From a virus (Duplodnaviria; Caudoviricetes), in the IMG/VR virus record IMGVR_UViG_3300046005_001206, positions 1 through 60,180 of that record: 60,180 bases of DNA, one strand, 5' to 3'. This document shows positions 1 through 60,180 of the stretch, in pieces. A program made the translations under genes and the position numbers. Within the stretch, counting starts at the first letter, position 1. Each line of letters begins with the position of its first letter. The notes beneath the pieces are model-generated. The model made no database searches. It worked only from the letters and a program-made list of their open reading frames with translations, and had not been told where the DNA came from.

Positions 1-1
1 C

Positions 2-133
2 ATGATTACTTTTTATGATGCGTTTCCAATCAGCATTGGAGATATTGAGTTTAATAGTACAGATACTAGTGTCAATTATATAGAATGCAGTGTAGAGTTT
101 AAATATCTAAGGTATGATATCGAAGTTTTATAG
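2..133 (+). CDS. 3' end of tail completion/tail-tube terminator protein (T4 gp3-like), partial
   Basis: Frame reads ITFYDAFPISIGDIEFNSTDTSVNYIECSVEFKY*, typical of the tail-tube fold C-terminus; gp3-uvsY-uvsW order is common in T4-like phages. Confidence 0.65.
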   Translation: MITFYDAFPISIGDIEFNSTDTSVNYIECSVEFKYLRYDIEVL

Positions 134-142
134 GATTTAGTT

Positions 143-577
143 ATGAAAATTGATGACATTTATGCAGAATGGGAAAAAGATTCCCAGATTAATCGCTCTG
201 AGCTCGGCGACGAGGCGCTCAACATTCCAAAGCTTCATCACAAGTATTTTAAGATCTTTACACATGAGCGTCTGCTGCTTCGTAAACAAGAAGTCGAACT
301 GAAGCAACTCAAGCTCGAGAAGCTGGAATTCTATACTCTCGGGCCGACAGAAGAGTCTCATGAGAAAGGTTGGCGTTTGCCACCTCAAGGTAAAATACTC
401 AAATCTGAAGTGAATAACTATATCGAAGCAGACAAGGATATGGTGAATCTATCGCTGAAACTCGGCATTCAGCACGAGAAGATTGATCTCCTTGAATCCA
501 TCATCAAGTCTCTCACTGCTCGTGGTTTTAATATTAAGGCCGCAATAGAATGGGAAAAGTTCAAGGTAGGTATCTGA
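143..577 (+). CDS. uvsY: Recombination mediator UvsY
   Basis: 144 aa; IPKLHHKY, YIEADKD, RGFNIKAAIEWEKF; precedes uvsW. Confidence 0.88.
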   Translation: MKIDDIYAEWEKDSQINRSELGDEALNIPKLHHKYFKIFTHERLLLRKQEVELKQLKLEKLEFYTLGPTEESHEKGWRLPPQGKILKSEVNNYIEADKDMVNLSLKLGIQHEKIDLLESIIKSLTARGFNIKAAIEWEKFKVGI

Positions 578-765
578 TGTATTTTTATCAAGCACAATGG
601 TGGGATGATGGCAATCAGTTTGGAAAATTGCGACAAACTCGTGAAGAAGCCATTGCCGATCTGGCTGCTATGGGTTGTCCGGTAGACGAACTAGTCGACA
701 CTGGTTTACATGTGCCAATGTATGATCCTGGTATGGGATACGGCATTGCAGTCACTAGAGTTTAA
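577..765 (+). CDS. Hypothetical protein
   Basis: ATG overlaps uvsY stop (TGATG); fills the gap to uvsW. Confidence 0.6.
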   Translation: MYFYQAQWWDDGNQFGKLRQTREEAIADLAAMGCPVDELVDTGLHVPMYDPGMGYGIAVTRV

Positions 766-767
766 GA

Positions 768-2225
768 ATGGCAGATGTCCACCTAAAATTTATTAATAGT
801 GTCCACGTCAAAGTGGAAGCAGAACCATCGACTATCATGGAATTGGCAGACGAGTTTACGTTCTATGCAGAGAATTATAAGTTCCATCCAAAGTATCGAG
901 CGAGAATGTGGGACGGCAAAATTCGTCTCATCAACAATCTGACTGGATATGTATACTCGGGTTTAGCAAGACATATTAAAAAGTTTTGCGATGCTCGAAA
1001 CTATACGTTCTCGTTTGACGAAGAATTGTATTATGATGGAGTATCTGAGCACGAGCTAAGAGAGTTCATAAATACTCTTGGAATTCCTGAAAAGTATGCC
1101 GTTCGAGATTATCAGTTTGATTCAATCTTGAAATGTATTCGATCGAATCGAAGAACATTGGTATCGCCGACTTCTTCTGGTAAATCTCTCATGATCTACA
1201 TTCTGATGAGATGGTATCAAAAACATAAGGCTTTGATCATTGTTCCTACGATTGGACTGGTGAATCAGATGGAGAGTGACTTTCGAGATTATGGCTATGC
1301 AGGCGATATTCACATGTCGACTCAAGGTTTGAGTAAGGCGAATGATATTGAATGTGATATGGTCGTAACGACGTGGCAGTCATTGAACAATGGTAAGAAT
1401 AAGATGCCAAAACCTTGGTATCAACAGTTTGGAGTCGTATTCGGAGATGAAGCACATGGAGCAAAAGCAACTTCGCTTATACAAATTCTTAGTAGTCTTA
1501 CTGATTGTAAGTATCGCTTTGGCACTACTGGCACCCTTGATGGCACACCCCTCAACGAAACAACAATCGAAGGTCTCTTCGGTCCAAAATACAAAGCCGT
1601 TAGCACAAAAGATCTTATGGATCAAGGATACGTATCCAAACTCAAGATCAAGTGCATCGTCCTGAAGTATAATGAATCAACTAGCCATGCAGTCAAAGGA
1701 AAGACATATCAAGAAGAGATCGATTTCCTCATTCATTGCGACGCTCGAAATAAATTTATCAGAAACCTCAGTCTCTCGTTAAAAGGTAATAAGCTTGTTT
1801 TCTTTCGAATTGTGGATCATGGTAAAACACTCCATGATCTCATCACAAGAAGTACTGATCATAATGTTTTTTACATCGATGGCTCTGTTAGCGGTGATAC
1901 TCGAGAATCGATACGAAAGGCGATCGAAGAAGAAGAAAACGCCATCCTCCTCGCCTCTCTAGGAACGACATCGACTGGAGTAAGTATTAATCGATTGCAT
2001 CATATGATCGCAGCATCTCCATCGAAGTCAAAGATTAAGGTGCTTCAGTCTATCGGTCGTATGCTTCGCCAGCATGAATCAAAAGAGCACGCTGTCTTAT
2101 ATGACATCGTCGATGACCTCTCTTACAAATCCCATCAAAACTTTACTCTTCTACACTTTATTGAACGTACGAAGATTTATGACTCTGAACAGTTTGACTA
2201 TGAAATCTATAATGTAAAGGTTTAA
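768..2225 (+). CDS. uvsW: SF2 DNA helicase UvsW
   Basis: WDGKIRL, SPTSSGKS Walker A, DEAH, QSIGRMLR motifs. Confidence 0.95.
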   Translation: MADVHLKFINSVHVKVEAEPSTIMELADEFTFYAENYKFHPKYRARMWDGKIRLINNLTGYVYSGLARHIKKFCDARNYTFSFDEELYYDGVSEHELREFINTLGIPEKYAVRDYQFDSILKCIRSNRRTLVSPTSSGKSLMIYILMRWYQKHKALIIVPTIGLVNQMESDFRDYGYAGDIHMSTQGLSKANDIECDMVVTTWQSLNNGKNKMPKPWYQQFGVVFGDEAHGAKATSLIQILSSLTDCKYRFGTTGTLDGTPLNETTIEGLFGPKYKAVSTKDLMDQGYVSKLKIKCIVLKYNESTSHAVKGKTYQEEIDFLIHCDARNKFIRNLSLSLKGNKLVFFRIVDHGKTLHDLITRSTDHNVFYIDGSVSGDTRESIRKAIEEEENAILLASLGTTSTGVSINRLHHMIAASPSKSKIKVLQSIGRMLRQHESKEHAVLYDIVDDLSYKSHQNFTLLHFIERTKIYDSEQFDYEIYNVKV

Positions 2226-2227
2226 TT

Positions 2228-2611
2228 ATGATAAAAATATTACACTTGATTAGTGGCGAAACTCTTATCGGTGATGTTAAAAATGATACAGATATATCAG
2301 CGACATATATAATTGAACAACCATTTATGATGGATATTATCGACGACTCAGATGAAGGTTCTGGTGTTCGTATGGATTATTTGTTAGCATTTTCGAAAGA
2401 TAACGGTGTACATATAAAGAAAAACGTTGTATTGTATGACTATAATCCTTCAGATAGAATGGAAAGATATTATAATAAACTCGTCGAATACACAGTCAAG
2501 CATGAAAATGATAAAATCCTAGAACAAACCCTCGAGGGCATGGAAGAGATGGATCGCAAAATGAAATCTTTTATAGCACAAAGACTCGTCGGAAAAAGTA
2601 CAGTAAATTGA
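2228..2611 (+). CDS. Conserved T4-like hypothetical protein (Sm-like fold likely)
   Basis: KILHLISGETLIG N-terminus; usual position between uvsW and gp55. Confidence 0.6.
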   Translation: MIKILHLISGETLIGDVKNDTDISATYIIEQPFMMDIIDDSDEGSGVRMDYLLAFSKDNGVHIKKNVVLYDYNPSDRMERYYNKLVEYTVKHENDKILEQTLEGMEEMDRKMKSFIAQRLVGKSTVN

Positions 2612-2620
2612 GAAAGTTGA

Positions 2621-3184
2621 ATGATGATTAAAAAGAAATCGACTACCCATTATATCGATAATAAGTTATTCTATACCGAGATGGTCAAGTTTTGGAACTC
2701 GTGTCAAGAAGCTAAAAAGAATGGTGAACCGAGACCAGCAATTCCAGATTACGTAGGCAAGTGCATCATGTTGATCGCACAGCGCCTCTCAACTCGGCCT
2801 AACTTTATTGGATACTCATATCGTGAAGAGATGGTAGGAGATGGTATTGAAAACTGCCTGACATACATTCATAACTTCAATCCAGAAAAATCATCGAATC
2901 CATTCGCTTACTTTACACAAATCATTTACTATGCGTTCTTACGTCGAATTCAAAAAGAAAAGAAACACACATACATCAAGCATAAAGCTTTTGAGAATAG
3001 CATGATCATGAACACTCTCGTAGACATGGCGCCAGAAGATCGATCACACTTCAATGCCGCATTTATCAATGTCTCAGAAAAGCTCGGCGAATTAGTAGAG
3101 AAGTTTGAAGCAAAGAAACCGCCAAAGCCAGTCGAAAAGAAAGGCGTAGAGAAGTTTATCGAGGACGAAGAAGATGAAGGATAA
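2621..3184 (+). CDS. gp55: Late-transcription sigma factor gp55
   Basis: HYIDNK, NFIGYSYREEMVGDGIENC, NPFAYFTQIIYYAFLRRIQKEKK. Confidence 0.95.
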   Translation: MMIKKKSTTHYIDNKLFYTEMVKFWNSCQEAKKNGEPRPAIPDYVGKCIMLIAQRLSTRPNFIGYSYREEMVGDGIENCLTYIHNFNPEKSSNPFAYFTQIIYYAFLRRIQKEKKHTYIKHKAFENSMIMNTLVDMAPEDRSHFNAAFINVSEKLGELVEKFEAKKPPKPVEKKGVEKFIEDEEDEG

Positions 3185-3344
3185 TATTCCAGCTCTGGTT
3201 CAACAGATCAGAGAAAACATGCTGAATGAAAAAACACCTGAACACATTCGGTATAACTACATGATTTCGATGGAACTCATTCGTGATTTTGCGGATATGT
3301 CTTTACGTGAATATTATGGTAACAAGAAGAAGATCTTTAAATGA
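3174..3344 (+). CDS. Small hypothetical protein (56 aa)
   Basis: Hand-translated MKDNIPALVQQIRENMLNE...; stop overlaps gp47 ATG (ATGA). Confidence 0.55.
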   Translation: MKDNIPALVQQIRENMLNEKTPEHIRYNYMISMELIRDFADMSLREYYGNKKKIFK

Positions 3345-4405
3345 AAATTGCTTTAATTACTGACACCCATTGGGGTGCTCGTGGGGATTCTGCGGCTTTC
3401 GCAGAGTATTTTAATAGGTTTTATTATGAACACTTCTTTCCGTACCTTTCTGCTAATGGTATTAGCCGCATTTTTCATTTGGGCGATATTGTTGATCGAC
3501 GAAAGTATATCAACTTTGTTACAGCGAGAAATTTACGGCGATTCGTCGAACACTGTGATACTTCAGGAATCCGACTAGACGTTATCATCGGCAACCATGA
3601 TACTTCGTTCAAGAACACGAACGAAGTCAATTCAATGCGCGAGTTGTTTGATCACTCGACGTATAACATTCACTACTACTCAGATCCAACAGAAGTCGAT
3701 ATCGACGGCTTGAATATTGCCGTACTTCCTTGGATTTGTTCTGGCAACTATGATGAAAGCATGGAGTTTATCGATAAGACTTCTGCGCAGGTTTTATTTG
3801 GACATCTTGAACTTGCCGGCTTCGAGATGTATAAAGGTGCAATAAATGATCATGGATTTAGCGCTAGCATGTTTGATAAGTTTGATGTCGTGTGTAGTGG
3901 GCATTTCCATCATAAATCCACGCGTGGTAATATCAATTATCTTGGCGCACCCTACGAAATGTCTTGGTCTGACTATGATGATCCAAGGGGCTTTCATATA
4001 TTTGACACAGACACTCGTGAGCTAACATTCATACAGAATCCTTATACGATGTTTCAGAAGTGGTTCTATGATGATGCCAAATGGTCTAACTTTGAATCCA
4101 TTAACGAGTTAGATTTCGATGCTGTTAAGGGTAACTACATCAAGGTGATTGTAAAGAACAAGAACAATCCTTTCTGGTTCGATACATATATTGATAAGCT
4201 CGAAAAGGCAGGTGCTCTTGACATTCAGGTGGTCGAAGACAATCTTAATCTTCAACTGGAAGATGACCGTGACATTGTCAATGAAGCGGAAGATACGCTC
4301 ACAATCCTCACCAAAGTAGTCGACCAGTGGGATACTCCAGTCGATAAAAAAAGATTGTACAATTTCTTAACAACGCTGTATGGTGAAGCTTTAAGTGTGG
4401 AGTAA
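3341..4405 (+). CDS. gp47: Recombination endonuclease subunit gp47 (Mre11/SbcD-like)
   Basis: DTHWG, GD, GNHD, GHFH phosphoesterase motifs; adjacent to gp46. Confidence 0.95.
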   Translation: MKIALITDTHWGARGDSAAFAEYFNRFYYEHFFPYLSANGISRIFHLGDIVDRRKYINFVTARNLRRFVEHCDTSGIRLDVIIGNHDTSFKNTNEVNSMRELFDHSTYNIHYYSDPTEVDIDGLNIAVLPWICSGNYDESMEFIDKTSAQVLFGHLELAGFEMYKGAINDHGFSASMFDKFDVVCSGHFHHKSTRGNINYLGAPYEMSWSDYDDPRGFHIFDTDTRELTFIQNPYTMFQKWFYDDAKWSNFESINELDFDAVKGNYIKVIVKNKNNPFWFDTYIDKLEKAGALDIQVVEDNLNLQLEDDRDIVNEAEDTLTILTKVVDQWDTPVDKKRLYNFLTTLYGEALSVE

Positions 4406-4407
4406 TC

Positions 4408-6123
4408 ATGATTTATTTTAATAAACTCCGTTGGCAGAATCTTCTATCGACTGGAAACCAAATGACTGAGGTTCAATTGGATCGCAGCAAATCGACACTC
4501 ATTCTCGGTGAAAATGGCGCAGGCAAGTCGACGATCTTGGATGCGCTGTCTTATGTCTTGTATGGTAAAGCTTTTCGTAATATCAATAAACCTCAGCTTG
4601 TCAATTCCATGACAAATAAGAACCTTTTGGTTGAATGCGAGTTCTTAATAGGAAAAAACGCCTTTCTTGTAAAAAGAGGTATACGACCTAACCTCTTCGA
4701 GATCTATCAAAATGGTGTACTATTAAATCAAAATAGCTCTAATAAAGATTATCAAGATTACTTCGAGAAGCAGATATTGAAATTAAGTTTCAAATCTTTC
4801 AGCCAGATCGTAGTATTAGGCTCTGCAAACTATTTGCCTTTTATGCAGCTCCCAGCTCATGGGCGAAGAGAAGTCATCGAAGATCTTCTGGACATTCAAA
4901 TCTTCAGTACGATGAACACTCTTCTCAAAGAAAAGATCATTGAGAATCGCAACGAACTCCACGAGTCTGATCATAAGATTAATCTCATCGAGAATAAGAT
5001 CGAGTTGGCAGAGAAGCACATCGTATCTCTTCGTACCAATAATGACGAGCTCATCAAGGCCAAGCAAGGTATGATCGATGAACTCGAAGATCGTGTAGCA
5101 GAAACTGAAACTGCTATTCAAGTCGTGGCTGATAATATCTTGTCTTTGAGTGCACAGATCGAGGATCATGATAAGATATCCAAGCGCAAGCTAAAGCTAC
5201 GTCAGATGGAGACCGATCTCGAGACCAAGATTCGTAAGTTTAAGAAAGAGATCTCATTCTTCCATGACCACGACAACTGCCCGACATGTCGTCAAGGTAT
5301 TGATCATGGTTTTAAAGAAGAATGGATTAGTAATCGTACGAATAAGACGAGTGAAATCGAAGGCGCCATGGTCGAGATCGAGAAGCAGATGCAAAACATC
5401 GAAACTCGATTAAACGAGATCGCCGATATTAATACTCAGATCACTTCTTACAATACACAGATCACTGGTCATAATGCAGACATTCGTTCTTGGCAAAACT
5501 CGATTAAGACTCTGAATGCAGAGATCGAATCGATTCGTAATAATACTCTTGCGATTGACACAAGCAACATCGATGTCGATACTTTCAAGACTGAGTTAAA
5601 GAACACCAAAGCTCGTAAAGAAGAACTCACACATCATCGTTCGGTTCTTGAAGTGGCTGGTGTTCTTCTGAAGGACACAGGCATCAAGACGAAGATCATT
5701 AAGCAATATGTTCCTGTGATGAACAAACTCATCAACAAATATCTCGCAGCCATGGACTTCTTTGTTCAGTTCGAATTGGATGAAAATTTTAATGAAACTA
5801 TTAAATCGCGTTACAGAGACGATTTCAGCTATGCCTCTTTCTCAGAAGGAGAAAAGATGCGCATTGATCTTAGCCTTATGTTTACCTGGCGGGCTATTGC
5901 TAAGCTCCGTAATTCTGCTTCGACCAACCTTCTCCTCATGGATGAAGTCTTCGACTCGTCGCTTGACGTCGGAGGAACAGAAGAATTTATGAAGATCCTC
6001 GAAGGCTTGACACAAGATACGAATACGTTTGTGATCTCACATAAGGGCGATCAGCTCTATGATAAGTTCCATAGCGTAATCAAGTTTGAGAAGCATAAGA
6101 ACTTCAGTCGGATTGCAGCATGA
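4408..6123 (+). CDS. gp46: Recombination ATPase subunit gp46 (Rad50/SbcC-like)
   Basis: GENGAGKS, CPTC zinc hook, coiled coil, FSEGEK signature, LLMDEVFD. Confidence 0.95.
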   Translation: MIYFNKLRWQNLLSTGNQMTEVQLDRSKSTLILGENGAGKSTILDALSYVLYGKAFRNINKPQLVNSMTNKNLLVECEFLIGKNAFLVKRGIRPNLFEIYQNGVLLNQNSSNKDYQDYFEKQILKLSFKSFSQIVVLGSANYLPFMQLPAHGRREVIEDLLDIQIFSTMNTLLKEKIIENRNELHESDHKINLIENKIELAEKHIVSLRTNNDELIKAKQGMIDELEDRVAETETAIQVVADNILSLSAQIEDHDKISKRKLKLRQMETDLETKIRKFKKEISFFHDHDNCPTCRQGIDHGFKEEWISNRTNKTSEIEGAMVEIEKQMQNIETRLNEIADINTQITSYNTQITGHNADIRSWQNSIKTLNAEIESIRNNTLAIDTSNIDVDTFKTELKNTKARKEELTHHRSVLEVAGVLLKDTGIKTKIIKQYVPVMNKLINKYLAAMDFFVQFELDENFNETIKSRYRDDFSYASFSEGEKMRIDLSLMFTWRAIAKLRNSASTNLLLMDEVFDSSLDVGGTEEFMKILEGLTQDTNTFVISHKGDQLYDKFHSVIKFEKHKNFSRIAA

Positions 6124-6160
6124 ACCAGTGGATTGCAATCATAGATAGTAGGATTATCAA

Positions 6161-6721
6161 ATGATTAGAGATATTTTAATGCATACCGATTCTCTTTTGA
6201 AGGAAGAGATGCCTAAGTTTGACTTCGATAATCCGATCGTTAATCCTGTAGAACTCTATAACGATCTTGCTAAGACGATGATCGATGCTGAAGGCATGGG
6301 ACTCTCGGCCAATCAGATTGGTGTACGTACTCGTATGTTTGTCATGCGCGCAGAGAACGTGATCGGTGTGATCAATCCAAAGATCATCGACGTATCATCA
6401 GAGATGGTGACACTCGAAGAAGGATGCTTGTCGTATCCAAATCTCTTTGTGAAGATCAAGCGACCGAAGTTTATTAAGGTTCGCTTCACACATCCGGATG
6501 GCACAACTGAGACGAAGAAGTTCGATGGTATCACTGCTCGTGTGTTTCAACATGAGCTCGATCATTTGAATGGAATCCCGCACACAAAGCGAGCGAATAC
6601 ATATCATATGGAACAAGCAAAAAAGTTAGCGGCGAAAATAAACCGAAAAAACGGTGTACTTAAACCGAAAAATGAGTTATCTTTAGAAGTACAACAAATG
6701 ATGGATTGGTTAAAAGCATGA
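6161..6721 (+). CDS. def: Peptide deformylase
   Basis: GMGLSANQIG, EGCLS and QHELDH motifs. Confidence 0.93.
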   Translation: MIRDILMHTDSLLKEEMPKFDFDNPIVNPVELYNDLAKTMIDAEGMGLSANQIGVRTRMFVMRAENVIGVINPKIIDVSSEMVTLEEGCLSYPNLFVKIKRPKFIKVRFTHPDGTTETKKFDGITARVFQHELDHLNGIPHTKRANTYHMEQAKKLAAKINRKNGVLKPKNELSLEVQQMMDWLKA

Positions 6722-7128
6722 GTGAAGATTGGGTAAGAGATATTAATGGTATGCATCGGTATTACGGTGTGAATGAGAAGGTTCAAGATTTTGATGCCGA
6801 GAAGCTCAAGCAGTTTCTTCGGTTTCGTATGACGTTCCTCGATGAAGAACTGACTGAAACAAAGAATGCAGTTCGCGATAACGATGCCGAGGAAATCGTT
6901 GATGGTCTGATCGACCTGTGTGTCGTGGCCATTGGTACTCTCGATTCGATGGGTATCGATTCGTATGAGGCATGGAATAAGGTACTTCGTGCCAACCTTT
7001 CAAAAGAAGTTGGTATCAAGCCTGAACGACCGAATCCTCTCGGTCTTCCAGATCTGATCAAACCTGCCGGCTGGAAGGCTCCGAGCCATGCTAACAACCA
7101 TGGATTGCTCACAAAACTAAAAAAATAG
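6718..7128 (+). CDS. MazG-like all-alpha NTP pyrophosphohydrolase
   Basis: EELTE...EEIVDGLIDL acidic motif; ANLSK, LIKPAGW. Confidence 0.75.
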   Translation: MSEDWVRDINGMHRYYGVNEKVQDFDAEKLKQFLRFRMTFLDEELTETKNAVRDNDAEEIVDGLIDLCVVAIGTLDSMGIDSYEAWNKVLRANLSKEVGIKPERPNPLGLPDLIKPAGWKAPSHANNHGLLTKLKK

Positions 7129-7149
7129 TTTTGTTTCGAAAATAAAGCA

Positions 7150-7178
7150 TGTACAATTAATCCAATTCTTGGTAAGGT
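7150..7178 (+). promoter_or_regulatory. Early promoter TGTACA-N17-TAAGGT
   Basis: Member of the repeated promoter family; followed by AAGGA RBS. Confidence 0.75.
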
Positions 7179-7205
7179 GGACCTATAATCAAGAAGGAAA
7201 TAATT

Positions 7206-7508
7206 ATGACTGCTTTTACCAAACAAAATTTAGTTATCAGTGGCGATTATGTTTTTTACCAGCCTCACGCTGACAACTACTGGGAAGACCGCAAGTTTGT
7301 TGCCCGCTTCAAACACCGTGGGCCAGTTACCAAATCGAAGTTCATCAAGACTCTGATCAACCACTACTCGGTAGAAACCTACTTCAATCGTTTGGCCGGC
7401 GCTTACAACGCTCAAGGTGAAGCACCTCTGCAGATCCTTATGAATGACAACATTCTGATCTTCGATAGCGAAAATCGCAAGTTCATCCTTGACGGAAAGG
7501 TACTGTAA
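7206..7508 (+). CDS. Hypothetical early protein, paralog of 35875..36177
   Basis: Shares RKFVARFKHRGPVTK and HYSVETYF.RL.GAYNAQGEAPLQILMND with the second copy. Confidence 0.8.
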   Translation: MTAFTKQNLVISGDYVFYQPHADNYWEDRKFVARFKHRGPVTKSKFIKTLINHYSVETYFNRLAGAYNAQGEAPLQILMNDNILIFDSENRKFILDGKVL

Positions 7509-7996
7509 TGGGTAAGCAACTTACCGATCAGCAAAAATATGATAAGTATGTTGCTTTGGCAAATGTTATCATCGGCAATCATTCATTATTTCGGGATAAA
7601 CCTCTCGAGCGGCAGATTGCCATTAATGGAATCCGTAATTTGCTATTCGATTCTCCTAGTACTTTCAGCGGACTTGTTTCTGAAAAAGGCCAACATCTTA
7701 AAACCACTGAGTTGGTAAAGGAGCATTTTTATCCTCGCCAAGCGAGTGCATATAAAATGTTTGAGATGCTCGATGCCGGCGCTACAAAAGATGAGATAGT
7801 TAATTTCATTAAAATGTCATGCCAAGTTCACTATGTGACAAAAGAAGAAAATGAAGCGCTCAAGCCATATCAAAAACTTGGTTCAGGTTATGATACATGG
7901 GAAGAGCAATACGCCGCAGTTGTGATTGACGGCGTTAAGGGCATCAAGCTAGTTCCATATGTTCGAAAGAAACCTGGCCGCAAGCCGAAAAAATAA
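7508..7996 (+). CDS. Hypothetical protein (possible HNH/His-Me-like nuclease)
   Basis: EHFYPR...VTKEEN pattern loosely recalls His-Me nucleases; function weakly supported. Confidence 0.45.
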   Translation: MGKQLTDQQKYDKYVALANVIIGNHSLFRDKPLERQIAINGIRNLLFDSPSTFSGLVSEKGQHLKTTELVKEHFYPRQASAYKMFEMLDAGATKDEIVNFIKMSCQVHYVTKEENEALKPYQKLGSGYDTWEEQYAAVVIDGVKGIKLVPYVRKKPGRKPKK

Positions 7997-8039
7997 AATA
8001 ACTGTGTACATATTATGAAAGCTGTGGTATATTAAAATT

Positions 8040-8576
8040 ATGACCGAACTATTAGAAAAACTCAAAACCATCTTTGCAACAACCGAGCCTGGCTTGGTGA
8101 TCGATAAAGATTTCCTGCAACTTCGTGAAGATATGAAGGCTCGCCTTAATCAAGGATCTCGAACCGACTTCAAGTTCACCAAAGACGTCGACTGTCTGGT
8201 CCTCGAAGAGTGGCTCATCAAGAAAAACATCGTTCTTGGCCCTCTAACTGAGCATCTGACAAAGAATGGTGCATGCGTTTATGACGTCCGCATCGACGAT
8301 GCTTACATCGATTTCAAATGCATCGATGAGAACCTGTATTATAACGTTTCTGAACAGAAACTGAATACACATCCATGGGTTCAAGCTGGCATCAATGCCG
8401 GACTCTTGACTCATTATTGTTTTTATCGGATGCATCGGCCTGAAGATCGACCGCTCCAAGAAAATGATGTGGTGACATTCGAATTAATCAATGTACTTAA
8501 TTCGCAATATGTAGTAGATTCATTAATGCCTTCCAAATACGAAGGTAAATTTTTAAAGGTGAAAAAGTATGTCTAA
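8040..8576 (+). CDS. Putative PD-(D/E)XK endonuclease-like protein
   Basis: YDVRIDDAYIDFKCI fits D...DxK; early promoter at 8005-8033. Confidence 0.45.
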   Translation: MTELLEKLKTIFATTEPGLVIDKDFLQLREDMKARLNQGSRTDFKFTKDVDCLVLEEWLIKKNIVLGPLTEHLTKNGACVYDVRIDDAYIDFKCIDENLYYNVSEQKLNTHPWVQAGINAGLLTHYCFYRMHRPEDRPLQENDVVTFELINVLNSQYVVDSLMPSKYEGKFLKVKKYV

Positions 8577-8931
8577 AGAACGTGAATCAATTCGAGTCCT
8601 CCAAGAATGTGCTGAAATCCAGCTAAAGAAGTCGAAAGACTATCAGAATGATGCGAGTCGCATTCGTCAAGCTGACTACTATCCTCGTGGCGTAGCAACC
8701 ATCACCGATCTCATCTATGCCAAGACTCTGCGTATGCAGTCTGTCATCGAAGCCATGGAAAAAGATCCTACGTACAAGCCTAACTTCGAATCGATCGAAG
8801 ATTCGGCAATGGATCTGATCAACTACGCATCGTTCGTAGTATCCTATTGTCGTGGCAAGATGGACGGCCAATCACCTGATCGTGACTTTCTCAACCGTCC
8901 AGTAGGAGCGATGAAGAATGTTGAAGGTTGA
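8569..8931 (+). CDS. Nucleotide-modification-associated domain protein (DUF1599-like)
   Basis: KKSKDY...SIEDSAMDLINYASF; adjacent to the hydroxymethylase. Confidence 0.7.
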   Translation: MSKERESIRVLQECAEIQLKKSKDYQNDASRIRQADYYPRGVATITDLIYAKTLRMQSVIEAMEKDPTYKPNFESIEDSAMDLINYASFVVSYCRGKMDGQSPDRDFLNRPVGAMKNVEG

Positions 8932-9565
8932 AGATATTCGTAAACACTTCATCAACGAACTTCTCGACGATCATTACGTCACAGACAAGACTGGTGTCAA
9001 AACCATCGAGATGATTGGTGCTACCTTCGAAGCAGATGAACCAACCATCTTCGGTGAAGTCAATGAAGAGTATGTCGAGCGCGAACTTCAATGGTATCAG
9101 TCGATGTCACTCAGTGTTAACGATATTCCTGGTAAGACTCCTGCAATTTGGCAGCAAGTCGCTGATAAGTATGGCTACATCAACTCGAATTATGGTTGGG
9201 CTATCTGGCATGAAGATAACTTCGATCAATATAATCATGTTCTGAAAGAACTTCGTGATAATCCAAACAGTCGTCGTGCTGTGATGATCTACACTCGTCC
9301 TACGATGTGGTACGACTACAACTATAATGGCATGTCAGACTTCATGTGCACCAATGCAGTACAGTATATGATTCGTGACGATCAGTTGGTAGCCATAGTT
9401 CAAATGCGGTCGAACGACGTTGTCTTCGGCTATCGCAATGACTATGCGTGGCAAAAGCACGTCGTCGATAAGCTGGCTGCTGAACTCGGTATCAACAGCA
9501 CTAAGATTATCTGGCATGTCGGTAACCTCCATGTATATGAGAGGCACTTTGATAAGGTAAAGTAA
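8918..9565 (+). CDS. gp42: dCMP hydroxymethylase (T4 gp42-like, thymidylate synthase fold)
   Basis: INSNYGW, SRRA, DFMCT catalytic Cys, MRSNDVVFGYRNDYAWQ (cytosine-specifying Asp as in T4 gp42), LHVYERHF. Confidence 0.85.
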   Translation: MLKVEDIRKHFINELLDDHYVTDKTGVKTIEMIGATFEADEPTIFGEVNEEYVERELQWYQSMSLSVNDIPGKTPAIWQQVADKYGYINSNYGWAIWHEDNFDQYNHVLKELRDNPNSRRAVMIYTRPTMWYDYNYNGMSDFMCTNAVQYMIRDDQLVAIVQMRSNDVVFGYRNDYAWQKHVVDKLAAELGINSTKIIWHVGNLHVYERHFDKVK

Positions 9566-9990
9566 TGAAAGACGTTTTATATTATTCTTCCATTAGCGGC
9601 CACAAGATCAGCGACGATGTTGTGGTCGTTGGCTTGTGTCCATCGAGCAACGATGTTCGTTCGAGATCTGACACATACTGGAGGCTGAAGAACTGGATGA
9701 ACATCGTAGGTCAATACGACTATGATTTCTATAACGTGATTCCTGACATTGTCGATGCAGAACCGAAGATGACGAACGTCAATCTTAACGATATAAATAC
9801 TAAGCTAAGCAAGTTTAAGGATAAGAAGGTGATTGCCCTTGGCAACTTTCCTTCGAAGGTTCTCGATAAGCTAGGCATTCACCATCTCAAGATCGGTCAT
9901 CCTTCGATGCGTAATAGAAAGTGGAATGACTTTCGTAACGTAACGATGACTCTTGAAAATATGAAAGATTACTTGCGTGGAACTCACTGA
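9565..9990 (+). CDS. Uracil-DNA-glycosylase-superfamily protein
   Basis: VGLCPSS, KVIALG, HPSMRN resemble UDG-fold motifs. Confidence 0.6.
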   Translation: MKDVLYYSSISGHKISDDVVVVGLCPSSNDVRSRSDTYWRLKNWMNIVGQYDYDFYNVIPDIVDAEPKMTNVNLNDINTKLSKFKDKKVIALGNFPSKVLDKLGIHHLKIGHPSMRNRKWNDFRNVTMTLENMKDYLRGTH

Positions 9991-11137
9991 ATATTATGAC
10001 GAGTACATCCGATATTTCTATCTAGCAAAAGATCAGCAAGCCAAGTGTAATCTTGGTTCTGTTCCATACCTCGAATCAAATATGAACGACGACCTTCTCG
10101 AGAACGTAGAGCTCTATGACGTCGTCGAACGTAAGTTTGCGGGCTTCTCACAAATCGTCAATGACGTGTTTTATGGTTGGACTCCTGAACATCCTTATTG
10201 GGAGAAGATGGAGAAAGGTCATCACACATACCAACGTAAGACGATTGCCACCGACTGGACAGGAAAGCAATCGGACTTTCAACTTGCAGAATGGCTCTAC
10301 GTCTTTCTTCTCCATCGTGTGACTGGTTCTGGTATCAACTACTCAGTCAAACCTTCAGGTTATTCGAACACGGTTCTTCCGCATCTCTACAAGTTTAAAA
10401 CTATCGAAGAGATGACGCGGTTCATCAACGTTTATCCATATCCATTCTACACTTCAGTAGGTTATCAGTTTCCTTCCTTTCCAAAGCCGAAGCCAGGTTA
10501 CAAGAGAGGTGGAGACTATTACCTTTCTGAATATGCGCCGCGTCTTTGTCGAGAAATGGCAGAGTGGCTCGAAGGTAATAATCAAAAGAAAGATCTCCGC
10601 GAAATCGGAGAATGGATGTTTGACTGGAATACCAAGAATGGACTTCGTGTTTATCGATTCCAGTATGCGGCATTCGTCGCAGATATCGCAGATTGGTTTC
10701 CACAATATGTCAATCTTGAAAGCCCATTCTATTATGGTACAAATGCTGTCGAGTGCATCTCATATCTGGCAAACAACACTGATAAGTTGCAAAAAGAAAA
10801 GTTCCTCGATAAGGTAATGGAGAAGATCTATGCAGACACAGGTGCGTTCCCCTACAATGCAGAAGATGTATGTTGCGACTTTATCCGATGGGTCGAGAAC
10901 TATGTCAAGCCAGGATCAGGATATAACCATCTTTGCTTTGATTCCGTCTGGTCTTCTTGCAGAATTAAAGATCACCCATATGGAAGACAGCGAGCGATGC
11001 TGGATCTGGGCTTAGTTCGAACATTCAATGGCATGACAAACCATCCATCCGACGATACTGTTCTCAAGCAAGTTGGCATGAGCGTAGCAGACTATAAGGA
11101 AAAAGTCAATGAATATGTTAACGCAGCTGCTCGGTGA
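9977..11137 (+). CDS. Putative amino acid:DNA transferase (aGPT-Pplase-like) 1
   Basis: C-terminal EDVCCDFIRW resembles the E..LC...KY end of aGPT-Pplase proteins; modification-operon context. Confidence 0.55.
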   Translation: MELTEYYDEYIRYFYLAKDQQAKCNLGSVPYLESNMNDDLLENVELYDVVERKFAGFSQIVNDVFYGWTPEHPYWEKMEKGHHTYQRKTIATDWTGKQSDFQLAEWLYVFLLHRVTGSGINYSVKPSGYSNTVLPHLYKFKTIEEMTRFINVYPYPFYTSVGYQFPSFPKPKPGYKRGGDYYLSEYAPRLCREMAEWLEGNNQKKDLREIGEWMFDWNTKNGLRVYRFQYAAFVADIADWFPQYVNLESPFYYGTNAVECISYLANNTDKLQKEKFLDKVMEKIYADTGAFPYNAEDVCCDFIRWVENYVKPGSGYNHLCFDSVWSSCRIKDHPYGRQRAMLDLGLVRTFNGMTNHPSDDTVLKQVGMSVADYKEKVNEYVNAAAR

Positions 11138-12116
11138 GCATGAATTTGATATTGAATATCCTAACATTGCCGAAGTCGAGTATGACGACAAAGGCAAACC
11201 GAAACAATCATGGATGAAAGATTGGACTCAAGAAGAGAGGACCGAAAAGTTCTTTGAGTTCTGTCGTGAGTATGACTTGCGCCGTGACTCGCTTCTTCGT
11301 GATAACTATCAACAGTTCAGCCATCGTCTCCATTGGCATGAGTGTCCGTTCGTTGATGAGATTGCCAAAGAGAACGACTTTCAAACAATACTTGAAGCAT
11401 GTCTGATCTTCTCTTTTAGTAACGAGCATTGGAAAACTTTTCGAGCGTGGCAAACCGGTGGTCCAAAAGCCATGCGCACTCGATTTATATCTGAACGACA
11501 TGCTCGCTCAGATCTTTTTCAAATTTACTATCCGAAAGACACAAGCGTAAAAGATTGGCTGTGTGAAGTTCCTACATTATTTGCAGAAAGACATGCCGAA
11601 AGGTTGTTTGCAAAAATCAATCGACCTTATACAATGATGGAGTTCGCAAAGAAACTTAATCAAATTTTTGTCGAGGAATTTGGCTTTCGTAATGCCATGT
11701 ATCCTTGTAAGAATGCGGCTCGACATGTCGCGATGACTCATCCAAACTGGGTGGATCCTGATTCGTTTCTTCATGGTGGTACAGGCTACTTCGATGGACT
11801 GAGTCAAGTGTTCGATTGTCCAAACCTCATGAGTAAGAGTAAGTACGAGATCAACGAGTTCGGCGAGTATATCGCTTTGAATGATGCGGCGAAGATGCAA
11901 GTCGAGCATATGGATTACCTCAAAGCTCATCCATCAAATCCCATTCATACGCACAACTATCTCAACCTTGAAGATAAGCTATGCATGCATTATAAATATA
12001 TGGCAGTCAAGCTTGGCGTGAAGTCGCAAACGATGCAAATCCCATATGATTGGGTATATCCCATTGAATGGTCTCTCAAAACAAATAGATATGATAGGCT
12101 GATGAATGGCGCATAA
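11109..12116 (+). CDS. Putative amino acid:DNA transferase (aGPT-Pplase-like) 2
   Basis: GGTG..GL and LEDKLCMHYKY motifs; apparent distant paralog of the upstream gene. Confidence 0.55.
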   Translation: MNMLTQLLGEHEFDIEYPNIAEVEYDDKGKPKQSWMKDWTQEERTEKFFEFCREYDLRRDSLLRDNYQQFSHRLHWHECPFVDEIAKENDFQTILEACLIFSFSNEHWKTFRAWQTGGPKAMRTRFISERHARSDLFQIYYPKDTSVKDWLCEVPTLFAERHAERLFAKINRPYTMMEFAKKLNQIFVEEFGFRNAMYPCKNAARHVAMTHPNWVDPDSFLHGGTGYFDGLSQVFDCPNLMSKSKYEINEFGEYIALNDAAKMQVEHMDYLKAHPSNPIHTHNYLNLEDKLCMHYKYMAVKLGVKSQTMQIPYDWVYPIEWSLKTNRYDRLMNGA

Positions 12117-13008
12117 TAAACATGTCACCGACGGTGTGAACAAAGACGTAGGCATTTACGGTTGGGAAAAAGCCAGAGAGTATTACCTCAACCTTGCCGA
12201 GACATGGACTGATCCATATCCTGATCCAGTCATAACAGTACACGATGGCATTCGTTGTGTACGAGATGATTTGATTACAGGAACGAAGGTTCGCGGCGGT
12301 GATTGTCTACTCTCTAGAATCAATCAGTCGACGATCGTGTATGTGCAACCTCGCACCGGACTCGCTGGCGTTTCTCTTCTCGATGTAGCAAAACGCCACA
12401 ACAAGAAGGTGAAGTTGTTTATGCCTTCTTCACAAACAATTTCTCATCATCAGGCATGCTGCATCGAACAAGGCGCAGATGTCGAGTTTCATCGCATCGC
12501 TGCGATGCCAAATCTGAACAAGATTGCCAAAGATTGGGCAGATTCTCAAGAAGATGCATTCTTCGTTCCACTCGGTCTGAAGCACGAGTTAGTCACTGCT
12601 GGTATCGTGAAGGCTGCATCGAAGATCGAAGCACCTGATGAGGTGTATGTAGCCATCTCGACGGGTGTTCTGTCACGTGCAATGCAAATCGCATGGCCAA
12701 ATGCCAAGTTCCACTCAGTTGCAGTGTCTCGTAACCTAAAAGCAGGCGAACTCGGTCGAGCTGAAGTCATCTCTGAACCGATGCCATTTCAGCAGAGCGA
12801 GAAGGCAGAAAATCTTCCACCTTTTCCTTGCATAGATACTTACGATGGCAAGGTTTGGAAATATATTCCAAAGAATACTGGTAAGAATATATTGTTTTGG
12901 AATGTTGGCAAACAACCGGTACTCAATGATCCTACGATATATGATCGCGTAAATAGTTACCGTGATTGGCTAAAAAATGATGTACAATATAGGCAACTTG
13001 ATATATAA
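12106..13008 (+). CDS. PLP-dependent enzyme, fold type II (Trp synthase beta/Cys synthase-like)
   Basis: VRDDLITGTKVRG Schiff-base Lys motif, STGVLS, YDGK, LFWNVG. Confidence 0.75.
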   Translation: MAHNKHVTDGVNKDVGIYGWEKAREYYLNLAETWTDPYPDPVITVHDGIRCVRDDLITGTKVRGGDCLLSRINQSTIVYVQPRTGLAGVSLLDVAKRHNKKVKLFMPSSQTISHHQACCIEQGADVEFHRIAAMPNLNKIAKDWADSQEDAFFVPLGLKHELVTAGIVKAASKIEAPDEVYVAISTGVLSRAMQIAWPNAKFHSVAVSRNLKAGELGRAEVISEPMPFQQSEKAENLPPFPCIDTYDGKVWKYIPKNTGKNILFWNVGKQPVLNDPTIYDRVNSYRDWLKNDVQYRQLDI

Positions 13009-13016
13009 GGGATAAT

Positions 13017-14045
13017 ATGAACATATTACTCACATCCCCATTCACTCCCGTTTCTTCCAACATTCATTCGCATCGAGCAGCGCAGGCTGCCATCTATGCG
13101 GAGCAGTTGAGTAGTTTAGGTAAAGTCCATCTCGATCGCACTGGAGACATTCATCCAGAGCCAGCATCGTTCGATCAAGCCTATACTTATCATGGCAATG
13201 ATTGGTTTGGCTCTCTAAACCTTTTCGGAGGCATGAAAAATTATAGTAATATCGATAAGCTAATTCGATACTCGAATCTAAAGGCTCCTGTCTATTCATT
13301 ATGGATCGATCATCCGAAGTACAGCGAGATGTTAAAGCCTCGACTTGATGGTGATATCCATCCTGATTGGCATCTTGTTGATTGGGAAAATCTAAAGAAG
13401 ATTGAAGATACTGCCATTACAGTCCGCGAAATTGAAACTACGAATCGAGCAATTGCTGGAGATAGTCATGCCATTTGCATGTATCGTCCAACTTGGTTTG
13501 TCAATTCTGTTCCATTTAAAACTTTGCACGGTGCATTGAAAGAAGGTCTACAAACTTTCATCGAACCACATCACAAGATCGCAGAGTTTTATTTCGGTAA
13601 CATCGACGTACGTCATCACCTTAATCGCTTGCCAAATATGGAACAAAGGACTCGTAATTTGGCAAATAGATATCATGAACAGTTGGTATCTCTCGATCTT
13701 GAAGAAGTATCAGCGTATGAACTTCTTCCAATCGAAAACGAATCTCGAATTCTTCCAAAGACCGGTTACTATAAAGGCTCACCATTCTACGGATCATGGG
13801 AACAACGCAATAAAGCTCGTCTTATCTTTAAGGATGAGATGAAGAATCTTTGTGCGAAGAGTAGAGTAAACTTTATTGATTGGGTAGATCCTTTACTCAA
13901 CAATAGCGGTGAGCTCGACTTTGAATGCATGGAAAAACCGAAGTCTGTACACCTCTCTCGAAATTCTTATCCGCACTGGCAAGGTCGCAAATGGAGTGGA
14001 TTATCTGAAAACAAACCCGCAACTCTAGAGGATTTCTTTGCATGA
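13017..14045 (+). CDS. Hypothetical protein with SGNH-like C-terminal half
   Basis: GDSH, FGNID and SVHL resemble SGNH blocks. Confidence 0.5.
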   Translation: MNILLTSPFTPVSSNIHSHRAAQAAIYAEQLSSLGKVHLDRTGDIHPEPASFDQAYTYHGNDWFGSLNLFGGMKNYSNIDKLIRYSNLKAPVYSLWIDHPKYSEMLKPRLDGDIHPDWHLVDWENLKKIEDTAITVREIETTNRAIAGDSHAICMYRPTWFVNSVPFKTLHGALKEGLQTFIEPHHKIAEFYFGNIDVRHHLNRLPNMEQRTRNLANRYHEQLVSLDLEEVSAYELLPIENESRILPKTGYYKGSPFYGSWEQRNKARLIFKDEMKNLCAKSRVNFIDWVDPLLNNSGELDFECMEKPKSVHLSRNSYPHWQGRKWSGLSENKPATLEDFFA

Positions 14046-14440
14046 AAACAAGTAAGTATATAATGAATGAACACGATGATAATACAATATCGATTACTGA
14101 AGCAGTAGAGAATCTTTCGGCCACACGCACAAATTTTATTCCAGAAATTACAGCGAAGCATCTCAGTGTGTATAAATATAATGAAGGCGAATCTCTGAAG
14201 GAGATCCAGTCTTACATCGATGCTACTTACGAGCAGCACTATTCCCGAAATAAATATCAAGCAACAGAATTCATCATTGACGCTGGTCATGGAACTGGTT
14301 TCAATATCGGGAATATGATGAAGTACACTCAACGATACGGTCGTAAGGGTGATCCCGCCGAATGGCGAAAGGACCTGATGAAGGTTATCCACTACGCAAT
14401 TATGCAACTCCACGTTCATGATACTGAAAATAAGGATTAA
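14042..14440 (+). CDS. DUF3310-like protein
   Basis: HY, GFNIGNMMKYTQRYGRKG, DLMKVIHY. Confidence 0.7.
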   Translation: MKTSKYIMNEHDDNTISITEAVENLSATRTNFIPEITAKHLSVYKYNEGESLKEIQSYIDATYEQHYSRNKYQATEFIIDAGHGTGFNIGNMMKYTQRYGRKGDPAEWRKDLMKVIHYAIMQLHVHDTENKD

Positions 14441-14449
14441 GGATTAATT

Positions 14450-15424
14450 ATGGGTATTGAAATTAATGTTCCAATGGAAGAGCTCAGAAAGCGCAAGCTC
14501 TTCATCGCTACACCAATGTATGGCGGTCAATGCGCAGGCATGTTTACACGTTCGATTGCCGATCTCTCGGCTCTCTGCACCCACTACGGAATCCAAGTCA
14601 GATTCTACTTTCTCTTCAACGAATCACTAATTACTCGAGCACGCAACTATTGTGCCGACGAGTTCATGCGCTCAGGCGATACGCACTTGATGTTCATCGA
14701 CTCAGACATTGGATTTAATCCGAACGACGTGATCGCTCTTCTCGCTCTGCAGAATCCAGATGTAGCAGAAGACAAATATGACATCATCGCTGGTCCATAT
14801 CCAAAGAAGTGCATCAGCTGGGAAAAGATCAAGCTTGCTGTCGATAAGGGTATGGCTGACGAGAATCCAAATGATCTTGAAAAGTTTGTCGGCGACTACG
14901 TCTTCAATCCGACAGGTGAAACTCGTGAAATTCCTCTCGGCCAACCAGTCGAAGTGCTTGAATCTGGTACTGGATTCATGATGATTCGTCGTCAAACCTT
15001 TGAGAAGTTTCAAGAAGCATATCCTCAACAGTTCTACAAGCCAGATCATGTTCGTACAGAACACTTCGACGGCAGTCGCGAGATCATGGCTTACTTCGAT
15101 ACGCCGATCGATCATAAGCGTACGAATATCAATGCTGAGCTTGAAGAATACTTGAAAAAGAATCCAAAAGCAAAAGCTTCTGATATCGTAGACTTTGTCA
15201 AAGATCCGAACAATGGTTTGTTGAAGGACTACTCGAAGCGTTATCTTTCAGAAGATTACATGTTCTGTCAGTGGGTTCGTAATGCTGGAATGAAAGTATG
15301 GCTCTGCCCGTGGATGGAACTGAAGCACGTTGGTTCTTATGTCTTCGGTGGTTCTCTACCAGATATTGCACGAATTGGTGCTGCAGCAACAGCAGATCCT
15401 TCTGCACTCGGTAAAAACAAATAA
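14450..15424 (+). CDS. GT-A fold glycosyltransferase-like protein
   Basis: IATPMYGG, ESLITRARN, LMFIDSD (DxD), GTGFMMI, LSEDYMFC. Confidence 0.75.
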   Translation: MGIEINVPMEELRKRKLFIATPMYGGQCAGMFTRSIADLSALCTHYGIQVRFYFLFNESLITRARNYCADEFMRSGDTHLMFIDSDIGFNPNDVIALLALQNPDVAEDKYDIIAGPYPKKCISWEKIKLAVDKGMADENPNDLEKFVGDYVFNPTGETREIPLGQPVEVLESGTGFMMIRRQTFEKFQEAYPQQFYKPDHVRTEHFDGSREIMAYFDTPIDHKRTNINAELEEYLKKNPKAKASDIVDFVKDPNNGLLKDYSKRYLSEDYMFCQWVRNAGMKVWLCPWMELKHVGSYVFGGSLPDIARIGAAATADPSALGKNK

Positions 15425-15482
15425 GTGTACAATTAATACAAACCTTGGTATATTGAATATTCCGAACATATGGAGATTTATT

Positions 15483-16142
15483 ATGAAATTAGATAATGAT
15501 ACGTTGCAAGTACTCAAGAACTTCTCGGCTATCAACAAGAATATTATGTTCAAGCCTGGAAATGTGATCCGTACTATTTCGAGTACAAAATCTGTTCTTG
15601 CGAAAGCAATAATTAAACAAGACTTCGAGAAGGGTTTTGCCGTATATGACCTCTCACGGTTTATCGGCACTCTCTCCTTGTTTAATGATCCTGAGATTGA
15701 AATCAAGGATTCGTACGTCGAACTCATCGAAGGCAACAATCGGTTTCAGTACGCTGTCACTGATCCTTCGCTGATCATCGTTCCTCCTGATCGCGAGATT
15801 GAGTTGCCAAATCCTGAAGTCAACTGTTTGATTTCAGAAGAGGCACTCAATCGAGTGATGAAGGCTTTGGCAGTTTCTCAGTTGCCTGAGATTGCCATTG
15901 TCGGTAAGAACGGCAAGATCTTGCTTCAAGCAGTCGATACACGTGGCACTAGCAACGATTCGTTTAGCATCGAAGTTGGTGAAACTGAAGCTCGCTTCCG
16001 TATGGTATTCCGTTCGGATTGCATGAAGTTGATTCCAGGTTCTTATGACGTATCAATCTCTTCGAAGGGATTGAGTCATTGGAAAGGTGCTAGCGTAGAG
16101 TATTGGATTGCTGTTGAGTCCAACTCGGCGTTCGAGGCTTGA
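15483..16142 (+). CDS. gp45: Sliding clamp gp45
   Basis: MKL...LKNFSAIN, YDLSRF, YWIAVE; 45-44-62-regA order; early promoter at 15426. Confidence 0.92.
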   Translation: MKLDNDTLQVLKNFSAINKNIMFKPGNVIRTISSTKSVLAKAIIKQDFEKGFAVYDLSRFIGTLSLFNDPEIEIKDSYVELIEGNNRFQYAVTDPSLIIVPPDREIELPNPEVNCLISEEALNRVMKALAVSQLPEIAIVGKNGKILLQAVDTRGTSNDSFSIEVGETEARFRMVFRSDCMKLIPGSYDVSISSKGLSHWKGASVEYWIAVESNSAFEA

Positions 16143-16146
16143 TTTG

Positions 16147-16178
16147 AATGGGCGGTGTTTCGGCATCGCCCATTTTTT
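16147..16178 (+). terminator. Rho-independent terminator
   Basis: ATGGGCGGTG-TTTCGG-CATCGCCCAT followed by T-run. Confidence 0.75.
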
Positions 16179-16194
16179 GTGACGGAGATATATT

Positions 16195-17130
16195 ATGCTT
16201 GAAGATTTTTTGTGGGTCGAGAAGTATCGCCCAAAGACCGTATCCGACACTATCCTGACTGACGAATTGAAGAAGACATTTCAACAGTTCGTCGATCAAA
16301 AGAACATTCCTAACCTCATTCTCTCTGGTACCGCAGGTGTTGGTAAGACAACTGTGGCCAAAGCCATGTGCGAAGAACTCCAATGTGACTACATCGTTAT
16401 CAACGGTTCGATGAATGGCAACATCGACATGTTACGTAACGACATCTCGCAGTTTGCTAGCTCTGTCTCTTTGATGGGTGGCAGAAAGATGGTCATCCTC
16501 GACGAAGCCGACTATCTCAATCCTCAGTCCACTCAGCCAGCTCTTCGTAACTTTATGGAAGAGTTTAGTGCCAACTGTGGGTTTATTCTGACTTGCAACT
16601 TCGTTGATCGTATCATCGAGCCTCTTCATTCTCGTTGCTCTGTGATCAAGTTCAAGATTCCAAAGTCAGAACTCCCTTCTCTTGCAAAACAATTCATGCA
16701 ACGAGTGTGTGGTATTCTTGACACTGAAGGTGTAGAATACGAGAAGCCAGTGGTTGCCGAAGTGATCAAGTCTCACTTTCCTGATTGGCGCCGAGTGATC
16801 AATGAGTTGCAGCGTTACAGTGCGACTGGTAAGATCGACACTGGTATCCTACGCAACTTCTCTGACAATGCACTCGCCAAGCTGATCGGTTACATGAAAG
16901 ACAAGAACTTTACAGCCGTACGTAAGTGGCTTGGAGAGTCTGACATTGAACCAACAGAATTCTTTCGTGCCTTCTTCGATAAGGCCGAGGATTATATCGG
17001 CAAAGGTAGCATGCCTCAACTCGTACTTCATCTCGCAAAGTATCAGTATCAGAATGCATTCGCTGCGGATCCTGAGATCAACCTCATGGCATGTCTCACC
17101 GAGATCATGGCTGACTGCGAGTTTCTGTGA
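16195..17130 (+). CDS. gp44: Clamp loader large subunit gp44
   Basis: WVEKYRP, GTAGVGKT, DEAD, SRC motifs. Confidence 0.95.
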   Translation: MLEDFLWVEKYRPKTVSDTILTDELKKTFQQFVDQKNIPNLILSGTAGVGKTTVAKAMCEELQCDYIVINGSMNGNIDMLRNDISQFASSVSLMGGRKMVILDEADYLNPQSTQPALRNFMEEFSANCGFILTCNFVDRIIEPLHSRCSVIKFKIPKSELPSLAKQFMQRVCGILDTEGVEYEKPVVAEVIKSHFPDWRRVINELQRYSATGKIDTGILRNFSDNALAKLIGYMKDKNFTAVRKWLGESDIEPTEFFRAFFDKAEDYIGKGSMPQLVLHLAKYQYQNAFAADPEINLMACLTEIMADCEFL

Positions 17131-17375
17131 TTTGGTTCAATCGAAATAAGACATGCGCCGTATGTGAAGATAAGTATCTCAAGAGCGTACCATTCCATGA
17201 AATGCAGGTAAATACTGATGAAGGTGTGGTTTCTCTTGAGATTTGTGATAAGTGTGCAGACTTCTTTGATAAGTCTGCTGACGTGATAATGAAAGGCCGC
17301 AAAGATGAAACCGTTCGACTTCGTGACATCGATCAACTCGACCAAGAAGAACCTGATGAAAGGTACGGAGAATGA
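17127..17375 (+). CDS. Hypothetical protein with two CxxC pairs
   Basis: CAVC...CDKC; overlaps the gp62 start. Confidence 0.5.
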   Translation: MIWFNRNKTCAVCEDKYLKSVPFHEMQVNTDEGVVSLEICDKCADFFDKSADVIMKGRKDETVRLRDIDQLDQEEPDERYGE

Positions 17376-17691
17376 TGCTCTTGCCGAGAAGACATATAGT
17401 CCTTGGCTAACGAATCGTTCTCTGTCCTACTTTGCGGATAGTATCCATGCCGCCAACATGATGAATTGTAACCATAATCTCGATAACAAACTGCAATATT
17501 CCTTTTTGATAAATATCATACGACCTAGCAAACGCTTTGCGAAGTGGGTGAAAAAAGAAAAGGATGGAGATCTCGAAGCGGTTGCAGAATATTATGGTTA
17601 TAACCGCCGCGCTGCCAAGGCAGCTCTTGATATCCTCTCCTCTGAACATATAAAAATAATAAAGAAAAAGATTCAGAAGGGTGAAACATGA
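17305..17691 (+). CDS. gp62: Clamp loader small subunit gp62
   Basis: PFDFVTSIN, NRSLSYF, KRFAKW, EYYGYN. Confidence 0.9.
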   Translation: MKPFDFVTSINSTKKNLMKGTENDALAEKTYSPWLTNRSLSYFADSIHAANMMNCNHNLDNKLQYSFLINIIRPSKRFAKWVKKEKDGDLEAVAEYYGYNRRAAKAALDILSSEHIKIIKKKIQKGET

Positions 17692-18083
17692 ATATTTTAG
17701 AAACTTTAGTTGAAGTGAGGCTTGGAGAAGAAGACGATTTCCTAAAAGTCCGCGAGACTCTGACTCGCATCGGCGTAGCTTCGCGCAAAGACAAGACACT
17801 CTATCAGTCTTGCCATATCTTACACAAACAAGGTAAATATTATATCGTCCATTTTAAAGAGCTCTTTGCTCTTGACGGTAAACCTTCCGACTTTTCCGAA
17901 GAGGATAAAGGTCGGCGAAATACGATTACCAAGTTACTCTCCGATTGGGGACTTATTGCAGTGGTCGATGTTGACAAGATCACAGATCTGCAGACTCCTT
18001 TGAATCAGATTAAGATCCTTCCATTCAAGGAAAAAAATGAATGGAGCCTTGTGACAAAATATAATATTGGTCGCAAAAAATAA
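17688..18083 (+). CDS. regA: Translational repressor RegA
   Basis: DDFLKVRETLTRIGVAS, LYQSCHILHKQGKYYIVHFKELFALDG. Confidence 0.96.
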   Translation: MNILETLVEVRLGEEDDFLKVRETLTRIGVASRKDKTLYQSCHILHKQGKYYIVHFKELFALDGKPSDFSEEDKGRRNTITKLLSDWGLIAVVDVDKITDLQTPLNQIKILPFKEKNEWSLVTKYNIGRKK

Positions 18084-18105
18084 GTCATTGATTTAAATCG
18101 AAACT

Positions 18106-18170
18106 AAAACGCACTTGGATGATTCTGAGTGCGTTTTTTTGTGTACATTATTGTCAAAACATTGTATCCT
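18106..18170 (+). promoter_or_regulatory. Stem-loop plus early promoter (PeSL-like)
   Basis: AAAACGCACTTGG...CTGAGTGCGTTTT hairpin then TGTACA-N17-TATCCT; related copy at 23377-23445. Confidence 0.7.
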
Positions 18171-18200
18171 GGGTATATGATGATGAAAAGGAAAAATACT

Positions 18201-18593
18201 ATGCTTACTCTTCATGATATTAACGCCGCCACTGGTTCAAAAGATGCTTGCATCTATTCAGATCTCTACAAGGATGTGTATGGATGCCGTCCATATAATC
18301 CTACGTTCGAGTCGGTCGAAGCATTTGATGCTCACTTCGAAGAGCTCTCGCGCCTGCTTGATAAAGAAATCCAACAAGAAGTTATTGATCAACAGATCTA
18401 CTTCGACAAGTTTGTTGCCCGCGTTGAAGAAACGATGGAAATCGTTCACGATACAACTCGTGAACGTGCGATCAAGATCATCGCCGAAGCAGAAGGCATT
18501 CGCGATGCAGATTTCGACTTCTATGGTCTCGAGATTCTTGAGCACGAATTGCGTCTCAAGTTTGGCTCAATCGCTCGGTGGTTATCAGAGTAA
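18201..18593 (+). CDS. Conserved phage hypothetical protein
   Basis: YSDLYKDVYGCRP motif; promoter and RBS upstream. Confidence 0.7.
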   Translation: MLTLHDINAATGSKDACIYSDLYKDVYGCRPYNPTFESVEAFDAHFEELSRLLDKEIQQEVIDQQIYFDKFVARVEETMEIVHDTTRERAIKIIAEAEGIRDADFDFYGLEILEHELRLKFGSIARWLSE

Positions 18594-18922
18594 TGGCTGA
18601 TCTCTCAGCTTGGTTGGACGATGATCCGATGGTGAACGATGTTCAGACTTTGTCAGAGAAGATCAGGCAGCGACGCACTCAGATGCTCGTGCATTCCTAT
18701 CTCTACTATGTGATGGATGAAAATGTCATCGACGACCATAAGTGGCAAGAATGGGCTGATGAGCTTACCGAGTTGCAGAAGCAAAAGAAGGTAATAGGAT
18801 TCTACGATAAAGCGTTCTCAGATTGGACTGGTGCCACTGGTACACATCTGCCATTCGAACCGTGGATACAAAAAAGAGCAAAAGATTTGCTCAATGCGAA
18901 AATACCGGTGTACATATTATAG
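18593..18922 (+). CDS. Stand-alone NAD-ligase domain Ia-like protein
   Basis: HSYLYYVMDENVIDDHKW resembles the LigA N-terminal Ia subdomain. Confidence 0.55.
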   Translation: MADLSAWLDDDPMVNDVQTLSEKIRQRRTQMLVHSYLYYVMDENVIDDHKWQEWADELTELQKQKKVIGFYDKAFSDWTGATGTHLPFEPWIQKRAKDLLNAKIPVYIL

Positions 18923-18962
18923 AAACTGATATAGTATGAATAATAAGCTAAGGAGATACAAC

Positions 18963-19238
18963 ATGATTGATCTAGAGAGACTGGAAGCCGACCGCGACGC
19001 CGCCCGTGTCACCTTCGACGCCTTCGACGCCATAGAGGAGTACAAACCTGCGCTAACCGCCATCGCCGCCATCGCAGTGCAAACTAAGGAGCAGACCGAG
19101 ATGACTGACCTTGAGAGACTGAAAGCCGACATGGACGCCAAGCGGGAAGCTTATGCCGTCGCCTACGCCGCATGGGACGATGCCACCTACGCCTACAGCG
19201 CCGCCCTCGCAGCGCAAGAGAAGGAAACTGAACAATGA
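18963..19238 (+). CDS. Ala-rich micro-protein (two fused MxDLERL units)
   Basis: MIDLERLEAD... in frame with MTDLERLKAD... at 19101; promoter at 18909 and AAGGAG RBS. Confidence 0.65.
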   Translation: MIDLERLEADRDAARVTFDAFDAIEEYKPALTAIAAIAVQTKEQTEMTDLERLKADMDAKREAYAVAYAAWDDATYAYSAALAAQEKETEQ

Positions 19239-19354
19239 CTAAACTCGAACTATTGAAACTCGCCGCGATGCTTTGCTTTTCGCTGCTGCTTTTTGCGGCG
19301 CTGGTTATGAGCATCCTTGCCGACTTAGGCTTTCGTTGGGGGCCGGGAGCATGA
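19235..19354 (+). CDS. 39-aa membrane micro-protein
   Basis: MTKLELLKLAAMLCFSLLLFAALVMSILADLGFRWGPGA; ATGA-coupled on both sides. Confidence 0.55.
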   Translation: MTKLELLKLAAMLCFSLLLFAALVMSILADLGFRWGPGA

Positions 19355-19419
19355 CAATCGCTTTCGACATCAAGAACCGCTTCACCGGCGCAGCGCAAGA
19401 GCAGGAGACAGACCGATGA
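19351..19419 (+). pseudogene. Truncated gene stub (pentapeptide-repeat-protein-like N-terminus)
   Basis: MTIAFDIKNRFTGA runs directly into the junction repeat (AQEQETDR*). Confidence 0.4.
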
Positions 19420-19574
19420 CTGACCTTGAGAGACTGAAGGCCGAACTCGAAGCGGCCCACGCCGACGAATCTGTGCGCCGGGCGACCCGTGATCTTGAAA
19501 AGGCCATCATGGCAAAATTGGCAGCGCGCGGTCTTGCTCCGCTGGTGCTGTATCGTAGGGAGGTTGCAGAATGA
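19416..19574 (+). CDS. 52-aa micro-protein MTDLERLKAE...
   Basis: RBS inside the repeat; ATGA coupling. Confidence 0.6.
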   Translation: MTDLERLKAELEAAHADESVRRATRDLEKAIMAKLAARGLAPLVLYRREVAE

Positions 19575-19623
19575 CCCGCGAAGTTGAGATACTGACCCGC
19601 AGCGCAAGAGCAGGAGCAGACCG

Positions 19624-19788
19624 ATGACTGACGAAATCCAGAGACTGAAAGTTGCACGGGACGCAGCCCTCGACGCATACGATGCCGCAGCCATCGCCGC
19701 CGACGTCCGAAACGCCGCCGCTGACGTTGCCTACGCCCGCTACAACGCCGCCCGGTCGGCGCAAGAAAAGGAAGATAAAAATGTTTGA
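19624..19788 (+). CDS. 54-aa Ala-rich micro-protein MTDEIQRLKVARDAA...
   Basis: Paralogous to the 18963/19101 units; ends in AQEKE. Confidence 0.6.
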   Translation: MTDEIQRLKVARDAALDAYDAAAIAADVRNAAADVAYARYNAARSAQEKEDKNV

Positions 19789-19933
19789 AGTTCAGTTATT
19801 CGATGACGTTGATGTGAGATATCCTTTGTTTGTGAGCCCTATTTTGGCAGAGGCTCAGTTCTTTTACCATCAACACCGACGCGATAATCCCGATGTTAGT
19901 ATTCGTCTTATCGAAGTTTTACGAAAGAGCTAA
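19781..19933 (+). CDS. Small hypothetical protein
   Basis: MFEVQLFDD...; composition returns to the genome background. Confidence 0.5.
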   Translation: MFEVQLFDDVDVRYPLFVSPILAEAQFFYHQHRRDNPDVSIRLIEVLRKS

Positions 19934-19998
19934 AATAAACATGTACAATAATCCGAAACCGTTGTAAGATGATATTATCAGTTGAAAAGGAATATATC

Positions 19999-20304
19999 AT
20001 GACTCTTACCATCGAACAAATCGAATCAACCTACAATGCGCCAGTCGAAGGCCTTACCGATAGCTATTATCCCGTTCTGGCCTATTGGATTCCGATCGAA
20101 CTTCGCGAGCAAGTTTTGGCCGCTTATCGCGAAACCAATACGCGTGTCCGCCTTCGCTATCGTGGCCCTCGCAACGTCGCTATCGGCCGCGAAATGCCTG
20201 CCACTAAAGGTCGTACTTATATTCGCGGCCGCATCCGGGCGATGCAAGATTGTTTGATTGCCGACGCAACTCATTTCACCGTTTACGACTATACCTCGCG
20301 ATAA
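19999..20304 (+). CDS. Hypothetical early protein
   Basis: Early promoter 19942-19970 and AAGGA RBS; RLRYRGPR motif. Confidence 0.7.
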   Translation: MTLTIEQIESTYNAPVEGLTDSYYPVLAYWIPIELREQVLAAYRETNTRVRLRYRGPRNVAIGREMPATKGRTYIRGRIRAMQDCLIADATHFTVYDYTSR

Positions 20305-20333
20305 GTTGAATATATATTATTAGGAGACCGAAT

Positions 20334-20495
20334 ATGGAAGTTGAACTTTTTGCATTTCCTACAATGGAAAATCCAAAGGCTGTAGAAAATACTTTCTGCA
20401 ATCTTCTGAATGCCCAGCGACGCGGAGAATCGATTCCAGTCGAAGCACTCGACTGGATGGATACTGCGAATAACTGGTTGATGGAGTCAAAGTAA
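20334..20495 (+). CDS. Small hypothetical protein
   Basis: AGGAG RBS; MEVELFAFPTMENP... Confidence 0.55.
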   Translation: MEVELFAFPTMENPKAVENTFCNLLNAQRRGESIPVEALDWMDTANNWLMESK

Positions 20496-20668
20496 TGCCA
20501 AATGAAGCGAAAGGCGACGCGTTTGCGCCAGCAGACATGGAGTTGCTTAAGCGAGCTCTTTATTGTTATAAGGATATGCTTAGTCGTATCGAGGAAAGTG
20601 AGCGCATAACTTCACCAGAGTTGACGCAGGTAGCCAATCTCCTCCATCGAATAGGCCGTATTTCTTAA
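20495..20668 (+). CDS. Small hypothetical protein
   Basis: TAATG-coupled; ends VANLLHRIGRIS. Confidence 0.55.
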   Translation: MPNEAKGDAFAPADMELLKRALYCYKDMLSRIEESERITSPELTQVANLLHRIGRIS

Positions 20669-20676
20669 GAGTTAGA

Positions 20677-20753
20677 GGTCCCGTAGCTCAGCTGGATAGA
20701 GCACGAGCCTTCTAAGCTTGGGGCCGCAGGTTCGAATCCTGCCGGGATCACCA
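20677..20753 (+). tRNA. tRNA-Arg(TCT)
   Basis: Cloverleaf, CT-TCT-AA loop, GTTCGAATC, CCA. Confidence 0.93.
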
Positions 20754-20754
20754 C

Positions 20755-20829
20755 ACTCCTGTAGCTCAATGGTAGAGCCGACCGCTCATAACGGTTTGGT
20801 TAGGGGTTCGAGTCCCTTCGGGAGTACCA
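20755..20829 (+). tRNA. tRNA-CAT (Ile2 or elongator Met)
   Basis: CT-CAT-AA loop, paired 1:72, CCA. Confidence 0.88.
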
Positions 20830-20846
20830 TTTTTAAGGAGATTTAT

Positions 20847-21134
20847 ATGTTTTCATTTTTTCAATCAGCACCTCATGGTGTCAAAGTCCGGGTCATTGGT
20901 GACGATAAGTCAGGTTATGATGCACAGTATGCTATTTGCTGCAACCGGATTATGCCTGACAATTGGACACTGGTGACAGAATCACCATACCAACGCCGGT
21001 TTCCAACGTTCCAGGAAGCTAAAGCGGCAGCTCACAAGGAATACAAAAGCTGGATCAAATTCTACGAACGTAAAAACCTTGAAAAGCTGGCTAAGAAAAA
21101 TAAAAGTAATACGGTGGTGTGGACCCACCCATAA
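20847..21134 (+). CDS. Hypothetical protein
   Basis: AAGGAG RBS; sits between tRNAs. Confidence 0.65.
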   Translation: MFSFFQSAPHGVKVRVIGDDKSGYDAQYAICCNRIMPDNWTLVTESPYQRRFPTFQEAKAAAHKEYKSWIKFYERKNLEKLAKKNKSNTVVWTHP

Positions 21135-21156
21135 CACAACAGCAGATACACCAATT

Positions 21157-21244
21157 GGAAGCGTGTCAGAGAGGTCGATTGATACAGTCTTGAAAACTGT
21201 CGTACCGCAAGGTACCGTGGGTTCGAATCCCACCGCTTCCTCCA
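21157..21244 (+). tRNA. tRNA-Ser(TGA)
   Basis: Long variable arm GTACC-GCAA-GGTAC, CCA. Confidence 0.92.
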
Positions 21245-21308
21245 CTTTTTAGTGTACATTATTTCTTTTCTGATGTAAGATGAATCTATAGTCAGAAAGG
21301 AAACGAAG

Positions 21309-21467
21309 ATGCTCAACTACACTCTCACCATTCGCAACGCTAAAACCAACAGGGTTCTTCGTAAGATTGAATACAAAGGTCACAGCGGTCATGCTATGAT
21401 GGATGAATGCTTTTACTGGAGGCAACACTATCGCGATAAGGGAATTGAGATTATCAACGAATGGTAA
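21309..21467 (+). CDS. Small hypothetical protein (52 aa)
   Basis: Early promoter 21253-21281, AAGGA RBS. Confidence 0.55.
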   Translation: MLNYTLTIRNAKTNRVLRKIEYKGHSGHAMMDECFYWRQHYRDKGIEIINEW

Positions 21468-21472
21468 TCTAC

Positions 21473-21548
21473 GGGGGCATAGTCCAACGGCAGAGACAAG
21501 GGACTTAAAATCCCTCCAGTGTGAGTTCGAGTCTCACTGCCCCTACCA
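21473..21548 (+). tRNA. tRNA-Leu(TAA), short variable loop
   Basis: AGGGA-CTTAAAA-TCCCT anticodon arm, CCA. Confidence 0.85.
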
Positions 21549-21552
21549 TTTC

Positions 21553-21628
21553 GGACACTTAGCTCAGTCGGTAGAGCAACGGGCTTTTAACCTGTAGGTC
21601 TTGGGTTCGAACCCCAAAGTGTCCACCA
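21553..21628 (+). tRNA. tRNA-Lys(TTT)
   Basis: Cloverleaf with CTTTTAA loop, CCA. Confidence 0.92.
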
Positions 21629-21635
21629 TTTATGT

Positions 21636-21709
21636 TGCCCCTTCCTCTAATGGTAAGAGCGCGGACTTTGAATCCGTCAATCTAGGTTCGAGCCCTAGGG
21701 GGGCATCCA
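21636..21709 (+). tRNA. tRNA-Gln(TTG)
   Basis: GCGGA-CTTTGAA-TCCGT arm, CCA. Confidence 0.88.
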
Positions 21710-21733
21710 AAAATAAGATATATAATAGACAAT

Positions 21734-21809
21734 GCCCTTATAGCTCAGTTGGTAGAGCACATCACTTGTAATGATGGGGTCCGGCGTTCGAGTCGTCGTG
21801 GGGGCACCA
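21734..21809 (+). tRNA. tRNA-Thr(TGT)
   Basis: CATCA-CTTGTAA-TGATG arm, CCA. Confidence 0.92.
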
Positions 21810-21816
21810 GAATAAA

Positions 21817-21890
21817 GCGGGCTTGGTATAATGGTATTACGCTAGCCTTCCAAGCTGACGACACGGGTTCGATTCCCGTAGCCCGCTCCA
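21817..21890 (+). tRNA. tRNA-Gly(TCC)
   Basis: GCGGGC acceptor, CTTCCAA loop, TCCA end. Confidence 0.92.
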
Positions 21891-21891
21891 T

Positions 21892-21975
21892 GCGGATGTG
21901 GCGGAATGGTAGACGCCCTGGTTTTAGGTACCAGTGCCGAAAGGCGTGGGGGTTCGAGTCCCTTCATCCGTACCA
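21892..21975 (+). tRNA. tRNA-Leu(TAG)
   Basis: CTGGT-TTTAGGT-ACCAG arm, long variable arm, CCA. Confidence 0.92.
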
Positions 21976-21984
21976 AGCTTATAA

Positions 21985-22059
21985 GTCGGTGAGGGAAAAC
22001 GGTAATCCGCAGGTCTCCAAAACCTTGAGAAGTAGGTTCAATTCCTACCACCTTCGCCA
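21985..22059 (+). tRNA. Atypical tRNA-Trp(CCA)
   Basis: CTCCAAA loop, good T-arm, GCCA end, but two acceptor-stem mismatches and A8. Confidence 0.65.
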
Positions 22060-22061
22060 AA

Positions 22062-22158
22062 TTATGTGGTTTGTTTGCATAGAAAAGAGATGAGGTCGAC
22101 CTTATGAAACCCCATTGAGCAAACAGTAATACAGAACAGCGGGGACTGTTCCACATAA
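22062..22158 (+). ncRNA. Candidate structured ncRNA in the tRNA cluster
   Basis: TTATGTG/CACATAA, TGTTTGC/GCAAACA and GAACAG/CTGTTC stems; no ORF. Confidence 0.55.
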
Positions 22159-22166
22159 AGTTGAAT

Positions 22167-22241
22167 GCCCGATTAGCTCAGCGGTAGAGCAGATCCTTTA
22201 CACGGATAAGGTCGGCGGTTCAATCCCGTCATCGGGTACCA
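22167..22241 (+). tRNA. tRNA-Val(TAC)
   Basis: Cloverleaf with TTTACAC loop, CCA. Confidence 0.92.
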
Positions 22242-22321
22242 TTTATTTTTTACTGCATGCGTTTTTTAGTGTACAAATTATGTAAACTGTTGTAGAGTGA
22301 ATAATAGAAATGGAGATTATA

Positions 22322-22573
22322 ATGACTAATTCTGATTATTTGACGATGGCTGAAAATCGCCTGGATTCGGTACAACGTTACTATCCTAACTCTTCTGAGT
22401 TTAATCGATTGTTTAATATCGTTCTTGATATGACAAACAAGATGACATCTGAAGAACTTGCTAAGCATAATGCAAAGAAGATTGAAACTCCAGAAGCAAA
22501 AATCGAGCGCCTAAAAGAAGAACAGCGAGTGCTCGAGCAGATGGCAATGAACAAAGATAGCAACAGCATATAA
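22322..22573 (+). CDS. Hypothetical protein
   Basis: Early promoter 22270-22298, GGAG RBS. Confidence 0.65.
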   Translation: MTNSDYLTMAENRLDSVQRYYPNSSEFNRLFNIVLDMTNKMTSEELAKHNAKKIETPEAKIERLKEEQRVLEQMAMNKDSNSI

Positions 22574-22576
22574 ATA
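22569..22576 (+). promoter_or_regulatory. Late promoter TATAAATA
   Basis: T4 gp55 consensus upstream of ORF 22588. Confidence 0.6.
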
Positions 22577-22587
22577 AGGAATATAAT

Positions 22588-22779
22588 ATGATTAAGAAAA
22601 TTGAAATGCATGTCAATGATCACACTCTCGACGAAGATGATGGTCCTGGTTCTCAATCGATTGATATCAATCTGTACGTTGAAGCGAGAGGTGCAACGCC
22701 TGCCGAGAAGGCTGCCATTCGCGAAATTATGAATATGGCTCAGTCGTATATCAAAACGGGACTTAAAGAGTTAAAGTAA
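22588..22779 (+). CDS. Hypothetical protein
   Basis: AAGGA RBS; 63 aa. Confidence 0.6.
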   Translation: MIKKIEMHVNDHTLDEDDGPGSQSIDINLYVEARGATPAEKAAIREIMNMAQSYIKTGLKELK

Positions 22780-22786
22780 AGTTTAT

Positions 22787-22861
22787 TCCCCGATAGCTCA
22801 GTGGTAGAGCAGGTGACTGTTAATCACCTGGCCGGTGGTTCGAACCCATCTCGGGGAGCCA
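22787..22861 (+). tRNA. tRNA-Asn(GTT)
   Basis: GGTGA-CTGTTAA-TCACC arm, GCCA. Confidence 0.92.
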
Positions 22862-22862
22862 A

Positions 22863-23004
22863 TTCGAGTGGAAGATGATGGAGATGCATCTCTTGATTCA
22901 AGGCACACTATGAGGGTCGTGGAACCCGAACTGCTGAACCACCGAAGAAGCGGCAAATCTAGGGAGTGGTACTCCTGCCCAACCAGCAATAGGTTTGCCG
23001 CTTC
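22863..23004 (+). ncRNA. Candidate structured ncRNA
   Basis: 15-bp stem 22947-22961/22990-23004 enclosing GGAGT/ACTCC; upstream TTCGAGTGG/CCACCGAA pairing. Confidence 0.5.
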
Positions 23005-23025
23005 ACATTATTCATGGAGTTAGTT

Positions 23026-23175
23026 ATGTGGCGTATTTGGGCAAAAGCCTTAGGTGAGAAAGCAACTCCTTGTGATCGCGAATCTGACAGAGTCGCTTTG
23101 ATCCGGACTCTTTTCATCGTACAAGCTGTCATAGCAAACATTTTTCTGATTGCAAATGCAATTCATCATTGGTAG
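23026..23175 (+). CDS. Small conserved phage membrane protein
   Basis: MWRIWAKALGEKA...DRVALIRT...IANAIHHW. Confidence 0.65.
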   Translation: MWRIWAKALGEKATPCDRESDRVALIRTLFIVQAVIANIFLIANAIHHW

Positions 23176-23187
23176 GAGTAAATTGTC

Positions 23188-23361
23188 GTGGACAATAAGA
23201 AGGTCGTCGCTGGAGTTGCAGGAATAGTAGTCGTAGGAATTCTTTCTTACCTTGGTTACCGTGTCGTGAAAGAGCTTAACGAGCTTGAAATCGATTTTTT
23301 CGGAGAGAATATCGACGACTTATATCATCATAGGCATTTTCAGAAAAATAACGATACATAA
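23188..23361 (+). CDS. Small membrane protein
   Basis: GTG start after AGGAG; N-terminal TM helix. Confidence 0.5.
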   Translation: MDNKKVVAGVAGIVVVGILSYLGYRVVKELNELEIDFFGENIDDLYHHRHFQKNNDT

Positions 23362-23376
23362 CCTCTAATCTTTTTG

Positions 23377-23445
23377 AAAAAAACGCATTCGGACTTGTTC
23401 TGAGTGCGTTTTTTGGTGTACATTATTATCAAAACAGTGTAAGGT
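23377..23445 (+). promoter_or_regulatory. Stem-loop plus early promoter (PeSL-like)
   Basis: AAAACGCATTCGGA...TCTGAGTGCGTTTT then TGTACA-N17-TAAGGT. Confidence 0.7.
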
Positions 23446-23473
23446 GGAACTATAATCAAGAAGGAAGAAAAAA

Positions 23474-23818
23474 ATGATTAAGGTTTACCAGATTCAGCTC
23501 ACCGATCTCGAGATCACTATCGCTAATAGTGGTAGTACATCACCTCGGCTTAAGGCTTACTTCGATCGTAGCTTAGAAAGTAATTTCAAAGCTGAAAACT
23601 TCCAGTATTACACACATGTTGCCAACGTTGATACCAACGACATGGAAAATGCTTTCGAAGCGATGAATCTCTGGGAAGAAAGCATATACTTCGAAGATGT
23701 TTTTAAGCTCGGTCGTTGCTCTTCGATGTCTGTCGGCGACATCCTCGAATCGAACGGTCAGCTTTATCGCTGCTCTTCTTTCGGTTTCACGCTTCTTGAA
23801 AATTATCAAAAGGATTGA
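23474..23818 (+). CDS. Hypothetical protein (YodL-like SMSVGDI motif)
   Basis: SSMSVGDIL...Y.C..FGF. Confidence 0.65.
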   Translation: MIKVYQIQLTDLEITIANSGSTSPRLKAYFDRSLESNFKAENFQYYTHVANVDTNDMENAFEAMNLWEESIYFEDVFKLGRCSSMSVGDILESNGQLYRCSSFGFTLLENYQKD

Positions 23819-23820
23819 TT

Positions 23821-24036
23821 ATGAATAACACGCTTGAAACCATCAAATGGATCGGCACCATCTGTGTCATCATCGCGGCTAGCTGTCGTGCCTTCGAATT
23901 CCACACGGCAGATCTTCTGATCTCGATTGTTGGTGCTGGTCTTTGGGGATATGCATCGATCGTCATGAAGGATAAGGCGCTGTTTGTTGTCAATGCCTTT
24001 ATTGTTGCTATTTTGATTGTAGGAGTTATTATATGA
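23821..24036 (+). CDS. Small multi-TM membrane protein
   Basis: Three hydrophobic segments. Confidence 0.65.
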   Translation: MNNTLETIKWIGTICVIIAASCRAFEFHTADLLISIVGAGLWGYASIVMKDKALFVVNAFIVAILIVGVII

Positions 24037-24173
24037 AGTATGATCCATGGACTGATCCAACCTTTGTTCGTCGTTTAAAGAACGTTCTCGTTGCAGCGTC
24101 GCGCGCAGAGAATCCTGAGTTTAAAGAAATGTGGTTAAGGAAGTTTGACGAGCTGTTTTTACGAACAGAATAA
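24033..24173 (+). CDS. Small hypothetical protein
   Basis: ATGA-coupled; RAENPEFKEMWLRK. Confidence 0.5.
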   Translation: MKYDPWTDPTFVRRLKNVLVAASRAENPEFKEMWLRKFDELFLRTE

Positions 24174-24207
24174 ATAATAGCAATCGCGAAATAGTATAAA
24201 TACTCGT

Positions 24208-24495
24208 ATGGGTTACGATACTATATTCAAACTTATTGGTGATGTCGGATTCCCCATCGCAGCAGCTTTGCTCGGTGGGGTTTTTGTTTATTTTGTCATC
24301 AACTATATCCTTGAGAGTGTTGTAAAAGCAATCAAGGGCATGCAGGGTATTATCATGGGGCTTGACAATCGAGTCAAGACAATGAATCATGATATCATCC
24401 GTGTTGATGCTATAGTCAGTTCAGCTCTCGGTCTTCAACCAGACCTCGACAGAATTGCCCGAGCAGACGGAAAGAACGATGCTCGGAAAGACTAA
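24208..24495 (+). CDS. Small membrane protein (GFPI motif), paralog 1
   Basis: VGFPIAAA..GVFVYF then coiled coil; TATAAATA at 24195-24202. Confidence 0.75.
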   Translation: MGYDTIFKLIGDVGFPIAAALLGGVFVYFVINYILESVVKAIKGMQGIIMGLDNRVKTMNHDIIRVDAIVSSALGLQPDLDRIARADGKNDARKD

Positions 24496-24749
24496 TGGAT
24501 CCAGAACTGCTTGCAGAACTTGTAAAACAATATGGATTTCCAATTGTCGCATCAGTGGGAATGGGATATTTTGTTTGGTTCATTTATAAGTTTGTCACAG
24601 ACAAATTAATGCCGCTGATTGGCGAAACGAATGGTATTTTAATTGCACTAATCGATCGTGTCCGTATGTTGGACAACGATCTCATTAGACTTCAACAGAA
24701 GGTGAGTGTTGTTTTACAGATTAAGGACGATCATCATAATGACAATTAA
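24495..24749 (+). CDS. Small membrane protein (GFPI motif), paralog 2
   Basis: YGFPIVASVGMGYFVWF, LIDRVRMLDNDLIRL. Confidence 0.75.
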   Translation: MDPELLAELVKQYGFPIVASVGMGYFVWFIYKFVTDKLMPLIGETNGILIALIDRVRMLDNDLIRLQQKVSVVLQIKDDHHNDN

Positions 24750-24820
24750 TTTAAAAATTGAGATCCTTAAAGTATTCTGTCTTGAATTTGGATTTTCTTC
24801 TGAAAAGAAAGAGGAAAAAG

Positions 24821-24919
24821 ATGTTCAAGAAAATATTGATTTGCTCGATATTCTTCAGCAGCCCAGTAGCAGCAAGTGAGATCGTATATCAGTTTAAGAA
24901 CCTTTTTTCAAACAATTAA
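24821..24919 (+). pseudogene. Truncated CsgF-like curli assembly protein (signal peptide plus N-terminus)
   Basis: MFKKILICSIFFSSPVAASEIVYQFKN then breaks off; resembles the CsgF mature N-terminus. Confidence 0.5.
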
Positions 24920-25290
24920 AACAGACGAATATGGAAGAGTGTTCATCAATCCGAACTATCGATTTCAGACATACGAAATTGGTGCGAGTCCTTTACCTGA
25001 TCTGACAGGTAAAATCGTGATTCTCTGAGTGATTGCAGTTGGAGTAAGTAATCCCGTAGAGACTCCGTCAGGTGAGCAGCATCCCCATCAGCTCCAAGCG
25101 AGTATTCTTGAAACTCTGATAAATGGTGATTCGGTTTCGATTCCGAATTGAACTCAGCTTGTAGATCTTGTTGCTCTTCTTGTTTTGGCTCTGTCATTGA
25201 TCATTATCTCTCGATTAAAATACTCTATCGTCTGGATAGGCTTGATTCTAGGTGGGATACCTTTATTTACTGGTGTATTTATCGCGATAC
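24906..25290 (+). pseudogene. Fragment of CHASE2-domain sensor (adenylate cyclase-type) gene
   Basis: IKTDEYGRVFIN, DLTGKIVIL*VIAVGVSNPVETP, HQLQASILETL followed by TM helices; in-frame TGA at 25026 and 25149; no start. Confidence 0.65.
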
Positions 25291-25359
25291 CTCAAAATAA
25301 GCATGTACATTTTATCAAAAGCTTGGTAAGGTGGACCTATGATGATGAGGAACGAAAAC

Positions 25360-25818
25360 ATGAATATCACGATCACCGGCATGATTGGCAAGCGCAAAGA
25401 GAAAGCCATCCTTCAGGAAGCCGCAGAGTTTTTTGCCAATCAGTTGATGGATCCTCGCATGGTCCGCAACCTCACCCTCGACATTGATGTTTATAACAAC
25501 CTTGACGTTGAAGGCGAATGTGTCGATGAAGACGGCAATCGTAATCCTCGGTGGTTTACCATCGGCCTCAAGAGCCAAGACATCAACATCATGATCAAGA
25601 CACTTGGCCACGAGATGGTGCATGTCAAGCAACATGCCAAGAACGAACTTCAGACTGGTCATGCAGTTGCCGCACGTGGCGGCCTTAAAATCTACAGCAA
25701 GTGGATGGGTGAAGTTTGGAAAGCAAAACAAAAAGAAGATGACTACTTTGACTCTCCTTGGGAGATCGAAGCGTATGGCCGCGAAGTTGGCCTTTATGCA
25801 AAATGGTTGAATCGTTAA
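25360..25818 (+). CDS. Putative zinc metallopeptidase
   Basis: HEMVH (HExxH) and PWEIEA; early promoter 25304-25332. Confidence 0.75.
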   Translation: MNITITGMIGKRKEKAILQEAAEFFANQLMDPRMVRNLTLDIDVYNNLDVEGECVDEDGNRNPRWFTIGLKSQDINIMIKTLGHEMVHVKQHAKNELQTGHAVAARGGLKIYSKWMGEVWKAKQKEDDYFDSPWEIEAYGREVGLYAKWLNR

Positions 25819-25834
25819 TTGAAAGGAATTTACT

Positions 25835-26071
25835 ATGAAGATTGTTAAAGATATTTTTGATGCAGTGTTTAGCTTTGGCGGTTTTGTGGCTGTCGCCGGG
25901 GCTTTGATAGTGTTTATTTTTGGAAATCTTATCTTGCAAGATAACGTAAAGAAAGCATTCGCTGAGGCAACCACGAAGGCTTGCTATGACGGCGGTCTGA
26001 TTAAGGTCGATACCGATGCAGGTTTTTATTGCGTTGCTCCTGCTAATCTTGTAAAGGTTGAAGTGAAATGA
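25835..26071 (+). CDS. Membrane-anchored hypothetical protein
   Basis: TM helix plus Cys pair. Confidence 0.6.
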   Translation: MKIVKDIFDAVFSFGGFVAVAGALIVFIFGNLILQDNVKKAFAEATTKACYDGGLIKVDTDAGFYCVAPANLVKVEVK

Positions 26072-26280
26072 GTTTCTGGTTGATCGTATATCTGTTCACC
26101 GCCGAGGGTGAGTTCATCGCAAAGGATATCTACGAAACTGGTAGTGAGGAACAATGCGTTGAATTTGCAGGTAAAGTCACTCGTACTATTATCAATAGTC
26201 CAATTCAGGCACAGTTTCATTGCGTAAGCGATGATCACTATATGGGCCGCAAGCAAGATGAAGGTGTTGATTATGACTAA
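26068..26280 (+). CDS. Hypothetical protein
   Basis: ATGA-coupled, two Cys. Confidence 0.6.
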   Translation: MSFWLIVYLFTAEGEFIAKDIYETGSEEQCVEFAGKVTRTIINSPIQAQFHCVSDDHYMGRKQDEGVDYD

Positions 26281-26382
26281 TCATCCGCGCCAGCGTTCAA
26301 TGTGGGATGGACTGACTCGATCAGGATGTCTTACGATTATAGGAATAATTGTACTTTTAACTGTTATTGGAGCAATTTTATA

Positions 26383-26799
26383 ATGGCTGAACGCGTAGGC
26401 ATCGTAGCGAGTTGTTTCGATTTGTTTCATGCAGGTCATATCCTGATGCTGATAGAAGCAAAAGAAGAATGCGACCGACTGATTGTAGCTCTTCAGTCAG
26501 ATCCTACGATCGATCGTCCTGAGAAGAATAAGCCTGTCCAAGGTTTGTACGAACGATACCTACAGGTAGATTCGTGTAAGTATGTCGACCATGTCATTCC
26601 ATACGATACTGAAGTCGATCTTTATAACATGCTGTCTGGTTTTGAATGGGACGTCCGTTTCCTCGGAGCCGACTATTATGGACGTACAGACTTCACCGGA
26701 GCAGATCTCGATATTCCCATTCACTACTGCTCGCGTAAGCACGACTATAGCTCATCAGGTTTACGTGATCGTATCGTAAAAGCAGGAAAAAGCAAATGA
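26383..26799 (+). CDS. Cytidylyltransferase (TagD-like HxGH nucleotidyltransferase)
   Basis: FDLFHAGH, RPEKNKP, YSSSGLR. Confidence 0.85.
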   Translation: MAERVGIVASCFDLFHAGHILMLIEAKEECDRLIVALQSDPTIDRPEKNKPVQGLYERYLQVDSCKYVDHVIPYDTEVDLYNMLSGFEWDVRFLGADYYGRTDFTGADLDIPIHYCSRKHDYSSSGLRDRIVKAGKSK

Positions 26800-27239
26800 G
26801 TAAGTGGGCAGCACGATTCCTCGACCTTGCTGATCATGTCGCGACGTGGTCAAAAGATCCTCGAACACAAGTAGGCTGCGTCATTGTAGATAAGCACAAT
26901 CGTATCGTCTCTCTCGGTTTCAATGGCTTTCCCCGAGGCGTGAAGGATCTTGCAGAGAGATACAACGATAGGCCTACGAAGCATCTGTTTGTAGCTCATG
27001 CCGAACGGAATGCACTCGACAATGCTCCGCTGTCTGTCGAAGGCTGTACGCTTTATAGTCCTCTTCTACCTTGCAGCGAATGCGCCAAGAGCATCATTCA
27101 GAAAGGAATTACGAAGGTGGTATCGTACGAGCCAGTTGAAGATGTCGAACATTTTCACTGGCATATCACAAAACAAATGTTTTTAGAAGCTGGAGTTCAA
27201 CTCTATCTTATAAATAAACCTGTCACGCCTAATGGGTGA
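26796..27239 (+). CDS. cd: dCMP deaminase
   Basis: SKDP, GFNG, HAERNA, PCSEC. Confidence 0.92.
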   Translation: MSKWAARFLDLADHVATWSKDPRTQVGCVIVDKHNRIVSLGFNGFPRGVKDLAERYNDRPTKHLFVAHAERNALDNAPLSVEGCTLYSPLLPCSECAKSIIQKGITKVVSYEPVEDVEHFHWHITKQMFLEAGVQLYLINKPVTPNG

Positions 27240-27269
27240 CACAATTTAACTCGCTTAATAGGAGCATAT

Positions 27270-27521
27270 ATGAAAACAGTAATTCTCGGTCTCGTGGCCG
27301 CAACTCTCATGACAACACCCGCTGCGGCTACTTCGTGGAAAGTAGATCTTTTTGATCGCCTCGATAACGACAGCAATGAAACCCTTACACTTGAAGAACT
27401 TAGAACAGCCGAATGTAAGACTGATGCTAAGATGTTCAAGTATGCAGATAAGAATCATGACTTGGTTCTGACTCAATCTGAGTATTTCACTAACCGTGAT
27501 CTACTTGGTCGCTGCAAGTAA
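27270..27521 (+). CDS. Secreted EF-hand protein
   Basis: Signal peptide; DNDSNETLTLEE and DKNHDLVLTQSE loops; TATAAATA at 27209. Confidence 0.7.
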   Translation: MKTVILGLVAATLMTTPAAATSWKVDLFDRLDNDSNETLTLEELRTAECKTDAKMFKYADKNHDLVLTQSEYFTNRDLLGRCK

Positions 27522-27526
27522 GGAGA

Positions 27527-28054
27527 ATGAATATGTTTAAAGATAATCCTTTCATGAAAGACTTCGATCGCTTCTTTGTGGGATTTGATCCTATGATTAA
27601 GAGGCTATCAGAAACAGCTGAGCAATCCTTGAAGCTGGCTCAGAACTATCCTCCGTACAACATCAAAAAGATTGATGAGAACAAGTACGTTATTGAAATG
27701 GCTGTAGCTGGTTTCGGTAAACAAGATCTCGAGATTGAGATTGCAGATGATAAGCTAATCATCAAGGGCAGCAATATTCATCAGGGTGAACCTGCTGCAC
27801 AGGATTCAAATGGTGATTGGACATGGCCGGCTATATTGTATCAGGGTCTTGCGATGCGACCGTTTACTCGCACGTTTAATCTTGCAGATAATGTAGAAAT
27901 CCGTAATGCTACATTGCTAAACGGTATTCTCAAGATTGCTCTCGAAGCTATTATTCCTGAGCATAAGAAGCCAAAGAAGATCCATATTGAGGATCCTAAT
28001 GAAGAGTATCCGTCACAAGCTGCCGAATTCTTGGCAGAAGGTAAGACTAAGTAA
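27527..28054 (+). CDS. Small heat-shock protein Hsp20 (IbpA-like)
   Basis: YPPYNI, IEMAVAGF, FTRTFNLA, NGILKI. Confidence 0.93.
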   Translation: MNMFKDNPFMKDFDRFFVGFDPMIKRLSETAEQSLKLAQNYPPYNIKKIDENKYVIEMAVAGFGKQDLEIEIADDKLIIKGSNIHQGEPAAQDSNGDWTWPAILYQGLAMRPFTRTFNLADNVEIRNATLLNGILKIALEAIIPEHKKPKKIHIEDPNEEYPSQAAEFLAEGKTK

Positions 28055-28056
28055 AA

Positions 28057-28081
28057 AGAAGGGGAGCTTTCGCTCCCCTTC
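28057..28081. terminator. Terminator hairpin between convergent hsp20 and endolysin
   Basis: GAAGGGGAGC-TTTC-GCTCCCCTTC with A-run on the left. Confidence 0.75.
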
Positions 28082-28084
28082 AAC

Positions 28085-29263
28085 TTATCCCCAATTGGCG
28101 TATTGTTTTGTTTTCTTTAAACGATCGTCAAGACCATGTGTACCACCATTTACTCGCTTCGAGATTTGAGTGATTACGGCATCGGTCACGCCTTTGTCTG
28201 CAATTGCAAGCAATCCATTTTTACGGAAGAACCATAATGCAGACTCAAAAGCCAACTCACCAACCACAAGATCAGAATTCGTTAAGACGTCAGGCCGTTT
28301 TACGTCAGCGGCAAAAGCTGTATAGTTGTCTTTCCCGGTCAGTTGGATCGGGCCTCGACCACGATACTTCCAGCCATCTCCAGAGGCTTCTGAACCGTTC
28401 CCCATCCGATTAGCATACACTTTGTTTGCAATCTTTTCTGGCTTACGAGCATAGCCTGCGGTCGAAGCGATCGTAGGAAAATACTTCTTGAAGATTCCGT
28501 TGAGTCCCTTATCTGAGTAGTTTAGGTTCTCAGAGAACACCTTAAACCCACCTGACTCGTGTGCGCATTGGCCGAAGAAGTGTGCTGCTTGATTGTTTGT
28601 CAGCTTGAAGTAATCTCTTGCTGCCTTATATGTGCCAGGTCCCCATTTACCGTCGGCAGTAATGCCGCATTTCGTTTGGAGCGCAGCCAATGGACCAAGA
28701 CCTGCAGCGACTGGTTTGGCTTGCGTTACAGAGTCAGTGATCTGTGAGTTGACTGTCTTGATGGTAGGTGCACCAGCAGCCTTTGTCGTCGATGGATCAA
28801 AGTCAGCAACAGTAGTATATACCGTACCACCAGCTTTTGATTTCGAAGCGATCATACGTACTTTACGATTTCCGCCAGCCTTCTTAATCGAAGCGTGAAC
28901 CCAACCAGAATTCTTATCGCCTTTTGTGTAGAACTCTAAGATTACCTGATCAAACTCAAGGTTATCTCCAATCCAATCGGCAACAACTTTGTTATCAACA
29001 CCTTTTACTTCAAAGTCAATCGCCTGACCGTTGACGTGTTGAGATGTTTTTGAACCACCGACTGCCTTATTGACAAGCGGTGCACGATACGAAGAGTTGA
29101 TCGTGACTGGTCCAAACTTTGCACGAACTGGTTCGAGAATCTTCTCGCAACAGTAACGCATATTCTCGATATGTTCTGGAGTTGGTGTGTTACTCAATCC
29201 AAGTCTTTTAGCCGTTGGAGAAACAGTCATTTCTTCTAAAGCAAAATTTTCAGTTAGTTTCAT
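28085..29263 (-). CDS. Endolysin: peptidase M15 domain, linker, glycoside hydrolase 19 domain
   Basis: SSYR, SQHVNGQAID, WVHAS (M15); HESGGF, ENLNYS, YRGRGPIQLTG, VNGG (GH19). Confidence 0.88.
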   Translation of the reverse strand: MKLTENFALEEMTVSPTAKRLGLSNTPTPEHIENMRYCCEKILEPVRAKFGPVTINSSYRAPLVNKAVGGSKTSQHVNGQAIDFEVKGVDNKVVADWIGDNLEFDQVILEFYTKGDKNSGWVHASIKKAGGNRKVRMIASKSKAGGTVYTTVADFDPSTTKAAGAPTIKTVNSQITDSVTQAKPVAAGLGPLAALQTKCGITADGKWGPGTYKAARDYFKLTNNQAAHFFGQCAHESGGFKVFSENLNYSDKGLNGIFKKYFPTIASTAGYARKPEKIANKVYANRMGNGSEASGDGWKYRGRGPIQLTGKDNYTAFAADVKRPDVLTNSDLVVGELAFESALWFFRKNGLLAIADKGVTDAVITQISKRVNGGTHGLDDRLKKTKQYANWG

Positions 29264-29339
29264 TTTTATAGCCTTTTACTATGTACTTTATTTGGGTTTT
29301 AGAGTATAACTAATAATGCGGCCAGATACTGGAGATCCA

Positions 29340-31847
29340 ATGAATTTTTATACCAATGTAACTCGTCATCGAAATCAAATTCTAGTTCGCGGAATATCTG
29401 ATGGTAAACCTGTCAAGTTTTCTGTGAAATACAAACCTTATTTATTCGTTCAAGCAAGTGCACAAACCGAACATAAGAATCTGAAAGGTGAATATGTAGG
29501 TAAGATGCAATTCGATTCCATGTCTGAGACGCGAGAGTTTCTGCAAAGTTACGAGAACGTAGCAGGCATGAACATCTATGGCCTCTCCGATTGGCCTTAC
29601 ATGTATATTTATGACAAGTATAAGGGTGAGATCAAGTATGATCCTGCCCTCGTTTCAGTTTGTTCGATCGATATCGAGACCAGTATTGAAGGCGGTTTTC
29701 CTGACATCGAGAAAGCAGACAATGAAATCACAGCGATTACCATAGGCCGCAATGGTAGAAAGACTACGTTTGGTTGCGGTGAATATCAGGAGCATCAAGA
29801 AAATGTACAATATTACAAATGCGCAGACGAGTCTGCACTCTTACTCGCCTTTCTCGAAGTCTGGAACGGATCACTCTATTCGCCTGAAGTTGTCACAGGC
29901 TGGAACATCGAGTTCTTCGATATCCCATATCTTGTCAACAGGATTCGAAAAGTTCTTGGATCTGATCACGCTGAACGTCTCTCTCCCTGGAAAATGCTGC
30001 GTGAATACAAAGTTAACAGTCGCGGGCGAGACTGCATTTGCTATGCCCCCATTGGTGTCGCAGTCCTCGATTACATCCAGCTTTATCGGAAGTTTACGTA
30101 CACAGAGCAGGAATCTTACCGACTTGACTACATCGCTCAAGTTGAGCTCGGCGAAGGAAAGCTTGACTACCGCGACGAAGGTTATACCGACCTCGATGAC
30201 CTTCGACTAAGAAACTTTCAACTCTATATCGAATATAACGTTCGAGATGTTGAGATCGTTGAGAGGCTCGAAGATAAGCTGAAGCTCATCGAGTTGGTCT
30301 ATGCTTTGGCTTATGACGCCAAGGTTAACTATGAAGATACTATGACAACCGTGAAACAGTGGGATGTGATCACTCACAACTACCTGCTCGATCGAAACAT
30401 CGTAGTGCCTCTCAACGATAAGAATAAACCCGACCGAGCCTTCGTAGGCGGATATGTTAAAGATCCAAAGGTCGGCATGAGTAAATGGGTTGTGTCGTTC
30501 GATTTGAACTCCCTTTATCCTCACCTTATCATGCAGTACAACATCTCCCCCGAGACGCTTGTCACTCGCTTAAAAGATAAGGTGTCAATCGACGACCTAC
30601 TTGTTGGTGGCGCTAGTCAGTTCGGTGACTATCTTGATAAAACGAACTGTACTATCGCCGCCAACCTTTGTATCTATACGAAAGAAAAGCGTGGCTTCTT
30701 GCCATCGATTATGGATCGTATGTATGACGATCGTACTCGATATAAGAAGCAGATGATCGAGGTGAAGAAGGAATACGAGAAGACAAAGAATCCTCTTCTT
30801 GTCAAAGAAATTGCACGTCTCGATAACATGCAAATGGCAAAGAAGATTCAGTTGAACTCGGCTTATGGTGCTCTCGGTAACAAGTGGTTTCGTTGGTTTG
30901 ACGTGAATAATGCCGAAGCCATCACCACCTCTGGTCAGCTCAGCATTCGTTGGATCGAGAACAAGTTGAATGACTATCTCAACAAACTGTTGAAGACAGA
31001 AAACTTTGATTATGTGTTGGCTTCTGATACCGACTCGGTGTATGTCACTCTCGAATACCTCGTGAAGAATGTATTCGGTGATGATGTACCTGAAACCAAG
31101 AAGGTGATTCAGTATATCGACAAGATCTGTAAGGAACGTATCGAACCATTCATCGATCGTTCTTATCAAGAACTTGCCGAATATATGCATGCATACGATC
31201 AAAAGATGCAAATGAAGCGAGAGAACATCGCCGATAAGGGCATCTGGAAAGCCAAGAAGATGTACATTCTCAATGTATGGAACTCTGAAGGTGTTGAGTA
31301 TGAGAAGCCGAAGCTGAAGATGACAGGCATCGAAGCAGTTCGATCCTCGACTCCGACTGCATGTCGTGATGCCATTAAGAAGTCTCTCGAGATTATCATG
31401 GCTGGATCTGAATCGGATCTTCAGAAGTATGTCGCCAACTTCAAAGAAAAGTTTTCATCTCTTGGATTTGACGACATAGCTTTCACTCGCGGTGTCAAGG
31501 ATATCGAGAAATACTGGGTAGGTGGTAGGTTTCAAAGCCAGACACCTATTCACGTTCGCGGTTCAGTCGTCTTCAATGAAATGTTGAAGAAGAAGAAACT
31601 CACGAATAAATATCAATCGATTACCAGTGGTGAGAAGATTAAGTTCGCGTATCTCAAAAATCCGAACCCGACACAAGACTATGTGATCGCATGTCCGAAT
31701 GGTCTACCAAAAGAATTGAAGATGGAAACTTATATCGACTATGCAGTGCAGTTCGAGAAAGGCTATCTTAGCCCTATCGAGTCGATCACAAACACCATGG
31801 GATGGCAAGCAGAAAAAAGAGCAACACTCGAGGATTGGTTCAGCTAA
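29340..31847 (+). CDS. gp43: Family B DNA polymerase gp43
   Basis: DIET exonuclease, SFDLNSLYP, KIQLNSAYG, DTDS, C-terminal clamp peptide LEDWF. Confidence 0.97.
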   Translation: MNFYTNVTRHRNQILVRGISDGKPVKFSVKYKPYLFVQASAQTEHKNLKGEYVGKMQFDSMSETREFLQSYENVAGMNIYGLSDWPYMYIYDKYKGEIKYDPALVSVCSIDIETSIEGGFPDIEKADNEITAITIGRNGRKTTFGCGEYQEHQENVQYYKCADESALLLAFLEVWNGSLYSPEVVTGWNIEFFDIPYLVNRIRKVLGSDHAERLSPWKMLREYKVNSRGRDCICYAPIGVAVLDYIQLYRKFTYTEQESYRLDYIAQVELGEGKLDYRDEGYTDLDDLRLRNFQLYIEYNVRDVEIVERLEDKLKLIELVYALAYDAKVNYEDTMTTVKQWDVITHNYLLDRNIVVPLNDKNKPDRAFVGGYVKDPKVGMSKWVVSFDLNSLYPHLIMQYNISPETLVTRLKDKVSIDDLLVGGASQFGDYLDKTNCTIAANLCIYTKEKRGFLPSIMDRMYDDRTRYKKQMIEVKKEYEKTKNPLLVKEIARLDNMQMAKKIQLNSAYGALGNKWFRWFDVNNAEAITTSGQLSIRWIENKLNDYLNKLLKTENFDYVLASDTDSVYVTLEYLVKNVFGDDVPETKKVIQYIDKICKERIEPFIDRSYQELAEYMHAYDQKMQMKRENIADKGIWKAKKMYILNVWNSEGVEYEKPKLKMTGIEAVRSSTPTACRDAIKKSLEIIMAGSESDLQKYVANFKEKFSSLGFDDIAFTRGVKDIEKYWVGGRFQSQTPIHVRGSVVFNEMLKKKKLTNKYQSITSGEKIKFAYLKNPNPTQDYVIACPNGLPKELKMETYIDYAVQFEKGYLSPIESITNTMGWQAEKRATLEDWFS

Positions 31848-32077
31848 TGGCAAAACTAGATATAGACTTAGACTTTGATTTTGGTTTCACGACTTCTTCT
31901 GAAGAAGAAATCAAGCAAGAAGGTAATGACAAAGTAAGGCAGATGTACGATTCTATCATGCCTTTACTTACAAACTTAAAGAAAGATGCAGATAAAAATC
32001 CGATCATTAACTGGCCTAATCGTGGTGAGAAGATCGATCTCTTCATTACTAAACTGAATAAGATACTTGCGAGTTAA
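31847..32077 (+). CDS. Conserved hypothetical protein
   Basis: DFDFGFT, INWPNR; between gp43 and uvsX. Confidence 0.7.
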   Translation: MAKLDIDLDFDFGFTTSSEEEIKQEGNDKVRQMYDSIMPLLTNLKKDADKNPIINWPNRGEKIDLFITKLNKILAS

Positions 32078-32142
32078 TAAAAATACTTGTGTACAAATAA
32101 AGATATATCGTATATACTGGGACAATAAGACAAGGAGAAGTT

Positions 32143-33213
32143 ATGTCTGACCTATTAAATAAATTGCGTAAGAATACCACAATCAAGGATTCAGATATTC
32201 TGTCTGATTCGAAGTTCTTCAATGCCAAGGATATGGTGGCAACAACTGTTCCAGCAATCAATATTGCATTGAGTGGTAAGATCAACGGTGGCTTCGTTCC
32301 TGGTTTGACTATTTGGGCAGGTCCATCGAAGCACTTCAAGACATCTTTTAGTCTTCTGATGGCAAAGGCATACATGGACAAGTATTCAGACGCAGTCATG
32401 CTTTTCTATGACTCAGAGTTTGGTACTCCTCAATCTTACTTCGACTCGTTCGGCATCGACACAACCCGAGTTCTCCATACTCCCATCACCGATGTCGAAC
32501 AGTTGAAGTTTGATATTATGCATCAGTTCGAAGAGATCAAGCGCGGTGATCATGTCATCATCGTAATCGACTCTGTTGGTAACCTTGCATCGAAGAAAGA
32601 AGTTGAGGATGCGCTCAAGCAGAACTCAGCAGCCGATATGACTCGCGCAAAGCAACTGAAGTCATTGTTCCGCATGGTCACACCTCACCTCAATCTCAAA
32701 GACATTCCACTAGTCGTGGTCAATCACACCTACCAGACTCAAGAGATGTACTCGAAGGCTGTGGTTTCTGGTGGTACAGGCATCTATTACTCAGCTGATA
32801 ACATCTTCATCATCGGTCGTCAGCAAGAAAAAGACGGCAAGGATGTGACTGGTTATAACTTCATCATCAACGTCGAGAAGAGCCGATTCGTGAAGGAGAA
32901 GTCGAAGATTCCTATCGAAGTATCATGGGATAAAGGAATCAGCAAATGGTCTGGTCTTCTCGACATGGCTCTCGAGTCTGGTCACGTCATCAAGCCAAAG
33001 GTTGGTTGGTTTCAGCGCGTGGACATGGAGACAGGTGAGATCCTTGAGAAGAGCTATCGTATGGCTGATACATACGAGTTCGGTTTCTGGCATCCAATCC
33101 TTATATGCCCTAAATTCAATGAGTTCATTGAAAAGAAGTATGCTGCATCGAATGGCGCCATTATGCAAGAAGAAGATGAAGTCGCAGCGGTCTATGAGAT
33201 GGAGGATGAATGA
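32143..33213 (+). CDS. uvsX: RecA-like recombinase UvsX
   Basis: GPSKHFKT, YDSEFG, DSVGNLAS, SGGTG. Confidence 0.95.
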   Translation: MSDLLNKLRKNTTIKDSDILSDSKFFNAKDMVATTVPAINIALSGKINGGFVPGLTIWAGPSKHFKTSFSLLMAKAYMDKYSDAVMLFYDSEFGTPQSYFDSFGIDTTRVLHTPITDVEQLKFDIMHQFEEIKRGDHVIIVIDSVGNLASKKEVEDALKQNSAADMTRAKQLKSLFRMVTPHLNLKDIPLVVVNHTYQTQEMYSKAVVSGGTGIYYSADNIFIIGRQQEKDGKDVTGYNFIINVEKSRFVKEKSKIPIEVSWDKGISKWSGLLDMALESGHVIKPKVGWFQRVDMETGEILEKSYRMADTYEFGFWHPILICPKFNEFIEKKYAASNGAIMQEEDEVAAVYEMEDE

Positions 33214-34625
33214 GAATTGAACACATCATATTTGGAAATCTTATTGAAAACGAGGAGTACGGTCGGAAAGTTATTCCATTCCTGAAGGAAGAATACTTTA
33301 CTGACACCGTAGATCGTAAGATCTTCTCTATCATTCATGACTATGTGGGGAAGTATAACAACTTTCCTACAAAATCTGCTGTCGAGATCGATCTGAATGA
33401 TGTCGGAGGTCTGTCTGACGATCAGTTCAAGACTGCCAAAGAAGTTGTCTCTGGCCTTGACAAGTCTGAAGATCGTGATGTGGCATGGCTTGTAGATAAT
33501 ACCGAGAAGTTTTGTAAAGACAAGGCACTGTATAATGCTCTGATGCAATCGATTCAGATCGTCGACGATAGTAAGAAAGATAGCATATCAGTTGGATCTA
33601 TTCCTCAGATCTTGACTGATGCACTCGGTGTTTCTTTCGATAGCCATATCGGTCATGATTTCTTAAATGATGCACCAGAACGTTATGAGTTCTATCATCG
33701 CAAGGAAGTTCGCATTGGTTTCGATATTGATTACTTTAACAAGATTACTCAAGGCGGTCTCCCTCGCAAGACTCTGAACATTGCTCTCGCTGGTACTGGT
33801 GTCGGTAAATCTTTGTTCATGTGTCATGGTGCTGCACACAACTTGATGGCAGGTCAGAACGTCTTGTATATCACTTTGGAAATGGCAGAAGAAAGAATCG
33901 CCGAGCGCATCGATGCCAATCTTCTTGGTGTGACGCTTACCGATCTCAAAGATCTGCCACAAGCTATCTACTATAAGTTGATCGGAAAAGTCAAAGAACG
34001 AGCAAAAGGTAAGCTCATTGTAAAGGAGTATCCAACAGCATGCGCAGGCGCCGCAAACTTTCGACATCTCTTGAACGAATTGAAGATCAAGAAGAACTTT
34101 ATTCCAGACATTATCTACATCGATTATCTGAACATTTGTGCGTCGTCGAGGATCAAACCGGGATCGAACGTAAACTCGTACACCTACATCAAGGCGATCG
34201 CCGAAGAGCTAAGAGGTCTGGCCGTCGAGTTCAACGTTCCGATAGTTTCTGCTACTCAGACTAATCGTTCTGGTTTTAGTAACTCTGATGTCGGCCTCGA
34301 AGATACTTCTGAATCGTTTGGTCTACCAGCAACAGCCGATTTTATGTTTGCCTTAATTACGAGCGAAGAGCTACGGCAGCTCAATCAGATCATGGTCAAG
34401 CAATTGAAGAATCGTTACGGCGATCCTTCAGTGCACAAGCGATTCGTGATTGGTGTTGACTACTCGAAGATGCGTCTGTATAATGTAGAGGCTTCAGCTC
34501 AAGTCGATGTTGTACAAGATGAAGATCGACCAGTCTTCGACAACTCCGCCTCTGGTTATCGAATGGAAAATGAATCGAAACCTGTCAGTAAATTTGAGAA
34601 AATTAAATTTGCAGGATTCAAATGA
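33210..34625 (+). CDS. gp41: Replicative DnaB-like helicase gp41
   Basis: AGTGVGKS, IDYLNI, SATQTNR, SESFGLPATAD, QLKNRY. Confidence 0.96.
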   Translation: MRIEHIIFGNLIENEEYGRKVIPFLKEEYFTDTVDRKIFSIIHDYVGKYNNFPTKSAVEIDLNDVGGLSDDQFKTAKEVVSGLDKSEDRDVAWLVDNTEKFCKDKALYNALMQSIQIVDDSKKDSISVGSIPQILTDALGVSFDSHIGHDFLNDAPERYEFYHRKEVRIGFDIDYFNKITQGGLPRKTLNIALAGTGVGKSLFMCHGAAHNLMAGQNVLYITLEMAEERIAERIDANLLGVTLTDLKDLPQAIYYKLIGKVKERAKGKLIVKEYPTACAGAANFRHLLNELKIKKNFIPDIIYIDYLNICASSRIKPGSNVNSYTYIKAIAEELRGLAVEFNVPIVSATQTNRSGFSNSDVGLEDTSESFGLPATADFMFALITSEELRQLNQIMVKQLKNRYGDPSVHKRFVIGVDYSKMRLYNVEASAQVDVVQDEDRPVFDNSASGYRMENESKPVSKFEKIKFAGFK

Positions 34626-34804
34626 TTGGCAATCTGAGACAAGATTGGATAATCAATACCGTTAAAAATCCAAGGTACACTTGGAAATGTAAGGTATTGA
34701 AAAATGTGACGTGGATGGTTGAAGAAGGCAATGAGCCTAATTGGTTTCATCGCAAAATGCAAGAGCTTTGTTTTGGTTTTAAATGGGAGAAGATTGATGG
34801 TTAA
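34622..34804 (+). CDS. Small hypothetical protein
   Basis: PNWFHRKMQELCFGFKW; ATGA-coupled. Confidence 0.6.
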   Translation: MIGNLRQDWIINTVKNPRYTWKCKVLKNVTWMVEEGNEPNWFHRKMQELCFGFKWEKIDG

Positions 34805-35030
34805 CTATAAGATCGTAAATACTGGAAAAATCGTCGATGTTGGCGGAGGGTTTGGAGAAATGGCCGCTGATATCGTTGAGACAAAGACGGATCAGATTGT
34901 AATCAAGAGTGTGTGTATGGCAAAAGCCAAGGAAATGGTTCGCCATCTGAACTTTGGCGGTGGCTTTGACGGATCGACTCCAGCATTTTTTTTAGCCGAA
35001 CGTGAAAAAACTTTAGAATTAACTGAATAA
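34797..35030 (+). CDS. Hypothetical protein
   Basis: LNFGGGFDGSTPAFF motif. Confidence 0.65.
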   Translation: MVNYKIVNTGKIVDVGGGFGEMAADIVETKTDQIVIKSVCMAKAKEMVRHLNFGGGFDGSTPAFFLAEREKTLELTE

Positions 35031-35034
35031 CTTG

Positions 35035-35187
35035 TATAAATAGATGTACACTATGTGGTGCGTGGATATACAGTTTTAACTGTGTAAGAGGCAAGTGTCT
35101 TAATTGACGACTGGAATAGGCAGGATCACAGGTGGGGTTCCTCCTGCTACACGCATGATGGGCGACTTTCGGGTCGCCCATTTTTTT
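35035..35187 (+). ncRNA. Candidate late-expressed small RNA with its own promoter and terminator
   Basis: TATAAATA 35035-35042; stems GTGCGTG/CACGCAT, TATACAG/CTGTGTA, GCAGGA/TCCTGC; terminator GGGCGAC-TTTCGG-GTCGCCC followed by A and a T7 run. Confidence 0.6.
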
Positions 35188-35261
35188 GTCTTTTTTGAAA
35201 ATAAGCATGTACATTTTATCAAAACTTTAGTAGTATGAATAATAAGCTAAGGAGAAACTTC

Positions 35262-35522
35262 ATGTACACTATTCAATATTTCGACGACACCATCTCACCT
35301 AAATTCCCTAACATCCAAACGCTCGTCGACTATCACAATCAACATCCCGATCTCGACTCATGTATTTTTTATCAAAACGATTATAACCATCGCGACGAAC
35401 TTGTCGCCTATCGACGCGTCGATATTATCCTTAACGAAAAACCCCGTCGAAAATTCGTCAACCACATGACTAAATACATCGAATCCATCCCCGATCAAAT
35501 TCATTGGCAAACTAAAAAATAA
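35262..35522 (+). CDS. Hypothetical early protein
   Basis: Own promoter and AAGGAG RBS. Confidence 0.65.
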   Translation: MYTIQYFDDTISPKFPNIQTLVDYHNQHPDLDSCIFYQNDYNHRDELVAYRRVDIILNEKPRRKFVNHMTKYIESIPDQIHWQTKK

Positions 35523-35600
35523 TTCATTATTTTCAAAATAAACATGTACATTTTATCAAAACTTTGGTAAGGTGGACCTATAATGATGAAGGACGAAAAT

Positions 35601-35813
35601 ATGATTACGAATCTTTGCGGTGGCTCTTTCGAGCATAGGACTGGTCGCAAGTGGACATGGGGCCTTAGCCGCTTTCGCGACGGTGAAGCTATGAAGATTC
35701 GTTGGGAAAAAACTGGTCCCGTAAGCGGGCGGTGGTTCTTTGAGATCGAAGGCATTCAGTATTCTGCCAAATCGATCTCTCCTTACCTCAAAGAAATTCA
35801 GATGCACAGCTAA
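35601..35813 (+). CDS. Hypothetical early protein
   Basis: Own promoter and AAGGA RBS. Confidence 0.65.
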   Translation: MITNLCGGSFEHRTGRKWTWGLSRFRDGEAMKIRWEKTGPVSGRWFFEIEGIQYSAKSISPYLKEIQMHS

Positions 35814-35874
35814 AATAAGCATGTACATTTTATCAAAACTTTGGTAATATGAATAATAAGCTAAGGAGATTGAA

Positions 35875-36177
35875 ATGACTGCTTTTAATAAAAAGAACTT
35901 TGAATACCATGGTGGATACCTGCACTATATGACTGCTACAGGTGAACGCAAGTTTGTTGCGCGCTTCAAGCATCGTGGTCCAGTTACAAAAACCAAGTTT
36001 CAAGCCGCGTTGATCAAGCATTACTCAGTAGAAACCTACTTCGCTCGTCTTGGCGGCGCTTACAATGCACAGGGTGAGGCTCCTCTTCAGATCCTCATGA
36101 ATGATGAGATCTTGCAATTCGATCGCGACGATCTCGGCCGTGGCTACTTTATCCTTGACGGTAAAGAACTTCGCTAA
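35875..36177 (+). CDS. Hypothetical early protein, paralog of 7206..7508
   Basis: High similarity to the 7206 copy. Confidence 0.8.
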   Translation: MTAFNKKNFEYHGGYLHYMTATGERKFVARFKHRGPVTKTKFQAALIKHYSVETYFARLGGAYNAQGEAPLQILMNDEILQFDRDDLGRGYFILDGKELR

Positions 36178-36239
36178 AATAAGCATGTACATTTTATCAA
36201 AAGCTTGGTAATATGAATAATAAGCTAAGGAGATTGAAA

Positions 36240-36503
36240 ATGTTTAATGTTCGAATGAATAAGTTTGGTAACAAAGTTAGCGGCAACTTCTCTATGACGT
36301 TCGCGAATGGCTATAGTGTCTCTGTGGCTATGGGTGACGGCACTTATAGCAATGGTAATTCGGAAGACGGTTTTACCTCTGTAGAAGTTGCTGCATGGGA
36401 TGCTGATGGCAACTGGGTTGAACTGGGTCATGACGATACGCTTGTCGGTTGGCAGCACTCAGATCAAGTCTTGGCGCTCATGAATAAAGTGGCAGCAATG
36501 TAA
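36240..36503 (+). CDS. Hypothetical early protein
   Basis: TFANGYSVSV...VEVA; own promoter. Confidence 0.7.
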   Translation: MFNVRMNKFGNKVSGNFSMTFANGYSVSVAMGDGTYSNGNSEDGFTSVEVAAWDADGNWVELGHDDTLVGWQHSDQVLALMNKVAAM

Positions 36504-36545
36504 TTTTAAGCATGTACAATTAATCGAAATCAGTGTAAGCTGATA

Positions 36546-36634
36546 ATGGTTGAAGCGACTACGAGTGATCTTTCGTAAATTGGGTTGGGCTCGATCCCTG
36601 TAAATTCCCTAGGTGGATTAGTCGCTTCAACCAT
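36546..36634 (+). ncRNA. Candidate structured RNA starting at an early promoter
   Basis: Perfect 16-bp closing stem ATGGTTGAAGCGACTA/TAGTCGCTTCAACCAT with internal hairpins; promoter 36513-36541. Confidence 0.6.
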
Positions 36635-36651
36635 ATTTTTGGAGTTTTATT

Positions 36652-36870
36652 ATGGATTATGATTTTGAACAGCTGGTTGAAGCCTTCGAATACCTCGACG
36701 ACCTTCGTGAGTCAGGTGCAGTGAATATGTTTGGCGCTGCAAGTTATGTAGCTTCTGATCTTGGTCACGACAAACGGACTGCACGAGATCTTGTTTCTGC
36801 GTGGATGAAATCCTACGATGGCAAGACGTCGGTTGAAGACCGTGCTGCATCGTTTGGAGAAACAGTATGA
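36652..36870 (+). CDS. Conserved phage hypothetical protein
   Basis: YLDDLRESGAVNMFGA motif. Confidence 0.75.
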   Translation: MDYDFEQLVEAFEYLDDLRESGAVNMFGAASYVASDLGHDKRTARDLVSAWMKSYDGKTSVEDRAASFGETV

Positions 36871-37493
36871 CTCGATTCGTAAATAGGTTTGTGATCTCTG
36901 ACCACCACCTTGGTCATACGAACTCATGGGAAAAGTTCAAGCTCAGGGATGGCAGTCCGCTGCGTCCGTTCACTTCGACCGAAGAGATGAATGAGACCAT
37001 GATCGAGCGGCACAATGCCAAGGTCAAACCGTTCGATACAGTTTACTATCTTGGCGATGTGGTAATCAACAAGAAGTATCTCGAACTGGTAAAGCGTATG
37101 AACGGTCGTAAGATCCTTGTACGCGGTAACCACGACATCTTCAAGGACGAAGACTATCGTTCAGTTGGCTTTGAGCAGATCCATGGTGTTCGTGTGTGGG
37201 TGGATAAGTTCATTCTGAGCCATATCCCTCTGCATCCTGACTGCGTAACTGAACGTTTCAAGGTCAACGTCCATGGGCATCTTCATGCCAATGAGATCAT
37301 GGGCTGGTGGAAGCACGGATATTCTGAGGATACAGAGATACCTGATCCTCGCTACCTGTGTGTCTCGGTTGAGCATACCAACTATGAGCCGTTGCATTTT
37401 GATGAGGTTGAGGCTAAGATCAAGAAGCGTTGGGAAGAGACTGGTTACACTGGTCCTGCAAAGGCCTGGGGTAATGGAAGTGGACCAGGTTAA
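36867..37493 (+). CDS. Calcineurin-like metallophosphoesterase
   Basis: SDHHLGH, LGD, GNHD, HGHLH. Confidence 0.88.
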   Translation: MTRFVNRFVISDHHLGHTNSWEKFKLRDGSPLRPFTSTEEMNETMIERHNAKVKPFDTVYYLGDVVINKKYLELVKRMNGRKILVRGNHDIFKDEDYRSVGFEQIHGVRVWVDKFILSHIPLHPDCVTERFKVNVHGHLHANEIMGWWKHGYSEDTEIPDPRYLCVSVEHTNYEPLHFDEVEAKIKKRWEETGYTGPAKAWGNGSGPG

Positions 37494-37638
37494 AGTGGGA
37501 TACGCCTATCCTACTACAAATCCTGTCGTAAATGATCTCTGTAAGTTCCTTTACGACTTTAAGGGTATCGTCAACGTAAAATAAGCATGTACAATTAATT
37601 GGTGGTAGTGTATACCAGAATCAGGAGGAAATTATATT

Positions 37639-38043
37639 ATGACAATGCATCTTCTTGGTCCGGCTTACACGACCACCAATACGCGTGTACGAAAGACCAA
37701 GACTAGTGCCACGCAGTACCATAAGTACTATATTGATTGGCGTGATGACTGCAAATTCAACAAGCGGCTTGGTACAACGCCAAAGACTCTAGACGAGTAC
37801 ATTGCGTATCGTCAGGGAAAGTACAAGCCAAAGCTCCGTGGCACACCGTTGCCAGAGTATAATGTATCCAACCACCGTGAACGCTATCCATCACAGACCG
37901 ACACTGGTGTCACATTTGCCAAGAAGCCAAACGTCTACACAGGCGATAAGTTGCTAGGTATTGCCACTATGCATAAGTCCAACATGGTTCCTGTCTTCAG
38001 TCAGGAGGATGCTGAAGAGATTGCTAAGATGCGCCGGGGCTAA
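37639..38043 (+). CDS. Conserved hypothetical protein
   Basis: YTG..LLGIATMHKSNMVPVF; early promoter 37588. Confidence 0.75.
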   Translation: MTMHLLGPAYTTTNTRVRKTKTSATQYHKYYIDWRDDCKFNKRLGTTPKTLDEYIAYRQGKYKPKLRGTPLPEYNVSNHRERYPSQTDTGVTFAKKPNVYTGDKLLGIATMHKSNMVPVFSQEDAEEIAKMRRG

Positions 38044-38104
38044 AATAGTTGTGTACAAATTATCCAAAATATCGTATTGTAAATAATAACATGTGGAGAT
38101 TATT

Positions 38105-38275
38105 ATGAACCAACGTCCTGGTAAGACTCATTTGGCTGCACTCGGTGATAGTCAAAATATTGCACTTCGTTCTCTTATTGACTATGTCAAGAATGCACGA
38201 GTTGCTCTTGACGAAACTGAACTCGAACATTGCGGTCAACCGTGGCTCCGTACATATGATGGGAAGTTGAAATGA
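38105..38275 (+). CDS. Small hypothetical protein
   Basis: Early promoter 38052, GGAG RBS. Confidence 0.5.
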   Translation: MNQRPGKTHLAALGDSQNIALRSLIDYVKNARVALDETELEHCGQPWLRTYDGKLK

Positions 38276-38679
38276 TTATTCAAAATGCTGTAACATGTCT
38301 CGGTTGCGGAGACTTCATCTTCTCTAAGCACAGTCACGATTTTGTAACTTGCACCTGTGGTGCTATCTCGGTCGATGGCGGCCAGGCGTATCTACGTCGG
38401 GTAGGTGCTATCCATAACTTTACTGAACTCAGCTGGGAGCTTCCTGACGAACTGTACAATGCTTGTGCAGCGGCTGTTGAAGATGCTATCAATACCAACC
38501 GCAATAAGTTTGGCATTGCCAATGCTGTGATGCGTAAGCTTCGCGAAGCTGGTCGTGTGGTTGCTGAGCATGAGCAGCGTATCTTTGCTGAGAATAAGGG
38601 CCTCGATGAGATCATGGTTGAAGAAGCAGATGGAACTTTTAATCGTTATAGAAAGGTCGTAGAATGCGATACTCTTTAG
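38272..38679 (+). CDS. Zn-ribbon hypothetical protein
   Basis: CLGC...HDFVTCTCGAISVDGG. Confidence 0.7.
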   Translation: MIIQNAVTCLGCGDFIFSKHSHDFVTCTCGAISVDGGQAYLRRVGAIHNFTELSWELPDELYNACAAAVEDAINTNRNKFGIANAVMRKLREAGRVVAEHEQRIFAENKGLDEIMVEEADGTFNRYRKVVECDTL

Positions 38680-38966
38680 AACGCGAAGGCGATGGTGCCG
38701 GTGATCGTGGCGGCATGAGTGATGCCATCACTCCTATTTGGGACGAAAACCAGAAGATGATCGACACGATCATCGAACAAAACGCCCGCCCAAAGGTAGG
38801 AGCGGTTATGAGAGTTGGCTCAATTTATGCTCGTAGCTACGATCATCACGACTGGTGGATGACTACGCCTATCACAGAGATCCTTGAAGAACACACCAGG
38901 GAAGATGGTGCAGAGTATGTTCGCTTCAAGACCCGTAACTCGATCTATATATGGAGATGCCAGTGA
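38664..38966 (+). CDS. Hypothetical protein
   Basis: DWWMTTPITEILE...FKTRNSIY. Confidence 0.65.
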   Translation: MRYSLEREGDGAGDRGGMSDAITPIWDENQKMIDTIIEQNARPKVGAVMRVGSIYARSYDHHDWWMTTPITEILEEHTREDGAEYVRFKTRNSIYIWRCQ

Positions 38967-39199
38967 ATCTTGAGACTGAGGCATATGAAGGAGAGTTGCG
39001 TAAACTGCGTCAAGTTTACGCAATGGTCAAGCACATCGGCCTTATAGAAAAACTTGGTGGCATCTACTTCATCTGTGGTGAAAGCGGCGCCAAAGACGAC
39101 AATGACCTTCCCGATAACATCTATATTTGTCCGGCATATGGATGTGATTGGTTTCAAGTATATAAAAAAACGGACAAATCTTTTGGACCTGAATGGTAG
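38951..39199 (+). CDS. Hypothetical protein
   Basis: FICGE...ICPAYG. Confidence 0.6.
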   Translation: MEMPVNLETEAYEGELRKLRQVYAMVKHIGLIEKLGGIYFICGESGAKDDNDLPDNIYICPAYGCDWFQVYKKTDKSFGPEW

Positions 39200-39203
39200 G
39201 AGA

Positions 39204-39452
39204 ATGAATATGAAGCATACTATTGAACTTGATTATGAAACTATAGACAAGATCGTTACTGAAACATTGCTTGAACAGCGGTCGAGTCTCCTTGAGGACT
39301 ATCAGAATGGTAACGTTCGTGTGTTCGATACGGATCCTGTCAACGACCGTAAACAGATTGGCGAGGTGATCAAGGCACTGGAGAAGGTCATTGACTGGTA
39401 CTCTATACCTGGTACCTATAAGTTCGCTGAACTGCCTACCTTCGATGCCTAA
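39204..39452 (+). CDS. Hypothetical protein
   Basis: AGGAG RBS; tightly packed. Confidence 0.6.
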   Translation: MNMKHTIELDYETIDKIVTETLLEQRSSLLEDYQNGNVRVFDTDPVNDRKQIGEVIKALEKVIDWYSIPGTYKFAELPTFDA

Positions 39453-39831
39453 GTATCTTGTAGAAACAATCTCGATACACCGTATTCGTTATGTTGTCGA
39501 TTGTGAGAGTGCAGAACATGCAAAAGACACAGTCACGATGAACGAGGCGGAAGAGTTTTCTCAGATGCATATCGACGAGTTAGTCACTTCTGCTCGCGTG
39601 ATCGATGACGCCGAGTATCTTCGTATGTTCGACGAGGATAATGACTATCTCAAAGGGTGGTCAGAAGAGCAGAAATTTAATTATGTGCACGAAGTAAACT
39701 ATGATACTTCAAATCCAGATATGAAAGAACTTGATCCTAGCCAACGTGACTGGGAATACGATGGCGGCGGAGTAAAAGTCTGGAAAGGCACAATGCAACG
39801 TTATGAGGTAGAAAATAATGGAACAGAATAA
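39445..39831 (+). CDS. Hypothetical protein
   Basis: YLVETIS.HRIRYVV, EFSQMHI. Confidence 0.65.
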   Translation: MPKYLVETISIHRIRYVVDCESAEHAKDTVTMNEAEEFSQMHIDELVTSARVIDDAEYLRMFDEDNDYLKGWSEEQKFNYVHEVNYDTSNPDMKELDPSQRDWEYDGGGVKVWKGTMQRYEVENNGTE

Positions 39832-40081
39832 AGTATATACAATTAAGTTGATGTCGGGCGAAGAACTCATTGCTCGTGTCAAGCAAGAAGGTGGTGTCAC
39901 CGAACTGCTGAAGCCTCGTACAGTTGGTATGGGACCTCAAGGTTTTGCTATGATGCCATGGATGATGTCAGCTCCTGATAACAACGTCGTCATCTCTGAT
40001 ACTGTGATTGTTGGCGCCACTGAAACAAGCGCACAGGTTGCTACACAATATCTGAAACAGGTGACAGGAATTCAAGTCTAA
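39818..40081 (+). CDS. Sm-like fold hypothetical protein
   Basis: TIKLMSGEELIARV...Y.KQVTGI. Confidence 0.65.
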   Translation: MEQNKVYTIKLMSGEELIARVKQEGGVTELLKPRTVGMGPQGFAMMPWMMSAPDNNVVISDTVIVGATETSAQVATQYLKQVTGIQV

Positions 40082-40497
40082 TGCTTGAATGTTTGATCAT
40101 GGGAGACTCGATCGCAGTTGGAACGAAGATGTTTGCTCCAAAAGAGTGTGTATCTTATTCGAAAGGTGGTTGGAATACTTGGCAATGGAACAAAAAGTGG
40201 GGTAAGACTCCGCTTGAAGCCAAGACAATCGTGATTAGCCTCGGAACAAACGATCATAGCGGCGTGAATACGAAAAAAGAGTTTACAAAAATTAGAACTC
40301 GTATTAAGGTAGGCAATATAGTATGGATCATGCCTCCTTGTAATAAAGGCTTTTGCAAACCTGCAGTCAACACTGCAGTGAAGAGCATTGCTGTCAGTTA
40401 CGGAGATCGTATCATCTCTACTTCGTATGTTCAACCTGATAATGTCCATCCGTCATGGCGTGGATATAAAGATCTCGTAAAGAAAGCTGGAATATGA
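40081..40497 (+). CDS. SGNH/GDSL hydrolase-like protein
   Basis: GDSIA, SLGTND, DNVHP. Confidence 0.8.
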   Translation: MLECLIMGDSIAVGTKMFAPKECVSYSKGGWNTWQWNKKWGKTPLEAKTIVISLGTNDHSGVNTKKEFTKIRTRIKVGNIVWIMPPCNKGFCKPAVNTAVKSIAVSYGDRIISTSYVQPDNVHPSWRGYKDLVKKAGI

Positions 40498-41051
40498 ATG
40501 TATTTGTATTAGATACTGATCCTGTAAAAGCAGCTCAGCTGCAGTGTGATAAACATGTAGTCAAGATGATCGTCGAGAGCGCTCAGATGCTCTCGACAGT
40601 TCATCGTATGCTCGACGGCGAGCAGTGTCGTATTCCTTCAAAGTCTGGTAAGACGATGTCGAAGGCATGGACTCTTCCTGACGAACGCGAAGATACGTTC
40701 TATCGTGCTGTGCATATGCACCATCCTTGCACGATTTGGACTGCACAGAGTAATAACAACTACACTTGGCACTGGGTACATTTTGCTGCTCTCTGCGACG
40801 AGTATACGTATCGCTATGGTAAAGTTCATAGTACTGATACACTCTTACGAGAAGCACTCAAGCAATTGCCTCGTAATATTCCAATTGGCTACAAGACTCA
40901 GTTTCCGTTGGCCATGGCGGCTTTTCCCGAGTGTATCGATTACAGCGACATCGTAGGATCTTATCGTAAGTTCTATCAGACAAAGCAAGAACGATTTAAG
41001 ATGGCTTGGACAAAGCGTCCTATTCCAGAATGGTTTACTGTCGCAGCATAA
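40494..41051 (+). CDS. Pyrimidine-dimer DNA glycosylase-family protein (DenV-like)
   Basis: DKHVVKMIVESAQMLST, HPCTIW, EYTYRYGK. Confidence 0.75.
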   Translation: MNVFVLDTDPVKAAQLQCDKHVVKMIVESAQMLSTVHRMLDGEQCRIPSKSGKTMSKAWTLPDEREDTFYRAVHMHHPCTIWTAQSNNNYTWHWVHFAALCDEYTYRYGKVHSTDTLLREALKQLPRNIPIGYKTQFPLAMAAFPECIDYSDIVGSYRKFYQTKQERFKMAWTKRPIPEWFTVAA

Positions 41052-41053
41052 CA

Positions 41054-41104
41054 TATAAATAGAATTAATACGGCCGCTCCAGTAGAGATACTCGGAGCGG
41101 TTTT
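41054..41104 (+). promoter_or_regulatory. Late promoter TATAAATA and adjacent hairpin
   Basis: TATAAATA 41054-41061; CCGCTCC...GGAGCGG followed by a T-run. Confidence 0.55.
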
Positions 41105-41137
41105 ATTTTGTTTGATAAATATGTCAAAGGAGTTTTT

Positions 41138-41863
41138 ATGAGTGTAGCATCAGACAAGTTTGAAAAAGATGTAGCGGCAGCTATCAACTCGGCGCCGAAT
41201 ACTAAAGCAGTACAGGGCCGCGATGTCAAATATGCTGATGTGCAAGTAACTCGCAATGGAACTACAGCGTGGCTCGAAGTAAAGATGTCTCATGGAGATA
41301 ATCTTTCGAATCCAAGATGTTTTTATATGGATGGAAAGTGGCAGACTACCTACACTACACCTGTTGCAGCTGAAGCTGTAAAGATCCTAAACGCATCTTC
41401 TCAAGCTGCAAAGTTTATCAAAGACATCTCCGCTTATTCTGGAATTCCTCACAAATCAATTATCATTGCAACGAATAAAGGCCAACTTAAAATGCCTGGT
41501 TGTGTACCGTTGCATGTCATGAAGAGCTACTTTGGCCAATCTGGTATAAATCGCTATATTGCTAACGAGCCGAATATGAATATCGGAGAACTCGTAACGA
41601 GACACTACCTCGAAGGAAAAGCTGCACCAGCATATTATATTCAAGCGGGCGATGACTTCTATATGATTGGTTCTAAAAATCCGTTTGGCCTCGACAGAAA
41701 TATTCCAAAGCTGGCAGGAACAGGAGATTTTAAGGTTCGTGTCTCGACTCGATCACAGTATTATGAAGTTCAAGCTGAGGTAAAGATCAAAGAGTTCATG
41801 CCTAAAAAATCAAAGTACACCGTTCTTGGAACTCCAGGAAAAATAAATCCTTTTTCGAAATAA
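41138..41863 (+). CDS. Putative PD-(D/E)XK nuclease
   Basis: FEKDV...ADVQV...WLEVKM fits E...D...ExK. Confidence 0.55.
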   Translation: MSVASDKFEKDVAAAINSAPNTKAVQGRDVKYADVQVTRNGTTAWLEVKMSHGDNLSNPRCFYMDGKWQTTYTTPVAAEAVKILNASSQAAKFIKDISAYSGIPHKSIIIATNKGQLKMPGCVPLHVMKSYFGQSGINRYIANEPNMNIGELVTRHYLEGKAAPAYYIQAGDDFYMIGSKNPFGLDRNIPKLAGTGDFKVRVSTRSQYYEVQAEVKIKEFMPKKSKYTVLGTPGKINPFSK

Positions 41864-41901
41864 AGCATGTACATTTTATCGAAACTATGGTAGAGTAAAC
41901 T

Positions 41902-42507
41902 ATGATAAAGAAACGATTCAGAGAGTTTATTGGTTCAGGTACACTTACGATATTCGATATCGATGAGACGCTCTTCCATACGTATGCCAAAGTTGCTGTT
42001 GTGAAAGATGGTAAGACAGTTCGTATGCTAGATAACCAAGAGTTCAACACATATAAGCGTAAGAAGGGTGAAACCTACGACTTCGGAGAGTTTGCTAACG
42101 CAGAGGTGTTCCGCAAGTCATCGAAGCCAATCACTCGAATGGTTGCCAAAACAAAAGCTATCTTTGCTAACTCGAAAAAGAATCCTCATAGTCGAGTGAT
42201 TATCTGTACAGCACGTGCTGACTTCGATAACAAGGACATCTTCCTTCAGACATTCAGAGATCATGGTCTTCCTATCGATAATATCCATGTCGAACGTGCT
42301 GGTAACTTGAAGATTGACTCATCGGCTGAAGCCAAGAAGATCATCTTTAAGAAATATATAAATACCAAGAACTATACAAAGTTAAGATTGTTTGATGATG
42401 CTCCTAGCAATCTTCATGCGTTTCTTTCATTGAAGAAAGAATTTCCTGATATTACGTTCGAAGCTTATTTTGTAAATCCTGATGGATCGGTAAAAACAGT
42501 ACGATGA
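41902..42507 (+). CDS. HAD-superfamily phosphatase
   Basis: IFDIDETLF (DxDxT), CTAR, K, FDDAPSNL. Confidence 0.8.
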   Translation: MIKKRFREFIGSGTLTIFDIDETLFHTYAKVAVVKDGKTVRMLDNQEFNTYKRKKGETYDFGEFANAEVFRKSSKPITRMVAKTKAIFANSKKNPHSRVIICTARADFDNKDIFLQTFRDHGLPIDNIHVERAGNLKIDSSAEAKKIIFKKYINTKNYTKLRLFDDAPSNLHAFLSLKKEFPDITFEAYFVNPDGSVKTVR

Positions 42508-42671
42508 AAACATTTAAACATTTTGTCTCTGAACAGCACGTAGACCACAAGGGTAATCCTATTACTGTGCAAGACATCCGTCTTATAGCTGGCGAAGGAA
42601 AACTTTTAAAAAGAACTATTAAACAAGCTGTTGATGTAATTAAAAGGCATCGCATGAAGAGAAACCCATAA
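42504..42671 (+). CDS. Small protein with capsid-targeting-like N-terminus (55 aa)
   Basis: MKTFKHFVSEQ...; coupled to both neighbours. Confidence 0.6.
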   Translation: MKTFKHFVSEQHVDHKGNPITVQDIRLIAGEGKLLKRTIKQAVDVIKRHRMKRNP

Positions 42672-43840
42672 TGACCACATTTAAAGATTTCCTTGCAGAA
42701 GAGCTTGACGAAAGCAAACTGAAGCATCTTGAGCATGCCGAAGATCATGTAATCAATGCTGGTCATGAAGGCTTTTCGCATGCCTATCACAACCTAAAAG
42801 ATGTGCATGATAAGTTGACTGGAAAGAAAAACGATACCAAAGTGACCATGAAGTATGATGGTTCTCCTTCTGTCGTATTCGGTCGACATCCTCAAACTGG
42901 TCGATTCTTTGTCGCATCAAAGTCTGCCTTTAATAAGAATCCAAAGATTAACTATACCGAAGACGATATTCAAAAGAATCATGGTCATGCGCCTGGCTTG
43001 GTAACAAAACTGAGAGCAGCTTTACAGCACCTTCCGAAGGTGACACCGAAGAAAGGGGTTTTCCAAGGCGATATTATGCATACGCCTGACGATGTTCATG
43101 ACAATGATGGTCGAGTGCACTTCACTCCGAATACCATTACATATTCTGCTGCGAAGGCATCTGCACAAGGTAAAGCCGCTCTCAATTCGAAAATTGGTGT
43201 TGCTGTTCATACCAAGTATAATGGCAACAACCTCGAAGACATGCAAGCCGAGCACGGCGCCGAACTCGGCGATTTTGGATTGCATAAAGATGTGCATTTG
43301 ATTTCTACCGCGCATCGCCTTGATAATATCAAGTATACTCCTCAGAATCGCGAAAGATTTGCAAAGGCGATGTCTGCAGCAGCTGCAGCCAATAAGAAAA
43401 CAAAGCCTGAAACATATGAAGCGATTAAAGGCCATGAGATTCCTCTGAAGACTTATATCAATCATACTGTTCGTACTGGTACAAAACCGAATGTCGAAGG
43501 TTTTATGAATCACTACATCAAGTCGCATCAAAAGAAAGTTGATAGTGTAAAAACTGACAAATCAAAAGCCGCGAAAACTGCTGAGATGGAAACTGCAATT
43601 GGCCACGTTCAACGCAATCGTAGGCACTTTGAAAATGTGTTAAATCAACATAAGGCATTACAAAAGGCCAAGAACGTATTAACGAATACGCTTTCGAGCA
43701 ATTCAGAATTTGATCATAGCATTAATGGAAAGAAAGCAAAGCCTGAAGGTTTTGTAGTAGTCAGACATAATCGTCCTACTAAGTTTGTTGATCGTGCTGA
43801 GTTCTCGGCAGCCAATTTTAATAGGGATAAAGCAGTATGA
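42671..43840 (+). CDS. Ligase-fold nucleotidyltransferase-like protein (DUF6267-like)
   Basis: KYDG (motif I), FQGD, PEGFVV, KFVDR; N-terminus MTTFKDFLAEE. Confidence 0.6.
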   Translation: MTTFKDFLAEELDESKLKHLEHAEDHVINAGHEGFSHAYHNLKDVHDKLTGKKNDTKVTMKYDGSPSVVFGRHPQTGRFFVASKSAFNKNPKINYTEDDIQKNHGHAPGLVTKLRAALQHLPKVTPKKGVFQGDIMHTPDDVHDNDGRVHFTPNTITYSAAKASAQGKAALNSKIGVAVHTKYNGNNLEDMQAEHGAELGDFGLHKDVHLISTAHRLDNIKYTPQNRERFAKAMSAAAAANKKTKPETYEAIKGHEIPLKTYINHTVRTGTKPNVEGFMNHYIKSHQKKVDSVKTDKSKAAKTAEMETAIGHVQRNRRHFENVLNQHKALQKAKNVLTNTLSSNSEFDHSINGKKAKPEGFVVVRHNRPTKFVDRAEFSAANFNRDKAV

Positions 43841-44448
43841 AGTCCATTCATATTACACAAGGAAGATTTAATCCTGTCCATGCTGGACATGCGATGGTTG
43901 TGAAACATGTGATGGATTCTGCTAAAGCGGAAGGTGCTGATCATAAGATCTTGACGACTGGATCTCATGATGCCAAGAAGAACCCTTTGACACCTGAGCA
44001 GAAGGTAAAGCATCTTTCTCGTGCTGTCAAAGGAGCGAAGGTTGAAGCGATGAGTAAAGATCATCCTACTCTTTTGCATCAGATGTCGAAGTTGCATAAA
44101 GCTGGTTACACACATGTGACGATGCATGTTGGTTCTGATCGTGTCAATGAATTCCATAAACTCCTACATCAGTATAATGGCAAAGATCTCAAGCATGGTC
44201 ATTATAACTTTAAGAGCATTAAGGTCAAGTCAGTAGGCGGAGAACGTAAAGAAGGCGGAGGTGGAATTGAATCCGCTTCTGGTACTGCTATGCGTAAGCA
44301 CGTTACCGCAGGTGATAAGGAATCATTCCATAAGATGGCTCCATCAGGTATGAGTAAAGCACATAAAGATGAACTGTATCATGATGTCCGCAAAGGCATG
44401 GGCGTGAACGAATCATTCATTGTGAGATTTAAAAACTGGATTGGTTGA
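43837..44448 (+). CDS. HxGH nucleotidyltransferase (cytidylyl/NMN adenylyltransferase-like)
   Basis: GRFNPVHAGH, KNPL, VGSDR, SGTAMR. Confidence 0.8.
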   Translation: MKSIHITQGRFNPVHAGHAMVVKHVMDSAKAEGADHKILTTGSHDAKKNPLTPEQKVKHLSRAVKGAKVEAMSKDHPTLLHQMSKLHKAGYTHVTMHVGSDRVNEFHKLLHQYNGKDLKHGHYNFKSIKVKSVGGERKEGGGGIESASGTAMRKHVTAGDKESFHKMAPSGMSKAHKDELYHDVRKGMGVNESFIVRFKNWIG

Positions 44449-44467
44449 TCCGTTAAAGTTTCTTTGT

Positions 44468-44475
44468 TATAAATA
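44468..44475 (+). promoter_or_regulatory. Late promoter TATAAATA
   Basis: Consensus upstream of the 690-aa gene. Confidence 0.7.
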
Positions 44476-44536
44476 GGTTTGCGGTTAGGCTACGGCAATC
44501 CCGTTTGTGTAACAGATAAGCCCAAGGGAAACTCTG

Positions 44537-46609
44537 ATGGAAGATAAGAATAAAAAACCGGTTGATACGAAGCAGTTAAAAAAGCCAACCGGCACGTCTG
44601 TAACTGGCAAACCACTTGATAGTATCGAGATCCGTCCTCAGCTTAAGGGTCTCGGAAATCGCCAGCATAACGAGGATACCGTAGTCCTAACTGACACCTT
44701 AGCTGAGAAAAAAGCGTTGACACTCGTTCAGCGCCAACGCAGAGCTCGCATCTTAAGAGCAAAAGAGCCAAAGATGCAGAGAGCGAAAGAAGTCGCACAA
44801 CACAAGCTTGCCTCAGAAGATAAGCTGAAGGCTCGAGCAATCAACAAAGCAAGAAACATTGTCAAGATGAGGTTTGCAGCTCGTAAGGGAACTCCTTATA
44901 CCGAGCTTACCACATCTGAAAAAATTCAAGTGGATAAAGTAGTCGATAAGAAAGTCGCGCTAATTCGAAAATTAGCTGCGCGGCTTTTACCTTCGCTTCG
45001 TAAAGCGGAAGTCAATCGTTTAGCTTCATTCCAATCTGGAGCAAAGCTACAGCATGCGACTGCTGGACCAGTCAACGAAGAATTCAATAACATCGTCGAA
45101 AGTCTTGACAGTAAGACTTCGATGCAGCTCGTCGACATCATTAATGATTCGATTGATGCTCTTAACGAGAACAATAACACAATGGGTATTACGCTGAAGA
45201 GACTGCTTAATGCAGTTCTTCCAGAAGATGCCGCAACCTCTACTCTTATTCAAAAAGCCGAAAGAACCGGCATACCGTTCTCGACCCTTAGAGAGGTGTT
45301 CGAGCGCGGTTCTTTTGCGTGGGAAAATGACGGCAAAGCTACACAAGAACAATTCTCTTTTGCAAGAGTGAATAGCTATATTGCCAAAGGCAGAGCGTGG
45401 ACACTCGATGCAGATCTTCGCGAAGAGAAACTTATCAACGATAAGCTTGATAATGTCTTCGAAGCCTATCATACTGGTTTAAGCCCATCAACTGCCAAGA
45501 AGCGTGAAGCTCACTGGAAGAAGATGGAAAAGTATTCTGATAAAGATGATCGTGCATATCAAGATGCTCCTGGAGACAAAGAAGCTCGTAAGAAACCGAT
45601 GCCACAATCTGTACATACGAAGAAATATCATGCCATGTACGGTGCTAACGAGGATTATAGTGCATCTGATATGCACGAAGATCCTGTCAACGAAAGTCTA
45701 TGGGCTAATATTCATGCCAAGCGCAAAAGAATTGCAGCTGGATCTGGCGAACGTATGCGTAAGCCTGGATCGAAAGGTGCTCCAACACAAGCTGGATTAA
45801 AGTCAGCTCAAGAAGCAGTCGAAGATCAAGTAGGCAATAAGATCGCTGATACGGCAAGACACGGTAAAGTAAGATATGGCGGCGTAAGAACTGCAGATCA
45901 TAAAGAAACTGCTACTCAAGAACGTCAAGAAGTTCAGTACGTTAAGCGCCATAAGATGCACACGAAAAGAGAGACTGACGCTGATCCGCAACAGATTCGT
46001 ATCGCTCAAGATCAGATCAAAAAGAAAGTGATCGACGAATCCAACAATACACCGTATGTAAAAGCCTTTAAAGAAAAAGGCAGCACTGAACAACGCGGTT
46101 GGAAAGCTTCGAACAAACATGGCAAGGTAAAATACTTTGGTTTAAAGTTCAAAGATTCTGCACATAAGCATGCAGGAATCAATGAAGCTGCCGACAAGCA
46201 TCCGATTGTAAAAGAATATGACTCATTAAAAAAGCACGATATTAAAACTCTTCGTAGTATGATTGCACAGAGCGGCGGAGTTGTTGATACCTCTGGTTTT
46301 AAATCTAAAGATCACGCGGCATCACACATTATTCGTTCAAAGCACGGCAATAAAAAAGTAGATGCGGCATTTGGATTTAACGAAGATACTTCTGCAGATC
46401 GTGAAGTCGGTACTAAATCACTTGTCAAGAAGTATCAGAAAGAAACGCCTGGTCAAGAAAAAGCAGATGTCAACGAAATGTTTAATACAACTTTCGACGA
46501 AGATATCGAGCGCAGATCAGATTTTCGAATGATCAAATTTCGTACTCCAAAAGGATGGGTTTGGAGAAAAGTTCGGAAAGAAGTAGATGTTGAGAGAGAT
46601 GCCGAATGA
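44537..46609 (+). CDS. Large modular basic protein, putative internal virion protein
   Basis: Late promoter; ARVNSYI domain shared with 47368; Lys/Arg-rich modules separated by VNE/INE/IDE. Confidence 0.7.
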   Translation: MEDKNKKPVDTKQLKKPTGTSVTGKPLDSIEIRPQLKGLGNRQHNEDTVVLTDTLAEKKALTLVQRQRRARILRAKEPKMQRAKEVAQHKLASEDKLKARAINKARNIVKMRFAARKGTPYTELTTSEKIQVDKVVDKKVALIRKLAARLLPSLRKAEVNRLASFQSGAKLQHATAGPVNEEFNNIVESLDSKTSMQLVDIINDSIDALNENNNTMGITLKRLLNAVLPEDAATSTLIQKAERTGIPFSTLREVFERGSFAWENDGKATQEQFSFARVNSYIAKGRAWTLDADLREEKLINDKLDNVFEAYHTGLSPSTAKKREAHWKKMEKYSDKDDRAYQDAPGDKEARKKPMPQSVHTKKYHAMYGANEDYSASDMHEDPVNESLWANIHAKRKRIAAGSGERMRKPGSKGAPTQAGLKSAQEAVEDQVGNKIADTARHGKVRYGGVRTADHKETATQERQEVQYVKRHKMHTKRETDADPQQIRIAQDQIKKKVIDESNNTPYVKAFKEKGSTEQRGWKASNKHGKVKYFGLKFKDSAHKHAGINEAADKHPIVKEYDSLKKHDIKTLRSMIAQSGGVVDTSGFKSKDHAASHIIRSKHGNKKVDAAFGFNEDTSADREVGTKSLVKKYQKETPGQEKADVNEMFNTTFDEDIERRSDFRMIKFRTPKGWVWRKVRKEVDVERDAE

Positions 46610-46899
46610 TCGGGTTCAAGGAGTTCATCGCTGAGCGTGGAGAAGATTCAAAGGGTCACTTCATTGCCACCGAAAAAGGCGCAGGGATGACAGCGAAAGG
46701 TGTGAAAGCTTTTCGCGCAAAGAATCCTGGATCTAACCTTCAGACAGCCGTAACTGGTAAAGTCAAACCCGGATCAAAAGCTGCAGGCAGACGTAAGTCA
46801 TTCTGTGCTCGTATGAGTGGCAATAAAGGTCCAATGAAAGACGAGAAGGGCAGACCAACTCGTAAAGCAATGTCCCTTCGTAGATGGAAGTGCAACTGA
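46606..46899 (+). CDS. Small basic conserved phage protein
   Basis: MIGFKEFIAE N-terminus; RRKSFCARM...SLRRWKC. Confidence 0.75.
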   Translation: MIGFKEFIAERGEDSKGHFIATEKGAGMTAKGVKAFRAKNPGSNLQTAVTGKVKPGSKAAGRRKSFCARMSGNKGPMKDEKGRPTRKAMSLRRWKCN

Positions 46900-47333
46900 T
46901 GGAAGAGATCACTAATCCGCTTAAAGAAGCTTTTGCAGATACCTATGCTTTCTATGTGAAGGCACAGAACTATCATTGGAACGTCGAAGGACCAATGTTC
47001 TCGATGTATCATGATTTCTTTGGTAACATTTATCAAGAAGTCGGTGGTGCAATCGATCAGTTTGCCGAAGAGATTCGCGCACAGAATGCATACGCTCCTG
47101 CTGCCTTCAGCCGCTTCAAAGAATTAACAAGCATCGAAGACGAAGTTCTTATCATTAAACCTGAGCAAATGGTGTCTAATCTTTTCGAAGATAACAATCG
47201 AGTTCTTGCTTCTCTTCAACTCGTAAGAAATGTAGCAGACGAATACAAACAAAACGGTCTTGTTAACTTCCTCGAAGAAAGACTTGATCAGCACAATAAA
47301 CACGCATGGATGCTCCGAGCATCGATGAAATAA
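46899..47333 (+). CDS. dps: Dps/ferritin-like DNA protection protein
   Basis: HWNVEG..F...H..F, DQFAEEIR, KHAWML. Confidence 0.9.
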   Translation: MEEITNPLKEAFADTYAFYVKAQNYHWNVEGPMFSMYHDFFGNIYQEVGGAIDQFAEEIRAQNAYAPAAFSRFKELTSIEDEVLIIKPEQMVSNLFEDNNRVLASLQLVRNVADEYKQNGLVNFLEERLDQHNKHAWMLRASMK

Positions 47334-47367
47334 TTTCATAAATAGATTCAAATAAACGGAGCAAAAA

Positions 47368-49740
47368 ATGTTAACGAATAAAATCACAGGATTTAGTGCT
47401 GATCTTCTTAATACAGTTCGCGGTATTCTTGGAGAAGCGAAGAAGTGCCCATCAGATTGTGAATGCGAAAAGTGCGAAGCAGAAGAGATGAAAGAAGGCT
47501 CGATGCCGACTGTCGACGAACCGACTGATGCAAACAAGAAAACTGCAGACAAAGTTCGCGCGATGATGGCCAAAGAAAAGAAATTAAAAGAAGACATCAT
47601 GGAAATGGTGGAAGAAGCTTCAAGCGGTCTTGCCGATAAAGCAAAGAAATCTGGTGTATCTTTGTCTACCTTGAAAAAAGTATATGCTCGCGGTATTGCT
47701 GCTTGGAATAGTGGCCATCGTCCAGGTACAACTCCACAACAGTGGGCACATGCTCGTGTCAATTCATACATCACGAAGGGCAAAGGCACATATCATGGTG
47801 CTGACAAAGATCTTCGTAGCGAAGGCACTGATATGCCTTTTGATCCGCCGTATAGCAAACCCGGTGAACGCAAAGACGCATACGGCAATAAAGTAAAGAA
47901 TGTTGCTAAGTATCTTGCGAAGAAAGCAATGAACGATCTTGCTAAGAAGAATGAAGAAGCTGAGCATAACAATTGCGGAACTCCTGAATGTTGCGGACAG
48001 TGCGATACGCCTGGACAGATCGATGAGATTTCTGCAAAGACTGCAGTAAATGCTTATGCCAAGCGTAATGCCAAAGCATTCAACGACGGTCAATACGATG
48101 ATGAAGCTGAAAAAGACTATAACAAGTTAGACAAACAAGGTGATAGAATTCAAAGAAAGTTTGGTGACAAAACTGTTCGTAAAGCACAGAGTGCCGCTTA
48201 TAAGAAGATCTTTGGAGAAGAAGTCGAAAATCTCGATGAAACTGCAAAGATCGTTGCTCATCTTCAAAAGCGTTACGGAGACAATATTCGCAAGAGCCAT
48301 GTTCGCTCAGCAGCTAGCGATTTCGGTGTCGATGCATCAAAGTTAGCGAAAGCAGTACGTACTAAGTTGGGCAAGAATATGCTTGATGAAGAGGATGATG
48401 GCTGGTATACCCATTCTCAGATGCACGGTTCAAAGAAAAGTGAAAAGCACCCAAAGGGTATTTCGGCTGATGAATGGAAATCTGGCATTAGATGGCATCA
48501 TGGTAAGAATAAAAGAATTAATATTAAAGAAGAAGTCGAGCAGATTGATGAGTTGAGTGATACGTATTCAGCTCCTGCTAGAGTTCCACAAAAGATGATT
48601 AAGCCTGAAGCAGCTCGTAGAATGGCTAATACTGCTAATAGAAAAAACATGTCCGACAAGGATATTGAAACCGTTCTATTCAATCAGGGACACGGTCGCA
48701 AGTCGTTGAAACTAATTAATCAACTTCGTAAGGAAGAAGCTGAAGATCTTGATGAAACATCTGCAAAGAAAGCAATGGATTACCTAAGTAAATCGTTTGC
48801 ACCTAGAGAAACAGCTGTAGAACGTTCAGCTAGAGCTACTCGGTATAATCCTGGTGATCGAAAGGAAGCTGGTAGACTCCTAGGTAATAAAATGAAGGGA
48901 GCCGAAAGAGCTGGAAAGATCATCAGTAAGTCATTTACTGTTAAAGAAGAAGCCGAGCAGGTCGATGAACTTTCAAAGAAACCCGGGGGAATCTTAGACA
49001 CATATCAACAGCGTGGCACTTTTAAAGGTGACAAGAACCGGGATGCTGGTAGAAAGCTTGCAACTAAAAAATTGAATCCTGGCAAATATGGAATGGAAGC
49101 ACCTAAGGTAGCAGCTACCAATGAAGAAGCCGAACAGATTGATGAACTTTCAAAGGGAACACTGGGTCGTTATATTAATAAGGCGGCAGATCGCATGAGT
49201 ACACAAGGTGTGACTGCTGGTCTGAAGATTGCTGCCGATGAAAAATCAAAGAAAAACTTTGACACTATCGCAAAGCGTCAAAAAGGTATTGCGACTGCAG
49301 TTAGCAAGCTGACCAAGGAAGAGCAAGACTTTGTTGATTCGCTGAACGATGAGACATTCGAAGAAGTAGAAATCACCGAAGCGCGCGGTCGCCCAAGAAA
49401 GGCTGGTGCCAAGGATTTCACGATTCATCCGAAGACAAAAGAAAAGCTCATGCACAACAATCCTGCACATATGAAGACTATCGAAATTCTTCAGAAAAAC
49501 GGTATTCTTGAGAAGCCAAAGGTTGAAGCTGGTCAGCACATCATGAATCAGTTGTCGAAGGCAAAGACATCGATGTTAGGTGGATCTAAGATCAACTTTA
49601 CACATGGCGATTCGAAAGAAGTTTCAGGAACACATGCAGCAAAGATCTTGACGAAGTATGCTGGCATGAAGCCGAACGAGAAAGAAGACTTTCAGAAGTT
49701 TGTAGGTCACTCTCATGAAAACCTGATGAAACACGTATAG
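47368..49740 (+). CDS. Putative internal virion polyprotein with repeated EE(A/V)EQ(I/L/V)DE linkers
   Basis: CATAAATA at 47337; about 8 acidic linkers separating basic modules. Confidence 0.7.
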   Translation: MLTNKITGFSADLLNTVRGILGEAKKCPSDCECEKCEAEEMKEGSMPTVDEPTDANKKTADKVRAMMAKEKKLKEDIMEMVEEASSGLADKAKKSGVSLSTLKKVYARGIAAWNSGHRPGTTPQQWAHARVNSYITKGKGTYHGADKDLRSEGTDMPFDPPYSKPGERKDAYGNKVKNVAKYLAKKAMNDLAKKNEEAEHNNCGTPECCGQCDTPGQIDEISAKTAVNAYAKRNAKAFNDGQYDDEAEKDYNKLDKQGDRIQRKFGDKTVRKAQSAAYKKIFGEEVENLDETAKIVAHLQKRYGDNIRKSHVRSAASDFGVDASKLAKAVRTKLGKNMLDEEDDGWYTHSQMHGSKKSEKHPKGISADEWKSGIRWHHGKNKRINIKEEVEQIDELSDTYSAPARVPQKMIKPEAARRMANTANRKNMSDKDIETVLFNQGHGRKSLKLINQLRKEEAEDLDETSAKKAMDYLSKSFAPRETAVERSARATRYNPGDRKEAGRLLGNKMKGAERAGKIISKSFTVKEEAEQVDELSKKPGGILDTYQQRGTFKGDKNRDAGRKLATKKLNPGKYGMEAPKVAATNEEAEQIDELSKGTLGRYINKAADRMSTQGVTAGLKIAADEKSKKNFDTIAKRQKGIATAVSKLTKEEQDFVDSLNDETFEEVEITEARGRPRKAGAKDFTIHPKTKEKLMHNNPAHMKTIEILQKNGILEKPKVEAGQHIMNQLSKAKTSMLGGSKINFTHGDSKEVSGTHAAKILTKYAGMKPNEKEDFQKFVGHSHENLMKHV

Positions 49741-49747
49741 GTGTAAT

Positions 49748-50050
49748 ATGGCAATTAATATCGGAACCCTTATAGTAAAAAATACTACGCCTTCTATCGA
49801 AAGTGAAGAAGTTGTAACTTTACCTAATGTAGCATCTAATATTAATGTCGGAAATTTTATAGTAAAAAATAAACCAATTGTAACCGAGACTTTATCAGAA
49901 GTTGAAGTTGTTATTGAAAATGAAAAAGTTATGCCTCTACCTCAAGTTGTACAGATGGAAGAAGGCACTGTTATTCATAATGGTCAACCAAAAAAGTTTA
50001 ATAAAAAAATGTCGGCATACATGATTGATATGCTTACATCCGAAGAATGA
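49748..50050 (+). CDS. Hypothetical protein with internal duplication
   Basis: INIGTLIVKN / INVGNFIVKN. Confidence 0.6.
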   Translation: MAINIGTLIVKNTTPSIESEEVVTLPNVASNINVGNFIVKNKPIVTETLSEVEVVIENEKVMPLPQVVQMEEGTVIHNGQPKKFNKKMSAYMIDMLTSEE

Positions 50051-50084
50051 TAAATAAGACAAAGAATCTTTAGGAGAAACGAAG

Positions 50085-50930
50085 ATGGCTCAATGGGGCA
50101 ATACAGACGATGCTGCAAACTCGGTCCTATGGGCCACAACTGCAGTTAACTTAACACCTAACACAACAAACCAAACAGCTCTGTTTGGTAATACGACAAT
50201 CGGCGCATTTGTTGCCGGCGAAGCAGTAGGCCAATTTGGCCTTGATGCTACAGAAATTGGTGTTTCTGGTAACGCAGCAGTTCAGCAATATATCATTACC
50301 AACGCAGGTTCTGGTTATGCAGCTAACGCCGCAGTGTCAGTTGCGAATACAACTGGCGGTGCAAACACGCTTGCTGCTAACTCAACAGTTGCAACAGGTC
50401 GTGTGACTGCGGTGACAGCCAACGCAACAATCAGCGGATATACATCTGCACCTGCAGTGACTATTGCTGCACCGGCTGCAGCTGCATTTAATGCTAACGC
50501 CGCTGTTACAAATGCTACAGATGCGATTGCAATCACGACCGCAAATAGCTTTTTCCTTGTGGGTGATAAGGTAACGTACACAGTTGCAACAGGCAATACC
50601 GCTCTGACAAATCTAGTATCAGGTACTGATTATTTTATTAAGACGTCAAATACAACAGTCGTTACTCTTGCAGCTGTTCCAAATGGTGATAAGATCGACC
50701 TGACAAAGGGATTGTCAGAAACAGGGCACTCTTTGAGAGGCGAAACTGCGACTGCGGTTGCTGTTTTGACAGAGCGCGGTTATACCAAGGGCGCAGCACA
50801 CACCGGTTGGGTACTTCGTACAGTTGGTACAGGCGGTCGTGCAGGTCGCGTTCAGTATGAAACACTCGTAGCTATGGGTGGAACGTTCTCGACTGATGCA
50901 TCTGACGACGCAATCTTGCCAGACGCATAA
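50085..50930 (+). CDS. Virion structural protein (Ala/Thr/Asn-rich)
   Basis: WGNTD N-terminus, HTGWV...GRVQYETLVAM C-terminus; GATAAATA at 50049. Confidence 0.7.
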   Translation: MAQWGNTDDAANSVLWATTAVNLTPNTTNQTALFGNTTIGAFVAGEAVGQFGLDATEIGVSGNAAVQQYIITNAGSGYAANAAVSVANTTGGANTLAANSTVATGRVTAVTANATISGYTSAPAVTIAAPAAAAFNANAAVTNATDAIAITTANSFFLVGDKVTYTVATGNTALTNLVSGTDYFIKTSNTTVVTLAAVPNGDKIDLTKGLSETGHSLRGETATAVAVLTERGYTKGAAHTGWVLRTVGTGGRAGRVQYETLVAMGGTFSTDASDDAILPDA

Positions 50931-50939
50931 GGATAATAT

Positions 50940-51191
50940 ATGAGTGATCGTGCCAAGAAAATAACTGAACTGACTTCGATTGGCACGGCCAATACGTCGA
51001 TCGCGAGCGGAGACATCTTCATTGTCGAGGATATCTCCGCCAACACGACAGTATCTGCTACATTATCCACACTTCGTAAAGCTATCGTACAAGGCCCATA
51101 TGCAAATAACACTGCCGCAAATACCGGCGGTGTTGCACTCGGTCAACTATACTATACTGCGGCAGGGGAAGTGAAAGTAAGAATTGCCTAA
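50940..51191 (+). CDS. Small structural-like protein
   Basis: KKITELT; YANNTAA..GGVALGQLY. Confidence 0.6.
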   Translation: MSDRAKKITELTSIGTANTSIASGDIFIVEDISANTTVSATLSTLRKAIVQGPYANNTAANTGGVALGQLYYTAAGEVKVRIA

Positions 51192-51580
51192 TGATTGAAA
51201 AACTTGATGATTCCAATTTCTTGATATATGCTGCTAAGTGTTATGATAATCCACAATGTTTTGAGGATCTTGAATTTTACGAAGACTTAGCTCGATTCAA
51301 ATATATTAAAAGATTACTGAATCGCTATGAAGAATCTGGAGACTTAAAAGATAGATTAATCGTCAATCATCTTGTTGTTCTATATAACGTATTTGGCAAC
51401 GAAGCCACACGATTACTCTTCTTTAAGTTGGATGGCTATCATCATATGTTGAAGCCATTCATTATTTTATTAGGAAGACTTCCTGAGAAGATATTGAATA
51501 TCGGTGTCGATAATAAAACACTTCTGACAGACGACATTATTGTAGACGAAGTCATAGTACAAAAACTAAGGAAGATTTAA
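51191..51580 (+). CDS. Conserved T4-like hypothetical protein
   Basis: YDNPQC, EFYEDL.RFKYIKRLL, LIVNHL..LYNVFG. Confidence 0.8.
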   Translation: MIEKLDDSNFLIYAAKCYDNPQCFEDLEFYEDLARFKYIKRLLNRYEESGDLKDRLIVNHLVVLYNVFGNEATRLLFFKLDGYHHMLKPFIILLGRLPEKILNIGVDNKTLLTDDIIVDEVIVQKLRKI

Positions 51581-51894
51581 TGGCTAAAGATTCAAGAGAA
51601 TACGGATACGAAGGCGAGATGGTCATGTCTCAGCTGAAGGGTATCATGAATCATGCAGAACAACTTCATGATATGCTCGAGCCAAGCACAGATCTTCCTG
51701 AATGGGTTCAATCAAAGATTACTCTTGCTTATGATTATATGCAGACGGCTGCTGACTACATGGCAACCGAGATGAGCGAAGAAGTTGCGACGAATTCAGT
51801 AGGTGCTGGCAATGTAGCTGGTCTACAAGGTGAACCACCGGTAAATAAGAAAAAGAAAAACGTAATGTCTTTCAATCGGTTTATGAAAAAATAA
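51580..51894 (+). CDS. Conserved hypothetical (virion-associated) protein
   Basis: EGEMVMSQL, LPEWVQSKIT. Confidence 0.7.
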   Translation: MAKDSREYGYEGEMVMSQLKGIMNHAEQLHDMLEPSTDLPEWVQSKITLAYDYMQTAADYMATEMSEEVATNSVGAGNVAGLQGEPPVNKKKKNVMSFNRFMKK

Positions 51895-51895
51895 T

Positions 51896-52408
51896 ATGCT
51901 AGGCATGATTCCACTGCCATATAAACTGCTTGCCATCGGCGCGGCTCTGGTTGGTGTATTCATTTTCGGTTATATGAAAGGATCTGCCTATGCTGAAGCC
52001 GAATTGGCTCGTTTCTCTGCACAAAAGAGTGAGCAAGTCGCGGAATTAGAGAGGAAGAATTCTACAATTTCTACTCAGGTAGTGACTGAATACGTTGATA
52101 GAGTTAACACAATTAGAGAGAAAGAATATGTATATCGCGACATCGTTAAAGACTCTGTTCCTACTCAGCACGATATGTCTAATGGCTGGGTGTACACGCA
52201 CGACCTTAGTGCCACATCCGGTGATGCCGACTCCGCCAGAGCTTCTGATGCGAGCCCCTCAGGAATTACAGACACTACGGCCCTCCTCTCCATCATCGGA
52301 AACTATTCCAGTTGCCAAGCCAACTCCGAGCAGTTAAGACAGCTCCAACAGTGGATAATTCAAAATAAAGAAGCTGTTGATGCCATGGCAAAAGAGAAGA
52401 AGAAATGA
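51896..52408 (+). CDS. Inner-membrane spanin (Rz-like)
   Basis: N-terminal TM helix, coiled coil, C-terminal NYSSC...LQQW; hosts an embedded lipoprotein ORF. Confidence 0.8.
   Translation: MLGMIPLPYKLLAIGAALVGVFIFGYMKGSAYAEAELARFSAQKSEQVAELERKNSTISTQVVTEYVDRVNTIREKEYVYRDIVKDSVPTQHDMSNGWVYTHDLSATSGDADSARASDASPSGITDTTALLSIIGNYSSCQANSEQLRQLQQWIIQNKEAVDAMAKEKKK
52128..52337 (+). CDS. Outer-membrane spanin lipoprotein (Rz1-like), embedded in +1 frame
   Basis: Signal peptide with lipobox LMAGC; Pro-rich mature part. Confidence 0.78.
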   Translation: MYIATSLKTLFLLSTICLMAGCTRTTLVPHPVMPTPPELLMRAPQELQTLRPSSPSSETIPVAKPTPSS

Positions 52409-52620
52409 AGAAGTTTAAAGACGCTCCAGTAGAAGACGATTCGAATGATAGTGTCATTACGATCATTGCCAACTCTCTCAATAGAGCGAGCAGTGGCAAT
52501 AAAGATGATACGCGCGGTCTCCTACTTTTGATCGCCGCACTGGGACTTCTTAATCTTTCAAAAGACGGGCTTCCTGCGAGTGTTGCAAGAAAACTAGCAT
52601 CAACATCAAATAGAAAATAA
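52405..52620 (+). CDS. Hypothetical protein
   Basis: ATGA-coupled to the spanin. Confidence 0.55.
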   Translation: MKKFKDAPVEDDSNDSVITIIANSLNRASSGNKDDTRGLLLLIAALGLLNLSKDGLPASVARKLASTSNRK

Positions 52621-52633
52621 GCGGAGACATACT

Positions 52634-52936
52634 ATGTGGGAAAAAATTAAAAGTTGGTTTGCATTCGCAGATCTTAATAAAGATAATAAAGTCACAGTAG
52701 AAGATCTTGAAGTTGCTAAAGCTGTTGCTGAAAACAATTTTAAAGAAGCCAATGAGAAGATTAACGAAGTTGTAGAAGAAGTGAAAGAAGTCGTAACAGA
52801 AGTGAAAACTCGTGTAGAACGTGTAAAAGAAGAAGTAACCGACGTTGTCATTGCAGCGAAAGAAGTTGTCAATCAAGCTGGAGATGTAGTGGCTGCTGCA
52901 AAAGGCAAAGCGCGCAAAGGCAGAAAAAAGAAATGA
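52634..52936 (+). CDS. Hypothetical protein with EF-hand-like loop and Glu/Val/Lys repeats
   Basis: DLNKDNKVTVED; EVVEEVKEVV. Confidence 0.65.
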   Translation: MWEKIKSWFAFADLNKDNKVTVEDLEVAKAVAENNFKEANEKINEVVEEVKEVVTEVKTRVERVKEEVTDVVIAAKEVVNQAGDVVAAAKGKARKGRKKK

Positions 52937-53382
52937 GTCTGCTATCGTTTTTCTCATCACCTCCAATTACTAGCTTCGAACAACTCGAGCTAGAAAAAGG
53001 TAAGATCCAGTTAACTATCATGAAGATGGTAACGCTCGTCTTATCATCTATTATGTTAGCAGTTGTTGGTATCTTCCTAATTGGTCTCTTTTTGCCAAAT
53101 CACATGATAGATAACAACGAGATCTTTAAGATCATTGGTCCTGCATTCTCAATGATTATTGGTGCCTTTGTTGGTGCGTTTGCTACGATGATGGGCATGA
53201 AAGTTGCCGAGTTTGATCCGAATGTAAAGGTTCAAGAACTCGGTAAGACCGATCATAAGGCTGTTGCAGAATCTCATGTCATTAATGCGCAAGCCGAATC
53301 GATTGAAACAGACAACGAAATTAAGATGATGGCTGCAATTGATAAATACAAAGATAGCGACGAGGATCACGGTCCTTTCTAA
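52933..53382 (+). CDS. Two-TM membrane protein (holin/antiholin candidate)
   Basis: Two hydrophobic helices near the spanins. Confidence 0.55.
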   Translation: MSLLSFFSSPPITSFEQLELEKGKIQLTIMKMVTLVLSSIMLAVVGIFLIGLFLPNHMIDNNEIFKIIGPAFSMIIGAFVGAFATMMGMKVAEFDPNVKVQELGKTDHKAVAESHVINAQAESIETDNEIKMMAAIDKYKDSDEDHGPF

Positions 53383-53413
53383 ATTATGATTTCGTCCATT
53401 TACGGAGTCTCAT

Positions 53414-53653
53414 ATGTTTAAGAAACTAAAGGATCTTATTTTCCAGACTTTTACTGGAAAAGATAATAAAACGCTCGATTTAGGCAGAATCCTATGGGCC
53501 AAAGGAGTAATGATCTTCTTTGGCCTTTCGATTTATGATATCTATCGTGGTGCAGAATTTGACGCATCAACATGGGGTATCGGTTTAGGAGCAGTCCTCG
53601 CAGCAGGCGGTGCAGCTCTTGCACTCAAAGCTAGCACAGAACCTACAGAATAA
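53414..53653 (+). CDS. Small two-TM protein (holin candidate)
   Basis: TGKDNKTLDLGRILW plus two TMs. Confidence 0.55.
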   Translation: MFKKLKDLIFQTFTGKDNKTLDLGRILWAKGVMIFFGLSIYDIYRGAEFDASTWGIGLGAVLAAGGAALALKASTEPTE

Positions 53654-54135
53654 TGGCAACACCATCGGTCAATAAGCTATCTGAAGACGTGTCGTATCTG
53701 AATAGAGACATGGCAGTCGTCAATACGCTTGTTGGTCGTTTGGATACCACTATTGATAAGCTGACTGATATTTCAAGCAGCGTATCGAATCTTCTTGCTG
53801 TGCATGAAACTAAGTTGACTTCTCAAGAAATCATAAGCAAACAACTATCAGATTTATTGGAAGCGCGCAGAATGGAAACAGACGACAAGATTCAAATCCT
53901 ACATGAGCGCATCTCTTCTGGTGAACGTGAGCTGAAAGAAAGCATTGATGATCAGTACGATGAACTCATGAAAGAAATTAAAGAGATGAGAGCCGAGTCG
54001 ACTATTCAGCACAATACTTTAAGTGATCGAATCACTACTATGGAAAAATGGATGTGGGCAGTCATCGGCGGATCTGCTATTGTAGGTGGCATTATAACTC
54101 TCGTTCCATGGGCATCTATATTTAATATTTACTGA
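53653..54135 (+). CDS. Coiled-coil protein with C-terminal TM
   Basis: LLAVHE, LHERIS, EKWMW; typical gene upstream of T4-like primase. Confidence 0.7.
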   Translation: MATPSVNKLSEDVSYLNRDMAVVNTLVGRLDTTIDKLTDISSSVSNLLAVHETKLTSQEIISKQLSDLLEARRMETDDKIQILHERISSGERELKESIDDQYDELMKEIKEMRAESTIQHNTLSDRITTMEKWMWAVIGGSAIVGGIITLVPWASIFNIY

Positions 54136-54207
54136 AACCGCATTATTTAATGTACATTATTCCATAACTGTGTATAATGAGTATATCAGTTGTGAGGAAT
54201 AATAGTA

Positions 54208-55227
54208 ATGCTTTGGATAGAACACAAATACATTAGTCTTCTCTCAGGAAGATTAGAAAGATTTCAAAGAATCAATAGCAATGTCTATCGATTCCGTTGC
54301 CCGATCTGCGGTGACAGTCAAAAGGATCGTCGTAAGACTCGTGGGCATCTTCTCGAAAGAGGAGGTAAGATCCGCTTTTATTGTCATAACTGTAGCGCGA
54401 GCATGCAGTTTAAGTATTTTATGAAAGAAATCGATCCGACTCTTTATCTCGAATACGTCAAGGAACAGATCAAAGAATCTGGTAATCAAAAAGACGTCGA
54501 AACTTTTGCAGAGAAGATGAAACCGCCAGTCTTTGTCAAGACCACGGCTCTGTCGAAACTGAAGAAAGTAAGTCAGTTAGATCCTGATCATCCTGTCAAG
54601 AAGTATGTCGACAGTCGGCAAATCCCTCCGCATTTGCATTATAAATTATTCTATGCTCCAAAATTTGGTGCGTGGGTCAATACTATGATTCCTGACAAGA
54701 TCAAGATTGGTGAGAAAGACGAACCTCGTCTGATCATACCATTCCTCGATAAGGAAAAGAATCTCTTTGGTTTTCAAGGCAGGTCGTTTCGAAAAGACGG
54801 CGTTCGATATATCACCATCATGTTAGACGATTCGAAACCAAAAATATTCGGTATGGATACTATCGACGAGTCCAATGATATATATCTACTAGAGGGACCG
54901 ATCGATTCGATGTTCTTGCCAAATGCAATGGCAGCCGCCGGTGGAGATCTTGCTGCACAAGTCGAACAAACCGGTTTACTTAAAGAGAAAATTGTGGTAG
55001 TATTTGATAATGAGCCAAGACATTCAGATACAATCAAAAGAATGCAGAAGGCGATTGATGCTGGTTATCGTGTAGTCATATGGCCGTCGGACATCCAATA
55101 TAAAGATGTCAATGATATGATTTTAGCTGGTATGAAACCAGAATATATTAAGGATGTTTTAGATGAATGTAATTACTCCGGACCAACTGCAAAGTTACAT
55201 TTCGCATTATGGCGAAAAGACCGTTAA
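54208..55227 (+). CDS. gp61: DNA primase gp61
   Basis: RCPICGDS...CHNC, FQGR, EGPIDSMF, DNEPR, KDVND. Confidence 0.95.
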   Translation: MLWIEHKYISLLSGRLERFQRINSNVYRFRCPICGDSQKDRRKTRGHLLERGGKIRFYCHNCSASMQFKYFMKEIDPTLYLEYVKEQIKESGNQKDVETFAEKMKPPVFVKTTALSKLKKVSQLDPDHPVKKYVDSRQIPPHLHYKLFYAPKFGAWVNTMIPDKIKIGEKDEPRLIIPFLDKEKNLFGFQGRSFRKDGVRYITIMLDDSKPKIFGMDTIDESNDIYLLEGPIDSMFLPNAMAAAGGDLAAQVEQTGLLKEKIVVVFDNEPRHSDTIKRMQKAIDAGYRVVIWPSDIQYKDVNDMILAGMKPEYIKDVLDECNYSGPTAKLHFALWRKDR

Positions 55228-55240
55228 GACTATTCTGAGT

Positions 55241-55444
55241 ATGCCCAACGAAGAACTGACATGGGTAGTCTATAACGCAAACATGGTCAGTCTGGCACAG
55301 ATGTTGATCATTGCCCTTCGAGGACTCAAGTTCTTTGATGATTATGTTCGAGTTGTTTCCCGTGATCAAGATTGTACCAGTACACATGGTAAACTCTACT
55401 TTGATCCAAATATATTTAATTTAATGGGTAATGGACATGGATGA
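55241..55444 (+). CDS. Hypothetical protein (start uncertain)
   Basis: Open frame filling the gap after the primase. Confidence 0.45.
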   Translation: MPNEELTWVVYNANMVSLAQMLIIALRGLKFFDDYVRVVSRDQDCTSTHGKLYFDPNIFNLMGNGHG

Positions 55445-55595
55445 AGATACTATTATGAACTTAACTCTTGAACTTCATGATTTTCTTGTGCAGCTTGGTC
55501 GAGTTCCTAATGAAGACGAAGACTATGACGCGCTGAGTGACTTTATGATGACTAAGTTAGATCCGTTCATTACAAAGGAAAGGAACTATAACTGA
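55437..55595 (+). CDS. Small acidic hypothetical protein
   Basis: Hand-translated 52 aa, TGATG-coupled to next ORF. Confidence 0.5.
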   Translation: MDEDTIMNLTLELHDFLVQLGRVPNEDEDYDALSDFMMTKLDPFITKERNYN

Positions 55596-55867
55596 TGACT
55601 GAGTTAGTAGACAACGAATACGGAATCGAGTACGAGAAGATCGTAATCAAGAAGCTTCGAATCTTTCGAGTCGGTAAGCAGTGGCTTGTAGAGTACCACC
55701 GCGCGCCGCGGGCTTGGGCTCCATGGGATTATTTTTGGTGGTATAACGATGGGCAATATGTCGAGTACTACGATGCTCTTGCTCGAGTTCAAGAATTAAA
55801 GGCAAATGGATATGTAAATCTTCCACAGTTCCAAAAGGTGAAAACGTTCGATGTCTCATCTGAGTGA
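55595..55867 (+). CDS. Hypothetical protein
   Basis: 90-aa coupled ORF. Confidence 0.6.
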   Translation: MTELVDNEYGIEYEKIVIKKLRIFRVGKQWLVEYHRAPRAWAPWDYFWWYNDGQYVEYYDALARVQELKANGYVNLPQFQKVKTFDVSSE

Positions 55868-55999
55868 TAATAACATAAGTTATTTTAAGCATATGTTGAG
55901 ATCGTGGCGCTGGGGAGCAATACTGTTTATTCATGGTTTATTGCCAAACGTATTCAAGACAACAGTAAGTGATGAAATGTGTAATCATAAGGATTAATA

Positions 56000-56704
56000 A
56001 TGAGTGAAGTAAATTTAATCGGTCTGACGAAGCCGAGCTCCTATACAGAATGCAATACTGCCAATGAACTAGTTGCATGGGCAGCAAGAGTATCAAATCC
56101 CTCGAATCAAAACAATACAGCAACAGCGCCTAAACTGGTTCAGTATCTTATTAAGAACCAACACTGGTCACCGCTGGAGATGGTACATGTATCAATGGAA
56201 ATTAAAACAACTCGTGACATCGCTCGGCAAATTCTTCGCCATCGATCCTTTTCGTTTCAAGAATTTTCGCAGAGATATGCAGACCCGATTAAGGAACTTG
56301 GATTCGTCACTCGAGAAGCCCGTCTACAAGACGCCAAGAATAGGCAAAACTCGGTGGAGCTGGGATCCGAAAAAAACCGATTGGCCGAAGAATGGCAAGC
56401 AATGCAACAATGCGCCACACGGGCAGCAAAAGATGCCTACACCTGGGCAATAGAAAACGGAATTGCGAAAGAACAAGCGCGTGCAGTTCTTCCAGAAGGG
56501 TTGACCGAATCGACAATACTAATGGCTGGTTCTCTTCGTTCATGGATTCACTACTGCCAACTTCGTATGGATAAGGCGACGCAGAAAGAACATCGTATTG
56601 TTGCTGAGCAATGCTGGACGATTATTGGACAACATTTTCCTGATGTAATCAAGGCTCTCGATGATATTAAAGTTTGGGATGATTTTGTGAGTAAGCTACC
56701 ATGA
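56000..56704 (+). CDS. thyX: Flavin-dependent thymidylate synthase ThyX
   Basis: HWSPLE, RQILRHRSFSFQEFSQRY, EQARAVLP, TQKEHR. Confidence 0.95.
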   Translation: MSEVNLIGLTKPSSYTECNTANELVAWAARVSNPSNQNNTATAPKLVQYLIKNQHWSPLEMVHVSMEIKTTRDIARQILRHRSFSFQEFSQRYADPIKELGFVTREARLQDAKNRQNSVELGSEKNRLAEEWQAMQQCATRAAKDAYTWAIENGIAKEQARAVLPEGLTESTILMAGSLRSWIHYCQLRMDKATQKEHRIVAEQCWTIIGQHFPDVIKALDDIKVWDDFVSKLP

Positions 56705-56877
56705 AACATAGCACTGTAGTTAAAGAAACTGAAGATGGAGAGTTATACATAGATCTATCAGATGAATTCATGGAACAAATGGGTTGGGATATCGATACAG
56801 AATTAGTATGGACCGTTTATGACGACGGTAAAGTTTGTTTAAGAAAGAGGTCAGATGATAACAGTAACGAAACGTGA
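56701..56877 (+). CDS. Small AbrB-like protein
   Basis: DGELYIDLSDEFMEQMGWDIDTELVW. Confidence 0.55.
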   Translation: MKHSTVVKETEDGELYIDLSDEFMEQMGWDIDTELVWTVYDDGKVCLRKRSDDNSNET

Positions 56878-59122
56878 TGGAACGCGAGAACCACTCAATA
56901 TTAATAAGTTCCATAAGGTTGCGCAGTTTGCGTGTGAAGGTTTAAGTGGCGTTTCTGTTTCAGATCTTGAAATCAAAACACATATTCAATTCTATGATAA
57001 GATCAAGTCTTCTGATATTCAAGAGACACTAATCAAAGCAGCTGCCGAACTCATTACAGAAGATGAACCAAACTATCAGTATGTTGCTGGTCGTTTGATT
57101 AACTATAATCTTCGTAAGCAAGTGTATGGTACGTACAATCCTGTCTCTCTACTTACACACTACTTCGAAGTAGCAACCGCTGGTTACTATGACTGGGCTA
57201 TCTACGATGCATATTCTCCAGAAGAGTGGCAAGAACTCAATAAGTACATTGACCACGATCGTGACAGTCTGCTGACTTACGCTGCCATGGAACAGTTTCG
57301 TGGTAAGTATCTGATTAAGAATCGTGTGACTAACAAGTTCTATGAGACACCTCAAATGGCTTTTATGTTGATTGCCATGACACTTTTCCAGAACTATAGT
57401 AAAAATAGAATTAAATGGGTAAAGGATCTTTATGATGCAATCAGTACTTTTGATATTAGTCTTCCTACTCCTATTATGGCAGGCGTGCGCTCACCTCAAC
57501 GTCAGTTTAGTTCGTGCGTACTTATCGAAACTGATGACTCACTGGATTCCATAAATGCAACAGCTTCTGCGATTGTTAAGTACGTTTCTCAAAAAGCCGG
57601 AATTGGTATTGGCGGGGGTTCTATTAGGGCTATTGGATCTCCTATACGCAATGGTGATGCTTCTCACACTGGTGTTATTCCTTTTTATAAGCATTTCCAG
57701 TCAGCTGTTAAATCTTGTAGCCAAGGTGGTGTCCGTGGTGGAGCAGCGACTCTCTATTACCCCCTTTGGCATTACGAAGTGGAAGATATTCTTGTCCTAA
57801 AGAATAACAAGGGTACAGAAGACAATCGAATTCGTCATCTTGATTATGGCGTGCAATTTAATAAGGTAATGTATGAAAGACTTTTATCTGGAGGTAATAT
57901 CACCCTCTTCTCGCCTAGTGATGTCCCGGATCTCTATGAAGCCTTTTATAAAAGCACTGAAGACTTTAGAGAGCTCTACGAAAAGTACGAACGTAGTAAA
58001 GTTAGAAAGAAAACCGTCTCTGCGATTGATCTCTTCTCAACCTTCGTTACCGAGCGAAAAGATACTGGACGAATCTATCTGATGAACGTCGACCATGCGA
58101 ATGAGCATGGTTCATTTACTGATGCCGCACCAATTAAGATGAGTAATCTGTGCTGCGAGATTACACTCCCAACTACACCACTAAAGGATATTCATGATGA
58201 GTCAGGTGAAATTAGCCTATGCACGCTTGCTGCAATTAATTGGGGAAAAATTAGAAAGCCAGCTGATTTCGAAAAGCCATGCACCCTTGCAGTACGCGCT
58301 TTGGATGCCTTACTTGATTATCAGGACTATCCTGTTCGAGCCGCTGCTATTGGTACTCGGAATCGTAGGCCTCTTGGTATTGGTATCATTAACTTTGCTT
58401 ATTGGTTGGCTCGTAATGACACTAATTACTCTGATCCTAACCTTGAGCTTGTTCATGAGTATGCTGAAGCATGGAGTTACTACCTTATTAAAGCCTCGGT
58501 TGACTTGGCTGAAGAAGTAGGAGCTTGCCCACTTGATCATCAAACAAAGTATGCGTATGGTACTATGCCAATCGATACGTATAAGAAAGATGTAGACGAA
58601 TTGGTCGCTCCGAACTATAAGATGCCATGGAGTGTATTATCGAGTCGAGCATTGTCATCTGGCATTCGTAACTCAACTTTGATGGCTCTGATGCCTTCAG
58701 AAACATCTGCGCAGATTAGTAACTCTACCAATGGTATTGAACCACCACGTGCACTCATCTCGATCAAACAGTCAAAAGATGGCGTACTCAAGCAAGTTGT
58801 TCCAGAGTTAAAAAGATTAAAGAATAAATATGAGTTACTATGGGATCAAAAGTCTCCAGAAGGTTATCTGAAGATTATGGCAGTCCTACAGAAATTTATC
58901 GATCAGGCAATCTCGGTCAATACTTCTTATAATCCTCGTCACTATGAGGACGAGAAGATCCCGATGTCTGAGATGATCAGGCACATCTTGATGCACTACA
59001 AGTATGGTGGCAAGACTTTATATTACTTCAACACCTTTGACGGTGCTGGTGAGATTGAAGAAACCAAACCACTCGCACACGGTCAACTTGACGACGAGGA
59101 TTGTGACTCTTGTAAGATATGA
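56855..59122 (+). CDS. nrdA: Ribonucleotide reductase class Ia alpha subunit
   Basis: ATP cone, TPIMAG, SSCVL, SNLCCEI, KTLYY, C-terminal CDSCKI. Confidence 0.97.
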   Translation: MITVTKRDGTREPLNINKFHKVAQFACEGLSGVSVSDLEIKTHIQFYDKIKSSDIQETLIKAAAELITEDEPNYQYVAGRLINYNLRKQVYGTYNPVSLLTHYFEVATAGYYDWAIYDAYSPEEWQELNKYIDHDRDSLLTYAAMEQFRGKYLIKNRVTNKFYETPQMAFMLIAMTLFQNYSKNRIKWVKDLYDAISTFDISLPTPIMAGVRSPQRQFSSCVLIETDDSLDSINATASAIVKYVSQKAGIGIGGGSIRAIGSPIRNGDASHTGVIPFYKHFQSAVKSCSQGGVRGGAATLYYPLWHYEVEDILVLKNNKGTEDNRIRHLDYGVQFNKVMYERLLSGGNITLFSPSDVPDLYEAFYKSTEDFRELYEKYERSKVRKKTVSAIDLFSTFVTERKDTGRIYLMNVDHANEHGSFTDAAPIKMSNLCCEITLPTTPLKDIHDESGEISLCTLAAINWGKIRKPADFEKPCTLAVRALDALLDYQDYPVRAAAIGTRNRRPLGIGIINFAYWLARNDTNYSDPNLELVHEYAEAWSYYLIKASVDLAEEVGACPLDHQTKYAYGTMPIDTYKKDVDELVAPNYKMPWSVLSSRALSSGIRNSTLMALMPSETSAQISNSTNGIEPPRALISIKQSKDGVLKQVVPELKRLKNKYELLWDQKSPEGYLKIMAVLQKFIDQAISVNTSYNPRHYEDEKIPMSEMIRHILMHYKYGGKTLYYFNTFDGAGEIEETKPLAHGQLDDEDCDSCKI

Positions 59123-59862
59123 AATATAAAACCATCTTCATTAGTGATGTTCACCTAGGAACAAATGATTGCAAAGCCGATCTTTTAAATAATTTCCTTA
59201 AACACAACTCGTGCGATACTTTATACTTAGTTGGTGATATTATTGATGCATGGAAGATACAACAAAATCGTTTAAAATGGAAACAGTCGCATACAAATGT
59301 AGTGAGAAGAATTTTAGGATTTGCTAAACATGGTACACGTGTAGTCTATGTTGCCGGCAATCACGACGAGTTTCTTCGACCAATGATTCCGTATGGCGTA
59401 AGTTTTGGTAAGATTGAAATATGCAATCAGATATGCCATGAAGGCATTGATGGTAAAAAATACATGGTTGTTCATGGTGATCTTTTTGATGGCATTACTC
59501 GTCTTGCTCCTTGGTTAAGTTTTCTTGGAGACAGAGCATATGATTTTGTACTCAATTTAAATAGCCGATTTAATTGGATTCGTCATCGACTTGGATTTGG
59601 TTATTGGTCTTTAAGTAAGTGGTTAAAGTATAAAGTCAAGAGAGCCATCGACTTTATGTTTCAGTTTGAAAAAAATGTCACTACATATGCTAAAAGAAAA
59701 GGATATGACGGTGTAATCTGTGGTCACATACATAATGCAGAAATCAAAGAGGTTGATGGAATTGTGTATATGAATGATGGAGATTGGGTAGAATCATGTA
59801 CCGCTCTTGTTGAACACAAAAGTGGCAAATGGGAAATAGTGACTTGGCAAAAAATAAAGTAG
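59119..59862 (+). CDS. UDP-2,3-diacylglucosamine hydrolase-like metallophosphoesterase (LpxH family)
   Basis: SDVHLG, GDIID, GNHD, HGD, GHIH, NDGDWVES. Confidence 0.8.
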   Translation: MKYKTIFISDVHLGTNDCKADLLNNFLKHNSCDTLYLVGDIIDAWKIQQNRLKWKQSHTNVVRRILGFAKHGTRVVYVAGNHDEFLRPMIPYGVSFGKIEICNQICHEGIDGKKYMVVHGDLFDGITRLAPWLSFLGDRAYDFVLNLNSRFNWIRHRLGFGYWSLSKWLKYKVKRAIDFMFQFEKNVTTYAKRKGYDGVICGHIHNAEIKEVDGIVYMNDGDWVESCTALVEHKSGKWEIVTWQKIK

Positions 59863-59879
59863 TGTACAGAAAGTAGCAA

Positions 59880-60068
59880 ATGCAGTATATTAAAATAGAT
59901 AACGATATGTGGGCAGACGCAGGTAAAGTTTGGTTTGTACATAAGCATGAAACAAATCCAAACTCGACTGCTGTAAAACTCACAATTGAAGACACCAAAA
60001 CAGGTGAAATTCAAACACGAACAGTTCCTCAAAACCAAATTGAGTGGCTCGAACCGAAGGACTTTTAA
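59880..60068 (+). CDS. Hypothetical protein
   Basis: 62-aa ORF next to early-promoter motif at 59863. Confidence 0.5.
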   Translation: MQYIKIDNDMWADAGKVWFVHKHETNPNSTAVKLTIEDTKTGEIQTRTVPQNQIEWLEPKDF

Positions 60069-60180
60069 TGCTATATACGGGGTCGGGGAATATACCTCAT
60101 CATATCTATTGTTGGGTAGATTCTTCGTTCATTCGTAAAGATGCCAAACCAAATACGTTCGAACCGTGTATATGTTTCCT
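60068..60180 (+). CDS. Hypothetical protein, 5' part only
   Basis: TAATG-coupled ORF open to the window end. Confidence 0.5.
   Translation, partial: MLYTGSGNIPHHIYCWVDSSFIRKDAKPNTFEPCICF

What the first reader, a model, noticed from the sequence alone, without database searches (positions are those of the whole stretch)
18963..19788. GC-rich array of translationally coupled micro-gene cassettes joined by a conserved junction repeat
Seen: an ~830-bp island much richer in GC than the genome (about 60-65% by eye) behind a phage early promoter (18909). It holds 6-7 tiny ORFs (18-54 aa units) chained by ATGA overlaps. A degenerate junction GCAGCGCAAGAGCAGGAGCAGACCG-ATGACTGACCTTGAGAGACTGAA recurs about 5 times. 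It encodes the end of one peptide (AAQEQE), the RBS and the start of the next (MTDLERLKA), while the middles are variable Ala-rich helices or a TM peptide. Inference: a recombination-shuffled library of early-expressed micro-proteins, possibly anti-defence or host-takeover peptides, imported from a GC-rich phage. Most units are below the ORF-track cutoff.
Basis: partly seen in the sequence, partly recalled or inferred. Interest (0 to 1): 0.78.

Follow-up and report, generated by a model that had tools for sequence, protein, structure and literature searches.

The report
Shuffled array of tiny phage helix genes
A T4-like lake phage carries a 1-kb block borrowed from GC-rich phages that holds a chain of very small single-helix protein genes, and related phages carry different numbers and versions of these genes.

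Summary
Window 18963-19788 has 58.5% GC against 42.4% for the window. It is one unbroken + strand chain of small ORFs joined by 4-nt or 8-nt stop/start overlaps. A tail/SD/ATG/head junction recurs four times in full and twice as halves.

The chain is best read as five head-to-tail slots. Three slots (U1, U2, U7) hold members of an unnamed family of 32-118 aa phage proteins. Family members have a conserved head, a conserved tail and a variable Ala-rich middle, with no Pfam or PHROG match. One unit is modelled as a single long helix that pairs antiparallel.

Two slots are broken. One holds a membrane-type peptide plus a tail stub. The other holds the 3' end of one gene and the 5' start of the next gene of GC-rich phages, 87.7% identical in DNA.

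The array lies on a roughly 1.03-kb indel led by a repeated promoter/leader cassette. It is absent from all 23 relatives where both flanks can be read. Other relatives carry 0, one empty, 2, 4 or 5 slots.

Import from GC-rich phages and recombination at the junctions are well supported. Expression and any anti-defence role are untested. I class it as a new variant of modular shuffling in T4-type phages.

The parts
18902..19938 (+). Indel of about 1.03 kb relative to the closest relatives. It comprises a promoter/leader cassette, the GC-rich array and the 50-aa ORF.
   Evidence: In L002-L005, L011, L015, L020 and L021, window 18901-18928 abuts 19914-19942. The boundary sequences were compared. 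Each end lies at a copy of the promoter-like cassette.
18909..18955 (+). Promoter-like element (TGTACA, 17 nt, TAGTAT) followed by a leader with an SD. It is a repeated regulatory cassette.
   Evidence: The motif occurs 8 times in the window against 0.37 expected. The 24-nt leader has 4 copies, at 18932, 35231, 35845 and 36209. The copies are aligned. The simple sigma-70 scan did not call it.
18963..19100 (+). Slot 1 (U1, 46 codons). A family member with no stop codon, fused in frame to slot 2. It is 12 residues shorter than its closest homologue.
   Evidence: Family profile E 1.2e-8. Closest homologue is the 58-aa unit of L053/L060/L068, 85% aa identity.
19101..19238 (+). Slot 2 (U2, 45 aa). 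An intact family member, modelled as a single long helix.
   Evidence: Family profile E 2.9e-16. AF2 model: helix 3-44, pLDDT 96. Homologues in L049 (66% GC) and L079 (58% GC).
19235..19419 (+). Slot 3, split. A 39-aa hydrophobic peptide (19235-19354) with a family-like head, then a 22-aa ORF (19351-19419) that is little more than the family tail.
   Evidence: ORFs. The 39-aa ORF is 100% identical in DNA to that of L270. tblastn found it only in the low-GC relatives (7 loci).
19416..19627 (+). Slot 4, split. A 52-aa ORF made of a unit head plus the last 36 residues of donor gene X, then an 18-aa ORF made of the first 12 codons of donor gene Y plus the junction tail read in another frame.
   Evidence: The family profile spans 19416-19628 with 2 TGA inside. 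tblastn and blastn matches to L093, L064, L092 and L106.
19452..19611 (+). Fragment of a GC-rich phage: the 3' end of an HTH-type gene X, an ATGA overlap, and the 5' start of gene Y.
   Evidence: 87.7% identity over 162 nt to L093 6095-6253. In GC-rich phages X and Y lie downstream of the array.
19624..19788 (+). Slot 5 (U7, 54 aa). An intact family member whose tail overlaps the start of the 50-aa ORF by 8 nt.
   Evidence: Family profile E 2.4e-15. A one-residue variant exists as P0011. Other alleles at this slot are 69, 73, 61 and 25 aa long.
19781..19933 (+). Low-GC 50-aa ORF (39.9% GC), a native ORFan of this phage group that closes the module.
   Evidence: 90-92% aa identity in 10 loci. 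Against L270 it differs at 11 synonymous and 6 non-synonymous codons. In L297 it occurs without any array.
19942..19970 (+). Next promoter-like cassette, at the right edge of the indel, ahead of ORF 19999-20304.

Best explanation
The island is a horizontally acquired gene module in a hyperplastic region of a T4-like freshwater phage, just downstream of the clamp-loader and regA genes.

Content. It carries a tandem array of an unnamed phage family of very small proteins. Each unit has a conserved head (about nine residues after Met-Thr), a variable and mostly Ala-rich middle, and a conserved tail. The tail codons themselves spell the Shine-Dalgarno sequence of the next unit. Its last residues overlap the next start codon by 4 or 8 nt.

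Expression (inferred). The chain is probably transcribed from the repeated promoter/leader cassette at 18909. It is probably translated as a series by coupled termination and re-initiation.

Evolution. The roughly 45-nt tail/SD/ATG/head junction is the only stretch shared by all units. It acts as the homology patch for unequal and ectopic recombination. This adds, deletes, fuses and swaps units and traps neighbouring donor DNA. It accounts for five slots here and 0 to 5 in relatives, a fused pair, an empty head-tail unit, and two broken slots. The whole module also moves between phage backbones at promoter-cassette boundaries.

Products (predicted). The intact units are predicted to be single long helices that pair antiparallel.

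Shown: anatomy, family membership, donor-type homology, presence/absence and slot variation among relatives.

Inferred: transcription, coupled translation and recombination as the cause of variation.

Guess: the helices bind a host or phage target early in infection (about 0.3).
For: Family.
- 193 proteins at E<=0.01 among the 8000 candidates scored.
- 83 representatives at E<=0.001 in 1.84 billion proteins, 80 of them 32-118 aa.
- No family at E<=0.01 in PHROGs for the three units sent. None at E<=1 in Pfam for the window's units.

Arrays elsewhere.
- Tandem arrays of 2-4 profile hits (up to 5 tail motifs) occur in IMG/VR loci. Of the 30 loci with a hit, 28 have 55-66% GC.
- There the array sits between the same flanking genes, in an early/replication region.

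Import into this phage.
- The island has 58.5% GC and raised GC3.
- Window 19452-19611 is 87.7% identical to the X/Y gene boundary of L093.
- None of 23 relatives with both flanks readable has the array.

Mobility. Block 19176-19466 is 94.6% identical to L270. The backbones are 72.6% identical there. Array-free relatives such as L002 are 84-88% identical in backbone.

Slot variation. States of 0, one 25-aa head-tail unit, 2, 4 and 5 slots occur upstream of the same 50-aa gene.

Junction as a DNA unit.
- The tail codons are invariant in 27 distinct units, while the same residues use other codons in the middles.
- The tail is the same whatever gene follows.
- The 18-aa ORF keeps the junction in another frame. 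It is joined through a 10-nt string shared with gene Y.

Coding.
- The head shows synonymous variation, with five Leu codons at position 4.
- pN<pS in 153 of 158 non-independent unit pairs.

Coupling geometry. Five 4-nt overlaps and one 8-nt overlap. These are the spacings described as enriched and most efficient in the passages read from PMC12548453.

Structure.
- U2 is one helix, pLDDT 96.
- The fused 91-aa product models as helix-loop-helix, pLDDT 83, pTM 0.64. Its best fold matches are alpha-hairpins, none significant.
- Two copies of U2: the model supports binding but does not show it. Score 0.55, best of 3 controls 0.03. That mark was reached by 20 of 30 proteins solved as pairs of one chain and 1 of 23 solved as single chains. 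The runs agree in 100% of contacts and the partner pLDDT is at least 87. My own alignment was used, so these counts hold only roughly.

Assembly. 20 lake-water runs hold at least 98% of the sampled words. In 4 of 4 runs laid, contigs cover 18500-19651 or further and 19668/19676-20086 with no differences. These samples may include the source.
Against: - No expression data. No listed holder run is RNA.
- Two of the five slots are debris. For the closest unit pairs pN is about equal to pS (for example 0.090 against 0.076, and 0.114 against 0.102). Selection on the window's own copies may therefore be weak.
- The tail-codon invariance rests on loci that were mostly retrieved with a DNA pattern containing that tail. 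This is an ascertainment bias. The codon-blind peptide search found 15 loci, all on contigs already known. That softens the bias but does not remove it.
- The promoter is a repeated motif only, and a plain sigma-70 scan misses it.
- Helical peptides are easily paired by structure predictors.
- No recombination intermediate was observed.
Confidence: 0.7

Rival explanations
1. Ordinary tandem paralogues. The head and tail are conserved only because the protein needs them. The array grew by simple duplication and divergence, and the junction has no role of its own in recombination.
For: The head residues are kept through synonymous codon changes. pN<pS in 153 of 158 pairs. The family profile aligns full length in most hits.
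Against: - The tail codons do not vary although the same residues use other codons in the middles.
- The same head and tail flank unrelated middles: a hydrophobic peptide, a fragment of two donor genes, and a non-Ala segment in L270.
- A 25-aa head-tail unit exists in L298.
- There are mosaic units.
- The junction is kept out of frame in the 18-aa ORF.
Confidence: 0.12
2. Decaying passenger DNA. The block was picked up from a GC-rich phage and is being eroded. The small ORFs are open by inheritance and composition, and no product matters to this phage.
For: - Slots 3 and 4 are broken. U1 is shortened and has lost its stop.
- pN is about equal to pS for the closest pairs involving window units.
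- Close relatives do without the array, and L298 has collapsed it to a 25-aa stub.
Against: - All six boundaries keep exact 4-nt or 8-nt overlaps with SD-like runs. One frame path stays open over 826 nt.
- The central block is 94.6-100% identical between lineages whose backbones are about 73% identical.
- The same sequence is held without differences in 4 of 4 runs laid.
- The module sits behind a strong-looking repeated promoter cassette.
Confidence: 0.18
3. Assembly chimera, or a gene on the opposite strand. Long ORFs of 98-129 aa lie on the - strand across the island.
For: GC-rich, Ala-rich coding leaves long open frames on the - strand.
Against: - Contigs of 4 of 4 runs bridge both edges with no differences.
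- 20 runs hold the stretch.
- The 100-aa call of the first ORF is recorded on 23 contigs.
- All homologues found by profile search conserve the + strand frames.
Confidence: 0.01
4. Targeted hypermutation (a diversity-generating retroelement) or integron-type site-specific cassette capture produces the variable middles.
For: The conserved boundaries with variable middles resemble such systems superficially.
Against: - No reverse transcriptase match in the record, although the record is only 35% complete.
- Only one 12-nt inverted repeat in 18800-19950, so there are no attC-like sites.
- The differences between units are blocks and indels, not scattered substitutions.
Confidence: 0.02

Closest known systems
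PeSL (promoter-early stem-loop) cassettes and modular shuffling in T4-type phages. Arbiol et al. 2010, PMC2839356 (passages read). Comeau et al. 2014, PMC4122927 (abstract read).
   Same: Small ORFans in hyperplastic regions of T4-like genomes. Indels between close relatives are bounded by a repeated early-promoter-like motif. The proposed mechanism is homologous recombination between short repeated regulatory sequences without a dedicated recombinase. The window's 1.03-kb indel starts and ends at such a motif.
   Different: No stable stem-loop partner was found beside the motif at 18909. Inside the module there is a second, finer level of shuffling. Its repeat is not intergenic: it is made of the coding tail of one gene, the SD, the start codon and the coding head of the next. 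The cargo comes from phages with very different GC content.
Translationally coupled overlapping gene pairs with -4 (NTGA) and -8 spacing. Review by Brown and Wade 2025, PMC12548453 (passages read).
   Same: Every boundary in the chain has -4 or -8 spacing and an upstream SD. The family uses both forms, which give different C-terminal endings.
   Different: Here there is a chain of up to seven ORFs, and the coupling signal is itself a conserved repeat inside a protein family. Coupling was not measured.
Small phage-encoded helical hairpin or dimer proteins that bind host factors, for example Aqs1. This is a fold-level lead only. The antiparallel Ala-rich 'Alacoil' packing is recalled and not taken from any call.
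   Same: Size (45-90 aa), all-helical structure, predicted antiparallel pairing, and a position among early genes.
   Different: There is no significant sequence or fold match: 0 matches at E<=0.001 in PDB and in BFVD. No target is known. No other such protein known to me comes in hypervariable tandem arrays.

Membership tests
Unnamed small-protein family (head / Ala-rich middle / tail) of uncultured phages | Full-length match to the family profile built from metagenomic members | tested here: met
   U2 E 2.9e-16, U7 E 2.4e-15, U1 E 1.2e-8. The slot 19416-19628 matches only by its head and tail, at E 1.1e-5 with 2 stops inside.
Unnamed small-protein family (head / Ala-rich middle / tail) of uncultured phages | Tandem arrangement in which the tail carries the SD and overlaps the next start | tested here: met
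   Window boundaries. The same arrangement is seen in L030, L079, L053 and others.
PeSL regulatory cassettes of T4-type phages | Repeated sigma-70-like early promoter motif flanking ORFans | tested here: inconclusive
   TGTACA-N16-18-TANNAT occurs 8 times against 0.37 expected, and flanks the indel. It scores below the plain sigma-70 consensus threshold. Promoter activity was not tested.
PeSL regulatory cassettes of T4-type phages | Adjacent stable stem-loop (terminator) as part of the motif | tested here: not met
   The terminator scan found no + strand site near 18909 or 19942. The only nearby hit is on the - strand inside the upstream ORF. No stem-loop is visible in the aligned cassettes.
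PeSL regulatory cassettes of T4-type phages | Indels between close relatives bounded by the motif | tested here: met
PeSL regulatory cassettes of T4-type phages | Excised mini-circles formed by recombination between motifs | not testable with these tools
   This needs inverse PCR or long reads from infected cultures.
Translationally coupled overlapping genes | Co-directional ORFs with -4 or -8 start/stop overlap and an SD | tested here: met
   Five overlaps of 4 nt and one of 8 nt.
Translationally coupled overlapping genes | Downstream translation depends on upstream translation | not testable with these tools
   This needs reporter or Ribo-seq experiments.
Diversity-generating retroelement | Reverse transcriptase and a template repeat near the variable region | tested here: not met
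   No RVT_1 match in the 60-kb record. The record is only 35% complete.
Integron gene cassettes | attC-type imperfect inverted repeats at cassette ends | tested here: not met
   Only one 12-nt inverted pair in 18800-19950. An integrase was not searched for.
WXG100 / EsxA-like helical hairpins | Significant sequence or fold match | tested here: not met
   EsxA chains appear at E 0.86-1.1. There is no Pfam match.

The most novel reading that the evidence does not exclude
The tail/SD/ATG/head junction is a true cassette boundary that works inside an operon. It would be a coding-level counterpart of PeSL or attC sites. It would let phages of very different GC content plug any short coding segment into a ready-made, translation-coupled expression chain. 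The single-helix products would pair with one another in many combinations, so that an array encodes a set of homo- and hetero-dimers that phages vary rapidly against host targets such as defence systems.
Probability: 0.15. Interest if true: 0.8.

Novelty: new variant of a known kind. Interest (0 to 1): 0.5.

Why it matters
Most variable genes of T4-like phages are unexplained ORFans, and how they are gained and reshuffled is known only in outline (PeSL model).

This locus gives a clean natural series. The same site carries 0 to 5 units in related lake phages, with traces of the donor's neighbouring genes still inside it. This series shows gene flow from GC-rich phages into a 42% GC myovirus. 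It also shows recombination at a repeat that is part protein, part ribosome-binding site.

The locus also defines a widespread, unnamed family of 32-118 aa single-helix phage proteins. These lie near or below common ORF-calling cut-offs and could be tested directly for pairing and for host targets.

Tried and rejected
- **RNA evidence.** No RNA holder listed. Three metatranscriptome runs of a related sample held next to none of the sampled words.
- **GenBank phages.** blastn (near and distant modes) of 18600-20100 gave no match. tblastn of the 91-aa product gave no match, with the low-complexity filter on.
- **Locus search with alignment A1.** It was replaced by DNA patterns and by the narrower alignment A4.
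- **Tail DNA pattern in bacterial genomes.** Only single, apparently chance hits. None of the 80 fetched loci held a family member in the profile scan.
- **Host of the donor phages.** The conserved 77-aa neighbour gene of the GC-rich phages has no relative in genome contigs, so no host could be named.
- **Head-peptide pattern search.** The back-translated head pattern also hit L031-L035. These hold another small family that shares only the first nine residues and were set aside.
- **Fold searches.** Only generic alpha-hairpins, with 0 matches at E<=0.001 in PDB and 0 in BFVD.
- **Protein atlas.** Only unnamed viral clusters.
- **Earlier findings of this scan.** Nothing relevant.
- **Other explanations set aside.** DGR, integron, opposite-strand gene and chimeric assembly; see the rival explanations.
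- **Junction RNA.** I looked at it by eye for a conserved stem and saw none that survives the codon variation at head position 4. I ran no folding tool on it.
- The comparison was then done for all unit pairs by coordinates.
Full report
**What the window is.** The window is a complete IMG/VR virus record of 60,180 bases, estimated at 35% of a genome. Upstream of the finding lie clamp-loader genes of the gp44 and gp62 types, the translational repressor regA, a 131-aa ORF and a 114-aa ORF that matches a small PHROG annotated as DNA ligase. The phage is therefore T4-like. Its clamp loader is at most 61% identical in protein to any cultured phage. The nearest are Stenotrophomonas phage DLP_6 and the Methylophilales Melnitz phages. 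Twenty lake-water metagenome runs hold the stretch.

**Checking the observation: GC and ORFs.** The island 18963-19788 has 58.5% GC against 42.4% for the window. It contains the highest 400-nt GC bin of the whole window. On the + strand there is one continuous path of ORFs:
- 91 aa (18963-19238)
- 39 aa (19235-19354)
- 22 aa (19351-19419)
- 52 aa (19416-19574)
- 18 aa (19571-19627)
- 54 aa (19624-19788)
- a low-GC 50-aa ORF (19781-19933)

Five boundaries are 4-nt ATGA overlaps and the last is an 8-nt overlap. Each has an SD-like purine run upstream.

**Checking the observation: repeats.** The repeat finder reports the head four times and several tail-containing repeats. In a test without typed patterns, the 18-nt tail (up to 4 mismatches) and the 23-nt head (up to 6 mismatches) each occur three times in the island. 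The means over 500 shuffles of the island are 0.012 and 0.002. The first two units form one ORF, because a 2-nt difference in their junction puts them in frame. The 18-aa ORF reads the junction in a different frame.

**A real protein family.** I built a profile from the window's units and those of one GC-rich contig.
- It finds 193 proteins at E<=0.01 among the 8000 candidates scored in the 5.8-billion collection.
- It finds 83 cluster representatives at E<=0.001 in 1.84 billion proteins. Eighty of these are 32-118 aa, mostly aligned end to end.
- None of the listed hits has a precomputed Pfam domain.
- The window's units match nothing in Pfam at E<=1 or in PHROGs at E<=0.01.
- The protein atlas places U7 among unnamed, purely viral clusters.
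- GenBank phages give no tblastn hit.

Members share a head of about nine residues after Met-Thr and a tail ending in Ala-Ala-Gln plus an acidic, SD-encoding stretch. The middles vary widely and are mostly rich in Ala, Asp and aromatic residues. Some have internal repeats that differ in copy number between variants of 53, 67-70 and 84-85 aa.

Searched against the window, the family profile marks five head-to-tail slots (slot 3 by inspection):
- 18963-19097
- 19101-19235
- 19235-19419
- 19416-19628, with two stops inside
- 19624-19782

**Where the family lives.** In the loci fetched, profile hits occur in 30 loci besides the window. Twenty-eight of these have 55-66% GC, and arrays there give 2-4 hits. 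One contig shows 5 tail motifs in a row. In these GC-rich phages the array sits in a fixed place. It lies after small membrane-type peptides and before a conserved 71-77 aa gene, an HTH-type gene X and a gene Y. The surrounding genes encode an exonuclease, a DNA polymerase, a primase and a helicase. The number of units at that place differs between related contigs, from 1 in L092 to 4 in L030. Several window units have close homologues there. U2 is 82-84% identical in protein to units of L049 and L079. U1 is 85% identical to a 58-aa unit of L053.

**Donor debris inside the array.** Window 19452-19611 is 87.7% identical over 162 nt to L093 6095-6253. In that GC-rich phage this stretch is the 3' end of gene X, an ATGA overlap, and the first codons of gene Y. 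The 52-aa ORF is therefore a family head joined to the last 36 residues of X. The 18-aa ORF is the first 12 codons of Y joined to a junction tail. The join lies in a 10-nt string that Y and the tail share in different frames. Slot 3 is similar. It has a family-like head, a hydrophobic stretch, a stop with restart, and a tail stub. These slots look like scars of short-homology recombination rather than designed micro-genes. They also show that the block came from a phage of the GC-rich type. GC3 of the units is 0.47-0.70 against a mean of 0.427 for the window's 37 long ORFs. The high GC is therefore not only an effect of Ala codons.

**Presence, absence and variation among relatives.** I fetched 28 IMG/VR loci through the upstream 114-aa gene. 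Twenty-three show homology on both sides of the island, and none has the array. In eight of them the flanks abut directly. Six carry an unrelated single ORF instead. The missing stretch is about 18902-19938. It begins at the promoter-like cassette of the array and ends at the next such cassette.

Loci fetched through the 50-aa gene show other array states:
- Three contigs (L270, L272, L273) have a fused pair, the same split hydrophobic slot and a 69-aa unit.
- One (L271/L295) has an extra 58-aa unit in front.
- L293 has two different units of 62 and 73 aa (counted from the family head).
- L294 has a 61-aa allele at the last slot; its upstream part is cut off.
- L298 has a single 25-aa head-tail unit with almost no middle.
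- L297 has the 50-aa gene with no array at all.

The array-bearing relatives L270 and L271 are only 72.6-73.5% identical to the window across the clamp-loader/regA backbone. Yet block 19176-19466 is 94.6% identical, and the 39-aa ORF is identical in DNA. Closer relatives, at 84-88% backbone identity, lack the array. The module, or parts of it, has therefore moved between lineages. In two of the four runs laid, a further contig shares the junction at 19598-19631 and the stretch 19660-19697 but has other sequence between them. Variant units therefore coexist in the same lakes.

**Is the junction more than protein ends?**
- In 27 distinct unit DNAs, the head keeps its residues through synonymous changes. 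There are five Leu codons at position 4 and both codons for Asp, Lys and Glu. This pattern is expected of a translated, selected peptide.
- The head also uses A/T-ending or rare codons that the middles avoid. Arg at position 6 is AGA in 12 of 12 cases, against 1 of 81 Arg codons in the middles.
- The tail behaves differently. The four codons before the acidic stretch are almost invariant: Leu codon 23 of 27, first Ala codon 27 of 27, second Ala codon 26 of 27, Gln codon 27 of 27. In the middles Ala is GCC in 312 of 457 cases.
- The tail is the same whatever follows it.
- Caveat: most of these loci were retrieved with a DNA pattern that contains that tail. A codon-blind peptide search gave 15 loci, all on contigs already found. 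This is reassuring but limited.
- The acidic stretch of the tail spells the SD of the next gene. The last few residues depend on whether the overlap is 4 or 8 nt and on which gene follows.
- Across 158 unit pairs of at least 60% identity, pN<pS in 153. The pairs are not independent, and for the closest pairs the two values are about equal.

**Regulatory cassette.** The sequence upstream of the array has TGTACA, 17 nt, then a TAGTAT-type hexamer, followed by a 24-nt leader with an SD. It recurs at 35208, 35822 and 36186 ahead of other small ORFs. Looser copies lie at 19942, 21253 and 54151. That is 8 matches against 0.37 expected, and 4 leader copies against 0 expected. A plain sigma-70 consensus scan does not call it. 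The resemblance of its first hexamer to the T4 early -35 region is recalled and comes from no call. This is the setting described for PeSL cassettes, in which repeated early promoters with stem-loops flank ORFans and recombine to give indels (passages of PMC2839356; abstract of PMC4122927). I found no stem-loop partner here.

**Structure.**
- With a 69-row alignment, U2 is modelled as one helix from residue 3 to 44, pLDDT 96.
- Two copies of U2: the model supports binding but does not show it. Score 0.55, best of 3 controls 0.03. That mark was reached by 20 of 30 proteins solved as pairs of one chain and 1 of 23 solved as single chains. The runs agree in 100% of contacts and the partner pLDDT is at least 87. 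My own alignment was used, so the counts hold only roughly. The contact list (28 with 14, 25 with 11, 21 with 21) indicates an antiparallel pair.
- The fused 91-aa product, folded without an alignment, gives helix, kink, helix, a loop at the former junction, and a long helix (pLDDT 83, pTM 0.64).
- Its best fold matches are alpha-hairpins of AcrA/MexA, colicin receptor-binding domains, EsxA and the phage protein Aqs1. None is significant.

**Most likely mechanism.** The block is an imported early-type module.
- Transcription from the repeated cassette and serial, coupled translation are inferred from geometry. The 4-nt and 8-nt overlaps are those reported as enriched and efficient (passages of PMC12548453).
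- The junction, about 45 nt of tail, SD, start and head, is the only homology common to all units. I take it to be the place where unequal and ectopic recombination expands, contracts, fuses and swaps units.
- The SD and other short shared strings serve as microhomology for rarer joins. Examples are the X and Y fragments and the join to the 50-aa gene's own SD.
- The intact products are probably antiparallel helical dimers or, when fused, hairpins.
- What they bind is unknown. A role against host functions early in infection is a guess based on position and on variability.

**Comparison and novelty.** The closest known system is PeSL-mediated modular shuffling. The module-level indel fits it except for the missing stem-loop. 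The unit-level shuffling at a coding junction is not described in the PeSL texts I read. A full-text search for alanine-rich, translationally coupled, tandem small phage proteins found nothing pertinent: 5 papers listed, none on such a family. Supplements were not available. I rate it a new variant of a known kind. The family itself is new as a described entity, but function is open.

Noticed in passing
window 35208-36503: Three near-identical copies of the promoter/leader cassette (35208, 35822, 36186) each precede a small ORF of 95-100 aa. This is a second hyperplastic stretch. The leader holds an in-frame ATG, so ORF callers add a spurious nine-residue N-terminal extension. The same happens at 18936.
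   Followed up: partly
window 18578-18922: A stand-alone 114-aa ORF matches a small PHROG annotated as DNA ligase (phrog_6466, E 2.4e-25) and, weakly, the N-terminus of NAD-dependent ligases. It is present in 28 relatives. It is absent from L270/L271, where the array follows the preceding ORF directly.
   Followed up: no
L030 3742-4990; L053 3534-4322; L064 5698-7353; L093 5612-6400: GC-rich phage contigs share a fixed order: small membrane-type peptide(s), a variable array of the family, a conserved 71-77 aa gene, an HTH-type gene X, then gene Y. X and Y are joined by an ATGA overlap. The 77-aa gene has no PHROG match and no relative in bacterial genome representatives.
   Followed up: partly
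L031-L035 (e.g. L031 13904-13929, - strand): A different 65-70 aa protein family in large low-GC viral contigs begins with the same nine residues as the array units but is otherwise unrelated.
   Followed up: no
window 19598-19697 (runs X3, X10): Contigs in two lake runs share the junction at 19598-19631 and the stretch 19660-19697 but carry other sequence between them. A variant unit therefore coexists in the same samples.
   Followed up: partly
window 35544-35869 vs L270 1508-1833: A 76-77 aa ORF lies next to the regA region in L270/L271. In the window it sits 17 kb away, between two promoter cassettes. This is another module that changes place between relatives.
   Followed up: no
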